This document shows, one piece after another, positions 1 to 64,000 of a DNA stretch of 64,000 nt. How positions within the stretch are numbered: position 1 is the stretch's first letter; each line of letters opens with the position of its first letter. The stretch covers positions 20,124-84,123 of the forward strand of contig CAWJLM010000005.1 in NCBI GenBank assembly GCA_963843725.1, written 5' to 3'. The position numbers and the translations under genes are program-made. The notes under the pieces are model-generated. The model saw nothing but the letters and a program-made list of their open reading frames with translations, ran no database searches and was not told the DNA's origin. This DNA is from an uncultured Acidobacteriaceae bacterium. Lineage in GTDB: Bacteria > Acidobacteriota > Terriglobia > Terriglobales > Acidobacteriaceae.

Positions 1-406
1 GCTGGGCCGCGAGCTGCTGCTCAGCCGGGGTCACGCCGGCTTGAATGTCCTGCGCCGTCTTGAGCTCTGATCCCTTGAACTTGACGCTATCGGCGACCAG
101 CTGGTTCTGGGCGTTGTAGGAGCCTTTCACTTCGACCGGCAGGCCGGGAACCAGAGCCGTCATGCCCATCTGCTTCTTGCGCATGTGAAGTCCGCCTTCG
201 ACTTCTTCTACTTGCGTGTTGTCGGTTAAGAGGACAACGACTTTTCCGGCATCCTGAGTGTTGACGGTCATGGTGGCGCCGCTGCGTCCCGTAATCAGGC
301 CCTGAGCTTGCCCGCTCTGAGCGACGGCAACGCCGGAGGCGAGCGCGATGACTACAAAAGAAACAGCAGCGACGAGAATGATGCGTAGGGTTCGGCTTGT
401 GCTCAT
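1..406 (-). CDS. OmpA-family envelope protein, N-terminal part only (gene runs off the window start); paralog of 15065..15988
   Basis: Not in the ORF track because it is open at the window edge. My translation from ATG at 406 is MSTSRTLRIILVAAVSFVVIALASGVAVAQSGQAQGLITGRSGATMTVNTQDAGKVVVLLTDNTQVEEVEGGLHMRKKQMGMTALVPGLPVEVKGSYNAQNQLVADSVKFKGSELKTAQDIQAGVTPAEQQ.... It has a signal peptide and aligns position by position with the N-terminus of 15065..15988. GAGAGGAAG lies just upstream of the ATG. Confidence 0.75.
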   Translation of the reverse strand, partial: MSTSRTLRIILVAAVSFVVIALASGVAVAQSGQAQGLITGRSGATMTVNTQDAGKVVVLLTDNTQVEEVEGGLHMRKKQMGMTALVPGLPVEVKGSYNAQNQLVADSVKFKGSELKTAQDIQAGVTPAEQQLAAQ

Positions 407-540
407 AATCTTCCTCTCTGAAATCCTGGTGGGCCTGCGTAACGTGGTCGATCGGTAAGGCTGCGGCAAGTCGCGATCGAACGCAACGGGACGAGAAAAC
501 TTGCCGGTTTCGAGGCTATCGGCTGGCCCGGATTTCGTTA

Positions 541-560
541 ACTGGCAGAACTACTAGTAA
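541..560 (-). promoter_or_regulatory. Copy of the recurring upstream motif (TTACTAGTAGTTCTGCCAGT on the minus strand), about 135 nt upstream of the CDS starting at 406
   Basis: The reverse complement of 541..560 matches consensus CTAGTAGTT(T/C)TGCCAGT. The same consensus occurs at 14853, 23158, 21205 and 8823. Confidence 0.4.
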
Positions 561-713
561 GCCAATCAAAAGTTGAGCAGCGGGGAAGGCGCGGCGCTTC
601 TGCGACAAGAAATGACAGGCAACACCACAGCTACCAGGGAACTGTTATTTATGCTAGTTGCAAGCGCAGGGCGCATCGACTAGGTTGAGCAGATCAAATT
701 CAGTCGATCCAGC

Positions 714-1643
714 ATGCGCTTGTCTCTGAAGCCGGTATTGTGGGCGGTGATCGTCGCGTGTGCGGCAAGAAGCCTGTGCGCACAAGATTTGTCTCCTCGC
801 GCTTATGTGATTACGCCGCTTCATTCCAATGCAGTTACCTTGACTTGGGCCTTCTATGACGGAGGGGTTAATTTTAACGGAACCATTCCGGTCACCGGGG
901 CCACCGGGACTTACAACGTCCCCATCTTCACCTACTATCATGCGCTTAACTTTTTTGGCCGCTCCGCCAACATAAACGCTTCGTTGCCCTACGCTGTAGG
1001 AACGTTTCAGGGTCAGCTGATGGGCAACAACAAGTCGCTTTACCGTTCCGGATTGCTCGACTCCAGTTTCCGGCTGTCGGTCAATCTGAAGGGTGGTCCG
1101 GCGATGCAGCCACAGAAGTTTGTGAAATGGAAGCAGAAGCTGCTGTTGGGAGCCAGTCTGAAGGTGATCGCGCCGACCGGGCAATACGATCCCACCAAGC
1201 TGATCAACTGGGGTATCAATCGCTGGGCGTTCAAACCGGAGTTCGGATATTCCCAACGCTGGGGAAAATGGGTGCTCGACGGCTATGCCGGAGTATGGTT
1301 CTACACCCGAAATCCCGCGTACTACAGTATTCCGGAACCCAAGCCGCAGACGGAAGCGCCCATCGGTTCGTTCGAAGGGCACCTGAGCCGCGACGTCAAG
1401 CCGCGACTCTGGGTGTCGCTGGACGGGAACTTCTGGTTCGGCGGCGTCACCACTCTCAACGGGATTCGCAACCTGGCAACCAAGCAGGCGGGCTCGCGAA
1501 TTGGCGGGACCGGTTCCATCCCGCTAACCAAGCATCAGTCCATCAAGATGAGCTACAGCGACGGCACCTACATTCGCTTTGGCGGAAATTACCAGAGCGT
1601 GTCGCTGGCGTGGCAATATTCCTGGCTGGGCAGGCCGAAGTAG
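714..1643 (+). CDS. Outer-membrane beta-barrel 'transporter' family protein (MetA-pathway/phenol-degradation-like OMP)
   Basis: 309-aa ORF with signal peptide (MRLSLKPVLWAVIVACAARSLCAQD). It has alternating beta-strand patterning and a terminal aromatic region (SLAWQYSWLGRPK). NRWAFKPEFGY and GYAGVWFYT motifs are typical of this family. Confidence 0.75.
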   Translation: MRLSLKPVLWAVIVACAARSLCAQDLSPRAYVITPLHSNAVTLTWAFYDGGVNFNGTIPVTGATGTYNVPIFTYYHALNFFGRSANINASLPYAVGTFQGQLMGNNKSLYRSGLLDSSFRLSVNLKGGPAMQPQKFVKWKQKLLLGASLKVIAPTGQYDPTKLINWGINRWAFKPEFGYSQRWGKWVLDGYAGVWFYTRNPAYYSIPEPKPQTEAPIGSFEGHLSRDVKPRLWVSLDGNFWFGGVTTLNGIRNLATKQAGSRIGGTGSIPLTKHQSIKMSYSDGTYIRFGGNYQSVSLAWQYSWLGRPK

Positions 1644-1729
1644 ACGGATGCGGAATGTTGGGTCTTAACGAACTGGCATCGCCTGTCTGAACGGTAAGGC
1701 AATCGATTCAGCAGCCAGCGCACATCGGC

Positions 1730-3019
1730 TCAGGGCGCGGACGCGGGTACCGGACTTCGCCTGGAGAACAGCGGGATCTGCGAAAGCAGGAATATCGCCA
1801 GTATCAGCAGTTCCGGATCGATAGCGTGCCGGTAGCGCGGAGTTGGAAAGGTGATGTAGTAAATCAGCGGATAGGACAACAATAGCGAAGCAAATAGAAA
1901 CCTGCCGTGCACACGTCTCTTGAGCGCCAGTACCAGTCCGCCGATGGCCAGTAATGACGAGGTCAGGAAGAGCAAGTTCTTGACCTGCTCCAGTCCAGCC
2001 CGGGGAAGACCAGCCCAAAAAAAGAGGAAGCGGCGGAAACACAGCAGCGCGAACTTTTGCGGATGCTCCGCAATCCAGGTTTTGGCGTCGTCGGCCTGTT
2101 CGGCGTTCATCGCTGGTTCGCCCATTTGCTTGAATAAGTTCAACAGATAGGGATTGGAACCGGCGTGATAGTTACCCACCATCCAGCCTTGGGCCAGGGG
2201 ATTGTTACCGGCGCGAAGTTCGTTGCCGAAGTTGTCGCGGACGAAGACGGGCTCGCCGAACACGCGGTAATTGCGTACCAGCCAGGGCGTCAGCGTGACC
2301 CAGAAGACGGCCGCGCCAAATGCCACGGGCATTAGAAAGCGTTTGCCCTGGCGATGCAGCTTGTAGGCCAGCCAGCAGCCGGAGAAGGGAAGCCACGCCA
2401 CCGGGGAAGTATTGGTAAGCGCGAGGATCCCCCACAACAACCCGTAGGTAACCCAGGACGAGAGGCGGTCATCGCCTTCCATCTCCAGGGTGAGCATGAA
2501 CACCAAGCTCAGCAGAAATGCGGTCAGACTGGTTTCCCAAATCCAGTGTCCTGACCAATAGATGCTGTAGGGCAGCACTGCCCAAAGCCATCCTGACCAG
2601 AGCGCAACGTTTTCGTGGAAGACGCGGCGCGCGATGCGGTAGATGGTCCAACTGGTGAGCGCAGAGAAGATGCTGTTGAACACCAGCATGGCGAAGCCGG
2701 AAGCATAGGAGTAGGTCCCGAAGATGCGGAACGCCAGCGAGATTACCCAGGGATAGATCGGCGGGGTCCAGGCGGAAGGCCCGGTAGCGACGCCGTAAGG
2801 ATTGCTGAATCCGTGCCCCGTGGCTAGGGAATAACCAAGACGCTCCATCTCATTGACCAGCCCGATACGGTCGATGTCGATAAGAACGTAGGCACGAGTG
2901 ATCACGATATAGAGCACTCGGGCCACGAATGCGATCAGCACCATCCAGCCGGGAGAATGAAAAAAGCGAATTCCCTTCTTAGCCGGGGATTCCCTTTGGA
3001 CTTCAGAAACGGCAACCAT
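1730..3019 (-). CDS. Polytopic membrane glycosyltransferase, GT39/GT83 (ArnT/PMT-like) family
   Basis: Many TM helices. The first-loop motif NEMERLGYSLATGHGF resembles the DExxY..A..L..G.G loop of ArnT/PMT enzymes. The track ORF extends to 3163, but the ATG at 3019 (MVAVSEVQ...) directly precedes the first TM, so I prefer it. Confidence 0.7.
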   Translation of the reverse strand: MVAVSEVQRESPAKKGIRFFHSPGWMVLIAFVARVLYIVITRAYVLIDIDRIGLVNEMERLGYSLATGHGFSNPYGVATGPSAWTPPIYPWVISLAFRIFGTYSYASGFAMLVFNSIFSALTSWTIYRIARRVFHENVALWSGWLWAVLPYSIYWSGHWIWETSLTAFLLSLVFMLTLEMEGDDRLSSWVTYGLLWGILALTNTSPVAWLPFSGCWLAYKLHRQGKRFLMPVAFGAAVFWVTLTPWLVRNYRVFGEPVFVRDNFGNELRAGNNPLAQGWMVGNYHAGSNPYLLNLFKQMGEPAMNAEQADDAKTWIAEHPQKFALLCFRRFLFFWAGLPRAGLEQVKNLLFLTSSLLAIGGLVLALKRRVHGRFLFASLLLSYPLIYYITFPTPRYRHAIDPELLILAIFLLSQIPLFSRRSPVPASAP

Positions 3020-3390
3020 AGCCCACCCATTTCGACTGCGCGTGACGTTGTGAAGCCATTTTAGTGTGGAGTGCGCGATCGCGATGCGATCTAGTGCAGC
3101 ATTGCCGAAAGTACAACATGAAGCAGCAGAATGTAAATCGGGACGCGTGTTCCTCCCGGTCACGCAAGCGAGGGCAGACGAAGCCGGGCTCGTCCCGATA
3201 TGCGTGAAGCGCGCAATTTGCTCCGCTGGATTGAACCGGATAAAATCGTGCGGTTGTGAACGTGAATCCTTGGCGGGGAGCCAGGTTCACGATTCGAATC
3301 ACACGATCCGACCGTATAACTTCCGTTGGTCTGCGTGGTTTCCGCCGACAGCCCGAAGCTAAAGCATGACACACTACCGTTCCCTCGCGA

Positions 3391-4305
3391 ATGAATAGCG
3401 CCAGCACACTGCAATCGTCGACCAGGGGCAGGAAACGCCGGTCTCTGCGTTGGCTGGCAGGCGCCTGCGCAATTCTGGCGATAGGGTTGCTGCTCATCCT
3501 GGTAAACAACAACTTTTCGCTGAGTGGCAAGTCGCGCGCCGGTTTCGAGGCGCAACTGGACGGGGCGATGGCGCGGGCAACCGACTGGATCGTCGCAAAT
3601 CCGCGCGCCGTCGAGAACAATCCTTCGCTCATGTACATGGTGTCGGACATGGCGAAAATGTCGGGCGATCCCCGCCTGCGAGATTTCGTCAGCGGGTACG
3701 ACGCGTATCTGATCATGATTGCAGCGCCGAAGCCGGTCAATGCGGTTTGGCATCGCTTCGCAAACCCTGACGCGCACGTACCGTTGCTGCCTGCTTACGA
3801 TTTGCGTAACGAGGGACTTGAGGTCCGCTGGGATGCGTATGCGGTCGCTCCCGACAAGGTGGAACTAAGTTACGAGGAGCGGTCCGACATGTTCTCGCCG
3901 ACCAAGTATTACTGGGGAGCGAGGCACCATCAGCTTCTGGCGCTTGTGATGTATCGCAACTTCAATGGCGGCTCGCCGGACCTGAATCAAACCATCGATT
4001 ATCTCTCGGAGAAAATCGCCCGGGATGCGCATTATGACTTTCGGGTAAGCGATTCCTACATTCAGCGGACGGCGTTTATTTTAGCTGCGGGACGGCCGGA
4101 TTTGATTCGCCGGCGCTGGGTGGAGCGGATCCTCGATAATCAGACAGCCGACGGAAGCTGGGCGTATTGCTGGTACGGATGGTGTCGCGGCGTGTTCGAA
4201 TTTGGAGCGCCACCCTATCCGGCGCACACCACGGTGCAGGCAGCGTGGGCCCTGTACATGTTGAAATATCGCTATCCGCGCTGGATCGAAGAGCATTATC
4301 GTTAG
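3391..4305 (+). CDS. Hypothetical membrane-anchored protein
   Basis: 304-aa ORF with an N-terminal anchor (WLAGACAILAIGLLLILV). The C-terminal DNQTADGSWAYCWYGWC resembles terpenoid-cyclase/prenyltransferase-like repeats only weakly. Confidence 0.6.
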   Translation: MNSASTLQSSTRGRKRRSLRWLAGACAILAIGLLLILVNNNFSLSGKSRAGFEAQLDGAMARATDWIVANPRAVENNPSLMYMVSDMAKMSGDPRLRDFVSGYDAYLIMIAAPKPVNAVWHRFANPDAHVPLLPAYDLRNEGLEVRWDAYAVAPDKVELSYEERSDMFSPTKYYWGARHHQLLALVMYRNFNGGSPDLNQTIDYLSEKIARDAHYDFRVSDSYIQRTAFILAAGRPDLIRRRWVERILDNQTADGSWAYCWYGWCRGVFEFGAPPYPAHTTVQAAWALYMLKYRYPRWIEEHYR

Positions 4306-4322
4306 GCGCCCGGCGTCAGAAT

Positions 4323-6398
4323 TTAGAATTTTGCTGCGGTGTCCCCCGATTCTTGCAGCAGCAGTCCGTTATAGAACGATGCGACCAGCAGCCGTCCTTT
4401 GTAATTCAGAGCCGAGCGGATAGAGACTCCGGCTTCCGGCGTGCTTTGCCAACTCTTGCCGCCATCCTTGCTTTGAAACACGGCGTGCGAATGCATGGCT
4501 GTAGCCAGCAAGCGCTGGCCGGTGTCGTCGTAGCGGACCGCCAGCACATCATTCTTAGGCAGGCCGCCCAGCATGTACTGCCAAGTCTGTCCGCCGTCAG
4601 TTGAGCGCAGCGCGCCTTGTTGCGTTCCTAGCCAAAGCGTGGGACCGGGAGTCAGAGTCAGGCTGTAAACTCCGCTGACATATTTCGGCAGGGTCACGGC
4701 CGTCCAGGTCTTGCCGCCGTCGCGCGAGAGGTAAGCGCCTTTCAGTCCAGCCAGGGTTACGGTCCCGTCATCGTAGGTGTTGACGGCGCTGAAGTCGCGT
4801 TCTCCCTCGACCGCCTGGCCGTACCAGCGTTCTCCGTGGTCGACGCTGGTGAACAGCCCGTCATCGGTGGCGGCGAACCAGGCGCTGTCGCCCATCTGCA
4901 GCGAGCGTACCCGAGGAGCATTGGCCAGGGGAATCACGTTTTCCGCCGGAACCTTTGTCTTTGTCCTGGCGACAGATGCTTTGCGCTTGCTGGCTGCGGC
5001 TGTTTGTGATGATTTCCCGGCGGGTGAGGAAGCTCCGGCTTCTTTGGCGTTCGCCTGCTGTTCCGGCATTGGTCCGGAAATCATCTTCATGGGTACCCAG
5101 GAAGCGCCTGCCGATTCCAGCTGGAATATCCCGTGGTTCGTTCCGGCGAACAGTGCTCCGCTTTCTGCCTGTTGCAGGCTCAAGACGTCGCGCCCCGCCA
5201 GTCCGCGACTGGATTGCCGCCAGCTCCTGCCGGCATCGTCGGACAGGAACAAGCCGCCCAGCTCCTTGTCATTCGACACGCCCACGTAAAGCCGGTTCGG
5301 ATCTTTGCGGTCGACGACCACGGCGCCCACCACGCGATGAGAGAACCCCTGATTCGAGCTGGTGTAGTGCGCGAAACCATCGTTGCTGGCCAACACGCCC
5401 CGCATGTCAGTCGCTACCAGCACACGATTCGGCTCGCGCGGATCGATCAGAACATCGTTGACGATGAGATCAGGCGAGGAAACCAGAGTCCACCTGGTGC
5501 CACCGTCCGCAGTCTTCCAAAGTCCGCCGGTGGTGCCGGCGTAGACGATCGAGGGACGCTGCGGATCTTGTTTGAGGACGCGGGTGCGAATCGCCGAGTG
5601 AGGCAGTCCCTGCACCCGGTGAAAAACTTCGGCGCCATCATCGCTCTTGTAAATTCCCGAGCAGGCACTGGCATAAACCCGCGAGGGAACTTTGGGATCG
5701 ACGATGATGCTGAAGACATCGGAATCGTCCAGAATTCCTTCCTTAAGGTTGTGCCAGCTCGCGCCTCCGTCGCTGGTTTTCCAGGGCAGATGGCGTGTGC
5801 CGGCATAAATCACGTCGGGATTCTGAGGATCGATGGCGACCGAAACGAAATTCCGCAGCGAGGAATGGTTTTCGATGGCCGCAGAGTTTTCCGGAGTGAT
5901 GCGTTCCCAGGTGGCTCCGCCGTCCCGGGTGCGAAACACACCGTCCAGAGCGCCGATCACCAGGGTGTTGTGATCGCTGGGCGCCATGGCCAAGGCGCGA
6001 ATCGACTTGCCATGAACGCCCTTCAGCTCGCGCCAGGTACGGCCGCCGTCGTCGGAGCGAAAGACACCGCCGTCATTGTCGCTAAACAGTCCCCAAGCCG
6101 CAGCGTAGACCGTCGCTGGGTTCGTGGGATCGAAGACGATGTGATCGAAAACGTAGTCGTCGCCCGGGCCCAGGTGAGCGAAAATCGTCCACGAATTTCC
6201 GCCGTCCTGGGAAAGGAAAAGTTGTCCCGAGCTGGTGCCCAGCAGGATGCGGTTGGGATCGCCGGGATCGTAGGCCAGGCTGCGGACGTTGCCGCCTTCC
6301 GGCCCGATCAGTTGCCAGTCGGACGCCCAGGCAAAAAAGCTGAACAACATCCCGACGCACAAGAATAATTTCGCAACCCGTCCTGCTGCACTGCGCAT
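4323..6398 (-). CDS. Secreted BNR/Asp-box repeat beta-propeller protein (Sortilin-Vps10 / GH74-like / Ycf48-like)
   Basis: 691 aa with a signal peptide. It has about 10 Asp-box motifs SxDxGxTW (SQDGGNSWT, SDDGGRTWR, TRDGGATWE, TSDGGASWH, TADGGTRWT, SDDAGRSWR, SRDGGKTWT, STDGGQTWQ, SKDGGKSWQ). Confidence 0.85.
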   Translation of the reverse strand: MRSAAGRVAKLFLCVGMLFSFFAWASDWQLIGPEGGNVRSLAYDPGDPNRILLGTSSGQLFLSQDGGNSWTIFAHLGPGDDYVFDHIVFDPTNPATVYAAAWGLFSDNDGGVFRSDDGGRTWRELKGVHGKSIRALAMAPSDHNTLVIGALDGVFRTRDGGATWERITPENSAAIENHSSLRNFVSVAIDPQNPDVIYAGTRHLPWKTSDGGASWHNLKEGILDDSDVFSIIVDPKVPSRVYASACSGIYKSDDGAEVFHRVQGLPHSAIRTRVLKQDPQRPSIVYAGTTGGLWKTADGGTRWTLVSSPDLIVNDVLIDPREPNRVLVATDMRGVLASNDGFAHYTSSNQGFSHRVVGAVVVDRKDPNRLYVGVSNDKELGGLFLSDDAGRSWRQSSRGLAGRDVLSLQQAESGALFAGTNHGIFQLESAGASWVPMKMISGPMPEQQANAKEAGASSPAGKSSQTAAASKRKASVARTKTKVPAENVIPLANAPRVRSLQMGDSAWFAATDDGLFTSVDHGERWYGQAVEGERDFSAVNTYDDGTVTLAGLKGAYLSRDGGKTWTAVTLPKYVSGVYSLTLTPGPTLWLGTQQGALRSTDGGQTWQYMLGGLPKNDVLAVRYDDTGQRLLATAMHSHAVFQSKDGGKSWQSTPEAGVSIRSALNYKGRLLVASFYNGLLLQESGDTAAKF

Positions 6399-6540
6399 AT
6401 AAGAAAGCCCCGTTTATCTTGCCTGGTGAAAGTGGAGTGAAAAGCGGCCACTGGAGAGAATCATAACTCGCAGTCTGCCGGATGCGTACGTATCAAACTA
6501 GAGGCGGCAGCAGCCTTGAGCGTCCCGCGTGCCGGCAAAA

Positions 6541-6632
6541 GGGCGAAAGCAGATTCCTCGGCGGCTGAAGCCGCCTCGGAATGACAAAAATAAAAAACCG
6601 TTACGGCGCACCTAAAGGTGCGCCCCTTCAAA
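6541..6632 (-). repeat. Composite hairpin repeat (B-hairpin plus A-hairpin module), inverted orientation
   Basis: The reverse complement reads TTGAAGGGGCGCACCTTTAGGTGCGCCGTAACGG..TTTTTGTCATTCCGAGGCGGCTTCAGCCGCCGAGGAATCTGCTTTCGC. The same two-hairpin module is seen at 13913..13996(-), 33237..33330(+), 36939..37035(+) and 48598..48740(+). Confidence 0.8.
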
Positions 6633-6728
6633 GCGCGTCGGACAAAGCGTGTCGGACAAAGCGCGTCGGACAAAGCGCGTCGGACAAAGCGTGTCGGACA
6701 AAGCGCGTCGGACAATGCGCGTCGGACG
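6633..6728. repeat. Tandem repeat, about 6.9 copies of a 14-nt unit GCG(C/T)GTCGGACAAA
   Basis: Units read directly at 6633, 6647, 6661, 6675, 6689, 6703 and 6717 (last one truncated). C/T alternates at unit position 4. Confidence 0.9.
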
Positions 6729-6888
6729 TGACTTTTTCGGCAGCCAGTAAAGCCACAATGATTTTGCGGCCGTTATGGACGGCCTGAAGACCGTCCCCTT
6801 CCATAGCCGACTGAATCAGCATTTCCCTAGAAAAAAGCCGGCAAGAGGCGTACCTCTCACCGGCTGGCTTCGACTTAGGTCACCTCAG

Positions 6889-8547
6889 CTACTGCTGTGG
6901 AGCTGGAGCAGCAGCGGGAGCGTCCGCTTTGGCCTTGTGGTGCTTCTTGGTTGGTGCAGGCGCGTTACGCGACTGCGGCTGCACAGCACTTTCGTCAACC
7001 ACGGTACCTTCTTCCAGTTGTCCGCCGCACATTGTGCCTTCGGGGACAAAGTAGAAGTGCGTGGCCTGACCCTTGGTGCCGCCCTGACGAGGCTGGACGC
7101 GAGTGGCGTCAACCTTGTTGGGGCCGTCCGTGGTCAGGTAGTACTTGACGTTGACCGAGCGCTGCGAACCCAACTGTTGCTCGTTGACCGACTCTTTCTC
7201 GTTGGTGTAGCCCACGATGTCCAGCTTGCCGTTGGGCATCTGCTGCAACCGCAGAGAGAGTTTGTCGAGCGTGTCTTTGCAATCGTTGTCTACGCGCCAC
7301 GGTTTCTTGGGGTTCTTCTCGAAGGTGCACTCGCCCCAATCCTCGATATTGACGCAGGACTTGATGGCAGGCACGGTGATGCTGGCCGAGCAGCTGGCCG
7401 ACAGGTTGGCACGCGCGTCAGTCGCCGTACCGGTGGCGGTTATGGTGTTGCCGGCGTCAGCGTTGGTCGCCGTGACCGTGACCGAAGTGCCGGTGCCGCT
7501 CATGGTGCCGCCGCTGGTGGTCCAGTTATAAGTTAACGGCCATCCCTGCGGATCGCTGGCGTTCATGGTGACGGTCGCCGTCTCGCCAATCGCAATGGTG
7601 GTGAGCGTCGACGAGCAGCTTACGACTGGAGGTTGCGGCTGCTTGATGTTGAAGCTGGCGGTGCAGGTTGCGGTATTGTTCTTCTTCTCTTTGGGATCGG
7701 TGATGGTTCCGCTGACACTGTAGCTTCCCGGCGCCAGGCCGGTGGTGTCAACCGTCGCGGTCTGAGCATTGCCGTTCGACAGCTTGCCGGAAGTTCCGGT
7801 CCAGGCATAGGTCTCGGTGTGCTTCGGGTTGAAGTTGGCGCCCGTGATGGTGACGCTCACCGGATCGCCAGACCAAACCGCAGCGGGAGACGCTGAACAG
7901 GATGCACTAACCGGAACTGGCGGCGCGCCGCCAAACATGAATTCCAGCCCGCCAAAGTAGCGGAAGTTGTTCTGGTTCGCCGTGTAGTTGGCAACGTGAT
8001 TGGCGGTGAAGCGAGTGAAGAGGTAATCCACTTCGACCGGCCGGACAGCGAAGTGCTTGGTTAGCCTGAGATCAATGCCTCCGCCAAACGCCATGGCAAA
8101 TCCGTTGTTATCGCCCGAGCCGTTCAGAATCCTGCCTTCATCGGTCAAGATCGTGGCGTAAGCGTTGGTGTGGGCAGCTCCGAACAGAGCTTCGCCGAAG
8201 GGTTGAAACACACCTGTGTGTTTCTTAATCTGCGGTCCAAACATGTAAGTGAATACGTTGCCGCTGGCCGCGCCGGCGAATCCATGCTGTTCCAGCTGAT
8301 TTCTCAGGCCACTACTCTGGGTGTAACCCATCAAATCGGCCTTGATGCCGAAGTAGTTGCCGAAGTTAACGTCAAACTGTCCACCACCACCGAAAACGTT
8401 GAAGCTGGTAATCGGGTCCAGGTTGGGGTGCACGTTAATAAACGAAAAACCAAGGGGAATTTCCACCTTGGGCACATCCTGCGCCCAGGCGGTCACACCC
8501 AACAACAACGCAATACACAGTAAAGCCGCTTTTTTCATCGATTTCAT
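6889..8547 (-). CDS. Outer-membrane protein: N-terminal 8-strand-type beta-barrel plus two Ig-like repeats plus C-terminal OmpA-like domain
   Basis: The real start is MKSMKKAALLCIALLLGVTAWAQD (ATG at 8547, or at 8538 which has better GGAG spacing). The barrel part is paralogous to 21364..22005 (FGIKADxxGY, NxFTYMFGPQIKKH, QPFGEALFGA). Two repeats follow the pattern SCSASP...Y.WT.TSG...TV.T...C.AS. The C-terminus (KLDIVGYTNEKES...SQRSVNVKYYL) is OmpA-like. The track ORF extension to 8877 is noncoding. Confidence 0.8.
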   Translation of the reverse strand: MKSMKKAALLCIALLLGVTAWAQDVPKVEIPLGFSFINVHPNLDPITSFNVFGGGGQFDVNFGNYFGIKADLMGYTQSSGLRNQLEQHGFAGAASGNVFTYMFGPQIKKHTGVFQPFGEALFGAAHTNAYATILTDEGRILNGSGDNNGFAMAFGGGIDLRLTKHFAVRPVEVDYLFTRFTANHVANYTANQNNFRYFGGLEFMFGGAPPVPVSASCSASPAAVWSGDPVSVTITGANFNPKHTETYAWTGTSGKLSNGNAQTATVDTTGLAPGSYSVSGTITDPKEKKNNTATCTASFNIKQPQPPVVSCSSTLTTIAIGETATVTMNASDPQGWPLTYNWTTSGGTMSGTGTSVTVTATNADAGNTITATGTATDARANLSASCSASITVPAIKSCVNIEDWGECTFEKNPKKPWRVDNDCKDTLDKLSLRLQQMPNGKLDIVGYTNEKESVNEQQLGSQRSVNVKYYLTTDGPNKVDATRVQPRQGGTKGQATHFYFVPEGTMCGGQLEEGTVVDESAVQPQSRNAPAPTKKHHKAKADAPAAAPAPQQ

Positions 8548-8814
8548 CTCCGCTAGTTTTGAATTTAAGGACGACAGCGGCGTACCGCTATGTCGCTCAA
8601 TCTCTAAAAGTGCCGCGACGCTCGATGATGGCTTTCGGCCGTGAGCGTGACGCAATCTCAATTGTAGGGTGGTCCTAGTATTGCTGGATACTGTTAATAA
8701 TGCTAGGGAACCCTGTAAGAAAGTGCAATTACGGGAAAAATGTGGTTTGCTGTCCAAAGAATACAACTTTAGTCGCATCCCAGGTCCCCGAACTATTGCC
8801 TCTTGTTGTTCTTC

Positions 8815-8840
8815 CTGGCAAAACTGCAAGTTCTGCCAGT
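8815..8840. promoter_or_regulatory. Near-perfect palindrome CTGGCAAAAC-TGCAA-GTTCTGCCAG in a divergent intergenic region (two back-to-back copies of the TT(T/C)TGCCAG motif)
   Basis: 10-nt arms with 9/10 complementary positions and a 5-nt spacer. It lies between the divergent OMP genes 6889..8547(-) and 9022..9861(+). Confidence 0.45.
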
Positions 8841-9021
8841 TGTTCCGTTTCGGGAGGCGCGCTATCGTTATCTTCACATACGCATATCCAGCCCGGAATT
8901 TCTTACGAATGCTCGTGAGTATTCATTTCTGGAAGAAGCGTGTGCTTGTTCACGGCTGGCGATCGATTTCAGCTTCGACGGTATGCCGGGTGAGTAAACC
9001 GTGAGGGTAGAGGAGAGCACG

Positions 9022-9861
9022 ATGACCAGCCGGAAAACCGGGTTCGTGATTTTGGCCGTCTTATCCATGAGTCTGTTGGTATCCGTTTCTGCGTTGGCGC
9101 TGGCAGACGATCAGCCCGCGGCTGCCGATGCGAATGCGCAGACTTCGAATAATCCCGCTCCACCACCAGCAACAGACTCGCAAGACGATCAGTGGCACTT
9201 CAGTTTCTCTCCGTACTTGTGGTTTGCCGGATCCAGTGGGACGGTGGGCGCACTAGGACACGATGCCAGCTTTCACGCCAGCGCAGGCGATTTGCTTTCT
9301 CACTTCCACCTCGGGCTGATGGGCCAGGTCGAAGCTCGTAAGAATCGCTTCGTGATGCCGATTGATTTCCTATGGATTGATCTTCAGGCCTCCAGGGGTC
9401 TTTCGTTCGATCAAGGCGTGAATTCGGTCAAGCTCGGCGTGTCGGAAGTCGTTTTCACTCCCAAGGTCGGTTACCGCATCGTGGATCGTGAGAAGGTGAA
9501 GGTCGATGCGCTCATCGGTTTGCGCTACTGGCATCTGGGTCAGAGCCTGAACTTCAATCCCCAGCTTTTCAATGGTGTCTCGGCATCCCAGAACTGGGTT
9601 GACGGCGTGGCCGGTGGCAAGATTGTGCTGGCGTTGTCGCCGAAAGCAGCCGTCACCATCGCGGGAGACGCCGGCGGAGGTGGTTCCAGCCTGGACTACC
9701 AGGTGGTGGGCGTTCTGGGCTACAGACTATGCAAATCTGCCGTCCTGGATTTGGGCTGGCGGTATCTGTACGTGGACTATCTGAGAAATCCTCCGAAGCA
9801 GGCTCTTTTCGACGCGCACATGAGCGGCGCTTTGCTGGGTGTCACCTTTAACATTAAGTAA
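9022..9861 (+). CDS. Outer-membrane beta-barrel protein (unknown family)
   Basis: Signal peptide MTSRKTGFVILAVLSMSLLVSVSALA. It has alternating strand patterning and ends ...GALLGVTFNIK. GAGGAG lies 7 nt upstream of the ATG at 9022 (the track starts at GTG 9001). Confidence 0.75.
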   Translation: MTSRKTGFVILAVLSMSLLVSVSALALADDQPAAADANAQTSNNPAPPPATDSQDDQWHFSFSPYLWFAGSSGTVGALGHDASFHASAGDLLSHFHLGLMGQVEARKNRFVMPIDFLWIDLQASRGLSFDQGVNSVKLGVSEVVFTPKVGYRIVDREKVKVDALIGLRYWHLGQSLNFNPQLFNGVSASQNWVDGVAGGKIVLALSPKAAVTIAGDAGGGGSSLDYQVVGVLGYRLCKSAVLDLGWRYLYVDYLRNPPKQALFDAHMSGALLGVTFNIK

Positions 9862-9885
9862 GCCGACCAGCCTCCTCCAGTGCTG

Positions 9886-9925
9886 ATCGAGGCGAAGATC
9901 CCATGAAACGGGATCTCGCCTCGAT
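9886..9925 (+). terminator. Stem-loop downstream of 9022..9861
   Basis: ATCGAGGCGAAGATCCC / loop ATGAAAC / GGGATCTCGCCTCGAT gives a 16-bp stem with one bulge, followed by TTCGT. The U-tract is poor. Confidence 0.5.
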
Positions 9926-10016
9926 TTCGTGACTCCCACCTTGTGGTACAGACCGGCAAGCCCACGATTTTGCTTCGCAGACCCTGCCTGTCAGCCATAT
10001 ACTTCGCCTTAGTCCG

Positions 10017-13000
10017 GTGAAAACAACTGGATTCCAGGCAATGCAAAACCTGACAGAAGAAGACATTTCGCCTCTGCACGGGCAGGAAGCCTTTCGCCTT
10101 ATGTTTGAGCAGGCTGGTTTCGGCGTGGCTCAAGTGTCATTGCAGGGTCAGTGGTTAGCGGTGAACCAGTCGCTGTGCGACATCCTGGGCTATTCGCGCG
10201 CCGAGTTGCTCACCCGGACCTTGCCCGAGATCACCCGTTTTGATGATGTCGAAACCGAACTGGCAGAGTGCAGGCGCCTGCTCAAGGGCGAAATCCAAAG
10301 CTTCTCCAGCAAGAAGAGGCATCTGCGGGGAGATGGCCGCGTCGCCTGGCTGAAAGCAACCGTAACCTTGGTCCGCGACGACGTTTCCGCAGAGCCGGCC
10401 AGCTACCTGGCCGTGGTGGAGAACCAGACACCTCATAAAAAGGAAGTCCAGCAAATCCTGGTTGACGGCGACAAGCGCTTGCGCGTCCTGGCCGACAGCA
10501 TCAGCGACGTTTTCTTCAGGCTCGATAAAGAGTTGCGCTGCACCAGCTGGAATAAGGCCGCCGAAGTCCTCACCGGAATAGCCGCGGCAGATGTCCTGGG
10601 AAAGCAGGTCGGCGAAATCTTCCGTGCCGGGGCGGATAAGACCAGGGTGGAAACGATTTATCGCGAGGTGCTCGGCCAGCAGCAAATACGCAGCTTCACC
10701 GGTCAACCCACCATCGGCGAGAAACAGGTTCTGTTGGAAGTTACTGCCTATCCTTCTGACGAAGGAATCTCGGTGGTGGCGATGGACATTGGAGAACGCC
10801 GCAGATCGGCGGAGATGCGCCAGCGTCTGGCAGCCATCGTGGAGTCCAGCGATGACGCGATCCTAAGCGTCACGCCGGAAGGCCTGATAGTCAGCTGGAA
10901 TCATGGTGCAGAGAAACTTTTCGGATACTCTGCCGCCGACGCACTCGGTAAGGATCTGACATTTCTGGTCCCGCCCCATCTGCACCTCGAGGCGCAGTCC
11001 ATGTGGCAAGACGGATTGGCCGGAAAAGGGATGCAGGGGCACGAAACCCAACGGCTAAAAAAGGATGGCAGCAGCGTAGAAGTTTCGGTGTCAATTTCTC
11101 CCGTGCTCCATACCAACGGCTCCATCATCGGCATATCGCTGATCGCGCGCGACATTTTTGAACGGAAACGCTCCGAAGCCACGCTGAAACGACAGGTCCT
11201 GTTTAACGAACTGATGACGCGAATCCTGATTCGTTTCACCACCTGCCGGTTTGTGGAAGTGGGCCCGAGTGTGACCGCAGCCTTGCAGCAGACGGCGGAA
11301 TTCCTCGGAGTTGACCACGCGCACGTCCTCATATTTTCGCCGGACCGAACCACCTGGACCGCGACTCATGAATGGTGCGGTCCAGATGTTCAGCAGCAAA
11401 CCCGGAATTATCAGAATGTGCCGTTCGGTACGGTGCCTTGGAGCGAATCGCGACTGCTGGCAGGACAGGTGATCCGAATCAATACGGCAGACGATTACCC
11501 GCCTGAAGCCGCGGTCGAGCGCCAACTTCCGGACATGGAGGCGGGCATGCAATCGATCCTGCTGGTTCCCATTTACGGGGCCGCGGGAGTGATCGTGGGC
11601 GTGGTCGGCTTCGATTCTCATGCCCGGCAGGTGACCTGGTCGGACGATGATGTGGCCCATTGCAGGATGGTGGGTGACGCGATCGCTACGGTGCTGGAGC
11701 GTAAGCGGGCCGAACAGGCGCTGCGCAACTCGGAAGAAAAATTTTCCAAGGCCTTCGAGGCCAGCCCGGCGATGATCACCATCATCCGGGTCAAAGACCG
11801 GCGCTACGTGGAAGTCAACCGGGCCTTTGAACAGCATACCGGCTTTCTGCGCACCGAGGTGCTCAACCGATCGATAGCCGAGGTCGGTCGCTGGTCGGAC
11901 CTGGGAAGTCTGAACCAAACCTTTGAGCGAGTGCTGGCCCGGGGAAGTGTAAGAAACCTGGAAGCCAAACTGTGCACCAAGAGCGGCGTCATTTTGTGCG
12001 TTCTACTGGCGGCCGAGGTGGTTGAATTTGACGGGCAGACTTGCGTGCTGACGGTGGCCGAGGACATCACGGAACGCAAGCTGGCCGAAGACGCGTTACG
12101 CGAGAGCGAAGAACGCTTCCGGGTAATGGCCGACAGTGCTCCCATCATGATGTGGATGGCGGGACCAGACAAAGGCTGTACCGACTTTAACCGCGGCTGG
12201 CTGCAATTTACCGGACGAACTCTGGAGCAGGAGCGTGGTGACGGATGGGCCACCGGAGTTCATCCTGCCGACTTGCGCGGGTGCATCGACATTTACCATG
12301 CCGCGTTCGAGCAGCGACATTCGTTCGCCATGGAATACCGCTTGCGGCGGCACGATGGCGAATATCGCTGGGTGGCCGATACCGGTACTCCGAGATTTCT
12401 GCCCGACGGCAGTTTCGTGGGCTATATCGGCTGCTGCTTCGATGTCGACGATCAGAAACAGGCCGAGTTGGCGCGCACGGATTTGTCGCGGCGGCTGATG
12501 ACCGCCCAGGAAGCCGAGCGTACTCGCATCGCGCGGGAACTGCATGACGGTATTGGCCAGTCGCTGGCCTTGCTGGGAATCCAGATGCAAAGGGCCAGCC
12601 AGCCCATCGCTCTGCGCCTGGGCAAGAAAAATCCCGGGATGCAGGAGTTATGCGGCAAGTTAAAAGAGATTGGTAATCAGGTAAGCCGGCTTTCTCATCA
12701 ACTGCATTCTTCGGAACTGGAGTTCCTGGGGCTGGCGGTAGCCGTGAAGAGTTTGTGCCGGGAATTCTCCGAGCAATATCACATCAAAGTTGAATGTGCC
12801 TGCCATGACATTCCAGCAGACCTGGACAATGAAATTGCCCTGTGTTTCCTCAGAATCGTTCAGGAAGCTTTGCACAACGTGGCTAAACACAGCCAAGCGT
12901 CCTTAGTGCGGGTGGATATGTCGGGGGCGGGCAACGAACTCACCCTCGCCCTGGCAGACGATGGTGTCGGTTTCGAGTTGAATCAGGTCCGTAAGACGGC

Positions 13001-13127
13001 GGGACTGGGCATGGTGAGCATGCGCGAACGCATGCACCTGATCGGCGGAGAGTTCACCATTTCTTCCCAGCCCGGAAGTGGGACGAAGATACAGGCCAGA
13101 GCAGCGCTGGTACTTCCTGCCGGGTGA
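10017..13127 (+). CDS. Multi-PAS/GAF sensor histidine kinase, HisKA_3 (NarX/DegS-type) transmitter
   Basis: 1036 aa with no TM segments. It has several PAS/PAC blocks, each followed by a (D)ITERK linker, and a GAF-like block. The H-box is RIARELHDGIGQSLA. The HATPase region reads LRIVQEALHNVAKHS...DDGVGF...GLGMVSMRERMHLIGGEFTISS. The start is uncertain (GTG 10017 or ATG 10041). Confidence 0.85.
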   Translation: MKTTGFQAMQNLTEEDISPLHGQEAFRLMFEQAGFGVAQVSLQGQWLAVNQSLCDILGYSRAELLTRTLPEITRFDDVETELAECRRLLKGEIQSFSSKKRHLRGDGRVAWLKATVTLVRDDVSAEPASYLAVVENQTPHKKEVQQILVDGDKRLRVLADSISDVFFRLDKELRCTSWNKAAEVLTGIAAADVLGKQVGEIFRAGADKTRVETIYREVLGQQQIRSFTGQPTIGEKQVLLEVTAYPSDEGISVVAMDIGERRRSAEMRQRLAAIVESSDDAILSVTPEGLIVSWNHGAEKLFGYSAADALGKDLTFLVPPHLHLEAQSMWQDGLAGKGMQGHETQRLKKDGSSVEVSVSISPVLHTNGSIIGISLIARDIFERKRSEATLKRQVLFNELMTRILIRFTTCRFVEVGPSVTAALQQTAEFLGVDHAHVLIFSPDRTTWTATHEWCGPDVQQQTRNYQNVPFGTVPWSESRLLAGQVIRINTADDYPPEAAVERQLPDMEAGMQSILLVPIYGAAGVIVGVVGFDSHARQVTWSDDDVAHCRMVGDAIATVLERKRAEQALRNSEEKFSKAFEASPAMITIIRVKDRRYVEVNRAFEQHTGFLRTEVLNRSIAEVGRWSDLGSLNQTFERVLARGSVRNLEAKLCTKSGVILCVLLAAEVVEFDGQTCVLTVAEDITERKLAEDALRESEERFRVMADSAPIMMWMAGPDKGCTDFNRGWLQFTGRTLEQERGDGWATGVHPADLRGCIDIYHAAFEQRHSFAMEYRLRRHDGEYRWVADTGTPRFLPDGSFVGYIGCCFDVDDQKQAELARTDLSRRLMTAQEAERTRIARELHDGIGQSLALLGIQMQRASQPIALRLGKKNPGMQELCGKLKEIGNQVSRLSHQLHSSELEFLGLAVAVKSLCREFSEQYHIKVECACHDIPADLDNEIALCFLRIVQEALHNVAKHSQASLVRVDMSGAGNELTLALADDGVGFELNQVRKTAGLGMVSMRERMHLIGGEFTISSQPGSGTKIQARAALVLPAG

Positions 13128-13323
13128 AGGGCGACGACTTCTGTTCAGACTCGCGCCCCGGGGCGGCAGGATTTGTTATCACCAGCGAAGCGACGGATCT
13201 GTTTTTTGCCTTCCACTGCGAAAAGCAGATTCCTCACGCCCGTCAATCAGGCGCTCGTAACGACAATTCCGCCCAGAAGCCCCGCATCCTGGTGAGACCT
13301 CAAAGGTCAGTAGGCGTTGAGCC

Positions 13324-13821
13324 CTAGTGTGACGCTCCGATCACGATTGCCTCGGCTGTGCCTGAACCGCACATGCCATAGGTGGCGCCGGAAACACAAG
13401 CTCCCACCGAATACTTGAAGCATCCCGGCCGTTTGGCGACCACCGGTATAGGCTTGTTCGATCCGCCGATAATGGCATCCGGCGGCTCAAACGGAGAGGA
13501 CGGGCCGAAGTCGATAACGAAGCCCGTGTTCTTCGACGAAGATTGCCAGGTCACCGTGGTACCCGGCTTTATGCAGAAGAGCGAATTGTCCTTGGCTTTG
13601 GGAAAGCCCGGCGTGGCGTTAGCGCCTTTCATGCCTTGCCGCTTGATGTCGACTGTACAGGGCCCGGAATCGGGACAGGTATTTGCGGCGGTGCACAGGC
13701 TTTGCGGATTGGGCTCGTCGCAAACGTACTTACCTTTGGACTGAGCCGTCGCAACGCCGGCCAGCACGAACATCAACAGGGAAAGCAACGTCAAGACCGC
13801 AAGCGTATGGCGTACCTTCAT
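13324..13821 (-). CDS. Secreted Cys-rich hypothetical protein
   Basis: 165 aa with signal peptide MKVRHTLAVLTLLSLLMFVLAGVATAQS. It has 10 Cys residues. GAGGA lies upstream of the ATG. Confidence 0.65.
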   Translation of the reverse strand: MKVRHTLAVLTLLSLLMFVLAGVATAQSKGKYVCDEPNPQSLCTAANTCPDSGPCTVDIKRQGMKGANATPGFPKAKDNSLFCIKPGTTVTWQSSSKNTGFVIDFGPSSPFEPPDAIIGGSNKPIPVVAKRPGCFKYSVGACVSGATYGMCGSGTAEAIVIGASH

Positions 13822-13848
13822 AAAATCCTCACTTGGAAATGTTTACAA

Positions 13849-14004
13849 GCTGTCTCATAAATTGATGCCGCATAGTTTGTGTCAGGGCCGGCCTTTAGAG
13901 GCTCCTGAAAAGTCCGAAAAGCAGATTCCTCGGCGGCTGAAGCCGCCTCGGAGTGACAAAAACAAAAGGCTTAACAGCACGAGTAAACTCGTGCCTGACA
14001 CAAA
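13849..14004. mobile_element. MITE-like nonautonomous element (CTCATAAAT...TTTGTGTCAGGGC end family) carrying an A-hairpin module
   Basis: The left end is GCTGTCTCATAAATTGATGCCGCATAGTTTGTGTCAGGGC (13849..13888). The inverted inner end is GCCTGACACAAA (13993..14004). The interior holds CAGATTCCTCGGCGGCTGAAGCCGCCTCGGAGTGAC. Confidence 0.6.
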
Positions 14005-14069
14005 GCTCTGCCAGCTCTACTTTTTTCCGCGCCGGCGGCACAAAGTCTCCCTGAGTGAGGCGGCGCCGA

Positions 14070-14672
14070 CTAATTCTCGCCGGGCGTTCCTGCCCAGTCG
14101 ATGACGTTGCCCAGTCTCCACGGATTCTTGTTGAGTTCCAAAGTAAACTGCCCGTCGGAGCCGATGGTCAACTGGGCCGCCGGGTATAACACGCCGTAGC
14201 TCTTGCTTTTATCCTGATCGTTGAGATTGATTTCGCCGGCGGTCAGATTGTAATACTGGCTCTGCGTGTCGTAGTAAGCTTCGCCGAAATGGATGGGGCG
14301 GTTGGTGGCGAAGCGAATCGTCCTGCCGGTGGGCGTGTCGATCAGTTTGATAAAGCTGAGATCGTAGCCGAGAGTTCCGGTAATCGAGATACGGCCGACC
14401 GCCTTCATCTTTTCCAGAGCGTTTACCAGTCCCTGGTTCTGGCCCTTCTGGAAAGCATCGACAAGAATATCTTCATCCGCCGGGGTGGAGTACTGGTAGA
14501 TGATGATGGTAATGCCGATATTTTTTCCCAGCTGGGTGCTGGTGCCCCAGGCAGTCGCGTCGATGGTTTCATTCTTTTCCCGCGCGAACCCGGGAAGAGC
14601 GCCTGACAGCAGCAGACTCGCCAGAACTGCAACGCTCAAGGCGATTTTGGAAATACCTGATTTTGTGCGCAC
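14070..14672 (-). CDS. Secreted hypothetical protein
   Basis: 200 aa with a GTG start and GGAG 8 nt upstream. The signal peptide is ISKIALSVAVLASLLLSGALPGFA. Confidence 0.65.
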   Translation of the reverse strand: MRTKSGISKIALSVAVLASLLLSGALPGFAREKNETIDATAWGTSTQLGKNIGITIIIYQYSTPADEDILVDAFQKGQNQGLVNALEKMKAVGRISITGTLGYDLSFIKLIDTPTGRTIRFATNRPIHFGEAYYDTQSQYYNLTAGEINLNDQDKSKSYGVLYPAAQLTIGSDGQFTLELNKNPWRLGNVIDWAGTPGEN

Positions 14673-14852
14673 GGCTTAATCTCCTGGTCGCTGCAAGTTG
14701 GGCAGAGACAGTTTGCAAAGTTATGAGGATCCTACGGCGAACGACCGCCGAAGGATAACTAGCAGAAATACCCGTCCCACCACAATAAAAAAGCTGATGT
14801 CAAGTCAGTACATACCTGCACTCCCAGTCTTTTGCAAAACTTAGCGGTCCCC

Positions 14853-14869
14853 CTACTAGTTTTGCCAGT
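14853..14869 (+). promoter_or_regulatory. Recurring upstream motif CTACTAGTTTTGCCAGT, 196 nt upstream of the OmpA-family gene
   Basis: Direct read. Related copies are at 541..560(-), 8823..8840(+), 21205..21223(+) and 23158..23174(+). Confidence 0.4.
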
Positions 14870-15064
14870 ATCACGGAGGAGAGCGAGTTCCTAATATGGA
14901 AGGCGCTATCTGGGGCGAAGCTTGATGCGAGGAAATTCGCTTCGAGTTCCGGGCTTCCATTCGAATCACGCCTGTCTCCAGCTAGTGAGTTATTTGCAGC
15001 AGGCCGAGCGGACCGGTTGCTTTCCGTTACCGCGAACAGGGAAATCGGGAGGGGAAATCAAATC

Positions 15065-15988
15065 ATGAATCGAAGCAGGATCAGCAAGATTGCATTTTTC
15101 ATGGCTATGACTCTGACCATGCTGGTGTTGGTAGGCGTAGCCGGCGCCCAGAGTGCCCAGATCCAAGGAGTCATCAACGGACGCAGCGGCGCCACCATGA
15201 CCGTTCAGACCCAGGATGCCGGCAACGTGGTCGTCGTTCTCAATGACTTCACCAGCGTGGAAGACGTGGCGGGTCTGTTTCATGCGCGCAAAAAGCAAAT
15301 GGGCTTGACCGTTCTGGTGCCCGGCCTGCAAGTGACGGTGCAGGGAAACTACAACCCGCAGAACCAGTTGGTAGCCGACACCGTGAAGTTCAACGGTAAA
15401 AATCTGCAAACGGCTACCGACATTCAAGCCGGCGTAACTCCGGTGGAGCAGCAGGAGCAGGCGCAGAAGGCGCAGGAAGCCAAGCAGGAAGCGCAAATCC
15501 AGAAGGAACAGGCGGCCATGGCACAGCAGCAGCAGGAAATGGCTGCGGCGCAGGCGAAACTCGCCGCCAACCAGGCGGCCATTGCTGCCGTCAACAAGCG
15601 CTTCGGCGAGCTGGCCGAGTACAACATCTGGGACGAGGTCACGGTCTACTTCGCCAACGGGCAAGTATCCGTCGATCCGAAATATGACGCTCCGTTGATG
15701 GCCCTGTGCAAGAAGGCGACGACCGTCACCGGCTACGTGATCCAGGTGAAAGGCTACGCGTCGGCCGTCGGCTCGGCTGCCCTGAACCAGAAGCTGAGCC
15801 AGGAGCGGGCGGCCAACGTAACCGACTTCCTCGACCAGCAATGTCACATTCCGCTGACCAACGTGCTGGCTCCGGGTGCGATGGGCACCAGCAAGCAAGT
15901 GGCTTCTGACAAAACCGCCGAAGGTCAGGCGGAAAATCGGCGCGTGGTGGTCAGGGTTCTGCAGAACAAAGGCATCGCCGGAACATAA
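15065..15988 (+). CDS. OmpA-family protein with N-terminal beta domain, Q/A-rich coiled coil and C-terminal OmpA/MotB peptidoglycan-binding domain
   Basis: The start MNRSRISKIAFFMAMTLTMLVLVGVAGAQS is preceded by GGGAGGGG. The coiled coil reads QQEQAQKAQEAKQEAQIQKEQAAMAQQQQEMAAAQAKLAANQ. The C-terminus (VKGYASAVGSAALNQKLSQERAANV...AENRRVVVRV) is an OmpA_C signature. Confidence 0.85.
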   Translation: MNRSRISKIAFFMAMTLTMLVLVGVAGAQSAQIQGVINGRSGATMTVQTQDAGNVVVVLNDFTSVEDVAGLFHARKKQMGLTVLVPGLQVTVQGNYNPQNQLVADTVKFNGKNLQTATDIQAGVTPVEQQEQAQKAQEAKQEAQIQKEQAAMAQQQQEMAAAQAKLAANQAAIAAVNKRFGELAEYNIWDEVTVYFANGQVSVDPKYDAPLMALCKKATTVTGYVIQVKGYASAVGSAALNQKLSQERAANVTDFLDQQCHIPLTNVLAPGAMGTSKQVASDKTAEGQAENRRVVVRVLQNKGIAGT

Positions 15989-16007
15989 GAAGCGCGCAGT
16001 GGTTGAC

Positions 16008-16030
16008 GGGGACCGGGATTTTCGGTCCCC
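16008..16030 (+). terminator. Short GC hairpin after the stop of 15065..15988
   Basis: GGGGACCG / GGATTTT / CGGTCCCC. No U-tract follows it. Confidence 0.4.
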
Positions 16031-16347
16031 AGCTTAGAAGGTGAGTGGGTACGTTCTCGGTCGGACGAGCGGGGGGATGGGTCCGTCCGAAAATTTGGCA
16101 CCTAAGTGTTGAAAATCTGCAGTCGTTTAGTGGTTTAGATGGCCAGCCTCAATGTGCTACTCAGACCGCGCTAGGAAATAGCCAATGCGAGCGTTCCACG
16201 GCCCTTGGCAGGCCGTGAGGCTAGGCGGACGCCTCCAGGGCCGCCGGGCGGTTTCCGGCGCGGTGGGCGGGCCAAGAGAGCGGTCTATTGCAGTTTCCCT
16301 TTTTGAAACTTTTACTGGCAAGAATTCAATCGGAGGGGCTTAAGAAA

Positions 16348-17844
16348 ATGAAAGGTCTCGAATGGGTTGTGGGACTCATGATCGTCGCAGCCCCAGCGTT
16401 CGCCCAGGTGCAGCAGTACAAGTATGAAACACCTATCCCGCCCGGCATCACCACCCCAGACAAAGTTGACACGCGTCTGGGCACGCTGAAGTTCGAGGGC
16501 GGCTATCCCGATGCAGCGACCGTCGAGAAGGTGTACGACAATCTCGACTTCCAGCGTGGCGTCGACGTGTTTCTCAACTCCATACAGGGGGCTTCGCTGG
16601 TGGCCATGCGTCGCGGCTTCCGCGAAACTGGTGCGGTAGACGGGACGTTCGGAGTCTTCAACACGCTGATGAACGCCAAGTCGCTCTTCCTGACGGCGAA
16701 TCAGGACACGGTCTACGCCATGACGTGGATTGACCTTTCCCATGGTCCCGTGGTCATCGAAAGCCCGCCTAACAGCCTCGGCATCGTGGACGACTTCTGG
16801 TTCCGCTATGTCGCCGACCTGGGGAATGCAGGCCCGGACAAGGGAAAGGGAGGCAAGTACCTGTTCCTGCCGCCCGGCTATAAGGGCGATGTACCCCAAG
16901 GCTACTTCGTCTTCAAGTCACGCACGTTCAACAACTGCTTCTTTACGCGCGGCTTCCTGGTCAATGGCGATCCCGGGCCCGCGGTCGAGAGTTTCCACAA
17001 GACCATGCGGAGCTACCCGTTATCCGAGGCCGCCAACTCGCATCCGGCTAAGTTCGTGAACTGGTCAGATAAAACGTTCAACACCATTGGACCCAATGAC
17101 TACAGCTTCTACGAAGACGTCAACACCCTGATTCAGGAAGAACCGGCCGACAGTGAGAACCCGGAATTGCTCGGGCAACTGATGGCGATTGGAATTCAGA
17201 AGGGTAAGCCCTTTGCGCCCGACGAGCGCATGAAGAAGATCCTGACCGACGCAGTTGCGGTGGGAAATGCCACGGCACGAGCGGTCTCATACCGGCCGCG
17301 CGACCCGCAAGTGTATTTCTATCCGGGGAAGGCCTGGTCGACGCCATTCGTGGGCGGCAGCTATCTCTTCCTCGACGATGGGGCGCGGTTGCTGGATGCC
17401 CGGACCTACTTCTTTTACAACGCAACCGGCATAACTCCTGCGATGTCGATGAAAATGGTTGGCGTAGGCTCGCAGTATGCGATTGCTTTCTTCGACGCCG
17501 ATAAGAATTACCTCGAGGGTGGCAAGAACTACAAACTGAACATACCGGCGAACCCGCCGGCCAAGAACTTTTGGTCGATGATCGCTTACGATGCACAAAC
17601 GCGATCCATGGTTCAGACGGACCAGGCGTTTCCTTCGAAAGCAAGCCACACCGCCGGGCTGCAGAAGAACGCCGACGGTTCCTACGACCTGTATTTCGGA
17701 CCGAAGGCGCCAGCCGGCAAAGAAAGTAACTGGATCCAGACCATTCCCGGCAGAGGGTGGTTCGCTTGCCTGCGCCTTTACGGGCCGCTCGAACCTTGGT
17801 TTGACAAGACTTGGAAGCCTGGAGAACTCGAGCCGCTGAAGTGA
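16348..17844 (+). CDS. DUF1254/DUF1214 domain-containing secreted protein
   Basis: The start MKGLEWVVGLMIVAAPAFAQ has GGAGG upstream. Family hallmarks include NTLMNAKSLFLTANQDTVY, the GKYLFLPPGYKG motif and FWSMIAYD. Confidence 0.8.
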   Translation: MKGLEWVVGLMIVAAPAFAQVQQYKYETPIPPGITTPDKVDTRLGTLKFEGGYPDAATVEKVYDNLDFQRGVDVFLNSIQGASLVAMRRGFRETGAVDGTFGVFNTLMNAKSLFLTANQDTVYAMTWIDLSHGPVVIESPPNSLGIVDDFWFRYVADLGNAGPDKGKGGKYLFLPPGYKGDVPQGYFVFKSRTFNNCFFTRGFLVNGDPGPAVESFHKTMRSYPLSEAANSHPAKFVNWSDKTFNTIGPNDYSFYEDVNTLIQEEPADSENPELLGQLMAIGIQKGKPFAPDERMKKILTDAVAVGNATARAVSYRPRDPQVYFYPGKAWSTPFVGGSYLFLDDGARLLDARTYFFYNATGITPAMSMKMVGVGSQYAIAFFDADKNYLEGGKNYKLNIPANPPAKNFWSMIAYDAQTRSMVQTDQAFPSKASHTAGLQKNADGSYDLYFGPKAPAGKESNWIQTIPGRGWFACLRLYGPLEPWFDKTWKPGELEPLK

Positions 17845-17960
17845 ATACGACAAAACGGCGCAGCTTGTGCCAACCGAATGCGACACTGCTCGCGCGCAGC
17901 AGTCCAAACTATTAATCGCGGGGCTGGAGCTACCGACCTCGCACGAGACTTGGAGAGCAT

Positions 17961-19391
17961 ATGAAGAGTAGGCAGGCACTTCTTTTGTTGATTCTCACGC
18001 TTTTGCTAGGCATGATGGCGTGCTCGAATTCGGGCACGAAGCCGGCGGCCACCGCCGCTCAGCCCGGTGTCGAAGAAGCAGTTGGCACTGCAGTCGACGC
18101 GTACATCTATGGCTACCCGCTAGTCACCATGGACATGACGCGCAAGCAATTTACCAACGTAGCCGCGCCTGACGCCGCACACGCGCCGATGGGGCAGCTT
18201 CTTAAGTTACGGACCTATCCGGCGGTCGACAATCACGCTGTCACCGCTCCTAATGCTGACACGCTGTACACCATGACTTGGCTTGACGTTTCCAAGGAGC
18301 CGTGGATTCTCAGCGTTCCCGACATGGGGGATCGCTATTACCTGCTGCCCATGCTTTCTGGTTGGACGGATGTGTTTCAGGTTCCGGGCAAGCGCACCAC
18401 TGGCGATAAAGCCCAGAAATACGCCATCACCGGTCCGGGTTGGTCAGGTACGCTGCCCGCCGGCGTGACCGAATACAAGTCGCCTACCGCCATGGTGTGG
18501 CTGCTCGGCCGGATTTACTGCACCGGCACGCCCGCTGACTACGCTGCGGTTCACGCTCTGCAGGATAAATTCTCGCTGGTTCCACTCAGTTCCTACGGCA
18601 AGCCCTACACTCCGCCGGTCGGTCAGGTCGATAGCAACTTCGATATGAAGACCGCGGTCCGCGACCAGGTCGAACATCTGGATGTGGTTGCTTACTTCAC
18701 TTATCTGGCGCAGTTAATGAAGACGAACCCTCCGGCGGCCGAAGATGCCCCGATGGTTGCCAACATGGCGAAGATCGGTTTAGTCCCGGGTCAGGACTTT
18801 GATCCCAGCAAGCTTGGGGCGTTCGATAAGGAAGCTATCAAGGCCGTGCCAAAGCTGGCTCAAGTCAAGATCATGGAGCACTTCAAACAGCTTGAACCCA
18901 TCAACGGATGGATGTTCACCACCAAGACAGGTATTTATGGCACCGACTACTTGCAGCGTGCGTTAATCACCGCCATCGGACTGGGTGCTAACCGTCCCCA
19001 GGACGCGATTTATCCTACTGGAGAAAAGGACGGGAGCGGCGGAGCCTTTGATGCTGCCTCGAAGAAGTACCTCATTCACTTCGACAAGGGACAGATGCCT
19101 CCGGTCGATGGTTTCTGGTCAATCACGATGTATGACGACAAGTATTTCTTTGTGCCGAACTCGCTCAATCGCTATACCTTGAGCCAGCGCAACAAGTTCG
19201 TAACCAACGCGGATGGTTCGGTGGACTTGTATCTCCAGGCGGACTCTCCGGGCAAGGCGAAGGAAGCCAACTGGCTGCCTGCGCCCAAGGCCAAGTTTAT
19301 TCCGATGATGCGCCTGTACTGGCCGAAGGAAACACCACCTTCGATCATCGACGGCACGTGGAAGCCGCCGGCCATCATGGTGGCGCAGTGA
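17961..19391 (+). CDS. DUF1254/DUF1214 domain-containing lipoprotein (tandem paralog of 16348..17844)
   Basis: Lipobox LLGMMAC. Shared hallmarks are VDAYIYGYPLVTMD, NADTLYTMTWLD, YYLLPMLSGWTDVF, GFWSITMYD and LYWPK. Confidence 0.8.
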   Translation: MKSRQALLLLILTLLLGMMACSNSGTKPAATAAQPGVEEAVGTAVDAYIYGYPLVTMDMTRKQFTNVAAPDAAHAPMGQLLKLRTYPAVDNHAVTAPNADTLYTMTWLDVSKEPWILSVPDMGDRYYLLPMLSGWTDVFQVPGKRTTGDKAQKYAITGPGWSGTLPAGVTEYKSPTAMVWLLGRIYCTGTPADYAAVHALQDKFSLVPLSSYGKPYTPPVGQVDSNFDMKTAVRDQVEHLDVVAYFTYLAQLMKTNPPAAEDAPMVANMAKIGLVPGQDFDPSKLGAFDKEAIKAVPKLAQVKIMEHFKQLEPINGWMFTTKTGIYGTDYLQRALITAIGLGANRPQDAIYPTGEKDGSGGAFDAASKKYLIHFDKGQMPPVDGFWSITMYDDKYFFVPNSLNRYTLSQRNKFVTNADGSVDLYLQADSPGKAKEANWLPAPKAKFIPMMRLYWPKETPPSIIDGTWKPPAIMVAQ

Positions 19392-19593
19392 GCGGTAAAT
19401 CGAGCGAGTGTTAAATAAAATGTCGCGGGCGATTCGCCGTCTTTGCTCCGGTTTCGTCGATGAGATTATGCCCAGCCGGATGGCGGCCGCCTGCGATGAC
19501 TGCAGCGTGACGATTGCGATGTAGGCGAGGTCTGCGTGGTAACGCCGATCGTGGGGCCATAGTTTCAAAACTATTGCGGAGCAGGAGTACACC

Positions 19594-20319
19594 ATGGAGC
19601 TCAAGGGCGGCGCTATGCGTAAGAAGGCCCGCGGGCTGATCCACGATAGCTGGCAATCGCAAGCCAACCTGTCGTTCTTTCTGGTGCTGCTCGTCTTTGC
19701 CGGCTTCCTGCTGCCCTGTTTGGGTTTCGGTAAGCACGATCTGCGGCGCTACAGCGACGTCACATTTTCGGTGATGGTGGTCTCGGGAGTCGCCATCGGA
19801 TGGGGACAGCGCAAGTTGTTCCTGATCGCGAGCATCATCGCCAGTGTGGCGCTGATTGTCCGCTGGCTGGCTTTGTGGAAGGAGACTCCCCGGCTTCAGC
19901 TGTGGGGCGACACCTGGACACTGCTGACGATCGTGATCATCGCTCTGATTCTGCTGGTGCAGGTTTTCAGCACCGGCCCGGTAACGCATTTGCGAATCCA
20001 GGGCGCAATCGCGGTTTACCTGCTCTTTGGAATTGGCTGGGCGCACGCCTACCACATCGCAAATACCTTGCTGCCGGGATCGTTCAACTATTCGGCGGGC
20101 GAGCTGGCCACCGTGCAGGATTGGGCCTACTACAGCTTCGTAACCTTGACCACCCTGGGCTACGGCGACATCACTCCGGTGCGGCCGATCGCGCGGAATC
20201 TGGCAATCACCGAAGCTCTGACCGGGCAGCTTTATCTGGCCGTGATGCTGGCGCGATTAGTAGCGATGGAAGTGATCTCCTGGCAGGAGAAAGCCAGTCA
20301 GAATTCGAAGCAGCCGTAA
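19594..20319 (+). CDS. Potassium channel family protein (Ion_trans_2 pore domain)
   Basis: The selectivity filter is TLTTLGYGDITP. About 6 hydrophobic helices. No RCK/TrkA domain. AGGAG lies 8 nt upstream. Confidence 0.8.
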   Translation: MELKGGAMRKKARGLIHDSWQSQANLSFFLVLLVFAGFLLPCLGFGKHDLRRYSDVTFSVMVVSGVAIGWGQRKLFLIASIIASVALIVRWLALWKETPRLQLWGDTWTLLTIVIIALILLVQVFSTGPVTHLRIQGAIAVYLLFGIGWAHAYHIANTLLPGSFNYSAGELATVQDWAYYSFVTLTTLGYGDITPVRPIARNLAITEALTGQLYLAVMLARLVAMEVISWQEKASQNSKQP

Positions 20320-20323
20320 GGTG

Positions 20324-20365
20324 GAAGCTGTCTCACAAACCTGACTGCGGCGATTTATGAGATGG
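20324..20365. repeat. Minimal 'empty' copy of the CTCATAAAT end family (two inverted outer ends with almost no cargo)
   Basis: In GAAGCTGTCTCACAAACCTGACTGCGGCGATTTATGAGATGG, the left TCTCACAAA and the right (reverse complement) TCTCATAAA are inverted copies. Confidence 0.5.
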
Positions 20366-20429
20366 TACCTGATCTATCAGTCGAACCGAGCCGGTCGAGG
20401 AAATTGCAGATGCGCATACAGGAGAATGA

Positions 20430-20951
20430 ATGCTGAAGAAAAAGGCCACTGCTATTAAGGGTAGTCTCCAAGTATTTCTCTTCGCCGCCCTATTCGTTTT
20501 CTTGCAGCCGCTTTTGTTTGCGCAAACCTACAGCACTCCGTTGCCGACGGTGAACGATAAAGACGTCGCTCTGCTGAGAACGAACCTGCAAGCCCAGGCC
20601 AAGCAACTGATCACCAAGAATATGCAGTTCACCGATACCGAAGCTGCGGCTTTCTGGCCGTTGTATGACCAATATGCCGCGGAAGTCCGCAAAGTCAACG
20701 ACGTCCGCTTCGGGATGATTAAAGAGTACGCAAAGATTTACAAGACAATGACCGCAGACCAGGCCGATAGCCTAACGCGATTGTTGGCCCAGTCTGATCA
20801 GACCATCATTAGTTTGCGCCTGCAATATCTGCCCAAGTTCGAGCAGGTTTTGCCCGGCACCAAAGCAGCGCAGTTTATGCAACTGGATCGGCGGTTGGAC
20901 AGCCTGTTTAATGTGCAGATCGCTTCTCAACTGCCGGCCATCAAGCCCTAG
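20430..20951 (+). CDS. Secreted alpha-helical hypothetical protein (possibly Spy/CpxP-like, weak)
   Basis: 173 aa with a signal peptide ending LLFAQT. AGGAG is upstream. MTADQADSL and FTDTEAAAF resemble LTxxQ motifs only loosely. Confidence 0.6.
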   Translation: MLKKKATAIKGSLQVFLFAALFVFLQPLLFAQTYSTPLPTVNDKDVALLRTNLQAQAKQLITKNMQFTDTEAAAFWPLYDQYAAEVRKVNDVRFGMIKEYAKIYKTMTADQADSLTRLLAQSDQTIISLRLQYLPKFEQVLPGTKAAQFMQLDRRLDSLFNVQIASQLPAIKP

Positions 20952-21204
20952 AACCTACCAGTAGTGTCTAGAGCCAGCGTAGGTTCCCTCCCGGCTCGGT
21001 CTGCAATTTATATTTGGGTCAGCCTGGAGTGAAATAGAGCTGGCTACAGCTAGAAAGTAGAGTGAACTCTGCATTTCGGCATCAGGCCATCGCTTCTAGT
21101 AGGTTCAACCCTTACCGATAGCTTCTCATCCCATCAATTTCCCAACATAGGAATATTTACTAGCTGACATAACTAGTAACCTTCTATAGATTTTAGGCTT
21201 CGTA

Positions 21205-21223
21205 AACTAACATTTTTGCCAGT
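21205..21223 (+). promoter_or_regulatory. Recurring upstream motif variant AACTAACATTTTTGCCAGT, 141 nt upstream of the OMP gene 21364
   Basis: 14/17 match to consensus CTAGTAGTTTTGCCAGT. Confidence 0.3.
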
Positions 21224-21363
21224 TCTAATTCCGTCCTTCATACCTATAGCATTAGGTCAGCAACCCAGCAAAATGAGATGGGCTTCCATGCTGTCCTGGC
21301 AGCGTAAGTCAAGATTGCTGAGAACTGCGCAATATCTGCAACTTTCCTTTAAGGAGATAGTAA

Positions 21364-22005
21364 GTGAAGCAACGGTTAATCTGGGTTTTAGCGTTTCTGT
21401 GCGTAGCAACGGTTTTCTCGTTTGCGCAAAGTGATTACCCCACAGTGGAACTGGCTGGGGGCTATTCCTACGTCAACTTCCACCCCTCTTTTGCCGGAAT
21501 CACCAGCCAGAACTTCAATGGCGGTGGTGGGGCGTTTGTTTACAACGTGACCTCTTTGTTCGGCATTAAGGCCGATTTCGAGGGTTATGCAGTCGGAACC
21601 GGTTGGACTAAGTACCTGAGGAATAACTACGGATATGCGGGTTCGGCCAGCGGTAACGCCTTCACCTACATGTTTGGCCCGCAGATCAAAAAGCACTCGG
21701 GCAAGTGGCAGCCCTTTGGCGAAGCCCTGTTTGGCGCCTTCCACTCCAACGGCTACGGCACTGTGCTTCATTGCATCGAGAACGACGGCTGCACCAGCGG
21801 CAGCGGCAATGGCAACAATAACGGCTTCGCCATGGAGTTTGGCGGCGGTATCGATTATGCATTGACGCCGCACGTCCAGATCCGTCCGGTGGAAGTGGAT
21901 TACCTCTACAGCCATTTTTCGGCAAACCACATCCCCAACTACTCGGCCGGGCAGAGTAGCTTCAAGTATTTCGGGGGAATTAACTTCACGTTAGGCGGCA
22001 AGTAA
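21364..22005 (+). CDS. Outer-membrane beta-barrel protein (OmpA-like 8-strand barrel, OMP_b-brl type)
   Basis: GTG start with AAGGAG 7 nt upstream. It has a signal peptide and is paralogous to the N-terminal barrel of 6889..8547. It ends FKYFGGINFTLGGK. Confidence 0.8.
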   Translation: MKQRLIWVLAFLCVATVFSFAQSDYPTVELAGGYSYVNFHPSFAGITSQNFNGGGGAFVYNVTSLFGIKADFEGYAVGTGWTKYLRNNYGYAGSASGNAFTYMFGPQIKKHSGKWQPFGEALFGAFHSNGYGTVLHCIENDGCTSGSGNGNNNGFAMEFGGGIDYALTPHVQIRPVEVDYLYSHFSANHIPNYSAGQSSFKYFGGINFTLGGK

Positions 22006-22015
22006 CCGAGCATTT

Positions 22016-22204
22016 TCAATCCTCCAAACGCAGCAAGACTGGCATTGTCCTCGCGACGATGCCAGTTCCTTTCCGAATTGCCAGCCTTTTGTGCGAATCA
22101 CACCCGACAGCGCGGCCGATTTCATCACCATCGTCGAAGGTCATGCCTTTCCTCTTTGGCTCGGGAGTTGGGGGCTCGATTTTGATCTGGAACTTAGCGC
22201 TCAT
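22016..22204 (-). CDS. Small hypothetical protein (62 aa)
   Basis: The internal ATG at 22204 of track ORF 22016..22495 is preceded by GGAGGTG at 5 nt (MSAKFQIKIEPPTPEPKRKGMTFDDGDEIGRAV...). I recognise no family. Confidence 0.4.
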   Translation of the reverse strand: MSAKFQIKIEPPTPEPKRKGMTFDDGDEIGRAVGCDSHKRLAIRKGTGIVARTMPVLLRLED

Positions 22205-22484
22205 CAGCACCTCCGCCTGGAGATTCCCTAGCCGATCGCTATCGCGTGTGACAGAAGCTACAAATAAGTGGGCACGCGCACGGTTTTTGCTGCAGCAGAC
22301 CGCCGCCGACGGGTTACACTGATCTGCGCATCCTAGCGACAATGAGAGCGGGTACCGGACCTTCTGTGCTGATATCGGCCAACGGCCCGTAACGTTATCT
22401 GCCACTTGCAGTTGCGGATGACAACTTCTTGCCGACGTTTGACCGGCGAAGGCCGGCCGAGTGTCGATTCCCAGGGGCATCTTG

Positions 22485-23132
22485 ATGGAACGCAAGCCGG
22501 CGGCCCGTTTACTGATTGCCGACGATCACAGGTTGCTGGCTGACGCTTGCAAAGGTCTGCTGGAACCTGAATTTGAAGTGGTTGACATCGTTACCGATGG
22601 CCGCAGCCTGGTAAAATCTGCCTCCGCGCTCAAGCCTGATGTCATCATTCTCGACATTGCCATGCCCCGGCTGAACGGTTTAGACGCCGGTGAGCAAATC
22701 AAACTGAAGCTGCCCGCGGTAAAGCTGGTGTACCTGACCATGAACGCCGCTGCTGACGTGGCGGCAGAAGCTTTCCGGCGGGGTGCTTCGGGATATGTTT
22801 TGAAACATTCCGCGGCCGAGGAACTGATCATCGCCATTCGCCGGGTAGTGCAGGGCGAATCCTACCTTTCGCCCCTGATTGCCCGGGAAACCGTGACCTT
22901 CCTGCTCAATCAGGGCAAGTCTCACGCAGAACAGAAGCGCATCACCAAACGTCAGAGCGAGATTCTTCAGTTGCTGGCTGAGGGCATGTCCATGAAGGAG
23001 GTGGCCAACGTTCTGGAGCTCAAACCCGGAACTGTGGCTTTCCACAAATACCGCATGATGGAGACCCTGGGCGTCAAAACCAATGCGGAACTGCTGGAAT
23101 ATGCTATCAAGCGTCAGATGACCTCGTCCTAG
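22485..23132 (+). CDS. NarL/FixJ-family response regulator (REC plus LuxR-type HTH)
   Basis: MERKPAARLLIADDH..., phospho-acceptor context VIILDIAMP, and HTH LTKRQSEILQLLAEGMSMKEVANVLELKPGTVAFHKYRMMETLGV. Confidence 0.85.
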   Translation: MERKPAARLLIADDHRLLADACKGLLEPEFEVVDIVTDGRSLVKSASALKPDVIILDIAMPRLNGLDAGEQIKLKLPAVKLVYLTMNAAADVAAEAFRRGASGYVLKHSAAEELIIAIRRVVQGESYLSPLIARETVTFLLNQGKSHAEQKRITKRQSEILQLLAEGMSMKEVANVLELKPGTVAFHKYRMMETLGVKTNAELLEYAIKRQMTSS

Positions 23133-23157
23133 ACTGATCGGCTTTTTCATCCCAAAA

Positions 23158-23174
23158 ATAGTAGTTTTGCCAGT
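23158..23174 (+). promoter_or_regulatory. Recurring upstream motif ATAGTAGTTTTGCCAGT, 53 nt upstream of 23227
   Basis: Best match to the consensus. It lies in the 94-nt gap between the two response-regulator genes. Confidence 0.4.
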
Positions 23175-23226
23175 AGGCAGTCGCCTCGGTTGTTGGTAGC
23201 GTTACGCCTAGGCAGCCTTCCAGCGT

Positions 23227-23664
23227 ATGCCTATGTCTTCCCCCAGCAAGCGGAGATTTTTGGTGAGTGCGATACGGCTTTTACTGGCAGATGACAACCC
23301 GGAGGTCCTGGAGACCCTGACCGACCTGCTGCAGCCGGCCTACGACATTGCGGGCGCTTTTTCCGATGGCACATCGCTTCTCCAGCAGATCGGCGCCCTC
23401 AATCCCGATCTCATCATTCTAGATATTTCGTTAGGGGACATGACCGGCTTCGAGGTGGCCAGGCGGTTGAAAAAGTCGGGATGTCCCGCCAAAATTATTT
23501 TCCTCACGGTTCACGAAAATATTGATTTCATCCGTGCTGCCTTCGATCTGGATGCCTCGGGGTACGTTTTCAAGTCGCGCATCAGTTCGGATCTGGTGGA
23601 CGCCATTAACCGGGTTTGCGAAGGCGGGCACTTCAGTTCCGCGGAATTACCTTTGGCGCGCTAG
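23227..23664 (+). CDS. Stand-alone receiver (CheY-like) response regulator
   Basis: 145 aa, REC domain only: LLLADDNPEVLE..., LIILDISLGDMTGFEVARRLK, IIFLTVHEN, ASGYVFKS. Confidence 0.8.
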   Translation: MPMSSPSKRRFLVSAIRLLLADDNPEVLETLTDLLQPAYDIAGAFSDGTSLLQQIGALNPDLIILDISLGDMTGFEVARRLKKSGCPAKIIFLTVHENIDFIRAAFDLDASGYVFKSRISSDLVDAINRVCEGGHFSSAELPLAR

Positions 23665-23806
23665 GCGCTGGCTTTATTGTGTTTCGGTGCGGAGTTGCAG
23701 GTAGTTTGGGCCTCTGGAAATACCCATCGTGCACTCCGGCGGCTTTTCCAGCTTTCGGCTGGGGGAAGGCAGAAGTCGCCGGTTATGCAATTTGACGAGG
23801 AAAATC

Positions 23807-26224
23807 GTGGAATCAAAAGTATTCAGAACAGCTGTCGCAGCCTTTGCCTTAATCCTGCTATCCACCCTCATGGCCCCGGCACAAGACGCCGGCTGGCCCA
23901 GGCAACTGACCCGGCCCGGCGGAAAACTGATTCTTTACCAGCCCCAGGTCGATGACTGGAAGAATTACCAGGAAGTGGACGCTCGCCTGGCCTTCGCCCT
24001 GACGCCCACTGGCGGCAAGACCCACGTCGGCGTGGTGACCATGCAGATGAAGTCGGCCGTCAACATGGATGACCACACCGTCTTCCTCAGCGATCCCGTG
24101 GTTACAAACATTTCTTTTCCGTCACTGGATCCCGCCACCACCGGCCAGATGACTGAGCTGATGAAGACGTTCCTCAATCCGGCAGCGACCCTCACCATCT
24201 CGCTGGACCGGCTGGTGGCCAGCGTGAAGAAGGGACAGGCCCCGCCGCCGGTGGCGTCGGTCAACAACGATCCGCCGACCATCTTTATCAGCATGAAGCC
24301 GGCCATCCTGCTTCTGGTGAATGGCGCGCCGATCATGGAGCCCATCGCAAATTCCAATTTGCAGTTCATCGTGAATGCGAACTGGCCGGTGTTCGTCGAG
24401 CAGGGAAGTTCGAACTACTACCTCTTCGACAGCAAAGGCTGGCTCACTTCCTCCAGCCTGCAAGGTACCTGGACGCCGACTACCAAGCTGCCGAAGCAGA
24501 TGTCGAAGGTTCCGCAGAATGCGAACTTCACCGATCTGAAAGCCTTCATTCCGGCGCCTCCGGGCAGTGCTGCCAGTTTCCCCGTGGTGTATTACAGCGC
24601 CACGCCGGCCGAAATCGTGGTCTTCGGCGGCCAGCCCCAGTGGACTCCCATACCTGGCACGCAGTTGGCCTACGGATCCAATACCGAGAGCGCGGTATTC
24701 AAGTACACCCCGACCGGAGCCTATTATTTCCTGACCTCCGGACGCTGGTTTACCACCACTCATCCCCTGCTTGGCCCCTGGACGTTTGCCACTTACAGCC
24801 TGCCTGCTGATTTCGCCAACATTCCTCCCAGCAGTCCAGCCGGAAGCGTTCTGGCTTCCGTACCGGGCACGCCGGAAGCCGAAGACGCGGTGCTGATCGC
24901 GCAGATTCCTACCACCGCGACTGTGAATGCGGCGCAGGCTGCCGCGGCAGTGAAAGTCTCCTACGTGGGCGAGCCGCAGTTCCAGCCGATCACTGGCACC
25001 ACGATGATGTACGCCACCAACACGCCCAACAAGGTGATTCAGGTCGGCGCACAGTATTACCTGTGTTATCAGGCAGTGTGGTTTGTTTCCTCCAGTCCGC
25101 AGGGACCCTGGGTGGTAGCACAAACCGTGCCTCAGGTGATCTACACCATTCCGGCCAGCTCGCCGGTCTATAACGTGACCTACGTGACTCAGGTGGTCGC
25201 GACCGATGGCTATGTGAATTCCAGTTACACCGCCGGCTACATGGGAGCGTTCATCATGGGCGCAACGGTGGGAGCCATCGTGTGCAGCGGCACCGGTTAT
25301 TACTATCCGCCCTACGCCTATCACGGTTATTACTATCCCTATGCCGCAACTTACGGCTATCACACTTACAACCCCTATACCGGAGCGTACGGTTATGGAG
25401 GTGCGGCCTACGGACCGTATGGCAGCGCTCACTGGGGAACTTCGTACAATCCCAACACCGGCACTTACGCTCGCGGAGCGACTACCTCAACCGCCTACGG
25501 CAAGCAGGCTGTCGGCGAGGCTTACAACCCTTACACCGGAGCCTATGGCGCGACTCACCAGGGATCGAACGCCTATGGATCGTGGGGACAATCGGTAGTC
25601 AGCAAGAATGGCAACACCGCCTACACCCAGCATGCCAGCAACGCTTACGGCTCGGCCGGAACGGTGCAGACGTCGGCGGGTGGAAAAGGCGCGGCCACCA
25701 GCACAGCCTACGGCAATACCGCGGCCGGAAAAACGGCGAATGGCGACATGTACGCCGGCCACGATGGCAACGTTTACAAGAACACCGGTTCCGGCTGGCA
25801 GAAGTACGACAACGGGAGCTGGAACGATGTGCAGAAGCCGACCACAACTTCGGCGCAGAGTTACTCGCAGTCGCATCCCACCAGCACCACCAACTCGAAC
25901 TATTCTTCAGCCCAGCAGAAAGCTCAAACAACTCAAAGCAATCCGAATTACTCTGCCGATCAGCAGAAAGCTCAAAGCAATCCGAATTACTCTGCCGATC
26001 AGCAGAAAGCCCAGAGCTACAATCAGCAACATCCTTCCGGATCCAGCGGGTATAAGTCCGGCGGCAGTTCTTCCGGCGACTTGAATCAGGAAGCCCAGGA
26101 CCGTCAGCGGGGAGCCGAACAGAGCCAGCGCTTCTCGCAGTACCAGCGCTCCAGCGGCGGGTTTGATCGCGGCGGCGGCGGCTGGGGCGGGCGCGGCGGT
26201 GGCGGCTTTGGGGGAAGACGCTAG
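23807..26224 (+). CDS. Large secreted protein of unknown function with a Y/G/N/T-rich low-complexity C-terminal half and a Gly/Arg tail
   Basis: GTG at 23807 is preceded by GAGGAAAA and gives the signal peptide VESKVFRTAVAAFALILLSTLMAPAQD. The C-terminal half has many (N)PYTGAYG / NAYGS repeats. The tail reads GGFDRGGGGWGGRGGGGFGGRR. Confidence 0.75.
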   Translation: MESKVFRTAVAAFALILLSTLMAPAQDAGWPRQLTRPGGKLILYQPQVDDWKNYQEVDARLAFALTPTGGKTHVGVVTMQMKSAVNMDDHTVFLSDPVVTNISFPSLDPATTGQMTELMKTFLNPAATLTISLDRLVASVKKGQAPPPVASVNNDPPTIFISMKPAILLLVNGAPIMEPIANSNLQFIVNANWPVFVEQGSSNYYLFDSKGWLTSSSLQGTWTPTTKLPKQMSKVPQNANFTDLKAFIPAPPGSAASFPVVYYSATPAEIVVFGGQPQWTPIPGTQLAYGSNTESAVFKYTPTGAYYFLTSGRWFTTTHPLLGPWTFATYSLPADFANIPPSSPAGSVLASVPGTPEAEDAVLIAQIPTTATVNAAQAAAAVKVSYVGEPQFQPITGTTMMYATNTPNKVIQVGAQYYLCYQAVWFVSSSPQGPWVVAQTVPQVIYTIPASSPVYNVTYVTQVVATDGYVNSSYTAGYMGAFIMGATVGAIVCSGTGYYYPPYAYHGYYYPYAATYGYHTYNPYTGAYGYGGAAYGPYGSAHWGTSYNPNTGTYARGATTSTAYGKQAVGEAYNPYTGAYGATHQGSNAYGSWGQSVVSKNGNTAYTQHASNAYGSAGTVQTSAGGKGAATSTAYGNTAAGKTANGDMYAGHDGNVYKNTGSGWQKYDNGSWNDVQKPTTTSAQSYSQSHPTSTTNSNYSSAQQKAQTTQSNPNYSADQQKAQSNPNYSADQQKAQSYNQQHPSGSSGYKSGGSSSGDLNQEAQDRQRGAEQSQRFSQYQRSSGGFDRGGGGWGGRGGGGFGGRR
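25932..26009 (+). repeat. Perfect 39-bp in-frame tandem duplication inside the CDS
   Basis: CTCAAAGCAATCCGAATTACTCTGCCGATCAGCAGAAAG occurs twice (25932..25970 and 25971..26009). It encodes (A)QSNPNYSADQQK twice. Confidence 0.9.
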
Positions 26225-26230
26225 TTTATA

Positions 26231-26452
26231 GAAGCTGTCTAGCTATCTCATAAATCGCACGAAGTCGCGCTTTGTGTCAGGGCACGTCTTCAGACGTGAA
26301 GCAAAGCGGCGAGCTATGACCTGGGCTTTAGCCACTGAGGGCTGTTCCTGCAGGGGCTAAAGCCCGGACAAACAGCGCGCTCGTCGGCCCGGCTAAAGCC
26401 AGGCCCTGACACAAATCGATGCGGTATCGGTTTATTGAGATGGGTTGGCAGC
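26231..26452. mobile_element. MITE-like element with about 50-bp imperfect terminal inverted repeats (CTCATAAAT...TTTGTGTCAGGGC family)
   Basis: Left end 26231..26283 is GAAGCTGTCTAGCTATCTCATAAATCGCACGAAGTCGCGCTTTGTGTCAGGGC. The reverse complement of right end 26403..26452 is GCTGCCAACCCATCTCAATAAACCGATACCGCATCGATTTGTGTCAGGGC. The cargo holds GGGCTTTAGCC-type (C) hairpins. Confidence 0.7.
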
Positions 26453-26503
26453 GAGTCGCCGACGAACGAACGGTATTAGGAATTACTTTGTACAGGAGCC
26501 GTA

Positions 26504-27082
26504 ATGTTTTCTCCCAGGAACTCGGTTCGCGCTTTGTGCTTCTTTCTATTGGTCGTGGGCTGCTCGCTGGTCTCCCAGGCCCAGAAGATCCACGTGGTCT
26601 ATGACAAGCAGCTCAACTTCTCTCAGTTCAAAACGTTTGCCTGGGCGCCGCATGGCGCGGTGGCTCATCCCATGCTGGCAGCCAACGTGGTGGGCGCCAT
26701 CGAAGACGAACTGAAGCAGCGTGGACTGCAGAAGGTCGAAATCGACAACCATCCCGGACTGATTATCCAGGTGTACGGCTCGATCGATCAGGATTCCACC
26801 TTCTATTCCAACGATCCGCTCTACAACGCTACTGGCGGCGTTCCCCCTTTCGATCCCAGTTTCTCCGGATCCCTGCTGACCGGGATGTACGGCAACACCA
26901 CCGTGACCATACACAAAGGGCAACTGGTGGTTGACCTGATTGACGCCGCTAACAAGAAGCTGGTGTGGCGCGGCATGTCGCAGCAGAATCTGGCCGCCCA
27001 TAATCCGAACAAGTTGGTGAGCCAGGTCAACAGCGCGATTTCCAAGATGTTCAAGCAATATCCGGGCAAGGTTGAGGGTTGA
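26504..27082 (+). CDS. DUF4136-like secreted/lipoprotein
   Basis: 192 aa with a signal peptide and LVVGC lipobox-like sequence. FKTFAWAP and QLVVDLIDAANKKLVWRGMS are typical of DUF4136. Confidence 0.7.
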   Translation: MFSPRNSVRALCFFLLVVGCSLVSQAQKIHVVYDKQLNFSQFKTFAWAPHGAVAHPMLAANVVGAIEDELKQRGLQKVEIDNHPGLIIQVYGSIDQDSTFYSNDPLYNATGGVPPFDPSFSGSLLTGMYGNTTVTIHKGQLVVDLIDAANKKLVWRGMSQQNLAAHNPNKLVSQVNSAISKMFKQYPGKVEG

Positions 27083-27242
27083 TCACCTGCCATCCGCGAT
27101 CTCCGGTGGCCGAATGGCTCTAACGGCTCCGGGAAGAGAGCGGGCGACGGCATCGGGTTACCAGCTTCCCGCTTCAGCTTTGTCGAGTCACTGCACGTAA
27201 AGCTTTCTTCACCATGGGCCGGTAGCAAATGAGGTCGACGCT

Positions 27243-29498
27243 ATGCTTCTGCAACGCAGACTTGGTTTCGTTTTTTTGTGGATCTTATTAGGGACGAATA
27301 CATGGGTTGTCGCCCAGTCCTCCAACTCCGCAGCAGCGCCGGCTAATACCACGAATCAGGGGCAGCCAGCCAAGACGAAATATCCCTCCATCGGTTTGGT
27401 GCTGCAAGGCGGCGGAGCTCTCGGCCTGGCTCACGTCGGCGTCATCACCTGGATGGAAGAACATCATATTCCGATCAATTACATCGCCGGCACCAGCATG
27501 GGCGGTTTGGTCGGCGGCGTTTATGCCACCGGGCACAATGCCGCCGAGATGCGTCAGATCGTGAATGGCATCCCCTGGGATGAAGTGATGGCGGGACAGA
27601 CACCTTTCAACGACCTCGCATTCCGCCGCAAGGAGGACGCCCGCGATTATCCCAACAGCCTGGAGTTTGGACTGCGCAAGGGAGTGCAGTTTCCCGAGGG
27701 CTTTAATTCCGGCCAACAGGTCTCGCTGGTGCTCGACAAGATTGCGGCGCCCTACTCCGAGATCAAGAGCTTCAACGATCTCCCCACTCCCTTCGCTTGC
27801 GTAGCCACCGACCTGGTCACCGAAAAGCCCAAGGTTTTCCGCAGCGGATCGTTGTCGCTGGCTCTGCGGTCGACCATGTCGCTGCCCGGAATCTTTACTC
27901 CCGTCCGCACCAAAGACGCTATCTACGCTGACGGCGGATTGCTCAATAACATTCCGGTCAATGTGGCCAAAGAGATGGGCGCAGATCTGACGGTGGCGAT
28001 TCACCTGTCGGAAGCGCAGTTGCTTCCCAACGCGAATCTGTCCACCTTCTCGGTCCTCGGGCAATCGTTGTCGGTCATGATTTCTGCCAACGAACTGCAG
28101 AACATGGAAAACGCCGACATCCTGGTCTCCGTACCGGTGCAGAAATGGGGCGCGTTAAGTTTCGACGATGCTGACGCCATCATTAAGGCCGGATACGACG
28201 CCGCGGAAGCGAAGTCCAAAGTGCTCTTGACCCTCCGGGTCGATGACGCCACCTGGAACCAATATCTGGCCGATCGCGCCTCCCGGCGCCGCCAGGATCC
28301 GGTTCCCATGTTCATAGCCGTGGACGGCGTGAATGCGGATCTTTCACGGAAGGTGGAACAGCAAATGGCCGGCTTGATCGGCAAGCCGCTCAACTCCGAT
28401 CAACTGGACCAGGCCATCATGCGGCTGAAAGGCTTTGGCCGATTTTCCGTGCTCAGCTATTCCTTCGAGGAGAAGGACGGACAGCAGGGCATCCTGGTCA
28501 AGACCGAAGAAAATTCCTTCGGCCCGCCCATCGTTCGGCCGCTCATCCTCATCGACGGATCCAGTTTGAAAAACGTTACTCTCGACATGGGAGCGCGAAT
28601 CACCTTTCTCGACTTTGGCGGCTTCCGTTCGGAATGGCGCACCGACTTCGTTGTGTTCTCCGACTATGGCCTGAATTCAGAGTATTACCATCCCTTCACT
28701 CCCCTCACTCACTGGTTCGTTGCCCCCCGGGTACTGGCCGATAACAATCCCCTCTACCTGTACGACAACAATCAACTGACCGCCATCTATCGGCGCACCA
28801 CCCTGGGCGGCGGTTTCGACGTGGGATATCAGTTCAGCAACATCGGGGAACTGCGCGCCGGCTATGAAGGTGGCTGGCAGCGCTTCGACCGCCAAATCGG
28901 AAACCCGAACGAGTTGGAGAGTTTCTCCGGTGGCTACGGTACCAGCAGGCTCCAATACCGGCTCGATCGCCTCGACGATCCGGTCATCCCGCGCGCGGGA
29001 GAAAGCTTCCAGGGTGATTTTTACTGGTACAACGCCAGTCCGGAAGCCCCTAAACCGTATCCCGTGCTCGAAGGCCAGGGCGAGATCTTCCACCGGCTGA
29101 ACGAGCCTTCCTCGGTTTTTCTGAGTGGCAGCACCGGCACCACGTTCAACTACGAAACCGGCCTCCCGCAATTCTCCCTGGGAGGTTCCCGCGAGCTGGT
29201 GGCCTACGGAACCAACGAGCTGCTGATGAACAAGTACTTCCTCTTCCAGCTGGGATATATACGGCAAATGGCAAAGCTGCCACCACTGCTCGGAAGCGGA
29301 ATTTATTTCCTGGGTATCTATGAGGCCGCCCAGGTTTATGGCCCACCGCACACCATGGTGAATAAGGCCTCAGGCTTTCCCACCGACGCCGCGGCTGCCC
29401 TGGTGGTTAATACCATCTTCGGGCCGGTGGAGGCAGCCTATGCCTATGGCGACACTGGCCACCATAAATTCTTCTTCCGTGTGGGACGGTTGTTTTGA
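27243..29498 (+). CDS. Patatin-like phospholipase fused to a POTRA/Omp85-type beta-barrel (PlpD-like, type Vd secretion architecture)
   Basis: Oxyanion GGGALGLAHVGV, nucleophile GTSMGG and catalytic Asp ADGGLLNNIPV. The C-terminal roughly 350 aa is beta-rich and ends FFFRVGRLF. Confidence 0.85.
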   Translation: MLLQRRLGFVFLWILLGTNTWVVAQSSNSAAAPANTTNQGQPAKTKYPSIGLVLQGGGALGLAHVGVITWMEEHHIPINYIAGTSMGGLVGGVYATGHNAAEMRQIVNGIPWDEVMAGQTPFNDLAFRRKEDARDYPNSLEFGLRKGVQFPEGFNSGQQVSLVLDKIAAPYSEIKSFNDLPTPFACVATDLVTEKPKVFRSGSLSLALRSTMSLPGIFTPVRTKDAIYADGGLLNNIPVNVAKEMGADLTVAIHLSEAQLLPNANLSTFSVLGQSLSVMISANELQNMENADILVSVPVQKWGALSFDDADAIIKAGYDAAEAKSKVLLTLRVDDATWNQYLADRASRRRQDPVPMFIAVDGVNADLSRKVEQQMAGLIGKPLNSDQLDQAIMRLKGFGRFSVLSYSFEEKDGQQGILVKTEENSFGPPIVRPLILIDGSSLKNVTLDMGARITFLDFGGFRSEWRTDFVVFSDYGLNSEYYHPFTPLTHWFVAPRVLADNNPLYLYDNNQLTAIYRRTTLGGGFDVGYQFSNIGELRAGYEGGWQRFDRQIGNPNELESFSGGYGTSRLQYRLDRLDDPVIPRAGESFQGDFYWYNASPEAPKPYPVLEGQGEIFHRLNEPSSVFLSGSTGTTFNYETGLPQFSLGGSRELVAYGTNELLMNKYFLFQLGYIRQMAKLPPLLGSGIYFLGIYEAAQVYGPPHTMVNKASGFPTDAAAALVVNTIFGPVEAAYAYGDTGHHKFFFRVGRLF

Positions 29499-29671
29499 GA
29501 CGATGGAAACCCTAAGAATGCCGACCCTGGCCTGAGCGAAAGTCGCGCGCCGGCAAAGGCTTGCCGGGACGTCCGGTAGCGTCAATTTACCTGTTTGCAA
29601 ACAGGACGTTTCGAGCGAAAATGCAGCTACGCTTTTCGGCATACCCAAGAGGCTGCTCCGACTTAGCTCCC

Positions 29672-30039
29672 GGGAAACTCTGATTAAGTCTGCTATTGCA
29701 AGGGCGGCTCTGAGGTTGAAGGGGGCAGCTCTGAGGTCGAAGGGGACGGCTCTGAGGTCGAAGGGGACGGCTCTGAGGTCGAAGGGGCGGCTCTGAGGTC
29801 GAAGGGGCGGCTCCGAGGTTGAAGGTGCGGCTCCGAGGTTGAAGGGGCCGGCTCCGAGGTTGAAGGGGCGGCTCTGAGGTTGAAGGGGCGGCTCTGAGGT
29901 TGAAGGGGCGGCTCTGAGGTTGAAGGGGCGGCTCCGAGATCGGAAGGGGACGGCCTTTAGGCCGTCCGAAAAAGCCGCCTAATCATTGCGGCTTTAGCCG
30001 CTGAGGGACCTCGCCATGACTCGATCAGAAGCGTCCCCA
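29672..30039. mobile_element. MITE-like element (GGGAAACTCTGATTAAG end family), internally expanded
   Basis: The left end GGGAAACTCTGATTAAGTC is the same as at 51263. The right part GCGGCTTTAGCCGCTGAGGGACCTCGCCATGACTCGATCAGAAGCGTCCCC parallels 51351..51400, and its right end is degenerate. The interior contains the tandem array 29698..29941. Confidence 0.65.
29698..29941. repeat. Tandem repeat, 12 copies of a 20-21-nt unit GAAGGGG(A)CGGCTC(T/C)GAGGT(T/C)
   Basis: Copies counted directly. Variants cluster in runs (GAGGTC copies 2-5, CCGAGGTT copies 6-8, CTGAGGTT copies 9-11). The array ends in an intact hairpin unit GGAAGGGGACGGCCTTTAGGCCGTCC. Confidence 0.9.
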
Positions 30040-30056
30040 GGTGAAGGGCCCTCGTC

Positions 30057-31841
30057 ATGCTACGGCTGATTCGTGAATTAATTCGCCCCTACCGTTTCAA
30101 GCTCTTCATTATCCTGCTGGCCATGCTGGTGGAGACAGCCATGAGTCTCGCCAGTCCGTGGCCGTTGAAAGTCATCATCGACAACGTGGTCGGCAACCAC
30201 AAACTGCCGCATGGCCTGGACGAAATTGTCCGCCCTATGTTGGATCATGGCGCTAAGTTGCAGGTCGCCGGGCTGGCGGCTCTGGCTTTCATTCTGATCG
30301 CGCTGCTAGGTGCGGTGGCCAGCTACATCGACAACTACTTTACCGAGAGCGTTGGCCAGTGGGTGGCGCACGACCTGCGCATGCGGACCTATCATCACCT
30401 GCAACGCCTGTCGCTGGGCTACTACGATACCCACCAGACCGGCAGTCTGCTCAGCACCATCACCACCGATATCGAGACCATCCAGGATTTCGCCTCGTCG
30501 TCAACTCTCGACATCCTGATCGATCTGCTGACCATCGTCTCCATGCTCGGCCTGATGTTCTGGCTGAACTGGGATTTCACCCTGATCGCCGTCGCCGTCA
30601 CTCCGTTCCTGCTTTTCTTCATTTCCCGCTTCAAGAAGGCGGTGAAGAAAGCCACGCATCAGGTTCGCAAAGAAGAGTCTGAAATCGTTGCGGTGGTTCA
30701 GCAGGGACTGGAGTCGATGCAGGTGATCGAGGCCTTCGGCCGTCAGGACATGGAGCAGGAAGCGCTGAACCAGGTCAGCCACGCCACGGTCAGCGCCGCC
30801 TTGTCGGCCCGGAAAGTGAAATCGCTGCTCTCGCCTATCGTCACCATTACGGTTGCGTTCTGTACCGCCATCGTGTTGTGGCGCGGCGCCTCGCTGATCC
30901 TGCGGGATGTGATGACGGTCGGCGCCCTTACCGTTTATCTCTCCTACCTCACCAAGTTCTTCAAGCCGGTGAAGGACCTGGCAACCACCACCAATGCGAT
31001 CGCCCAGGCCGCCGTGGGCGTCGAACGTGTGCAGGCCATACTGCAAACCGACACCATCTTGCCGGAGCGTGACGACGCTGCCTCACCACGCTTCCTGAAG
31101 GGCGAAATTGTTTTCGAGCATGTCGCCTTCGGCTACAGTGCCGATACTCCGGTGCTGACCGATGTCAGCTTCACGATTGAGCCCGGACAAATGGTGGGCG
31201 TGGTTGGTCCGACCGGCAGCGGGAAATCGACGGTGGTCAGTCTGATTCCGCGCTTCTACGATCCCACCGGCGGCGTCGTCAAGATCGATGGCCGGGATGT
31301 TCGCGATTACAAGGTGAACCCGTTGCGCGAGCAGATCGGCTACGTCTTGCAAGACACGGTGCTCTTCCGGGGCACGATCCTGGAGAACATTGCTTTTGGC
31401 CGTCCTGACGCCACGCGCGACGAGATTATCGCCGCAGCTCAACTAGCGAATGCCGACGAGTTCATCGCGCACATGCCCAAGGGCTACGACACCATGGTTG
31501 GGGAGCGCGGTTCCACTCTTTCCGGAGGTCAGCGCCAGCGCATCGGAATCGCCCGCGTCATGGTGCGCAATAGTCCCATCCTGCTGCTCGACGAACCCAC
31601 TGCCGCACTCGACAGCGAATCGGAGAAGGCGGTGATCGAGGCCCTGGAGCGGCTGATGAAGGGTCGTACCGTAATCACCATTGCTCATCGTCTGAGCACC
31701 ATCCGCGATGCCGACAAGATCATCGTGATCAGCGGCGGAGTGGTCGCCGAAAGCGGCAATCACGACCAACTGATGGCCTTGAACGGAATCTACGCCGATC
31801 TGCATCGCACCCAGTTTGACGCGGCCTCGGCGAAAGCTTGA
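30057..31841 (+). CDS. ABC exporter, fused permease/ATPase (MsbA/ABCB-like)
   Basis: Six-TM ABC_membrane half. Walker A GPTGSGKST, signature LSGGQRQRIGIAR, Walker B ILLLDEPTAALD and H-loop ITIAHRLST. Confidence 0.9.
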   Translation: MLRLIRELIRPYRFKLFIILLAMLVETAMSLASPWPLKVIIDNVVGNHKLPHGLDEIVRPMLDHGAKLQVAGLAALAFILIALLGAVASYIDNYFTESVGQWVAHDLRMRTYHHLQRLSLGYYDTHQTGSLLSTITTDIETIQDFASSSTLDILIDLLTIVSMLGLMFWLNWDFTLIAVAVTPFLLFFISRFKKAVKKATHQVRKEESEIVAVVQQGLESMQVIEAFGRQDMEQEALNQVSHATVSAALSARKVKSLLSPIVTITVAFCTAIVLWRGASLILRDVMTVGALTVYLSYLTKFFKPVKDLATTTNAIAQAAVGVERVQAILQTDTILPERDDAASPRFLKGEIVFEHVAFGYSADTPVLTDVSFTIEPGQMVGVVGPTGSGKSTVVSLIPRFYDPTGGVVKIDGRDVRDYKVNPLREQIGYVLQDTVLFRGTILENIAFGRPDATRDEIIAAAQLANADEFIAHMPKGYDTMVGERGSTLSGGQRQRIGIARVMVRNSPILLLDEPTAALDSESEKAVIEALERLMKGRTVITIAHRLSTIRDADKIIVISGGVVAESGNHDQLMALNGIYADLHRTQFDAASAKA

Positions 31842-31910
31842 TCATGATTCACTTCGGTTCGCAGCGCAGCGGAAAAAATCGGTGACAGCAGGCTGCCGAG
31901 GAAACTGATT

Positions 31911-32903
31911 ATGTCCCGTTATCTTGTGGTATTGCCCGACGATTCGGCGCAGCCGATCCTGGAAGCGATCGATCATGCCCAGAAATCTCTGCAGATCAAG
32001 ATGTTCGTCTTCTCGGCTCCCCGGCTTTTGCACGCCGTGATCGCGGCGCACCGGCGAGGCGTGAAGGTCCAGGTTATGCTCAACCCCACCCGCCGCAGCG
32101 GGGAGAAGGAAAATGATGAGACGCGAAAAATTTTGACTGACGCTGCCGTCGAAGTGCGCGACAGCAATCCCACCTTTGACGTGACTCACGAAAAGTCGAT
32201 GGTGGCTGACGGCAAGCTGGCCTTCATTCAGTCGCTCAACTGGGAGATCAAGAATCTTACCGAAACCCGGGATTACGCGGTGGTGACCACCCATGCGCAC
32301 GAAGTGTGCGAGGTCATGGCCGGTTTCGACGCCGACTGGAACCGCCAGGCCTTCAATCCCGGCGAACATTCTCACTTAATCTGGTGCATCGGCAACGGAC
32401 GCCAGCGGATCGGCCAGTTCATCGATGAGGCCAAGCATTCTCTCTGGGTGCAGAATGAGCGCTATCAGGATCCGGTCATTATTGAGCGGCTGGTAAGGGC
32501 CAAGGGCCGCGGCGTGAAGGTGCATGTGCTGGCCCGGCCGCCGCATAAGCTGAAGAAGGAAAAACTGGTGGAAGCGGTTGGCGGCATGCGCATCATGGAT
32601 GATGTCGGAATCAAGGTGCACAAGCTCAAAGGCCTGAAGCTGCACGCCAAACTGCTTTTCGCCGACGGCGTTCGGGCCATTATCGGATCGATCAATCTGG
32701 CGCCCGGCAGCTTCGACAGCCGTCGCGAGCTGGCTATCGAGGTGCGGGACCAGGAAGTGATGGATCGGCTGCATACCGTGGTTCATCGCGACTGGGAAAA
32801 CTCGCGTCCGCTGGATTTGACTGACGATGGCTTGATGGCCGAGCTGGAAGATCACGATGCCAACGTTGCCGAGGATCTGGCGCTCGGCGAAAGCGGGAGC
32901 TGA
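31911..32903 (+). CDS. Phospholipase D-family protein with two HKD motifs, no TM or signal peptide
   Basis: HKD-1 is THEKSMVADGKLAFIQSLN and HKD-2 is KLHAKLLFADGVRAIIGSINL. The protein is 330 aa. Confidence 0.8.
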   Translation: MSRYLVVLPDDSAQPILEAIDHAQKSLQIKMFVFSAPRLLHAVIAAHRRGVKVQVMLNPTRRSGEKENDETRKILTDAAVEVRDSNPTFDVTHEKSMVADGKLAFIQSLNWEIKNLTETRDYAVVTTHAHEVCEVMAGFDADWNRQAFNPGEHSHLIWCIGNGRQRIGQFIDEAKHSLWVQNERYQDPVIIERLVRAKGRGVKVHVLARPPHKLKKEKLVEAVGGMRIMDDVGIKVHKLKGLKLHAKLLFADGVRAIIGSINLAPGSFDSRRELAIEVRDQEVMDRLHTVVHRDWENSRPLDLTDDGLMAELEDHDANVAEDLALGESGS

Positions 32904-32920
32904 TTGTGCCATCGTACCGG

Positions 32921-33180
32921 CGCCTTGAAGGGGCACGACTTCAGCCGTGCCGCATGCGGCATCAAGCTGTCGGGCTTGAGTCCCCTGAGGGAAATGGTCT
33001 ACACCTTACTCTGAGAATTAGACCCGGGAGAGCCAGCTTGAGGCTGGCGTTAAAATCCTATTACGTCGATCTACAGCGGTTTCACAAGTGTGCTCCTTCC
33101 AGCGCCTTGAAAGGGCACGGCTTCAGCCGTGCCGCACGCGGCATTCAACCCGTCGGGCTTTAGCCCCTGAGGGAACTTGT
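32921..33180. repeat. Two direct copies (32921..32998 and 33103..33180) of a roughly 78-nt two-hairpin module
   Basis: Copy 1 is GCCTTGAAGGGGCACGACTTCAGCCGTGCCGCATGCGGCATCAAGCTGTCGGGCTTGAGTCCCCTGAGGGAAATGGTC. Copy 2 is GCCTTGAAAGGGCACGGCTTCAGCCGTGCCGCACGCGGCATTCAACCCGTCGGGCTTTAGCCCCTGAGGGAACTTGTC. Confidence 0.85.
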
Positions 33181-33200
33181 CCTGCACCTCGCCTGAAAAT

Positions 33201-33352
33201 GCTCTAGCAGTTTGCTGAAAAACTCTCCGCAGCGCTCCGTTCGGGTAGAGCGACGCTTCAGCGTCGCGTCCAAGTCCTTTATTTTTGTCATCACGAGCCG
33301 GCTTCAGCCGGCGAGGGATCTGCTCTTTTGCGTTTTTCAGCAAACTGCTAGA
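33201..33352. mobile_element. 152-bp MITE-like element with perfect 22-bp terminal inverted repeats
   Basis: CTCTAGCAGTTTGCTGAAAAAC (33201..33222) and GTTTTTCAGCAAACTGCTAGAG (33331..33352) are exact reverse complements. The cargo is GCGACGCTTCAGCGTCGC plus TGTCATCACGAGCCGGCTTCAGCCGGCGAGGGATCTGC. A degenerate relative lies at about 48560..48756. Confidence 0.8.
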
Positions 33353-33620
33353 GCTGAGGCGGCCTTCCGCGTCTGGGTGAGAACTCAGATTTGAAAAGGC
33401 GCGCTGGTATGAAGCCACAGCTTGCGCGCCAATCAACGAGCGCCGCAGGCGCCAAAGAGTTTAGCCCAGCGCTTCAGCGCTGGGTAGGTGAAAAAAGAGC
33501 CCGAGTCCCGTAGGGACGACAGGATTCTTACGCAGACCCTTCAGGCCGAAGGCCGATATCGCGCCGATACGGCACAGGTAGCGCGCCAGCCTTCCAGTGG
33601 CGTTCGAGATCGCAAAAAGG

Positions 33621-33662
33621 TTAAGGCTCCACGGTCATTTTGAAATGACCGTGGAGCCTTAA
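33621..33662. terminator. Perfect 20-bp-stem hairpin downstream of the small ORF 33725..33847(-)
   Basis: TTAAGGCTCCACGGTCATTT-TG-AAATGACCGTGGAGCCTTAA. It lies 63 nt after the minus-strand stop. There is no clear U-tract, so function as a terminator is inferred. Confidence 0.5.
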
Positions 33663-33724
33663 GCAATTACTTCCAGCGCTGAAACGCCACTCTACTCGTA
33701 ATCCTAAAGCCGCCCCAGCCCGAC

Positions 33725-33847
33725 CTACATGTTGCTCATTTTGATGTAGCGGCCCATGTCCGGAAGGGACGTTAACACCAGATATCCTGCCACCAACAGC
33801 CCAGCAATGCCCATAATATTTCTTGCCGTCAGAAATGTCTTCTTCAT
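33725..33847 (-). CDS. Tiny single-TM protein (40 aa) with C-terminal LPDMGRYIKMSNM; paralog of 45011..45226
   Basis: The internal ATG at 33847 (MKKTFLTARNIMGIAGLLVAGYLVLTSLPDMGRYIKMSNM) has GGAGGTG 13 nt upstream. It shares a TM helix and the terminal motif with 45011..45226. Confidence 0.55.
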   Translation of the reverse strand: MKKTFLTARNIMGIAGLLVAGYLVLTSLPDMGRYIKMSNM

Positions 33848-34151
33848 AAAGATCCCCACACCTCCAGCTACATAGGATGACATCTGGACCAAAAGGGAGA
33901 CCTGCTGATTCCAGCTAAAGCTCAATTTGTTTTGCTTTCTGCTGGTTGGTTGCCGGGGTTCTTCGCCAGATCTGCTGTACAGAATTCAGTTTCCTGCGCT
34001 GCTTTCGAGCTCGAACAGGGTACAATACGCGCGTCCTGCGCGGTTTCGAATCGATTGCGATAACCAAGCATTTTTCGGGGCGGGCATTCTTTCTAGAGAA
34101 GCTCTCGAGATTTCCGCTGGTCCGCGCTATCGGTCTAAGGGGCGTTGGTGA

Positions 34152-35243
34152 ATGGGGGAACGGGAAAGCAAGAACGGAAGCTCCAAGAACGGCCGCCCCG
34201 CAAACATTGAGGAGATCGATGTGCTCTGGGTGACGGCTGGTTTGGGATGCGACGGCGATACCATCGCCATGACCGCTGCCACCCAGCCCAGTATTGAGGA
34301 CATCGTGCTGGGCGGAATTCCCTGGATACCGAAAGTCAATTTTCACAATCCGTTTCTGGCTGCGGCCAACGGTGACGACTTCCTCGAGCCCTTTCATCGG
34401 GCAGCCAAAGGAAAGCTGGCGCCTTTCATTCTCGTAGTCGAAGGTTCCATTCCCGACGAGACCAACAAGAAAGAAGGTTACTGGGCCGCGATGGGGACGG
34501 ACGCGGTTACCGGTCAACCCATCCTCACTTGCGATTGGATTGATCGCCTGGCGCCGCGCGCCTGGGCCGTCGTCGCTGCCGGAACCTGCGCCACTTATGG
34601 CGGCATTCATGCCATGCAGGGAAATCCTACCGGAGCCATGGGCCTGGCCGATTATCTGGGCTGGAGTTGGAAATCGAGCGCCGATATTCCCATCGTTTGT
34701 GTGCCCGGCTGTCCGGTCCAGCCCGACAACATGACCGAGACCCTGCTCTACCTTTTTTATATGGCGGCGGGACGCGCTCCCATGATTCCGCTCGATCAGC
34801 AGTTGCGCCCCACCTGGCTGTTTGGACAAACCGTACATGAAGGCTGTGACCGCGGAGGTTATTACGAGCAGGCCGATTTTGCCGACTCCTACGGGTCGCC
34901 GCTGTGCATCGTCAAGCTGGGATGCTGGGGACCGGTGGTGCAGTGCAACGTCGGCAAGCGAGGCTGGATGGGCGGCATAGGCGGCTGTCCGAACGTCGGC
35001 GGCATTTGTATCGGTTGCACCATGCCGGGATTTCCCGACAAGTTTATGCCCTTCATGAATCAGCCGCCGGGTTCGTTGTTATCGGCCAGTGCGGTGCAGA
35101 CTTACGGCAAAGCCATTCACGCCTTGCGCAGATTCACCCAAACCTCGCTCAACCAGGAACCCAGTTGGCGACGCCGTCGCGAGATCAACAAAAATGATAA
35201 AGTGGTTCGCCATAAGCCGCAGGCCGCGGACGGGCAGAAGTGA
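34152..35243 (+). CDS. [NiFe]-hydrogenase small-subunit paralog (HhyS-like) without an adjacent large subunit
   Basis: 363 aa. It is collinear with 38203..39270 (about 70% identity by eye) and all Cys blocks are conserved: GLGCDGD, GTCATYGG, VPGCPVQPD, HEGCDR, CIVKLGCWGPVVQCNV and GGCPNVGGICIGCTMPGFPD. No Tat motif. The C-terminal tail is divergent. Confidence 0.85.
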   Translation: MGERESKNGSSKNGRPANIEEIDVLWVTAGLGCDGDTIAMTAATQPSIEDIVLGGIPWIPKVNFHNPFLAAANGDDFLEPFHRAAKGKLAPFILVVEGSIPDETNKKEGYWAAMGTDAVTGQPILTCDWIDRLAPRAWAVVAAGTCATYGGIHAMQGNPTGAMGLADYLGWSWKSSADIPIVCVPGCPVQPDNMTETLLYLFYMAAGRAPMIPLDQQLRPTWLFGQTVHEGCDRGGYYEQADFADSYGSPLCIVKLGCWGPVVQCNVGKRGWMGGIGGCPNVGGICIGCTMPGFPDKFMPFMNQPPGSLLSASAVQTYGKAIHALRRFTQTSLNQEPSWRRRREINKNDKVVRHKPQAADGQK

Positions 35244-35264
35244 CGCGCCAGCGTGAGGTGAAGC

Positions 35265-36845
35265 GTGGCCTCAATGTCCGAAAGCCACCCCACTGTGAAG
35301 GATGATTCCCGGAGCTTGGCAGGTTTAGTTCAGCCCGGCACCAGCTACGGCGACGCCGAAGCTGTGCTTCAGGATCTGGCCAAAGTTTTCTTCGAAAACA
35401 CCAATCTTGCCGACAGCCCCAAGCGCTCGCCCTCCGTCGGATCGGCTCTGCCCGGCCTGGAGGCGAAGTACCGCGCTCTGGTCGAACAGATTCCGGCCGT
35501 CGTTTTCATGGCTTATCTCGACGAGGCGGCGGGCGAGGCCTACGTTAGTCCGCAAATAGAAGCCGCACTCGGGTTCACCCAGGAAGAATGGCTGCAAGAT
35601 CCAGTGCGCTGGTATGCGCAGATTCATCCTGACGACAAACTGCGCTGGAGCGTGGAAGCCGCCGGCTTATTTCTGTCGGGCAAACCGTTGCGCTCGGCCT
35701 ACCGGGTGCTTTCGCGCGATGGCCGCGTGATCTGGTTTCATTGCGAAGCCAAGATGATCCGCCGTGACGATGGCCGTCCCTGGTTCATTCACGGAGTTGG
35801 CTTCGATATCACCGACCTGAAACGAACCGAAGAAGCGCTGGAAGAAGAACGCAATGTTGTCACCGCGATTCTCGATACTGTCGGCGCCCTGGTCATCGTG
35901 CTCGATCCCGCCGGACGCATCATCCGATTTAATCGCGCCTGCGAACGCAGCACCGGCTGCACCTTCGCGCAGGCTTCGGGAAAACATGTGTGGGACCTGT
36001 TTATCCCTGCGGACGAGGCTGCTGGATTCAAGGCAAACTTCGAAAAGATGCGGGCCGGCGAACTGCAGAACGACTTTGAATGTCAGTGGCTGGCGGGTGA
36101 CGGTGCGCGCCGCCTGATCGCCTGGTCCGGCACTTCGCTGGGTAAAGGCAAGGGAACTCCTGCCTACGTGATCGCCACCGGTATCGACATTACCGAGCGA
36201 AAACATCTGGAACGCGCGATTCTGGAAATCAGCGAGCGCGAGCAGCGCCGCATTGGTCAGGACTTGCACGACGGCCTGGGCCAGCACTTGACCGGCATCG
36301 CCTTCATGACCAAAGTGCAGGAACAAAAGCTGAAGGAGAAGCATCTTCCTTATGCCGCCGACGCGGCCAAGATCGTGAAACTGGTCAACGAAGCCATCAA
36401 CAAAACTCGTGAGCTGGCCAGAGGCTTAAGCCCGGTGGTTTCCGAATCGTTCGGCTTGATGTCGGCCTTGCAGCAACTGAGCGCGGAAGTGCAGGACGTC
36501 TTTGGGGTATCCTGCCGCTTGACCTGCGACACTCCGGTTTTGATCGACGACGTCAGCCTGGCTACCCACCTCTATCACATCTCGCAGGAAGCGGTAAGCA
36601 ACGCCATCAAACATGGCAAGGCTCGGAACATCGACATTAATCTTGCGGCCAGCGACGCCCGCGGCGTCCTGACCATTCGCGACGATGGCTCGGGCTGCAA
36701 AAAAATTCCCGCTACCAGCAAGGGCATGGGACATCACATCATGAGTCATCGCGCCAAGATGATCGGGGGCACGCTGGATATTGAATCGTGTACTCCTCGC
36801 GGAACCGTGGTAACGTGCCTATTCCCGGTTAGAGGCAAACCGTAA
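35265..36845 (+). CDS. Cytoplasmic PAS-PAS sensor histidine kinase, HisKA_3 transmitter
   Basis: It starts 22 nt after the small-subunit paralog (GTG 35265 with GAGGTG upstream; ATG 35274 is the alternative). It has two PAS/PAC blocks. The H-box is RIGQDLHDGLGQHLTG. The HATPase region reads HISQEAVSNAIKHG...RDDGSG...GMGHHIMSHRAKMIGGTLDI. Confidence 0.85.
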   Translation: MASMSESHPTVKDDSRSLAGLVQPGTSYGDAEAVLQDLAKVFFENTNLADSPKRSPSVGSALPGLEAKYRALVEQIPAVVFMAYLDEAAGEAYVSPQIEAALGFTQEEWLQDPVRWYAQIHPDDKLRWSVEAAGLFLSGKPLRSAYRVLSRDGRVIWFHCEAKMIRRDDGRPWFIHGVGFDITDLKRTEEALEEERNVVTAILDTVGALVIVLDPAGRIIRFNRACERSTGCTFAQASGKHVWDLFIPADEAAGFKANFEKMRAGELQNDFECQWLAGDGARRLIAWSGTSLGKGKGTPAYVIATGIDITERKHLERAILEISEREQRRIGQDLHDGLGQHLTGIAFMTKVQEQKLKEKHLPYAADAAKIVKLVNEAINKTRELARGLSPVVSESFGLMSALQQLSAEVQDVFGVSCRLTCDTPVLIDDVSLATHLYHISQEAVSNAIKHGKARNIDINLAASDARGVLTIRDDGSGCKKIPATSKGMGHHIMSHRAKMIGGTLDIESCTPRGTVVTCLFPVRGKP

Positions 36846-36862
36846 TCAGGAACTATCGCCGG

Positions 36863-37081
36863 CTCATGCACCTGTTTTGTATCAGGGCACGACTTTACCG
36901 GAATGCAAAAAACTAAGTTGCTCAGGTAGTGCGGACGTTTTGAAGGGGCGTAGCTTTAGCTACGCCGTAGAAAGTCCTTTAGTTTGTCATCACGAACCGA
37001 CTTCAGTCGGTGAGGGATCTGCTTTCCGATTTTTCACGGCCCGCAAAGTCGCGCCTGATACAACTCAGCACAGTTCATGAG
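36863..37081. mobile_element. MITE-like element filling the kinase-regulator gap (CTCATG...TTTGTATCAGGGC end family plus B+A hairpin cargo)
   Basis: The left end is CTCATGCACCTGTTTTGTATCAGGGCACGAC (36863..36893). The reverse complement of the right end (37048..37081) is CTCATGAACTGTGCTGAGTTGTATCAGGCGCGAC. The cargo at 36939..37035 is TTGAAGGGGCGTAGCTTTAGCTACGCC...TGTCATCACGAACCGACTTCAGTCGGTGAGGGATCTGC. Confidence 0.7.
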
Positions 37082-37107
37082 ACCAGTCGTGGTCAAAGGT
37101 CGATACG

Positions 37108-37791
37108 ATGTCTACGAAACCAAGAGAAGAAACGGCCCGTAAAACCAGGATCTTCATCGTCGACGATCACCCCATCGTGCGCGAAGGGCTGTCGTTGATG
37201 ATGAACCGCGAGCCCGACATGATGGTTTGCGGCGAAGCCGAAGAGGCGACCGGCGCCTTACGGGCCATCATTACCGCCAAACCCGATTTCCTCATCGTCG
37301 ATATCTCGCTCTCCGGGCCGGATGGGCTCGATCTGCTGAAAAGTATTCGCGCCCGTTATCCCAATTTGCCGGTCCTGATTCTTTCCATGCACGACGAATC
37401 CATTTACGCCGAACGGGCGCTGCGCGCCGGAGCCAACGGTTACATCATGAAGCAGGAAGCGACGGAAAAAGTTCTGGTCGCCGTGCGCCAGATCTTGACT
37501 CAGAAAGTCTACGTAAGCGATCGCATTGCCAATCGCATGTTGCAGCGCTACATCAAAGGTTCGGTCAGCGAAGGTCAGTCCCCGATCTCGGAGTTGTCCG
37601 ATCGCGAACTGGAAGTCTTCCGCCTGATTGGCGAGGGACACGGCACCCGCAAAATCGCCGAGGAACTTCACCTGAGCGTGAAGACGGTCGAATCCTACCA
37701 GGCGCACATCAAGGAAAAACTCTCACTCAAGAATGGCCGCGAGCTGGTGCAGCGCGCCATTCAATGGACCATCTCAGAAGACGTAGCCTAG
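37108..37791 (+). CDS. NarL/FixJ-family response regulator (REC plus LuxR-type HTH)
   Basis: RIFIVDDHPIVREGL, FLIVDISLSGPDG, LILSMHDE, and HTH LSDRELEVFRLIGEGHGTRKIAEELHLSVKTVESYQAHIKEKL. Confidence 0.9.
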   Translation: MSTKPREETARKTRIFIVDDHPIVREGLSLMMNREPDMMVCGEAEEATGALRAIITAKPDFLIVDISLSGPDGLDLLKSIRARYPNLPVLILSMHDESIYAERALRAGANGYIMKQEATEKVLVAVRQILTQKVYVSDRIANRMLQRYIKGSVSEGQSPISELSDRELEVFRLIGEGHGTRKIAEELHLSVKTVESYQAHIKEKLSLKNGRELVQRAIQWTISEDVA

Positions 37792-37912
37792 CCAATCGTC
37801 GTCGCCAGGCTGGAAATCGATCTCTCTGACGCCCTTGCCCCTGATTTTTGAAGTGTTTGCGATCCGGCAATTCCTCCGAGTCGGCGGCAGAATTCCTCAT
37901 CTAAGGCCCATA

Positions 37913-37957
37913 GGGGAATCCCCGATCTGCGGTCCAGCCATTTTCCCTAAATGGGAA
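37913..37957. promoter_or_regulatory. Candidate operator sites upstream of hhyS: palindromes GGGGAATCCCC and TTCCC-TAAAT-GGGAA
   Basis: GGGGAATCCCC lies at 37913..37923 and TTCCCTAAATGGGAA at 37943..37957. Further GGAAT/ATTCC half-sites are at about 37868, 37889 and 37992. All sit 250-340 nt upstream of the hhyS ATG. Confidence 0.3.
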
Positions 37958-38202
37958 TCAGGTTGTGGGCCGTCTCTGTTTGCGTGATGCTATTCCCATC
38001 CGGTGCGTGGGGCACCGCTGCGGCTTGTCTTATTAGAAGCCCTCTTATCTTGAAGTTGCATAAGTTTTTGAACTGGCTCGCGAGGCTGGCAACCATTGGA
38101 GCAGGCATCACCTCGCACTAAGAAGAAAATCACCAGGTAAAACTCCATCGGGCATTCAACGGAAACACGTCATCACCGCGATGTTGAAAGGAGTATCCGT
38201 CT

Positions 38203-39270
38203 ATGACAGCGCAAGCAGTTCCGTACGGTCGGGGAACCCAAAAAAAACCGGCAGTGGCCGAAATCCACATCATCTGGATCACAGCCGGCCTGGGTTGTGA
38301 CGGCGACTCGGTTTCCATCACCGCCGCCACTCAGCCCAGCATTGAAGACGTTTTACTGGGAGCCATTCCCGGTCTTCCTAAAGTTCATTTGCACAATCCC
38401 GTGTTGGCTTACGAAGTCGGCGACGACTTCCTCAAACCTTTCTACCAGGCCGAAGAAGGCAAGCTCGATCCCTTCGTCCTGGTAATTGAAGGTTCCATCC
38501 CCAACGAAAAAATTCATAGCGACAAAGCCGGATACTGGGCCGCCATGGGCACCGACGCGACCACCGGTCAGCCTATCAAGACCACGGAGTGGATCGATCG
38601 TCTCGCTCCGAAAGCTTTGGCCGCAGTGGCCATCGGCACTTGCGCCACGTATGGCGGCATTCACGCCATGCAGGGCAATCCCACCGGCTGCATGGGACTG
38701 GCCGATTATCTTGGCTGGGATTGGCGCTCCAAAGCTGGACTGCCGATCGTCAACGTTCCCGGATGTCCGGTCCAACCCGACAACTTCATGGAGACGGTGC
38801 TTTATCTGCTCTACCAGGTTGCAGGCATGGCCCCGATGATTCCGCTCGACGATCAGCTGCGCCCGACCTGGTTATTCGGAGCGACGGTTCACGAAGGTTG
38901 CGATCGCGCCGGCTATTACGAGCAGGGGGACTTCGCCAGCGAGTACGGTTCGCCCAAGTGCATCGTCAAGCTCGGCTGCTGGGGCCCGGTGGTCAACTGC
39001 AATGTTCCCAAGCGTGGATGGATGGCCGGCATTGGCGGCTGCCCCAACGTGGGCGGCATCTGCATCGGCTGCACCATGCCCGGCTTCCCCGACAAGTTCA
39101 TGCCGTTCATGGATGAGCCGCCGGGAGCGCACGTTTCCAGCGGAGCCTCTGCCATGTACGGGCGGGCTATCAGGGCGCTGCGCTCGATCACCCAAGCTAC
39201 CGTCAACAAGGAGCCCAAGTGGCGTCATACCCGGGCCGAACTGACCACTGGTTATCACGGAAGATCCTAA
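38203..39270 (+). CDS. hhyS: [NiFe]-hydrogenase small subunit, group 1h/5 (high-affinity Hhy type)
   Basis: 355 aa with AAAGGAG upstream. There is no twin-arginine signal. It has a full set of FeS Cys motifs and a large-subunit gene follows 24 nt downstream. Confidence 0.9.
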   Translation: MTAQAVPYGRGTQKKPAVAEIHIIWITAGLGCDGDSVSITAATQPSIEDVLLGAIPGLPKVHLHNPVLAYEVGDDFLKPFYQAEEGKLDPFVLVIEGSIPNEKIHSDKAGYWAAMGTDATTGQPIKTTEWIDRLAPKALAAVAIGTCATYGGIHAMQGNPTGCMGLADYLGWDWRSKAGLPIVNVPGCPVQPDNFMETVLYLLYQVAGMAPMIPLDDQLRPTWLFGATVHEGCDRAGYYEQGDFASEYGSPKCIVKLGCWGPVVNCNVPKRGWMAGIGGCPNVGGICIGCTMPGFPDKFMPFMDEPPGAHVSSGASAMYGRAIRALRSITQATVNKEPKWRHTRAELTTGYHGRS

Positions 39271-39294
39271 TTTCGCGCTGAAGGAGCGATCGCA

Positions 39295-41091
39295 ATGGGC
39301 ACAACTACACTTACCGATAAAGAAGCCCTCAGTCAGAAAAAGCAGATCGTAGAGATGAATTGGGATCCGATAACCAGAATCGTCGGAAGCCTGGGCATTT
39401 TTACGAAAATTGATTTTGCCAACCGGCACGTCGTCGAGTGTCACAGCACCTCGTCCATCTTCCGCGGGTACAGCATTTTTATGAAAGGCAAAGACCCGCG
39501 CGACGCCCACTTCATCACCAGCCGCATTTGCGGCATCTGCGGCGACAACCATGCCACCTGCGCCAACTATGCGCAGAACATGGCTTTCGGCGTCAGGCCG
39601 CCGGACCTGGGCGAGTGGATCGTCAATCTGGGCGAAGCCGCCGAGTACATGTTCGACCACAACATCTTTCAAGACAATCTGGTCGGCGTGGACTTCTGCG
39701 AGCAGATGGTGAAGGAAACCAATCCCAGCGTGTGGACCAAGGCGCAAAAAACCAATGCGCCGAATTCCAACCTGCACGGCTATCGCACCATCGCCGATAT
39801 CATGACCGCGTTGAATCCGTTCACCGGAGCGTTTTATCGCGAGGCTCTGCAGATGAGCCGCATGACGCGTGAGATGTTTTGCCTGATGGAAGGGCGGCAC
39901 GTCCATCCATCCACGCTTTATCCGGGCGGCGTGGGAACCGTTCCCACCATTCAGCTTTTCACCGACTACCTGGTTCGCTTGATGAAGTATGTCGAGTTCA
40001 TGAAGAAGGTTGTTCCTCTGCATGACGACTTGTTCGACTTCTTCTACGAAGCGTTGCCCGGCTATGAAGAAGTGGGCCGGCGGCGCATTCTGCTGGGTTG
40101 CTGGGGATCGTTCCAGGATCCGGCGCACTGCGATTACACCTACAAGAACATGGCCGACTGGGGCCGCAAGATGTTCGTCACGCCCGGGGTGGTGGTCGAC
40201 GGCGAGCTGGTTACGACCAGCCTGGTCGACATCAACCTGAACATCCGCATTCTGCTGGGCAGTTCTTACTATGACGACTGGGAGCAGGGCGAAACGTTTG
40301 TCACCAAAGATCCGCTGGGCAATCCGGTGGATCAGCGTCATCCCTGGAACCAGACCACTATTCCCAAACCGCAGAAGCGCGACTTCGGCGGCAAGTACAC
40401 CTGGGTCATGTCGCCGCGCTGGTATCACGAGAAGACCAAGGAATATTTGGCGCTCGACACCGGTGGTGGGCCGATCGCCCGCTTCTGGGCTACGGCGAAA
40501 GCAGGCCTGGTCGATATCGGCTACCTGAAGGCGACGGGCAATAGCGTGAAAATCTATTTGCCCAAGACCACGTCGCTGCCCGAAGTCGAGTTCGAGTGGA
40601 AGATACCCAAGTGGAGCAACGCCATCGAGCGCGATCGGGCCCGCACCTACTTCCAGGCATATTCCGCCGCTGCCGCGCTGCACTTCCTGGAGAAGGCGCT
40701 GGGCGAGCTGCACGCCGGACGCACCAAGACCTGGTCCGACTTCAAAGTGCCGGAAGAGTCGATTGGCTGCGGCTTCCACGAGGCAGTGCGCGGAGTATTG
40801 TCGCATCACGTGGTGATTCGTGATGGCAAGATCGCGAACTACCATCCCTATCCGCCGACTCCGTGGAACGCCAATCCCCGCGACATCTACGGCACCCCCG
40901 GACCCTATGAGGATGCGATTCAGAACACGCCTATCTTCGAGGAAAACGGGCCTGACAAATTCAAGGGCATCGACATCATGCGCGCGGTTCGCAGCTTCGA
41001 TCCGTGCCTGCCATGTGGTGTGCACATGTACCTTGGAAATGGAAAAGTGCTGCAAACACGGCACTCACCCATGTTTGGCGTGGTGAAGTAA
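39295..41091 (+). CDS. hhyL: [NiFe]-hydrogenase large subunit, group 1h/5
   Basis: 598 aa. The N-terminal metal-site motif is TSRICGICGDNHATC. The C-terminal motif is SFDPCLPCGVHMY, followed by a 20-aa tail that the endopeptidase would remove. These match the published group 5/1h L1/L2 signatures as I recall them. Confidence 0.9.
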   Translation: MGTTTLTDKEALSQKKQIVEMNWDPITRIVGSLGIFTKIDFANRHVVECHSTSSIFRGYSIFMKGKDPRDAHFITSRICGICGDNHATCANYAQNMAFGVRPPDLGEWIVNLGEAAEYMFDHNIFQDNLVGVDFCEQMVKETNPSVWTKAQKTNAPNSNLHGYRTIADIMTALNPFTGAFYREALQMSRMTREMFCLMEGRHVHPSTLYPGGVGTVPTIQLFTDYLVRLMKYVEFMKKVVPLHDDLFDFFYEALPGYEEVGRRRILLGCWGSFQDPAHCDYTYKNMADWGRKMFVTPGVVVDGELVTTSLVDINLNIRILLGSSYYDDWEQGETFVTKDPLGNPVDQRHPWNQTTIPKPQKRDFGGKYTWVMSPRWYHEKTKEYLALDTGGGPIARFWATAKAGLVDIGYLKATGNSVKIYLPKTTSLPEVEFEWKIPKWSNAIERDRARTYFQAYSAAAALHFLEKALGELHAGRTKTWSDFKVPEESIGCGFHEAVRGVLSHHVVIRDGKIANYHPYPPTPWNANPRDIYGTPGPYEDAIQNTPIFEENGPDKFKGIDIMRAVRSFDPCLPCGVHMYLGNGKVLQTRHSPMFGVVK

Positions 41092-41116
41092 AGGGGGAAA
41101 ATACGCCCTGAGGGTT

Positions 41117-41188
41117 GGGAGTGAGAAGGCAGTTGTAAGTTACGATATAGCGATCGTACGCATGCAATTGCAAACTCACTCCTTTTTT
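41117..41188 (+). terminator. Possible partial terminator/attenuator between hhyL and the accessory genes
   Basis: GGGAGTGAG (41117..41125) pairs with CTCACTCC (41175..41182), immediately followed by TTTTTT (41183..41188). The roughly 50-nt interior has its own small palindromes (GCAATTGC, GCATGC). Confidence 0.35.
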
Positions 41189-41205
41189 CCAGCAGAGGAC
41201 AGCAC

Positions 41206-41808
41206 ATGGCAAACGAAAAAGATTTCCAGCAACGGGTGCAGCGGATCGGCGCTCTGGTGCAAGAGATCGAGTCCATTGCCGACCCGGCGGTAAGGGCGTC
41301 GACCACACAACTGGTGCAACTGATCATGGAGTTCCACGGCACCGGCCTGGACCGAACGCTGGAGATTCTGGCAAACGCGGGCGGTCCGGGAATGGAAATC
41401 ATCGATCAATTGGGACGCGATCCCATGGTAAGCAGCCTGCTGGTGCTCTACGGACTTCATCCCGACAGCTTGGAGACGCGGATTACCAAAGCGCTTGAGC
41501 GGCTCGAACCCAAGCTGCGGAAAGATGGCGCTCGCGTGGAATTGCTGGGCATGGAAGACGGCGCAGTTCGCCTACGAGTCACTCCCGGCGAACACACTTG
41601 CGGATCGACCAGCAAAGCCTTGCAGGCTACGGTTGAAGATGCGATTTACGAAGTGGCACCCGACATCAGTTCACTCTCGGTAGAAGGTCTGGAAGGAAAA
41701 GCGGCGAGCGGATTCGTGGCGCTTGGCCAGTTGACGACTGCGGGGCCGGCCAGCGCCAAAGCTCCCGCGGCTCCGGCTCCATCGCTGGCAGCTAACTATG
41801 GGGACTAA
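41206..41808 (+). CDS. NifU C-terminal-domain-like protein (hydrogenase accessory)
   Basis: 200 aa. DGARVELLGMEDGAVRLRVTPGEHTCGSTSKALQATVEDAIYEVAPD resembles the NifU_C fold, with a single Cys instead of CxxC. Confidence 0.7.
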   Translation: MANEKDFQQRVQRIGALVQEIESIADPAVRASTTQLVQLIMEFHGTGLDRTLEILANAGGPGMEIIDQLGRDPMVSSLLVLYGLHPDSLETRITKALERLEPKLRKDGARVELLGMEDGAVRLRVTPGEHTCGSTSKALQATVEDAIYEVAPDISSLSVEGLEGKAASGFVALGQLTTAGPASAKAPAAPAPSLAANYGD

Positions 41809-42457
41809 AGATTCACCTTCGCTGGAAAGCGCCTTCGGAGTGCTGCGGCAGTTCGCCCGAAAGCCGCGCGCCGCCGAGCGCTGCGAGTTGTGCAGCCTGG
41901 AAATTTCTGCCCAACATCCTCACCTGATCGAGCCCGTGGCTCGCAAGCTGGTCTGCTCCTGCGATGCCTGTGCGTTATTGTTTAGTGGCCGTACCGACAG
42001 CCGCTACAAGCGAATACCGCGGCAGGTGCGGCTGCTGGCAAATTTTCAGATGTCCGATGCCCAGTGGGACAGCCTGATGATCCCCATCAACATGGCCTTC
42101 TTCTTCCACAGCAGCCCGGTCGGGCGCAAGGTGGCGATGTATCCCAGTCCAGCGGGCGCGACCGAATCTTTGCTCTCGCTGGAAGCCTGGAACGAGATTG
42201 CGCACGAAAATCCGCAGCTGGAAAAAATGGAAGCCGATGTCGAGGCCTTGCTGGTGAATCGTATCGGTCACGCCCGCGGCTTTACCAAAGCTGAGTATTA
42301 CGTTTTGCCGGTCGACCAGTGCTATAAACTCGTTGGCCTCATCCGCAGCCAATGGCGCGGATTCTCGGGCGGGGTCGAGGTTTGGCAGCAGATTGGAGAA
42401 TTCTTCTCCGGCTTGCGCAATAACGCAATCGTAACTGGAGGACGCGGCAATGCCTGA
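41798..42457 (+). CDS. Conserved hydrogenase-cluster protein with a 5-Cys motif (DUF5947-like, from memory)
   Basis: CELCSLEISAQHPHLIEPVARKLVCSCDACALLF. The ATG overlaps the upstream stop by 11 nt. Confidence 0.7.
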   Translation: MGTKDSPSLESAFGVLRQFARKPRAAERCELCSLEISAQHPHLIEPVARKLVCSCDACALLFSGRTDSRYKRIPRQVRLLANFQMSDAQWDSLMIPINMAFFFHSSPVGRKVAMYPSPAGATESLLSLEAWNEIAHENPQLEKMEADVEALLVNRIGHARGFTKAEYYVLPVDQCYKLVGLIRSQWRGFSGGVEVWQQIGEFFSGLRNNAIVTGGRGNA

Positions 42458-43100
42458 CCTCCAGTTTTTTTTCCAGAGGGTAGAGGTTGAGCCTTTCGCG
42501 GTTGCTCCGCAACTGGCATTCAAGATCCGGATCGCCAACGATACGCCGGACGAAGCTATACACACCGTCGCGCTGCGCGTTCAGTTGCAACTGGAGAGCA
42601 CGCGCCGCGGATACAAGCCGGAAGAGCAGGAGAGATTGCGCGACCTTTTCGGCGAGCCGGAGCGTTGGGGCAAGACGCTCAAAACTTTTTTGTGGACGCA
42701 CACCAGCGTGGTTGTTCCCGCCTTTTCTGAATCCACCGAAGTCAGCCTGCCGGTACCCTGCACCTTCGATTTCAATGTCGCTGCCACGAAATACTTCGCT
42801 GGACTGTCCGAAGGCGAGATTCCGGTGTGCGCGCAATTCAGCGGCACCGTGTTTTACGCGCAGAACGACGGCTCGCTGCAAGTCATGCCGATTCCCTGGG
42901 ATAAAGAGGTGCGCTTCCGGATCCCGGTGAAGGTTTGGAAAGACCTGATGGACGCCTACTATCCGGGCATTGCGTGGCTCTGCCTGGAGCGCCATGCCTT
43001 TGATCAGCTCTACCGCTACAAAGTGGAGCGCGGAATTCCCACCTGGGAGCAAGCGCTGGACAGCCTGTTACGCGCCGCTCAGGAGGAAGTGAAGTCATGA
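42450..43100 (+). CDS. Conserved hydrogenase-cluster protein of unknown function (DUF6084-like, from memory)
   Basis: 216 aa. The ATG overlaps the upstream stop (ATGCCTGA). Confidence 0.65.
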   Translation: MPDLQFFFQRVEVEPFAVAPQLAFKIRIANDTPDEAIHTVALRVQLQLESTRRGYKPEEQERLRDLFGEPERWGKTLKTFLWTHTSVVVPAFSESTEVSLPVPCTFDFNVAATKYFAGLSEGEIPVCAQFSGTVFYAQNDGSLQVMPIPWDKEVRFRIPVKVWKDLMDAYYPGIAWLCLERHAFDQLYRYKVERGIPTWEQALDSLLRAAQEEVKS

Positions 43101-44155
43101 ACTCGGCCGCTGCCGATCGCATCGCCAAAGCCGTGCTTTACGAGGGGTACATGCTCTATCCCTACCGGCCCTCGGCGGTGAAGAATCAGCAGCGCTTTAA
43201 TTTCGGAGTGGTCTATCCGCAGTCGTTCAGCCAGGCGCAGAAGGGAACCGATCCCTGGACGATGCAGACGGAATGCCTGGTGCAGGGAAACCTTGCCGCC
43301 AAACTGGAAGTTCAGGTTCGTTTCCTCCAGTTGGTGGAGCGCTCGGTTGAAGCCATAGCCGAGCCAGGAGCCACTTCCGCTGATTCCAGAAATTTTCTTC
43401 CGGTCAAAGCGCTCGCCGTCGACGGTCAAACGTTTTATTCCTGGCAGGAAGCGGTTGAGCGCGAACTGAAAATTCCTGCCACGGATCTGGAAAGTTTAAG
43501 CCGCTATTCGTTGCAGCGTCCTTTGCATCTTGCGCCCGCTGCCAGTGACGAAGAGCTGCGGAATGCCCAGGGTGCGTTGCTGGGTCGAATCGTGCGCAGC
43601 CAGGAGTCCATCGCTGGCTTAGTCGAGGCGCGGGCACACGAAATTGCGGAGCAGGTCTTCAAGATCACGGTAAGCGTCAGGAACATCACGCCGCTGGAAA
43701 ATCCGGCGAGCGTCACTCGTGATCATGCGCTGATGCGTTCGCTGGTGTCGGCGCACGTGGTGCTCGGGATCGAAGGCGGCGAGTTTGTCTCGCTACTCGA
43801 TCCGCCGGAATCGCTGCAGGCCGAAGTGGCCGGCTGCCACAATCAAGGCACATTCCCCGTCCTGGTGGGCGAAGAAGGGCAGCGCGATACGGTCCTCGCA
43901 TCTCCCATTATTCTCTACGACTATCCGCAGATTGCGCCGGAAAGCGCCGGCGACCTGTTCGACGGTACCGAGATCGACGAAATTCTTTCACTGCGCATCA
44001 TGACGATGACGGCTGAAGAAAAGAGCGAGATGCGGCAGTCCGATGAGCGCGCTCGACAGATGCTGGAACGCACTGAGACCATGCCGGCGGAGCAGTTCAT
44101 GAAGTTGCACGGCGTATTGCGCGGGTTGCGCCCACTCAAGGAGGATTCGCAGTGA
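43097..44155 (+). CDS. Hypothetical protein, hydrogenase-cluster associated
   Basis: 352 aa with ATGA start/stop overlap on the upstream gene. I recognise no family. Confidence 0.65.
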   Translation: MNSAAADRIAKAVLYEGYMLYPYRPSAVKNQQRFNFGVVYPQSFSQAQKGTDPWTMQTECLVQGNLAAKLEVQVRFLQLVERSVEAIAEPGATSADSRNFLPVKALAVDGQTFYSWQEAVERELKIPATDLESLSRYSLQRPLHLAPAASDEELRNAQGALLGRIVRSQESIAGLVEARAHEIAEQVFKITVSVRNITPLENPASVTRDHALMRSLVSAHVVLGIEGGEFVSLLDPPESLQAEVAGCHNQGTFPVLVGEEGQRDTVLASPIILYDYPQIAPESAGDLFDGTEIDEILSLRIMTMTAEEKSEMRQSDERARQMLERTETMPAEQFMKLHGVLRGLRPLKEDSQ

Positions 44156-44991
44156 ACGAGTGGGAATGGCAGCTGCTCGAAGACAAATCCGGAGTCGAGA
44201 GCGTTGTGATTGACGGCGTAACCGTCCGCATCGGCGATCGTGTCCGGCTTCGTCCCCGCAAGGGCGGCGACATCATGGATATCGCTTTGGCCGGCCAGAC
44301 CGCTGCCATCGAAGCCATCGAGCAGGATTACGAAGGCAAGATTCACGTTTGCGTGGTGCTCGATGACGACCCTGGTCGCGACATGGGGCTGCTTCGCCAA
44401 CCGGGCCACCGCTTCTTCTTCGATGTGGGAGAAGTCGAGCCTCTGCCTCCCGAAGAGCAAGTGCAAACCAGGGCCATCGAGAAGCCGCGCATTCTGGTCG
44501 CCGGCATCGGCAATATTTTTATGGGCGATGATGCCTTTGGAGTCGAAGTTGCGCGTCGTCTGGCGGAGCGCGATTTGCCCGCTGGGGTGCGCGTCGCCGA
44601 CTTCGGCATCCGCGGTTTCGACCTGGCCTACGCGCTGCAGGATGGATATGAGACGACCATCCTGATCGACGCCTACCCGCGTGGCGATGAGCCCGGCACG
44701 TTGTATGTGGTCGAACCTGACCTGGCGTCAATGGGTCCGGAGCAGGCAGATAGCGGCGACGTGGATGCGCACGGCATGGATCCGGTGAAGATCCTGCGCC
44801 TGGCGGCCTCTATGGGAGGCCCGCTGAAACGAATGTTGCTGGTGGGATGTGAACCGGCGACTCTGGGCCCCGACGAAGGACTGATGGGCTTGAGCGAACC
44901 AGTTAACGGAGCTCTGACGGAAGCGGTAAATCTGGTTGAGTCGGTAATTCATAAGGTCCTGGCTGGAGAATGGCCAGGCACAAAACCGTAA
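44152..44991 (+). CDS. Hydrogenase maturation endopeptidase (HyaD/HupD family) with a roughly 110-aa N-terminal extension
   Basis: The protease core begins ILVAGIGNIFMGDDAFGVEVARRL and continues ...DFGIRGFDLAY...LIDA...DAHGMDP...LLVGCEP. The start GTGA overlaps the upstream stop. Confidence 0.85.
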   Translation: MNEWEWQLLEDKSGVESVVIDGVTVRIGDRVRLRPRKGGDIMDIALAGQTAAIEAIEQDYEGKIHVCVVLDDDPGRDMGLLRQPGHRFFFDVGEVEPLPPEEQVQTRAIEKPRILVAGIGNIFMGDDAFGVEVARRLAERDLPAGVRVADFGIRGFDLAYALQDGYETTILIDAYPRGDEPGTLYVVEPDLASMGPEQADSGDVDAHGMDPVKILRLAASMGGPLKRMLLVGCEPATLGPDEGLMGLSEPVNGALTEAVNLVESVIHKVLAGEWPGTKP

Positions 44992-45010
44992 GACTTGGCG
45001 AGGAGACGAT

Positions 45011-45226
45011 ATGGCGACAGCAGCTTTGGCACGCGACACGAATGGATCGACCAGCGATCGGGACACACTGTTCATGTTGAGCGGAATCGCGCTCATGGTC
45101 TTCGGCGCGGGATTGATTCTGTCCAATCCGGTAGCGCAGAAGTACATGGAAAAAATCGGCATCGGCGGCTTGACCCGGGGCGCGCTTCCCGACATCGAGC
45201 GCTATCTGAAACTACGGGCCATGTGA
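45011..45226 (+). CDS. Small single-TM protein (71 aa) ending LPDIERYLKLRAM; paralog of 33725..33847
   Basis: GAGGAG lies 5 nt upstream. The TM helix is LFMLSGIALMVFGAGLIL. The terminal motif is shared with the 40-aa ORF at 33725. Confidence 0.65.
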   Translation: MATAALARDTNGSTSDRDTLFMLSGIALMVFGAGLILSNPVAQKYMEKIGIGGLTRGALPDIERYLKLRAM

Positions 45227-45278
45227 CCGTCGCTTCTCTTGATAACCCTGCCACTCCTCGGGAAGGAGGCATATTCGC

Positions 45279-45896
45279 TTGCCCGAAAGCGTAGATATTC
45301 AGCCCAATGCCGGCTCGCCGGATGCTCCGCAAATTGCGGCGGCCGATGACCGCTACGTGATCAACAACATGGTTAGCCGGTTTACCGTGCAGGCGTTTGC
45401 CAGTGGATTTCTGTCGGCATTTGGACACGATCCCAAAATAGCGATTCGCGATTTGAAGGGAGAAATCCACTTCGATCCGGAGCACATCGAAAAATCGACA
45501 ATGCATCTGGCGATTCGCGCCGATTCGCTGAGCGTTACCGACAACATCAGCGACAAAGATCGCCGCGACATCGAGGGCGACATGCGCGCAAAAGTTCTGG
45601 AGACCGACAAATATCCGGAGATCGTCTTCGACGTCGCGGGGGTCACCGTGAACAAGACCGATGGCGGGCAGTCGAACGTGATGTTGAATGGTCAGTTGAC
45701 GCTGCATGGGGTTACCCGGCCGCAGAAAGTCCCGGCGACGCTGGCCGTGACGGGTGATATGCTGCGCGCTTTTGGCGAGTTTCCTTTGCGCCAGACGGAC
45801 TACAATATCAAGCCTGTTTCCGCTGCGGGCGGCGGCCTGAAGGTAAAGGACGAAGTGAAGTTCAGCTTCGACATCGTGGCACGCAAGGATGGTTAG
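45279..45896 (+). CDS. YceI-like (polyisoprenoid/lipid-binding) domain protein
   Basis: TTG start with GGAAGGAGG 10 nt upstream. FTVQAF...GHDPKIAIRDLKGEIHFDPE...LTLHGVTRP... follows the typical YceI pattern. No signal peptide. Confidence 0.75.
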   Translation: MPESVDIQPNAGSPDAPQIAAADDRYVINNMVSRFTVQAFASGFLSAFGHDPKIAIRDLKGEIHFDPEHIEKSTMHLAIRADSLSVTDNISDKDRRDIEGDMRAKVLETDKYPEIVFDVAGVTVNKTDGGQSNVMLNGQLTLHGVTRPQKVPATLAVTGDMLRAFGEFPLRQTDYNIKPVSAAGGGLKVKDEVKFSFDIVARKDG

Positions 45897-45930
45897 CGGG
45901 AATTTTGTGAGAAGGGAAAAGGGGTAAAGA

Positions 45931-46242
45931 ATGTGTCTTGCCATACCGGGGAAAGTGCTTGAGCTGTTTCCTGGAATGCCATACCTGGCGACGGTAGAAG
46001 TGGCCGGCGTGCGCCGCAAAGTCGACCTGGGCCTGCTGGAAAACGATATGCCGAAGTCCGGCGACTGGGTGCTGATTCACGTGGGCTTTGCCATGAGCAA
46101 GATCAGCGAGCAGGACGCGCTGGAGCAGATGCAGACGCTTATCATGCTGGGCGAAAGCGAACAGGCCATGCAGGAGGTGCGCGGCTATGGCCTGGAGGAT
46201 GGCGAGGAGCCTAACTGGAATTCGTTCAGTAAATCGCTTTGA
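45931..46242 (+). CDS. hypC: Hydrogenase assembly chaperone HypC/HupF
   Basis: N-terminal MCLAIPGKV with the essential Cys2, followed by GDWVLIHVGFAM. Confidence 0.9.
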   Translation: MCLAIPGKVLELFPGMPYLATVEVAGVRRKVDLGLLENDMPKSGDWVLIHVGFAMSKISEQDALEQMQTLIMLGESEQAMQEVRGYGLEDGEEPNWNSFSKSL

Positions 46243-46386
46243 ACAGTAAATCGCTTTGCAGGGGCGCAGCTGCGCCGTCACCAGGCGCGAGAGAATCCGG
46301 GCTTCAGCCCCTGAGGTCTTCGATTTCGCAGCCAGCGGTTCAGAAACGAGTCGGCGACCGCAGCGCCGACAAGACTTTGAGGCACC

Positions 46387-47514
46387 ATGAAATTTGTCGA
46401 CGAGTTTCGTGATCCCGACGTAATCGGCAAGACCGCGGAAGAGATTCGCCGCCTGGCCGATCCCGCCCGGCATTATCGCCTGATGGAAGTGTGTGGCGGG
46501 CATACCCACGCGATTTACCGCTTCGGACTGAAAGACATTCTGCCAGCCAATATTGAACTGATTCACGGACCCGGCTGTCCGGTATGCGTTTTGCCCATGG
46601 GCCGGATTGATGATGGCTTGGCGCTGGCGCAGGATCCGGACGTCATCTTTGCGGCGTTCGGCGACATGATGCGCGTGCCCGGTGAGCATGGCAGTCCGCT
46701 GGAGCACAAAGCGCGTGGCATGGACGTGCGTATTGTTTATTCGCCGTCGGACGCGCTCAAGCTGGCCAAGGCAAATCCCGACAAGCACGTGATGTTCTTT
46801 GCTATCGGCTTCGAGACCACCGCGCCGTCTTCTGCTCTAACCATCATGCGGGCCAAGGCGGAAGGGATTCACAACTTCTCCGTCTTCTGTAATCACGTGA
46901 CCATCATTCCCGCGATTCGCGCCATTCTCGACTCGCCCGACATGAGACTCGACGCCTTCATCGGACCGGGACACGTCTCGACCGTGATCGGTTGCCGTCC
47001 CTATGAATGGATTGCAGCCAACGAACGCAAGCCTATCGTGGTTTCGGGATTTGAGCCGCTCGACATGCTGCAATCCATCGTGATGCTTCTGCGCCAGCTT
47101 AAGGCAGGCGAGGCGAAAGTCGAAAATCAGTACAAGCGGGTTGTACCTTGGGAAGGCAATCGCGCTGCTCTGAAGGTGATGGCCGAAGTGTTTGAGCTGC
47201 GGCCCTATTTCGAATGGCGCGGCTTGGGATTTATTTCGCAATCGGCCCTGCGCATTCGCAACAATTATGCTGAGTGGGATTCGGAGCAGCGCTTCAGCGT
47301 GCCCGGCGTGCGCGTGACCGATCCCAAGGCGGCACAGTGCGGCGAAGTGTTGAAAGGCGTGTTGAAGCCGGCGCAGTGCAAGCTGTTCGGTAAGGAATGT
47401 ACGCCGGAGCATCCGGTGGGTGCGTTGATGGTTTCTTCGGAGGGGTCGTGCGCAGCTTACTTCAGTTACGAACATCGGAAGGCGACGGCCGCGACGCTAG
47501 CATGGCCGGCGTGA
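46387..47514 (+). CDS. hypD: Hydrogenase formation protein HypD
   Basis: MKFVDEFRD..., CGGHTH, GPGCPVCV, FETT, and the C-terminal Cys cluster region. Confidence 0.9.
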   Translation: MKFVDEFRDPDVIGKTAEEIRRLADPARHYRLMEVCGGHTHAIYRFGLKDILPANIELIHGPGCPVCVLPMGRIDDGLALAQDPDVIFAAFGDMMRVPGEHGSPLEHKARGMDVRIVYSPSDALKLAKANPDKHVMFFAIGFETTAPSSALTIMRAKAEGIHNFSVFCNHVTIIPAIRAILDSPDMRLDAFIGPGHVSTVIGCRPYEWIAANERKPIVVSGFEPLDMLQSIVMLLRQLKAGEAKVENQYKRVVPWEGNRAALKVMAEVFELRPYFEWRGLGFISQSALRIRNNYAEWDSEQRFSVPGVRVTDPKAAQCGEVLKGVLKPAQCKLFGKECTPEHPVGALMVSSEGSCAAYFSYEHRKATAATLAWPA

Positions 47515-48566
47515 AGCCAGCCGTAGCCGACAGCACGCTGCCGAAGATCAAGTTTCGCGAGCCGCAAATCGAAATGGCCCACGGCGCCGGAGGCATTGCC
47601 AGCCGTCGCTTGGTGGAAGGCCTGTTCGCTCCTCTGCTCTATCGCTCCGCTCAGCCCCAATTGAACGATGCCGCCTCACTCAACATTGGCGGCGTTCGTC
47701 TGGCCATGACGACCGACAGCTTTGTGGTGAAACCGTTGAGCTTCCCCGGAGGCTCGATCGGCGAACTAGCCATCAACGGCACCGTGAACGACCTTGCAGT
47801 TTCGGGCGCGAAAGCCGAGGCCATTGTCGTCAGCTTTGTACTCGAAGCCGGATTGCCGACTCCGGTGCTGGAGGCCGAAGTTCGCGCTATGGCTCGTGCG
47901 GCCGAAGAAGCGGGCGTTGCCGTTGTGGGCGGCGATACCAAAGTCGTCGAGCACGGCAAGGCCGACGGCATGTATATCTCGACCACCGGTGTCGGGTCGT
48001 ATCTGCCGGGTATTCGCATCGATGCTCGCTCGGTTCGGCCGGGCGACAAAGTGCTGCTTTCCGGACCGATCGGCGATCACGGCATCACCATCCTGCTGGC
48101 TCGCGGCGAACTGGATTTTGAAGCAGACCTGCGCTCCGATACACGCTCGATCTTCCCTCTCGTGCAGGCTATGGCAGCTGAGGCTGCGCCCGGCATCCGC
48201 TGGATGCGCGATCCCACGCGCGGTGGCGCGGCTACTTCGCTCAACGAACTGGCGCGCGATTGCGGGTTGGGTATTCATATTTTCGAGGAAGAAATCCCGG
48301 TACACGATACGGTGCGGGGAGCCTGCGAATTGCTGGGTCTCGATCCTCTGCATATCGCCAACGAAGGCCAATTTCTCGCCGTCGTCTCACCCGAGTACGC
48401 CGACGCCGCACTGAACGCCTTGCAGCAGTGCATCGGTGGCGAAGGCGCGGTGATGCTGGGCGAAGTGCACGAACAACCTGCCGGCTCGGTGCTGGTGACG
48501 ACCCGCTACGGCGGCAGTAGAATTATCGACATGCTCGTGGGCGATCCGCTGCCCCGGATCTGCTAG
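47502..48566 (+). CDS. hypE: Hydrogenase maturation carbamoyl dehydratase HypE
   Basis: The ATG at 47502 overlaps the hypD stop. IEMAHGAGG, an AIR-synthase-like fold and the diagnostic C-terminus PRIC are present. Confidence 0.9.
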   Translation: MAGVKPAVADSTLPKIKFREPQIEMAHGAGGIASRRLVEGLFAPLLYRSAQPQLNDAASLNIGGVRLAMTTDSFVVKPLSFPGGSIGELAINGTVNDLAVSGAKAEAIVVSFVLEAGLPTPVLEAEVRAMARAAEEAGVAVVGGDTKVVEHGKADGMYISTTGVGSYLPGIRIDARSVRPGDKVLLSGPIGDHGITILLARGELDFEADLRSDTRSIFPLVQAMAAEAAPGIRWMRDPTRGGAATSLNELARDCGLGIHIFEEEIPVHDTVRGACELLGLDPLHIANEGQFLAVVSPEYADAALNALQQCIGGEGAVMLGEVHEQPAGSVLVTTRYGGSRIIDMLVGDPLPRIC

Positions 48567-48756
48567 TGGGGTGCTGAAAAACTCTGCGGCGAGTGATTTT
48601 GAAGGGGCGCGGCTTTAGCTGCGCCGTCGAGAGCCCTTTATATTGTCATCACGAACCGGCGAACCGGGTCCCCGACGAGCGCCTTTTTTGCGCTGGCTGG
48701 GGCAAAGTTCAGCCGGTGAGGGATCTGATTTCCGACTTTGTTGGCAGCCTGCTAGG
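48560..48756. repeat. Degenerate relative of the 33201 element carrying a B+A hairpin module with an insertion in the A loop
   Basis: The left part is CTGCTAGTGGGGTGCTGAAAAACTCTGCGGCG (compare 33201 CTCTAGCAGTTTGCTGAAAAACTCTCCGCAGCG). The core is TTGAAGGGGCGCGGCTTTAGCTGCGCC...TTGTCATCACGAACCGG[45-nt insert]CAGCCGGTGAGGGATCTG. The left end overlaps the hypE stop codon. Confidence 0.6.
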
Positions 48757-48766
48757 AATCGACGTC

Positions 48767-49951
48767 ATGCCGGCCGGTGTTGAACTCGCAACTCTTGTCG
48801 AGGAACGTTTGCTGGAACGCAATCGCTTGTGCGAAGCCTTCTTTGCGCGCGAAGCTCCCCGGCTGGCCGAAGCCTGCCGCGAAATGTCAGAGCGTTTCTT
48901 GCGTGGAGGCCGGCTTCTGGCCTTCGGTCGCGGTCCCTACGCGACAGACGCGCAACACGTATCAGTGGAATTTGTACACCCCGTGATCGTCGGCAAGCGC
49001 GCGCTTCCGGCCCTCGATTTGTCCATGCTCTTCCGGCCGTGGCTGCGCAGCATTCTTCGCGAGGCAGATATCGTGATGGGCTTCGGTCCGCCGGAGGAAG
49101 ATCCGGAGGTGTCTGCCACATTGTATGAAGCCGCGGCCCAGGGAGCCATGACCTTTGCTCTACCCGGCACGGCAGGCTCTTATTCGGTTGAAGCCCCTAC
49201 GGATGATCCATTCATTCATCAGGAGATCATCGAAATTCTGTATCACACATTGTGGGAGACGGTGCATGTGTACTTCGAGCGCCGCGAACTGGGACACGAT
49301 GTGGGAGATGCCGGATTTCTCTATCCCTTCCTCGGCCAGGCGAAGCAGCAGACCGGCGATATGACCGCCGAAGTTGCCGCGTCGATTCTGATGAAAGTAC
49401 AGAACGACTCGGAGCTGCGAGCGCGCGTGGGAAGGGAAGAGGCCGAGCAGATCAGCCATACTGCCAGGGCTATTTACGAACGCGTTCAACGGGGCGGCAA
49501 GCTGATTCTGTTCGGCAACGGGGGCTCGGCTACCGACGCCAACGACTGGGCAATCGACTGCGTTCTGCCGCCTGACGGTTACCGTCCCGTTCCGGCGGTG
49601 TCGCTCTCGCTGGAGCCGGCCAACATCACCGCCGTCGCCAACGATGTCGGCGTCGAAGTAATTTTTCTGCGGCAACTCATCGCGCAGGCCCGGCCTGAGG
49701 ATGTGGCCGTGGGCATTTCGACCAGCGGTGGGTCGCGCAACATCATTATGGCGCTGGAAGAGGCTCGCAAACGCGGTTTGCTGACGGTGGCGCTACTGGG
49801 TTACGACGGCGGGGAAATCCTGAGAAAAGGTTTGGTGGACTGGCCGCTGGTGGTGCATTGCGATTACATTCCGCGAATTCAGGAAGTGCAGGCGTCCATC
49901 TATCACATCATTCGGGAAACGCTGGAAGTGTTGCAGCGGGGCGAAGCCTGA
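48767..49951 (+). CDS. Tandem SIS-domain protein (GmhA/phosphoheptose-isomerase-like), hydrogenase-cluster associated
   Basis: The ATG at 48767 (MPAGVELATL...) is preferred because the track extension from 48593 translates a repeat element. Two SIS-like halves are present (LLAFGRGPYATDAQHVSVEF and LILFGNGGSATDANDWAIDC ... ISTSGGSRNI). Confidence 0.75.
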   Translation: MPAGVELATLVEERLLERNRLCEAFFAREAPRLAEACREMSERFLRGGRLLAFGRGPYATDAQHVSVEFVHPVIVGKRALPALDLSMLFRPWLRSILREADIVMGFGPPEEDPEVSATLYEAAAQGAMTFALPGTAGSYSVEAPTDDPFIHQEIIEILYHTLWETVHVYFERRELGHDVGDAGFLYPFLGQAKQQTGDMTAEVAASILMKVQNDSELRARVGREEAEQISHTARAIYERVQRGGKLILFGNGGSATDANDWAIDCVLPPDGYRPVPAVSLSLEPANITAVANDVGVEVIFLRQLIAQARPEDVAVGISTSGGSRNIIMALEEARKRGLLTVALLGYDGGEILRKGLVDWPLVVHCDYIPRIQEVQASIYHIIRETLEVLQRGEA

Positions 49952-50014
49952 CGTGTTGGAAGCGCCAAGGCGCTGAGAAGCGCGCGCAGATTCAAGGAGC
50001 CTCGAGCGCGATTC

Positions 50015-50353
50015 TCAGTATTGTCCCGCCGACTTACAAGCTCCGGAGCAGACTTTTCCCATCCATGAAACTCCCAGCGCGTGCAGGATAATCCTGTCGC
50101 CCGGGGTCAGTTTATCTGCATCGAGGACCGCTTCGTAGGCGTACAACACATCTGAGCTGCGGGTAATGCACCAGGGCTCGTGCCGTACCACGCCTTCGCA
50201 ATGTTCGCAGGCGGCGTCGGCGCTGTATTTATTGCTGTGCTGCCAAGTGGTTGCTTGTTCGGTAGGCATAAGGACTCCGGGTTCGCGGGCCTGCTCTCCG
50301 TGCGCGGGCTCACTGTGAATAACGCCAAGTGGATTGACTTCCATGACCGACAC
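50015..50353 (-). CDS. Hypothetical protein
   Basis: 112-aa ORF with the Cys/His patch CEHCEGVVRHEPWC. The RBS is weak and I recognise no family. Confidence 0.45.
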   Translation of the reverse strand: MSVMEVNPLGVIHSEPAHGEQAREPGVLMPTEQATTWQHSNKYSADAACEHCEGVVRHEPWCITRSSDVLYAYEAVLDADKLTPGDRIILHALGVSWMGKVCSGACKSAGQY

Positions 50354-50604
50354 AGTACTGCGAATCGCATTTCCCTTTCATCCCCCGGAGTAGGTAGAGG
50401 GTTACGTCTTTACGGGTACGGTAGCTATTTGATTAATGGCGTGATTCACCCCTGGTTCTTACAATCTACGAATCAATCTCATGAATCGATACGGCAAGTG
50501 TTTGTGTCAGCGCCTGGCTTCAGCCGGGCTGAGCAGCCACCTGCGTGCGATTTGTGAGTGAGCTTTATGCATTCGGATTTGTGCTGATACGCACGGAGGT
50601 ACGC

Positions 50605-51192
50605 ATGCTCTTGAAGATCTTGCAGGCCGGCGAGCCAGTCCTGCGGGAATCGGCTCGTCGGCTGACGCCGGAAGAGATTGTGAGCGACGATATTCAAAGA
50701 TTAATTCGCGACATGCGCGAGACGATGCATGACGCGCCGGGGGTCGGGCTGGCGGCTCCGCAAGTAGGCCTGTCGTTACAGTTGGCGGTGATTGAGGACC
50801 GCGAAGCGTATTTCAAAGATGTCGCGGCAGCTCAGCTCACCGAACGGGAACGGCGTGCGGTGCCATTCCATGTGATCATCAATCCGCAAATTACTTTGCT
50901 GGGAGACGACCGTGCCAGGTTTTTTGAGGGCTGCCTGAGTGTGGAGGGATTCTCAGCAGTGGTTTCCCGCGCTCGGAGAGTTCGAGTTGACTACTTGAAC
51001 GAGCGGGCAGAGTCCCAAGCACTGGAAGCTTCCGGATGGTATGCGCGAATCCTGCAACATGAGATTGATCATATGCGAGGCGCACTGTACATCGACCAGA
51101 TGGAGTCCCGTACCTTTACCACGATCGAGAACTGGAAACGCTTCTGGAAGGACAAGCCGATTCCGGAGAGTGTCCCGGTTGATCTCCGGTGA
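50605..51192 (+). CDS. def: Peptide deformylase
   Basis: The three motifs are GVGLAAPQVG, EGCLSV and QHEIDH. GGAGG lies upstream of the ATG at 50605. Confidence 0.9.
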   Translation: MLLKILQAGEPVLRESARRLTPEEIVSDDIQRLIRDMRETMHDAPGVGLAAPQVGLSLQLAVIEDREAYFKDVAAAQLTERERRAVPFHVIINPQITLLGDDRARFFEGCLSVEGFSAVVSRARRVRVDYLNERAESQALEASGWYARILQHEIDHMRGALYIDQMESRTFTTIENWKRFWKDKPIPESVPVDLR

Positions 51193-51262
51193 GGGCAGTG
51201 AAATCGGGCCAGTGCAAATCTCGCGAGGTAGAAATGCATGGCGCAGCCGGCCGCGATACCAA

Positions 51263-51400
51263 GGGAAACTCTGATTAAGCCCTGCTTTGAAGATTAAGCC
51301 CTGCTTTGAAGGGGACGGCCTTCAGGCCGTCCGTTATGTACCCAGAGTCATGCGGCTTTAGCCACTGCGGGACCTCGCTTTGACTTGATCAGAGTTTCCC
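51263..51400. mobile_element. 138-bp MITE-like element with terminal inverted repeats GGGAAACTCTGAT / ATCAGAGTTTCCC
   Basis: The left part is GGGAAACTCTGATTAAGCCCTGCTTTGAAG (ATTAAGCCCTGCTTTGAAG is duplicated). The interior hairpins are GGACGGCCTTCAGGCCGTCC and GCGGCTTTAGCCACTGCGGGA. The right end is CTTGATCAGAGTTTCCC. This is the unexpanded relative of 29672..30039. Confidence 0.75.
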
Positions 51401-51413
51401 TAGGGTAGACCCG

Positions 51414-51540
51414 CAGATCCCTCCGCTCGGGCTGAAGCCCTCCGCTCGGGATGACTGAGCATTGGTGGTTCAAGGAAGATAGCAGAAGACAGCGGTAAAC
51501 AGCAGGTCCCTCCACTCGGCTGCGCTTCGGTCGGGATGAC
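51414..51540. repeat. Two A-type hairpin modules (51414..51455 and 51503..51540)
   Basis: CAGATCCCTCCGCTCGGGCTGAAGCCCTCCGCTCGGGATGAC and CAGGTCCCTCCACTCGGCTGCGCTTCGGTCGGGATGAC. Confidence 0.75.
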
Positions 51541-51571
51541 ATACCGTGAGGAGAACGCCAGGAGCTAAGAG

Positions 51572-52729
51572 CTAAGAGCTAACAGCAGCGGCCACCGGGA
51601 CCTGCTCGACAATCTCGATACCGAAACCCTCCAGCCCGGCGACCTTGCGTGGATGGTTCGTCAGCAGGCGAATGCGTTTGAGGTTCAGGTCCGACAGAAT
51701 TTGCGCGCCGATACCGATTTCGCGCTGGGTCTTGCGCTGGCTTTCGGGCAAGGTTGGCAGACGCTGCTCGTGATGGAACTGGATGGTCATGCGCTCGCCC
51801 AGCCGCTCCACCGAATAGCCTTTTGACGCCGAGTGAAGATAGATCAGCGCGCCGCGGCCTTCTTCGGCGATGCGCCGCATGGAGGCATCGATAACGTTGC
51901 GGCACTCGCACCAGCTGGCGCCAAAGACGTCGCCCACCAGACAGTGGGAATGCATGCGCACCAGCACCGGTTCGTCGCTGGCATGCTCCACGTCGCCCTT
52001 GACCATAGCGATGTGCGAGTCGCCGTTAATCTCCGACTCGTAGGTGATCATGCGGAAGTCGCCGTAGGCGGTGGGCACGATGGCCTCGGCCAGCCGCCGT
52101 ACGTAACGCTCGTGGGCCATGCGATAGCGGATGACCTCGGCGACGGTGATCATCTTCATGTCGTGCCGGCGGCAGAACTCCGTTAGTTCCGGTACCCGCG
52201 ACATGGTGCCGTCATCGTTCATGATCTCGCAGATGACCCCGGCGGGAACCATGCCGGCCAGGCGTGCCAGATCGACGGAAGCCTCGGTCTGGCCGGCGCG
52301 CACCAGCACGCCGCCCTTGCGGGCGCGCAGCGGAAAGACGTGTCCCGGACGTGCCAGGTCGTTGGGACGGGTGGCGGGATCGATGGCCACGCGGATGGTC
52401 TGGGCGCGATCGTAGGCCGAAATTCCAGTGCTGACACCGTCTTTGGCGTCGATGGATTCGGTGAACGCAGTGCCGAAGTTCGAAGTGTTCTCGGCCGACA
52501 TCTGGCCCAGGCGCAGATACTCCAGGCGCTCCTCGGTCATCGCCAGGCAGACCAGGCCGCGCCCATATTTCGCCATAAAGTTGATGGCCTCAGGCGTAAT
52601 CTTTTCGGCGGCCATGGTGAGGTCGCCTTCGTTCTCGCGGTCCTCGTCGTCGATGACCACAATCATGCGGCCGGCGCGGATTTCCTCCAGCGCGGTCTCA
52701 ACATCGCAGAAGGCAGGCTGAGTAGACAT
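51572..52729 (-). CDS. ribBA: Bifunctional 3,4-dihydroxy-2-butanone-4-phosphate synthase / GTP cyclohydrolase II
   Basis: The RibB half contains [13 protein letters not shown] and [16 protein letters not shown]. The RibA half contains [19 protein letters not shown]-like and LLTNHPRKV. The ATG at 52729 (MSTQPAF...) is preferred because the track extension to 52852 translates repeats. Confidence 0.9.
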
Positions 52730-52810
52730 AGGCTCTGGGAGAATTCTAGCAGGGAAGCGGTTTCTCGCAGCTCGCTCTTCGCCCTGGCTCTCCACTCTTT
52801 GCTTCTTCTG

Positions 52811-52876
52811 AGTTGTCATCCCGACCGACGGCCTCGGCCGGAGAGTTGTCATCCCGACCGACGGCCTCAGCCGGAG
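52811..52876. repeat. Tandem duplication (2 x 33 nt, one mismatch) of an A-type hairpin module in the ribBA leader
   Basis: AGTTGTCATCCCGACCGACGGCCTC(G/A)GCCGGAG occurs twice, 82-147 nt upstream of the ribBA start. Confidence 0.85.
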
Positions 52877-53021
52877 TGGAGGGACCCGTTGTTCGCACTG
52901 GCGGGCTCTCGCCGGCTAGCGAACAGAGGGTCTTGCCGCTTGTAACGAAAGTCATCGGCCGCGATGGGGATAATACGCGAAGAGGGTACAGCGAAGAGCG
53001 AAGGGCGAACAGCGGCTTCTC

Positions 53022-53621
53022 TCACACCGCCGCTGGCGCCCGGGTGAACAATCCTCGCAGGGCGCGAATGACCCAGCGCATCACTAACACAATGATGATG
53101 AGCAGGACGATCACTACTGATGCCGCGATATACGGATGCTGCACTGCAATCCATGACAGCCCGATAGCTGCGATGTCTTCGCTAAAACTCAAAGCAATGT
53201 TGGAGACCGGTTCGGGCGAAGGCGTGACGGCGGCACGCAACGCGGTTTTGCCTCCATGCGCGGCAAAAGCGATCAGGCCTCCCAGGGCGGTCGAAGCCAA
53301 CTGCATTCCCAGCGAAAGATGAGAAGTGGCGGCATAGGCCAGCAGCGCCGCTACCGGAACGCGAATGAAAGTTTGCAATGCGTTCCAGATCAGGTCAAAA
53401 CCTGGAACCTTGTCGGCAAAAAACTCCAGTCCGAAAAGGGCAAGCGAGGCGCCAATAATCCACCACGACTGAAGCGTGTCGATGGCAGGCGGCAACATAA
53501 CCACGCCCGCCCGAGCCAGCAAGCCCAGGGTCGCGACCGTGGCGTAGACATTCAGGCCGGCCGCAAAGCTGGTTCCGGCCAACATCGCTACAGTCCGGTC
53601 AGTGTTGAAATTCACCACCAC
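53022..53621 (-). CDS. DUF4126-like integral membrane protein
   Basis: 199 aa with about 5-6 TM helices. FFADKVPGFDLIWNALQTFIRVP is characteristic of DUF4126. Confidence 0.7.
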   Translation of the reverse strand: MVVNFNTDRTVAMLAGTSFAAGLNVYATVATLGLLARAGVVMLPPAIDTLQSWWIIGASLALFGLEFFADKVPGFDLIWNALQTFIRVPVAALLAYAATSHLSLGMQLASTALGGLIAFAAHGGKTALRAAVTPSPEPVSNIALSFSEDIAAIGLSWIAVQHPYIAASVVIVLLIIIVLVMRWVIRALRGLFTRAPAAV

Positions 53622-53708
53622 CCCATGGAGTTACTTTATGCTCGGCACAGCCGTGATCCAATGGAAAAGGGCCGCACGCGGCGGCCCTGAAGAGAGAGAC
53701 GGGTTGGG

Positions 53709-53936
53709 TTAAAGGGTGGACTCGATCTCGAAGCCCCAAGCCTCAAGAAGAGGTTCGGGGATGTACTTCGAGTTCTTATTCTTGCGCGCCCACTCCCGCA
53801 ACCGGGTAGAGCGAATGTACTGATCCGGCTGCAGTTTGAACTCTTTTACCACCTGCTCAAATTCCGTGATGGTGGGAACTACCGGGCCAATAGGCTCTGG
53901 TTTGCCCCAATTAGGATTGCCACGTCTTTTTGCCAT
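53709..53936 (-). CDS. Small basic hypothetical protein (75 aa)
   Basis: MAKRRGNPNWGKPEPIGPV.... It is a clean ORF and I recognise no family. Confidence 0.5.
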   Translation of the reverse strand: MAKRRGNPNWGKPEPIGPVVPTITEFEQVVKEFKLQPDQYIRSTRLREWARKNKNSKYIPEPLLEAWGFEIESTL

Positions 53937-54719
53937 GTGTCTTTCGTCCTGATTCGAGAGATATAAAACTGGATGATCGATGTATTCCCGGTGATGCCTT
54001 GGCCCTATCTAACTGATTGGATTCAGACAGCTTTCACAAAGATTCAGGGGCCCTTACCGGTTATTCGTCCTTCAGGAACCGCCGCGCCAGAGAAAGGATT
54101 GTAGGTGAGCCAAAGAACGTAACACTATAGCTCCATTCTGGCCGAGGTTCAAGGAAATTCAAGTCCTGCGGACCATCGATCGCACCAAAGTTGCACTACC
54201 CTCTATCAACAGCGCTATGTCCATGAGAATCAGACGGATAAAAGGGTAGAAAGTGAGCAGAACGGCCTGGTTTTCCAGCCGTTCACCGCTATGTTCCAGG
54301 CCATTAGGGCGCTGGTAGTAGTAATACTCAACTCACTGATAAGAGGAGTGAAGATGAATTAATCCGCTTGCGGCAAATCTGCCAACCGTCTGCAAGAGGT
54401 GGAGAATCTTGAGCCGATTAACTTCACGACGGGCACCGGCCTCCTTTAGCGCTGGGTGACTACCTCGGAACTCCTTCCGCGGCGTGGGCAACTCGGGGTC
54501 GCAGCCTCGCATCGACTCACTAGGGTAGAGTTTGGCGAAGAAGTTATACGGATTCTTGCCTTTCTTGATTGGTCTCCGAGTCTTGCATCTCTCTATTTAT
54601 CTTATTGGACCCAACTATCGACTTCAGACGCTGTATCCAAGTGATTCTAGACGCGTCGGCGGACGTGTGCGACTATTTCAAAAGGTCGGCGCTCCACGCG
54701 CCGCAGATTTGATCGTGCG

Positions 54720-57700
54720 ATGACTCCCGGCTCCTCCAGCACAACTCGGCATAAACCCCTGGATCAAGACACGCCTCGACTGGAGTCGGCGGTTGCGAAC
54801 GAGATTTTGTCCGGCGGCGGAGAGATGGGCGCGCTCATGCGGGCCTTCGACTGGTCTGCAACTCCGCTGGGGCCGATATCTGCGTGGCCGCAGAGTCTGA
54901 TCACCGCTGTCCGCATCATCCTTAATTCCCGCTACGCCATGTTCATCTGGTGGGGCCGGGAACTGATCAATCTCTATAACGATCCCTACCGCGCTTTTCT
55001 CGGCATCAAGCATCCCGCAGCCCTCGGGCAATCGGCTCGCAGCGTGTGGTCCGAGATCTGGGAGCAGATCGGGCCGCGCACCGATTCCGTCTTACTCCGA
55101 GGCGAGTCGACCTACGACGAAGCCTTGTTGTTGATGATGGATCGCCACGGATACCTGGAAGAAACCTACTTCACGTTTGCTTACAGCCCGATTCCCGATG
55201 ACCAGGGAGGGGTCGCCGGACTGTTCTGCGCCGTGACCGAAGATACGCAGCGAGTGCTGGGTGAGCGTCGTCTGAAGCTGTTGCGCCAAACGGCTTCGGC
55301 AGTGGCAGAATGCCGTACTCCAGCACAGGTGTGTGAGGCCGCTGCCGATTGTTTAGCCAGCGCGCCCGACTTGCCCTTCAGCATGATTTATCTGGTCGAA
55401 CCCGACGGCAAATCGCTGAAGAGAATTTCCCAGGCTGGAATCGCGACGGACCACCCGGCTGCGCCTGATCTGATTTCTCTCAGCGCTGACCAAGGTTCGA
55501 TTTGGCCGTTGCGGCAAGTGATCGAGTGCGGGGAAGCAGTTCTGGTCGAACACCTGCACGAGCGGCTTGCCGATCTGCCAACCGGAGAATGGAGCCGTGC
55601 CCCGGAGCGCGCGATCCTGATGCCAATTGCCCAGCCCGGACAGGGCCGTGCCGCAGGCGTCTTGATTGCCGCTTTGAATCCTCATCGTAAATTTGACGAG
55701 GAGTTCCGGGGATTTGTAAGTCTGCTCGCCAGCCAGATTGCCGCCGGCATTGGGAATGCCATGGCTTACGAAGCGGAGCGGCAGCGAGCTGAGTCGCTGG
55801 CCGAGCTGGACCGCGCGAAAACAGCTTTCTTCAGCAACGTGAGTCACGAATTTCGAACTCCATTGACCCTGATGCTGGGTCCTTTGGACGAGATATTGGC
55901 GGCTTCTCGCGATCAATTGTCCGGTCAAGATCGAGAGCAGCTGACGGTGGCGCGCAGAAACGCTTTGCGGCTCCTGCAACTGGTCAACTCCCTGTTGGAT
56001 TTTTCGCGGATCGAGGCTGGCCGCGAGCATGCGATTTACCAGGCCACCGACCTTTCCGCCCTGACCGCCGACATAGCCAGCGTGTTTCGCTCGGCCATGG
56101 AAAAAGCCGGGCTGCGATTCTCGGTCGAATGCCAGCCGCTGGCCGAGCCGGTGTATGTCGACCGCGAAATGTGGGAAAAGATCGTCCTCAACCTTTTGTC
56201 GAATGCCTTCAAGTTTACTTTTGAAGGCGAAGTGGCTGTCCGGCTGAAGGCCGTGGACGATGCCGTGGAACTGGTGGTTCGCGATACCGGCGTCGGTATT
56301 GCTGAGGATGAACTGCCACGGGTGTTTGAACGCTTCCACCGGATTGCAAACACGCGGGCGCGCACCTATGAAGGCACCGGCATTGGATTGGCGCTGGTGC
56401 AGGAACTGGTGAAGCTTCACGGCGGCAGCGTGCGGCTGGAAAGCACGGCGGGTCGAGGCAGCACGTTCACCGTATCGATTCCGAAAAACAAAGCGCATTT
56501 GCCGGCGGGTCGAGTTCCGGCAGAGCCCAATCCGGCAGAGATAGCGCTCCGCCGGAAGGTGTACGCCGAAGAAGCGCTGCGTTTATTACCACAAGGGAGT
56601 GCGGCAGCAAGCGCCGTTCTTCCCGATCTATCGTCCCCAACGCCCATGGGGGCGAAAGCGACTTCGCAGGAAGTGATCGTTCTGGCCGACGACAATGCTG
56701 ATATGCGCGAGTACGTTGGCCGTCTGCTGGGCGAGCGCTACCAGGTCCAGGCTGTTCGCGATGGCGTAGAAGCACTGGAGACGATCCGGCGGCTTCGTCC
56801 TGCTTTGGTTCTGTCCGATGTCATGATGCCCCGGCTGGATGGATTTGGCCTGTTGCGCGCCCTCCGCGACGATTCCGCGACGAATACCATACCGGTAATT
56901 TTGCTTTCTGCCCGGGCAGGAGAAGAGTCGCGAGTCGAGGGGCTGCAGGCTGGTGCCGACGATTATCTGGTCAAGCCCTTTACCGCAGTGGAACTGCTGG
57001 CGCGAGTTGAAACCCACCTAAGAATGGCCAAGGCGAATCACCAGGCCGCCCAACGGGAAGCGGCATTGCGCGCCGAAACCGAGTTGGAACGCCACCGCTT
57101 GCAGGAGTTGCTGACCCAGGCGCCGGCCGCGATCGGCGTTTTGAGCGGCCCGGAACATCGCTGGACTTATGTGAACGATTTCTACGTCGAGATAACCGGC
57201 AGACAGAGCGCACAAGATTTTCTGGGCAAGACTTTCCGCGAGAGTTTGCCCGAGCTGGAAGGCCAGGGATTTCTCGAGTTATTGGACCAAGTCTACCGAA
57301 CCGGCAAGCCTCATACTGGCCGCGAGGTCATGGCGAAGCTCAATCGTTCAACTGGCGGCGAGCCACGGGAAACTTATTTCAATTTCGTATATCAACCCAT
57401 TCGCGATATCGCGGGCAAGGTCGACGGTATTCTGGTTCATGGCGTGGATGTGACCGACCAGGTCAGCGTCAGAAAAGCCATCGAGGTAAGCGAAGAACGG
57501 CTGCGTCTGGCCCAGGCGGCGGCGCAAATTGGCACCTGGGATTGGGATGGCCTGAACAATATCAGCAAACTGTCGCCGGAACTTCATCAAATCTTTGGTA
57601 CCGATCCGCACGATCCGCGGCACGTCGAAGTCTGGGCTTCGCGAGTGCATCGCGATGATTGGCAAAATCTGCAGACGCAAATGCAAGCCGCGCTCACCTC

Positions 57701-58937
57701 AGGCAGCATGGAATTCGAGTATCGATATCATCATCCGGTAAATGGATTGCGCTGGTTCTACGGCCGCGGGCGCAAGCTCGAGGGAGAGCAGCGAATGCTG
57801 GGCATCCTGCAGGACATTACCGAGCGCAAGCGAACCGAACAGATGCGGCAAAGGCTGGCCGCCATCATCGAGTCCTCCGACGACGCCATCGTAGGCAAAG
57901 ACCTGCATGGCATCGTGACCAGCTGGAACGTGGGTGCGGAGAAAATGTTTGGCTACACCGCGCAGGAAATGGAAGGGCAGCCCATAACCAAGATCATTCC
58001 CCTCGAGCTGCACGCCGACGAGCAACGCATCCTCGAAACCATTGGCCGGGGAGAACGCATCGATCATTTTGAAACCACGCGCATGCGCAAGGATGGCGAG
58101 CGAATTGAAGTTTCTTTGACGGTTTCGCCTATCAACGACGCGTCGGGAAAGGTGATCGGAGCGGCAAAAATTGCCCGCGACATTACTCACCGCAAACAGA
58201 CCGAGCAGGCCTTACGCACCAGTGAACGGCTGGCCTCGGTGGGACGTCTGGCGGCGACGGTAGCGCACGAGATTAATAATCCTCTGGAGGCCGTAACCAA
58301 CCTGATCTTCCTGGCTAAGAACCAAACCGCCCAGGCAGACGTGCGGGAGTATCTCGCCGCTGCCGAAGAAGAGCTGGAACGTGTTTCTCAGCTGACCAAA
58401 CAGACTCTCAGCTTTTACCGCGACACCAGGGGAGCCACCGCAACCAAGGTCGGGGCGATGGTTGCGCCGTTGCTTTCAGTGTTCTCTTCCAGAACGCGCA
58501 ATAAAGCGATCGAGATTATTTCCGAGATCAGACAGGATCCGGAGATCACTGCTGTTCCTGGCGAAATCCGCCAACTGCTCGCGAACCTGCTCAGCAACAG
58601 CATCGATGCGGTGGAAGATGCGGGCAAAGTCCGTATTCGGGTGGCTGCTGCAAACGACTGGAGGACAGGCCGGCAAGCCGGAGTGAGACTGACAGTGGCC
58701 GATTCCGGACCGGGCATTCCAGCCGCGATCCGGGCGAAACTCTTTGAACCTTTCTTTACCACCAAGAAAGATGTGGGAACCGGACTTGGTTTATGGGTGT
58801 GCGAGAGCATCATTGAAAAACAGGGTGGGAGCATTCGCGTGAAAAGCAGTGTGGCGCCAGGTAAGAGCTGGACCGCGTTCTCGGTGTTTCTGCCCCTCGA
58901 CCCGCAATCCTCGGCGCCACTGCGAGAGGAAGCTTAG
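54720..58937 (+). CDS. Giant cytoplasmic hybrid sensor kinase with two complete transmitter cores (PAS/GAF-HisKA-HATPase-REC-PAS x3-HisKA-HATPase)
   Basis: Core 1 has H-box FFSNVSHEFRTPLT and HATPase RDTGVGIAEDELPRVFERFHR...GTGIGLALVQELVKLHGG. The REC domain reads VIVLADDNADMREY...LVLSDVMMPRLDG...LLSARAG...DDYLVKPF. Three PAS blocks follow. Core 2 has H-box LAATVAHEINNPL and HATPase ADSGPGIPAAIRAKLFEPFFTTK..GTGLGLWVCESIIEKQGG. Confidence 0.85.
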   Translation: MTPGSSSTTRHKPLDQDTPRLESAVANEILSGGGEMGALMRAFDWSATPLGPISAWPQSLITAVRIILNSRYAMFIWWGRELINLYNDPYRAFLGIKHPAALGQSARSVWSEIWEQIGPRTDSVLLRGESTYDEALLLMMDRHGYLEETYFTFAYSPIPDDQGGVAGLFCAVTEDTQRVLGERRLKLLRQTASAVAECRTPAQVCEAAADCLASAPDLPFSMIYLVEPDGKSLKRISQAGIATDHPAAPDLISLSADQGSIWPLRQVIECGEAVLVEHLHERLADLPTGEWSRAPERAILMPIAQPGQGRAAGVLIAALNPHRKFDEEFRGFVSLLASQIAAGIGNAMAYEAERQRAESLAELDRAKTAFFSNVSHEFRTPLTLMLGPLDEILAASRDQLSGQDREQLTVARRNALRLLQLVNSLLDFSRIEAGREHAIYQATDLSALTADIASVFRSAMEKAGLRFSVECQPLAEPVYVDREMWEKIVLNLLSNAFKFTFEGEVAVRLKAVDDAVELVVRDTGVGIAEDELPRVFERFHRIANTRARTYEGTGIGLALVQELVKLHGGSVRLESTAGRGSTFTVSIPKNKAHLPAGRVPAEPNPAEIALRRKVYAEEALRLLPQGSAAASAVLPDLSSPTPMGAKATSQEVIVLADDNADMREYVGRLLGERYQVQAVRDGVEALETIRRLRPALVLSDVMMPRLDGFGLLRALRDDSATNTIPVILLSARAGEESRVEGLQAGADDYLVKPFTAVELLARVETHLRMAKANHQAAQREAALRAETELERHRLQELLTQAPAAIGVLSGPEHRWTYVNDFYVEITGRQSAQDFLGKTFRESLPELEGQGFLELLDQVYRTGKPHTGREVMAKLNRSTGGEPRETYFNFVYQPIRDIAGKVDGILVHGVDVTDQVSVRKAIEVSEERLRLAQAAAQIGTWDWDGLNNISKLSPELHQIFGTDPHDPRHVEVWASRVHRDDWQNLQTQMQAALTSGSMEFEYRYHHPVNGLRWFYGRGRKLEGEQRMLGILQDITERKRTEQMRQRLAAIIESSDDAIVGKDLHGIVTSWNVGAEKMFGYTAQEMEGQPITKIIPLELHADEQRILETIGRGERIDHFETTRMRKDGERIEVSLTVSPINDASGKVIGAAKIARDITHRKQTEQALRTSERLASVGRLAATVAHEINNPLEAVTNLIFLAKNQTAQADVREYLAAAEEELERVSQLTKQTLSFYRDTRGATATKVGAMVAPLLSVFSSRTRNKAIEIISEIRQDPEITAVPGEIRQLLANLLSNSIDAVEDAGKVRIRVAAANDWRTGRQAGVRLTVADSGPGIPAAIRAKLFEPFFTTKKDVGTGLGLWVCESIIEKQGGSIRVKSSVAPGKSWTAFSVFLPLDPQSSAPLREEA

Positions 58938-59267
58938 AGCGCTTCGCTTGACGCGATCGTTTTCTGCACATTACTTATCCAACCGCGAGGTGACCGCTAG
59001 CTGGCGTTAGTACCGCGCGAAAGCCTGATTTCGATTTGATTTTCGACGCCTACGATCAATGAATGTTGGCTGCGGCCTGCTGCCCGTTCTTGGCCAGCAC
59101 CATTTTGGCGCGACCCAGTTCAGGACGGTCAGAGTGTTTCCCGTCAGCGCAATTCTGCAACAGTTGCGCGTAATAGGAGTTTGCTTTTTCCGGCTGATGG
59201 ACCAGGCGGCGTCAAGTCAGTCTTCGCATGAATCGAAGCGCAGGTGAGACTGAAGAAATGTGCCGAT

Positions 59268-59888
59268 TCAGGGTGCGGTATTAGAACGTTTCCTGACCAC
59301 CCAAGTGGTCATGCAGCGATAGTCCTGCACGATCGTCGTCTTCAGCGGGTCCATCAGGATTCCATTTAGCTGCTCAGTCAGGTGCAGGAGCATTTCTTGA
59401 TCCACCAGGAACCACTCAGAGCCGTCACCGATCCGGAAAATGTTGCCCCGCAACGGTTCAAAATCCATGCCAATCCGCGATCCCAACCGGCAGAAAAACA
59501 TCCCGCGGGGCTTTACTACCCGCCAGAGCTCTCTCAGCATCGTCTGGAAATGCTTATCGTCCCGCGCAAAATGAAGCACAGCACTACAAATCACGATGTC
59601 CGCAAAATCATCGGGGAACGGCATCTGCTCGATCGATCCCACCTGGAAGTTCTCTGCCGGCAGCCCGGTCCGAAGCGACTCTGATAAATCACGGACGTGC
59701 TGAATGGCCGCGGCATCCGCGTCGAGCGCGAACACCTGACATCCGGCGCGCAGCAGATATACGAGATTGCGGCCATAACCAGATCCGGCATCGAGCACGC
59801 GCATGCCGGCGGTGATATTACCGCGCAGGATTTGATCGAATAAGTAAATATCGATCTGGCCAAATTGTTCCTGGATGTCGATCGTCAC
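59268..59888 (-). CDS. Class I SAM-dependent methyltransferase
   Basis: Motif I is VLDAGSGYGRNLVYLL, followed by acidic FALDAD. GTG start with a weak RBS. Confidence 0.7.
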   Translation of the reverse strand: MTIDIQEQFGQIDIYLFDQILRGNITAGMRVLDAGSGYGRNLVYLLRAGCQVFALDADAAAIQHVRDLSESLRTGLPAENFQVGSIEQMPFPDDFADIVICSAVLHFARDDKHFQTMLRELWRVVKPRGMFFCRLGSRIGMDFEPLRGNIFRIGDGSEWFLVDQEMLLHLTEQLNGILMDPLKTTIVQDYRCMTTWVVRKRSNTAP

Positions 59889-59924
59889 AGTGGACCAAGT
59901 TTAACTGCCATCGGCGTGTGGCCT

Positions 59925-60836
59925 CTAACTCGGAGCAGGTGCACGGCGCACTTCAATCTGTCCGTTCCGCGTGCGCACTTCCAGACAGGGCTGGGGGTGA
60001 ACTGCAGGCCCGTCGATTACTCGCCCATCTGCCAAGGCAAACCGCGAGAAGTGATAAGGGCAAACAACGGTATCACCTTCGAGTTTGCCTTCCGAGAGCG
60101 GCCCGCTGAAGTGGGAGCACGTCTCGGCCATGGCAAACAGACGATCGCCGCGACGGACAAGCAGAATCGGCGTGCCCTGGTACATGGCGCGAGTAAGTTT
60201 GCCATCCGGCAAACTTGTCTCCGGCAGAACGGCGGCAAACTGCTGTGGGAAAACCTGGCCATCCGTGCGATCAACGCCTACTCGGTTCTTATACACCAGC
60301 TTGCCGCCCAGGCGGGCTGCGTAGCTCATAACCGCATAGCCCAGAACGCCGGCGATGCGGCCAGACTGACGGCATTTCTTTTTTCGCAACAACAGCGACG
60401 TGGCAAACAGCGCGGCGCCACTCAGGTTCAGGAGACCATGAATCAAGCCCGGGCGGCGAGCCGGTGGATCAACATCGGACCAATCCGTCATGCCGGTTAC
60501 GGCCGCGCCTGCCGCCGCCAGCAAGCCGATTCCGATTGACGTTTCGCAGGCTCGCGCCAACTCGCGCCGGTCATAGACGAGGTCTAAAGCATCAAACGCC
60601 ATGGCAACCGTCCAGGCCCCTACGGGCACGTCGGTGAGTACGACATGCAGAGGCTCACCAAGCCATGTGCCGTTCAGAAAGTTCCTGATCTGTTGCGCTG
60701 CCGGATGGCCTCCGCCGTACAGCGCCTGGTCGAGCAACTTCTGCAGCTTCTCGTCCACTGCCTGCGGCGCCGGCGCTGATTCGCCAGTTGAATCGGCCTG
60801 TGACCCTGTTCCAGCGGTGGGGTTTTGATCTTCCAT
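59925..60836 (-). CDS. Membrane-anchored Rieske [2Fe-2S] protein (DUF2231-like TM domain plus Rieske domain)
   Basis: The Rieske ligand boxes are CSHFSGPL and CPYHFSRF. The N-terminal half has about 4 TM helices. The ATG at 60836 has GAGGAA upstream (the track start is at 60857). Confidence 0.8.
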   Translation of the reverse strand: MEDQNPTAGTGSQADSTGESAPAPQAVDEKLQKLLDQALYGGGHPAAQQIRNFLNGTWLGEPLHVVLTDVPVGAWTVAMAFDALDLVYDRRELARACETSIGIGLLAAAGAAVTGMTDWSDVDPPARRPGLIHGLLNLSGAALFATSLLLRKKKCRQSGRIAGVLGYAVMSYAARLGGKLVYKNRVGVDRTDGQVFPQQFAAVLPETSLPDGKLTRAMYQGTPILLVRRGDRLFAMAETCSHFSGPLSEGKLEGDTVVCPYHFSRFALADGRVIDGPAVHPQPCLEVRTRNGQIEVRRAPAPS

Positions 60837-61095
60837 AGGTTCCTCATAACCTACCATGTGGCAGTTGCAACCGACATTTGGATGCCCGGGCGGTGAGGTT
60901 CGTTGGTTTCTTTTCCAAGTGGCTGGCGGCCGGCGAACGACGATGAGACTCGGTACCTATCGCAAGGCGCGGAACCACGACAGTTCACATGCAAAAGGGA
61001 GCGGGAGAATACTTCCCTCGACCCGGCGCCAGCGGGCATCACTGCACCTGCCCCGGCCATCGTAGTCACTAGAGCCAACTCAAAGCCGGGGATTC

Positions 61096-61487
61096 ATGAT
61101 GAAAGCAGTTAGCTACGAAGGCCCACGGAAAGTCTCCGTGTCGAAACATCCGAAACCCAAAATCAAATCCCCGACCGGTTCCGTCTTCCGGTTGAAGGGA
61201 GGGTCCGGGGTCTATGTGGCCGACAATGCCGGCGAGCGGCTGCAGAAGGCAGAGCATTCCCGCCGGCTGATTTTTTTGACAAGGCGGTTAGTATGGGTAG
61301 CGGCCACGCTCCGGTCAAGAAGTACAACGGGTATCTGCGTGACCTCATCAGTACCGGCAAAGCCAAACCCAGTCAGATCGTCAGTCACCGCATCGACATT
61401 AAGAACGCTCCCGAGGCATATGACAAGTTCGGCAAGCAGATTGAGGGATACATCAAAATCCTCAGCAAGTTTGAGCCGTCAGCCTGA
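61096..61487 (+). pseudogene. Remnant of a Zn-dependent (glutathione-independent formaldehyde dehydrogenase-type) alcohol dehydrogenase with an internal deletion
   Basis: The N-terminal piece MMKAVSYEGPRKVSVSKHPKPKIKSPTGSVFRLK is a typical MDR start but lacks the following GHE/Cys zinc region. The C-terminal piece is in another frame (about 61263..61487): ...FFDKAVSMGSGHAPVKKYNGYLRDLISTGKAKPSQIVSHRIDIKNAPEAYDKFGKQIEGYIKI. This matches the last roughly 75 aa of FdhA-like enzymes. About 280 central codons are missing. Confidence 0.7.
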
Positions 61488-61501
61488 AAGAGTGAGCCAT
61501 C

Positions 61502-64000
61502 ATGATTAAGGAACTGCTGGAGCGCTGGCCGTTGATTGGTCAGCTGCGTACGGGCGCCGACGGCACCGGTCCGGAAGCGATGAGCCATCACACCCGGAAC
61601 CTGTTGCCTAAGCATCACGACGCCGAGTTTACCCGCTCCATCTGTCCCTACTGCGGCGTCGGCTGTGGACAGATGGTTTTTCACAAAGACGGCGAGCTGG
61701 TCTCCATTGAAGGGGATCCCGGCTCACCTATCTCGCGGGGACATCTCTGTCCTAAAGGAGCGGATACCTACGAATTGCACACTCACCCCGGGCGCTTGAC
61801 GACGGTGAAGTATCGTCCTCCGTTTGCTAAAGAGTGGCAGGAACTCGAGCTGGAAGCCGCTATGGACATGGTCGCCGACCGGCTATGGGAGAGCCGTCAA
61901 CGGACCTTCGTCGAGGAGCAGGATGGCGAGAAGGTAATGCACACCAAGGCCGTGGCTCACCTGGGCGGGGCGACTCTGGATAACGAAGAAAACTACCTGA
62001 TCAAGAAACTGTTCTGCGGAGGTTTGGGCATGGTTTGCATCAGTAACCAGGCCCGGATATGACACAGCTCCACCGTGCCCGGTCTGGGCACATCGTTGGG
62101 CCGCGGCGGCGCCACCACGGCGCTGACTGATCTGGCGAATGCCGACGCGATTCTTATCATGGGATCGTCCATGGCGGAAAACCACCCGGTGGGATTCCAG
62201 TGGGTGATGGCGGCGCGCGAACGGGGGGCGACCATTATTCACGTCGACCCGCGATTTACGCGCACGTCCGCGATGGCCGATATCTGGGTGCCCTTGCGTG
62301 CCGGCACAGACATTCTCTTCCTCGGCGGATTGATTCATTACGCGCTGGAGAATGACAAGTACTTCCGGGAGTACGTCGAGCACTACACCAACGCGCCTAT
62401 GATCCTCCGCGAAGATTTCCGCGATACCGAAGACCTGGGCGGCATCTTCTCCGGTTGGAACCAGCAGGAGAAAAAGTACAATCCTGATTCCTGGCGCTAC
62501 CAAGGATCGCCGAAAAAAGAGTCAGGCGGCGAGCCGCCCGGTCACTCCAAAGCCGGCGGCGGCCACGGCAAGGACCGCGGTGGTGAAGCCGGGCACACCA
62601 GCGAATATGAGGCCGACCCGACGCTGCAACATCCGCGCTGTGTTTTCCAGATTCTGCGCAGGCATTTTGAGCGCTACACGCCAGAGCTCATCGAACAACA
62701 TGCCGGCGTCCCGAAGCAGCTATTCCTCAAAGTTGCCGAAGCCTTTTGCAATGCCTCTGGCCCGGAGAAGACCGGGGCCATCTGCTATGCCGTGGGATGG
62801 ACGCAGCATTCCAAAGGAGTGCAAATCATCCGTTCGGCCGCGATTCTGCAATTGCTGCTGGGCAACATAGGACGGCCAGGCGGGGGAATTCTCGCCCTGC
62901 GCGGACATGCCTCGATACAAGGTTCGACCGATATTCCCACGTTGTATGACATTCTGCCCGGCTACCTGCCCATGCCGTTTTTCGAGCAAGGTGCCAACGA
63001 TTTCAAGAGCTACATCGCGAGGCACAAGTCGGACGCGGGCTTATGGTCAAACTTCGACAAGTACTTCGTCAGCCTGATGAAGTCATGGTATGGCGAGAAC
63101 GCGACGGACGAGAACGACTGGTGCTTCGATTACATGCCGCGCGTTACCGGCGATCACTCGCACTTCGGCTACTGGCTCGACATGCAGGACGGCAAGATGG
63201 AAGGCCTGTTCATCATGGGACAGAACCCAGCAGTGGGCGCTTCCAATGCGCGTTTGCAACGCCATGCAATGTCAAAGCTCAAGTGGCTGGTCGTCCGCGA
63301 CATGGTGGAAGTGGAAAGTGCCTCGTGGTGGTACAACTCGCCCGAGGTCAAACGCGGCGAACTGACGCCGGAAGAAATTGCAACCGAAGTGTTTCTGTTT
63401 CCGGCGGCGGGTTCGGCGGAGAAAGACGGTTGTCAAACCAACACTCAACGGCTGGTGCAGTATCGCACCAAGGCGGTTGATCCGCCAGGTGATGCCCGCA
63501 GCGAGACCTGGTTCATGCATCATCTGGCGCGGCGTCTGAAGGCAAAAGGTGCCGCCGATCCAAGTGCGCGCAATGCGCCCTTGAACGCCCTGCATTGGCC
63601 CTATGGAACGCATGGGTTACGCGACGAGCCGAACGTCATCGAGATCTTGAAAGAAATCAATGGCCGCGATTTGGCGAGCGGCGAGTTGCTTGAGAGCTAT
63701 AAGAAACTGAAGAGCGATGGCTCCACTGCATCGGGCTGCTGGATTTACTGTGGCATCTATCCGCAAGAACATCGGAACAAAGCGAATCAGCGGGAATCGT
63801 CGGACTATCTCGGTCACGGCTGGGGATTCTCCTGGCCCAACGATGTTCGCATCCTGTACAACCGATGCTCGGCGCGTCCTGATGGCAAGGCCTGGAGCGA
63901 GCGCAAGAAGCTGGTTTGGTGGGATGAAGAGAAGAAAGAATGGACCGGTTTGGACGTGCCCGACTTCGACAAGAACAAATCGCCGGACTATCATCCCGCA
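61502..64000 (+). CDS. Molybdopterin formate dehydrogenase alpha subunit, selenocysteine-containing, cytoplasmic type (3' end beyond window)
   Basis: The N-terminal 4Fe-4S motif is CPYCGVGCGQ...C. The in-frame TGA at 62060..62062 sits in the active-site context NQARI-U-HSSTVPGLGTSLGRGGATT. I translated the same frame by hand to position 64000 with no further stop (GWTQHSKGVQIIRSAAILQLLLGNIGRPGGGILALRGHASIQGSTD...). No Tat signal. Confidence 0.9.
62060..62100 (+). promoter_or_regulatory. UGA(Sec) codon plus bacterial SECIS hairpin
   Basis: UGA CAC AGC UCC ACC GUGCCC-GGUCU-GGGCAC gives a 6-bp stem at 62075..62080 / 62086..62091. The apical GGUCU begins 18 nt after UGA. As I recall it, this is the same loop sequence and spacing as the E. 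coli fdhF SECIS. Confidence 0.8.

Follow-up and report, generated by a model that had tools for sequence, protein, structure and literature searches.

A hydrogenase small-subunit paralog of Acidobacteriota as the probable iron-sulfur input of a two-component system

Genetic organization of the S2 locus

The window analyzed here, a stretch of 64,000 nucleotides from an uncultured Acidobacteriaceae bacterium, carries successively a paralog of the hydrogenase small-subunit gene hhyS (hereafter S2), a histidine kinase gene, a response regulator gene, a 411-nt spacer and hhySL, all on the forward strand. S2 (34152..35243) encodes a protein of 363 aa harboring the Pfam domains Oxidored_q6 and NiFe_hyd_SSU_C. 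The kinase (35265..36845) has the Pfam organization PAS_3-PAS-HisKA_3-HATPase_c and is predicted to be cytoplasmic, no membrane segment being detected. Its PAS_3 domain (35460..35834; aa 66-190) is preceded by a helix-like N-terminal motif, AEAVLQDLAKVFF (35349..35408; aa 29-48). The stop codon of S2 and the start codon of the kinase gene are in one frame and separated by 21 nt that contain no terminator-like site; translation of the kinase could alternatively begin at an ATG at 35274. The regulator (37108..37791) belongs to the NarL/FixJ type (Response_reg and GerE helix-turn-helix domains). An earlier note on this DNA had correctly delineated all these ORFs and the 411-nt spacer, but had given 22 nt for the gap between S2 and the kinase gene.

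The spacer is followed by the genes encoding HhyS (38203..39270), a catalytic small subunit of group 1h in which the ELTTGY tail is conserved, and HhyL (39295..41091), a large subunit that displays the RICGICGDNH and DPCLPCGVH motifs and a C-terminal extension of 21 aa. The best PDB matches of S2 and HhyL are HofK (5AA5_A) and HofG (5AA5), respectively, both from group 1h. In agreement with the earlier note, no large-subunit gene follows S2, and a tblastn search of the window found no second large-subunit gene or remnant, HhyL being the sole one. Downstream, Hhy accessory genes (41206..44991, forward strand) encode a NifU-like FeS protein, DUF5947 and DUF6084 proteins, a 352-aa protein matching no Pfam family above cut-off and a HycI-type maturation protease; genes for YceI, HypD, HypE and a SIS protein lie 3′ of them, up to 49951. 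On the other side of S2, the reverse strand encodes a single-span membrane peptide of 40 aa (DUF6893; 33725..33847) that is a recurrent neighbor of S2, and a hairpin terminator is located at 33621-33662.

Alignment of 13 orthologous spacers revealed a conserved footprint 5′ of hhyS (37911..37997, forward strand) that is unique in the window. It carries GGGAAT repeats and includes GGGGAATCCCC (37913-37923), TTTCCCTAAATGGGAATCAGG (37942-37962), TTGTGG-N17-GATGCT and then ATTCCC. With at most one mismatch, GGGAATCCC was found 5′ of hhyS in 49 of 66 loci versus 5′ of S2 in 10 of 73. Since the footprint is absent 5′ of S2, there is no sign of autoregulation. GGGAATCCC is also absent at loci encoding another type of regulator, the footprint thus tracking the Terriglobia-type regulator. 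It could consist of regulator-binding repeats beside a candidate promoter.

Giguere et al. 2020 (PMC8027828) described earlier, in Acidobacteriaceae KBS 83 and Edaphobacter aggregans, an hhyS homolog of the same gene family and in the same arrangement, with reference to Greening et al. 2015 for Pyrinomonas methylaliphatogenes. The view of the earlier note that group 1h hydrogenases have no known dedicated sensor overlooks these published mentions (PMC8027828, SI-2). In KBS 83, this homolog is transcribed and up 13-fold in stationary phase, and hhyL transcripts but not hhyS transcripts were detected in exponential phase; in E. aggregans, it is unexpressed in both growth phases (PMC8027828). This account comprises a few sentences and qPCR, with neither survey nor phylogeny nor PAS_3 module; the present work adds a survey, a phylogeny, the PAS_3 module, the swapping of transmitters, a tail rule, relatives that have a large subunit and the promoter footprint.

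Conservation of S2, of its kinase and of their association

S2 and HhyS share 72% identity over 337 aa (E = 0), close to the 70% estimated by eye in the earlier note. As this note had also recognized from the cysteine blocks, S2 retains the complete ligand set for three [4Fe-4S] clusters (C33, D34/D36, C146, C187, H229, C232, C252, C258, C265, C279, C286 and C289), and these residues are invariant or nearly so among 68 orthologues. In group 1h, the proximal cluster is typically ligated by three Cys and one Asp (PMC11023054). Contrary to what was previously thought, the two proteins diverge beyond their termini: besides the disappearance of the HhyS tail ELTTGYxPRSY, 15 clade-fixed internal differences separate S2 from HhyS, among which are two additional conserved cysteines (C127 and C183) and two hydrophobic-to-polar changes (I105N and L208R). 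Mean identity reaches 82% within S2 and 88% within HhyS compared to 72% between them. An intact S2 ORF is found in about 68 species-level genomes from two acidobacterial classes, 179 of 324 S2 alignment columns are conserved at ≥97%, about 194 of the 209 positions invariant in HhyS are kept (only 15 are relaxed) and the C-terminal extension (299-338) is even more conserved than in HhyS. These data indicate that S2 is under strong purifying selection.

The survey concerned 80 loci of species-representative genomes, among which there are 69 S2-type genes. A PAS_3 kinase gene is located directly 3′ of S2 in 64 of these 69 loci, and the regulator gene and hhyL are also found downstream in 48 of the 64. 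The order S2-kinase-regulator-hhyS-hhyL is identical in five loci (L002-L006) whose upstream flanks differ, and Terriglobia loci encode at the equivalent position regulator orthologues that are 67-95% identical. A search from the PAS_3 side in the 73 soil metagenome contigs with enough sequence upstream of the PAS_3 kinase found S2 immediately 5′ in 72 of them, the sole exception (L120) being a kinase without S2. The arrangement, on whose conservation the earlier note had made its proposal depend, is thus strongly conserved in both genomes and metagenomes. In at least six species-level genomes, S2-kinase pairs have no hhyL within 10 kb, and none of the 68 acidobacterial S2 genes directly precedes a large-subunit gene. 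As for the phylogeny of both small subunits that the earlier note had proposed, neighbor-joining trees of about 135 sequences, whose root and basal branch order are insecure, separate 68 kinase-linked S2 and 57 HhyL-linked HhyS into distinct clades (200/200 bootstraps), with Pyrinomonadaceae and Acidobacteriaceae loci both inside the S2 clade.

Conservation within the kinase is uneven. The mean identity of PAS_3 among 88 orthologues (83%) equals that of the DHp domain, whereas the second PAS and the ATPase domain reach 54-56%, and tblastn searches revealed that only residues ~30-195 travel with S2. PAS_3 is thus the one kinase domain found with S2-type small subunits throughout. PAS_3 is fused to three families of transmitters, HisKA_3, HisKA and HisKA_2, the HisKA versions occurring with or without GAF, PAS, REC or Hpt. 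In two loci (L026 and L031) with no hhySL within 10 kb, S2 and the kinase are coupled to a REC-HD-GYP regulator. Judging from these fusions and outputs, S2 and PAS_3 appear to form a portable input module. PAS_3 is devoid of a cysteine motif, and Gly takes the place of the one Cys frequently found in it in Planctomycete, Binataceae and Verrucomicrobia loci. The AEAVLQDLAKVFF region has a mean identity of 49%, and tblastn matches start near aa 29-31 in divergent loci; motifs related to it head the kinases of such loci, Planctomycete ones included.

Small subunits devoid of the LTTGY tail

The L[TS]TGY tail is found in none of the 60 small subunits preceding a kinase versus 59 of the 64 preceding HhyL. 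The five exceptions are two near-variants and exactly the three loci (L064, L074 and L067) in which a tail-less small subunit with the S2 signature is encoded with an intact large subunit and a PAS_3 kinase, L067 encoding in addition another pair, which is HhyS-like and accompanied by accessory genes. Hence, in Planctomycetota and Binataceae the tail-less type is still encoded with a large subunit of its own, and the "orphan" label of the earlier note holds for Acidobacteriota but not for this wider branch. C127, C183, N105 and R/K208 are also present in the small subunits encoded with their own large subunit and, therefore, are not adaptations to its loss. Furthermore, part of the residue signature of S2 is shared by a Planctomycete catalytic small subunit (L068) and so may reflect ancestry rather than function. 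From these comparisons we conclude that, among the small subunits of group 1h, S2 belongs to a branch of probable sensor type, which is marked by the loss of the LTTGY tail and by a dedicated PAS_3 kinase gene alongside, and that this branch probably lost its large subunit in Acidobacteriota.

Proposed function of S2 and comparison with known systems

Since no gene for a catalytic partner accompanies S2, which is always paired with one particular PAS-domain kinase, S2 is most likely the input of a predicted switch for the genes of the hydrogenase with which soil Acidobacteria scavenge H2 from air. On the basis of sequence comparisons, we consider it probable that a two-component system derived from a hydrogenase has S2 as its iron-sulfur input subunit. 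S2 would bind the kinase via PAS_3, probably using its C-terminal helical extension, and the redox state of its three [4Fe-4S] clusters would set the kinase activity. The kinase would phosphorylate the NarL-type regulator, which may act on the GGGAAT repeats immediately 5′ of the candidate hhyS promoter and thereby control hhySL and the downstream accessory genes, with a positive or negative sign. The idea of the earlier note that S2 is an FeS partner of the PAS kinase is upheld as regards the functional pairing, for which near-obligate adjacency, transmitter swaps, distant pairs and strong purifying selection argue strongly. The conserved linkage of S2 and PAS_3 makes unlikely its fallback, a structural subunit that a two-component system adjoins by chance. 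Retention of every cluster ligand, strong purifying selection and the availability of a single HhyL as partner would suit a second catalytic Hhy in which S2 substitutes for HhyS, its two-component neighbor being mere operon bookkeeping. Such an isoenzyme is nevertheless very improbable: S2 remains linked to a specific PAS_3 and not to hhyL despite transmitter swaps and relocation, it has lost the conserved tail of catalytic HhyS and, in Acidobacteriota, it is never directly 5′ of hhyL. That no large subunit adjoins S2 and that the E. aggregans homolog is silent could also evoke a decaying or non-functional duplicate. This is effectively refuted by the conservation data (intact ORF in about 68 genomes, 82% mean identity and conserved FeS ligands), and the homolog of KBS 83 is expressed and induced.

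The least certain step of this proposal is the electron source of S2. We tentatively favor, by analogy with HoxBC, a sensor heterodimer of low turnover for which S2 borrows the single HhyL, because the tail-less type has its own large subunit elsewhere and almost all HhyS-invariant positions are kept. Such a sensor would need basal expression of hhyL and hyp ahead of induction. Furthermore, atmospheric H2 is ever-present and the inducer of Hhy is carbon starvation rather than H2, which weakens the logic of H2 sensing. Nearly as likely, although still doubtful, is an autonomous redox or oxygen sensor that would share the core of this explanation and differ only by its signal source: S2, devoid of large subunit and read by PAS_3, would equilibrate its clusters with an electron carrier (such as the Hhy acceptor pool) or react with O2. 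It would fit the absence of a cognate large-subunit gene after all 68 acidobacterial S2 genes, the pairs distant from hhySL and wired to other outputs (HD-GYP), and the known physiological trigger for Hhy, which is starvation or redox. FeS assembly requires only housekeeping machinery, so such a sensor would work before hhy/hyp induction. In the N-domain, the S2-enriched C127 and C183 lie on the side that binds the clusters, and I105N and L208R could mark a newly exposed surface, but these four positions are equally found in small subunits having their own large subunit. Moreover, the conservation of about 194 of the 209 HhyS-invariant positions is hard to square with the loss of a very large interface, and a proximal cluster exposed without large subunit would presumably be unstable in these aerobes. 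Alternatively, S2 might dock on HhySL, for instance via the C-terminal helices by which group 1h enzymes dimerize (as in 5AA5), and take electrons from the distal cluster, reporting Hhy flux or acceptor back-pressure to the kinase. S2, which misses just the extreme tail, keeps the C-terminal helical extension at a higher conservation than HhyS; moreover, L064 and L074 may each encode a single hydrogenase, with the PAS_3 kinase gene behind it. This purely structural speculation is unlikely since it leaves unexplained the pairs with HD-GYP regulators far from hhySL and implies that Hhy must exist before being induced.

S2 resembles catalytic HhyS/HofK (5AA5) by its fold, ligand set, C-terminal helical extension and lack of twin-arginine signal, but differs from HhyS by the absence of a following large subunit and of the ELTTGY tail, the 15 clade-fixed substitutions, the two extra cysteines and the PAS_3 kinase. 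The group 2b systems (HoxBC-HoxJ-HoxA of Cupriavidus necator and HupUV-HupT-HupR of Rhodobacter) likewise associate a hydrogenase-derived FeS protein, a soluble PAS kinase and a response regulator, whose genes adjoin the hydrogenase genes thought to be their targets. The C-terminal extension of the HoxB small subunit is under special constraint, as is that of S2, and the Planctomycete and Binataceae relatives, with a sensor-type small subunit and its own large subunit, resemble group 2b further. In contrast, (i) acidobacterial S2 is encoded without large subunit, (ii) S2 belongs to group 1h and is only 32% identical to HoxB compared to 72% to HhyS, (iii) its PAS_3 has no specific relationship with HoxJ, the probability given by hhalign being 0.2%, and (iv) the regulator is of NarL/GerE type instead of NtrC/sigma-54 type. 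Given this group 1h origin, unrelated PAS and other regulator, the resemblance therefore results from independent recruitment.

NreB/FNR-type sensor kinases and regulators share with the proposed system the principle that a signaling protein is informed of redox state or O2 by an FeS cluster. The cluster of NreB lies inside its PAS domain, on four cysteines; unlike NreB, the S2 system has a PAS_3 without cysteine motif and clusters on a separate hydrogenase-type protein. Putative sensory hydrogenases (diguanylate-cyclase-linked [NiFe] of group 2c, and [FeFe] of group C with PAS, kinase or phosphatase) have varied outputs, as S2 does. A catalytic subunit defines each of these classes, and group 1h is the origin of none of them, whereas it is the small subunit that is conserved in the S2 system. 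The coupling of S2 to a c-di-GMP phosphodiesterase-type regulator in L026 and L031 recalls this variety of outputs.

The kinase-linked small subunit and its conservation

Our analysis confirmed, at the positions of the earlier note, a gene (34152..35243, +) encoding a 363-aa paralog of the catalytic group 1h small subunit HhyS (38203..39270). This paralog, S2, contains two small-subunit Pfam domains and shares 72% identity with HhyS over 337 residues by alignment, close to the 70% previously estimated by eye. Its best solved match is HofK (5AA5_A, 560 bits, aligned over residues 14-344), the small subunit of the Cupriavidus necator group 1h enzyme (5AA5), and that of the large subunit HhyL is HofG, from the same entry. 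As judged from its sequence, S2 would have the group 1h small-subunit fold and the ligand set of three [4Fe-4S] clusters, including the three Cys plus one Asp of the proximal cluster. The FeS ligand columns, whose Cys blocks had already been described as retained, are invariant or nearly so in 68 S2 orthologues, which show a mean identity of 82% and a conservation of at least 97% in 179 of 324 columns. This strong constraint excludes that S2 is a decaying copy and agrees with the initial view of a functional protein.

As previously observed, S2 is followed by a kinase gene (35265..36845, +) and not by a large-subunit gene. No second large-subunit gene or remnant was found in the window, and a large subunit comes after neither S2 nor any of the 68 genes of the S2 clade. 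The kinase starts 21 nt past the S2 stop (not 22 nt, as first counted), in the same frame and with a GAGGTG ribosome-binding site ahead; no terminator-like site was found in this 21-nt spacer. Apparent S2-kinase fusion ORFs in loci L011, L031 and L059 are artefacts due to the extension of tblastn matches past the stop codon, and none of them is real.

This arrangement, which the earlier note proposed to search for in other genomes, is conserved. S2 homologs of 80-95% identity are abundant and are far closer to S2 than the co-resident HhyS. The five-gene order is identical in the contigs of the three homologs that were checked, and their upstream neighbours differ. The scan of one genome per species revealed 80 loci, mainly from Acidobacteriota, namely Terriglobia (including Acidobacteriaceae, Bryobacterales and Acidiferrales) and Blastocatellia (including Pyrinomonadaceae), the nearest named relatives being Acidobacteriaceae MAGs. 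The kinase is directly 3′ of the S2-type gene in 64 of 69 loci, and the regulator and hhyL are also found downstream in 48 of these 64. S2 is also directly upstream of the PAS_3 kinase in 72 of the 73 soil metagenome contigs with enough upstream sequence, a search done with the profile of the first PAS domain of the kinase (PAS_3) that kept close relatives only (79-90% identity) and thus tests the linkage within Acidobacteriota. The remaining contig (L120:1406-3513) carries a DUF6893 gene, then the PAS_3 kinase, the regulator and hhyS; either a natural deletion or a misassembly could account for its lack of S2.

The C-terminus of catalytic HhyS is conserved (KEPKWRHxRxELTTGYxPRSY), whereas that of S2 is short, variable and basic. 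In the whole data set, L[TS]TGY is present in none of the 60 kinase-linked small subunits compared to 59 of the 64 HhyL-linked ones, the ELTTGY tail being an empirical feature of the HhyL-linked small subunits sampled in this survey. Three of the five exceptions come from loci encoding a small subunit, a large subunit and then a PAS_3 kinase (L064, L074 and L067). This rule provides annotators with a simple filter by which metagenomic surveys can avoid counting sensor-type copies as catalytic hhyS. Two S2 copies, L053:2671-3849 (labelled Blastocatellia) and L057:8081-9160 (labelled Heliomicrobium but grouping with Blastocatellia S2 sequences), have degenerate tail remnants (ELTSGY, ELKSGD), as if the tail had been decaying after the sensor lineage arose.

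Within the core, 15 positions are fixed differently in the S2 and HhyS clades, HofK mostly matching the HhyS state. Two additional cysteines, C127 and C183, are typical of S2; C183, an Asn in HofK, HoxB and a NiFeSe enzyme, is four residues ahead of the proximal-cluster ligand C187. The topology of the AlphaFold2 model of S2, whose confidence is confined to the N-terminal domain (pLDDT <50 for residues 225-363), would place both cysteines on the cluster-binding side of this domain. The constraint on HhyS-invariant positions is maintained in S2 at all but 15 of them. Furthermore, a new binding surface is suggested in the C-terminal helical extension (299-338), whose conservation is higher in S2 than in HhyS.

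Two lineages of small subunits

The phylogeny of the small subunits, also proposed initially, places S2 and HhyS in separate clades: in a neighbour-joining tree built from the conserved core of 135 small subunits, 200/200 bootstraps split the 57 acidobacterial sequences linked to HhyL from the 68 linked to the kinase. Neither clade has a member with the neighbour of the other clade. Bootstrapping of the exact clade membership gave low supports of 0.10 and 0.195, because sequences outside the two clades, and possibly a few basal ones, shift between replicates; the relevant split is that between all S2 and all HhyS. The branching within each clade follows the same taxonomic groups, indicating that the split is old and was followed by vertical descent.

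Our analysis also revealed relatives that keep a large subunit. Two loci from Planctomycetota (L064 and L074) and one from Binataceae (L067) encode a tail-less small subunit with the S2 signature, a large subunit and then a PAS_3 kinase, so that both subunits of a [NiFe] heterodimer are encoded together. The large subunits of L067 and L074 have intact NiFe motifs and a C-terminal extension; the large-subunit gene of L064 is in two pieces, possibly due to an assembly error, and still has both motifs. The Binataceae MAG locus (L067:8206-19046) carries two hydrogenase gene pairs: (i) a tail-less S2-type subunit and its own large subunit, which lie between another kinase-regulator pair on their 5′ side and a PAS-PAS_3-HisKA_2 kinase on their 3′ side, and (ii) an HhyS-like, LTTGY-tailed pair with accessory genes. 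Given this second pair, the locus looks like a catalytic hydrogenase accompanied by a sensor one.

When HofK is used as outgroup, the acidobacterial S2 clade is nested among the sequences from these three loci, with poorly resolved basal branches. From these comparisons, we read S2 as a member of a sensor-type branch of group 1h whose cognate large subunit would have been lost in Acidobacteriota. Since the S2 signature, including both extra cysteines, co-occurs with a large subunit, it would not be an adaptation to being alone. A catalytic small subunit from a Planctomycete (L068) also has part of this signature, and this part may simply reflect ancestry.

The PAS_3 partner and the candidate operator

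The kinase comprises PAS_3, PAS, HisKA_3 and HATPase_c domains without any membrane segment, and the regulator (37108..37791, +) comprises REC and GerE domains (Pfam E-values: HisKA_3 2.8e-12, HATPase_c 2.4e-12, Response_reg 4.8e-27, GerE 3e-15). This domain set is that predicted for a NarL/FixJ-class two-component system, and the nearest solved kinases are DesK-type. In divergent loci, the similarity is restricted to kinase residues about 30-195. PAS_3 is found with diverse transmitters: HisKA_3 kinases in the window and Blastocatellia, HisKA kinases with or without GAF, PAS, REC or Hpt domains, and one HisKA_2 kinase. Among 88 collinear orthologues, the identity of PAS_3 (83%) equals that of the DHp domain, for which a fit to the regulator is required, compared to 54-56% for the second PAS and the ATPase domain. 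Two loci (L026:9863-14707 and L031:9767-14738) encode S2, a kinase of about 850 aa (PAS_3-GAF-PAS-HisKA-HATPase) and then a REC-HD-GYP regulator of the c-di-GMP phosphodiesterase type, with no hhySL within 10 kb. The conservation of the PAS_3 input despite the exchange of transmitters and outputs is expected of a sensor module but not of a structural subunit located by chance beside a regulator. The true partner of S2 would thus be one PAS domain, PAS_3. No Cys is invariant in the PAS_3 alignment, and the only frequent one is a Gly in two Planctomycete loci and in those of Verrucomicrobia and Binataceae, all four being divergent. A protein database search with the kinase N-terminus gave only fragments of 170-294 aa and was of no use for a census of architectures.

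The alignment of the regulator-hhyS spacer (411 nt in the window) from 13 genomes revealed one conserved block, which includes GGGGAATCCCC (37913-37923), TTTCCCTAAATGGGAATCAGG (37942-37962) and, immediately 3′ of the latter, TTGTGG-N17-GATGCT followed by ATTCCC. The two longer motifs are each unique in the window. With at most one mismatch and within 450 nt, GGGAATCCC is found upstream of hhyS in 49 of 66 loci compared to 10 of 73 upstream of S2-type genes. It is retained where additional genes split the regulator from hhyS and is missing from the loci of Blastocatellia and Planctomycetes, in which the regulator is either absent or only about 30% identical. The block fits a candidate NarL-type activator site adjoining a promoter. 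Autoregulation of S2 was considered and rejected, the motif not being found upstream of S2 itself. Just 3′ of a candidate -10 element, another conserved and hairpin-capable block, GGTGCGTGGGGCACC (38000-38016), is located in the hhyS leader of about 200 nt and is common to the closest relatives (L002-L010). In an Rfam scan of 33000-39000, the leader regions of S2, the kinase and hhyS gave no match to a riboswitch or leader.

Possible role of S2 and neighbouring elements

It is likely that S2 is the FeS input subunit of the PAS_3 kinase: S2 would feed this input through PAS_3, and the regulator would act at the hhyS promoter. How S2 would sense can be said only tentatively. It may pair with the single HhyL, a possibility that we slightly prefer because the same type of S2 works with a large subunit elsewhere, because nearly all HhyS-invariant positions are kept and because exponential-phase cells of KBS 83 contain hhyL but no hhyS transcripts while the S2 homolog is expressed (PMC8027828). 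Alternatively, S2 could be an autonomous redox sensor without any large subunit. Several S2-kinase pairs are distant from hhySL, such a sensor would be independent of NiFe maturation, and the known trigger of Hhy is starvation and not H2; we consider this reading slightly less likely than the pairing with HhyL. S2 would then be a free-standing three-cluster FeS sensor docked on PAS_3, a portable module that would have been connected during evolution to classical and hybrid phosphorelays, to c-di-GMP turnover by HD-GYP and, via a NarL-type regulator, to the transcription of the atmospheric-H2 hydrogenase. If this were true, bacteria would have a redox sensor of a new class, which would also be the missing starvation or redox switch for trace-gas scavenging in Acidobacteriota, the dominant soil phylum. 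That S2 taps electrons from the holoenzyme is unlikely. Even less probable is the fallback of the earlier note, an alternative structural small subunit, as the linkage to PAS_3 survives swaps of transmitters and outputs.

The closest working analogue is the group 2b system HoxBC-HoxJ-HoxA, from which the system of the window differs by four features: (i) the group 2b sensor is a heterodimer encoded together whereas S2 has no large subunit, (ii) S2 is only 32% identical to HoxB, (iii) the PAS_3 profile gives an hhalign probability of 0.2% with HoxJ, which aligns weakly with the second PAS (E = 0.002), so that homology of PAS_3 to HoxJ beyond the general fold was rejected, and (iv) HoxA is annotated as sigma-54 dependent and NtrC-type whereas the regulator is NarL-type. 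Therefore, the resemblance results from independent recruitment. S2 shares fold and ligands with the group 1h subunits HhyS and HofK but is not encoded directly before a large subunit and lacks the ELTTGY tail of the sampled HhyL-linked subunits. Unlike NreB-type FeS-PAS kinases, PAS_3 has no FeS cysteine motif. HydDB lists [NiFe] sensors in groups 2b and 2c only; the present system would be a second, independent conversion of a hydrogenase to a sensor.

This arrangement is not sighted here for the first time. Giguere et al. 2020 (PMC8027828) briefly noted that KBS 83 and E. aggregans have, about 3.6 kb upstream, an additional copy of hhyS that shares about 70% identity with hhyS; this copy is transcribed in KBS 83 (13-fold up in stationary phase) and silent in E. 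aggregans. Our survey extends this observation considerably, and no published mechanism or survey of the S2-kinase arrangement was found in the literature searched. Acidobacteriota rank with the most abundant H2 oxidisers of soils (PMC8027828), and the induction of Hhy is still called unexplained in recent papers (PMC13098282, PMC13289019). We regard the finding as real, conserved and coherent in functional terms; it represents a new variant of the idea of hydrogenase-derived sensors and overturns nothing. The main biological sink of atmospheric H2 is considered to be the group 1h hydrogenases, which help dormant soil bacteria to survive. S2, one PAS_3, a NarL-type regulator and a candidate GGGAAT-repeat operator constitute a concrete and widely conserved candidate for the Hhy switch, which opens the question of how atmospheric-H2 oxidation is switched on in the dominant soil phylum to direct experiments. 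Furthermore, this module has two natural forms, with its own large subunit (Planctomycetota and Binataceae) or without any (Acidobacteriota), and their comparison could reveal what a lone small subunit can sense.

Downstream of hhyS and hhyL are genes encoding a NifU-like protein, DUF5947, DUF6084, a HycI-type protease, HypD and HypE. Upstream of S2, a match to the Acido-Lenti-1 small RNA family (RF01687; 33439-33484, -; 49.2 bits for a gathering score of 37, full model covered) is intergenic between a PLD-like gene and the gene of a 40-aa single-span membrane peptide (DUF6893, PF21833; 33725-33847, -), which is followed by a terminator-like hairpin with a 19-bp stem (33621-33662). DUF6893 homolog genes occur in about 30 related loci, mostly just upstream of S2, on the same or the opposite strand. 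The kinase-regulator spacer (36846-37107) is 262 nt long compared to about 20-60 nt in most relatives. It contains a short dispersed repeat with inverted arms of about 30 nt (36872-36901 and 37040-37068), which looks like a MITE- or REP-like insertion in the operon; other copies are found at 33272-33339, 48597-48739 and 6527-6635 (-), and L002, the closest relative, also has copies, at other positions.
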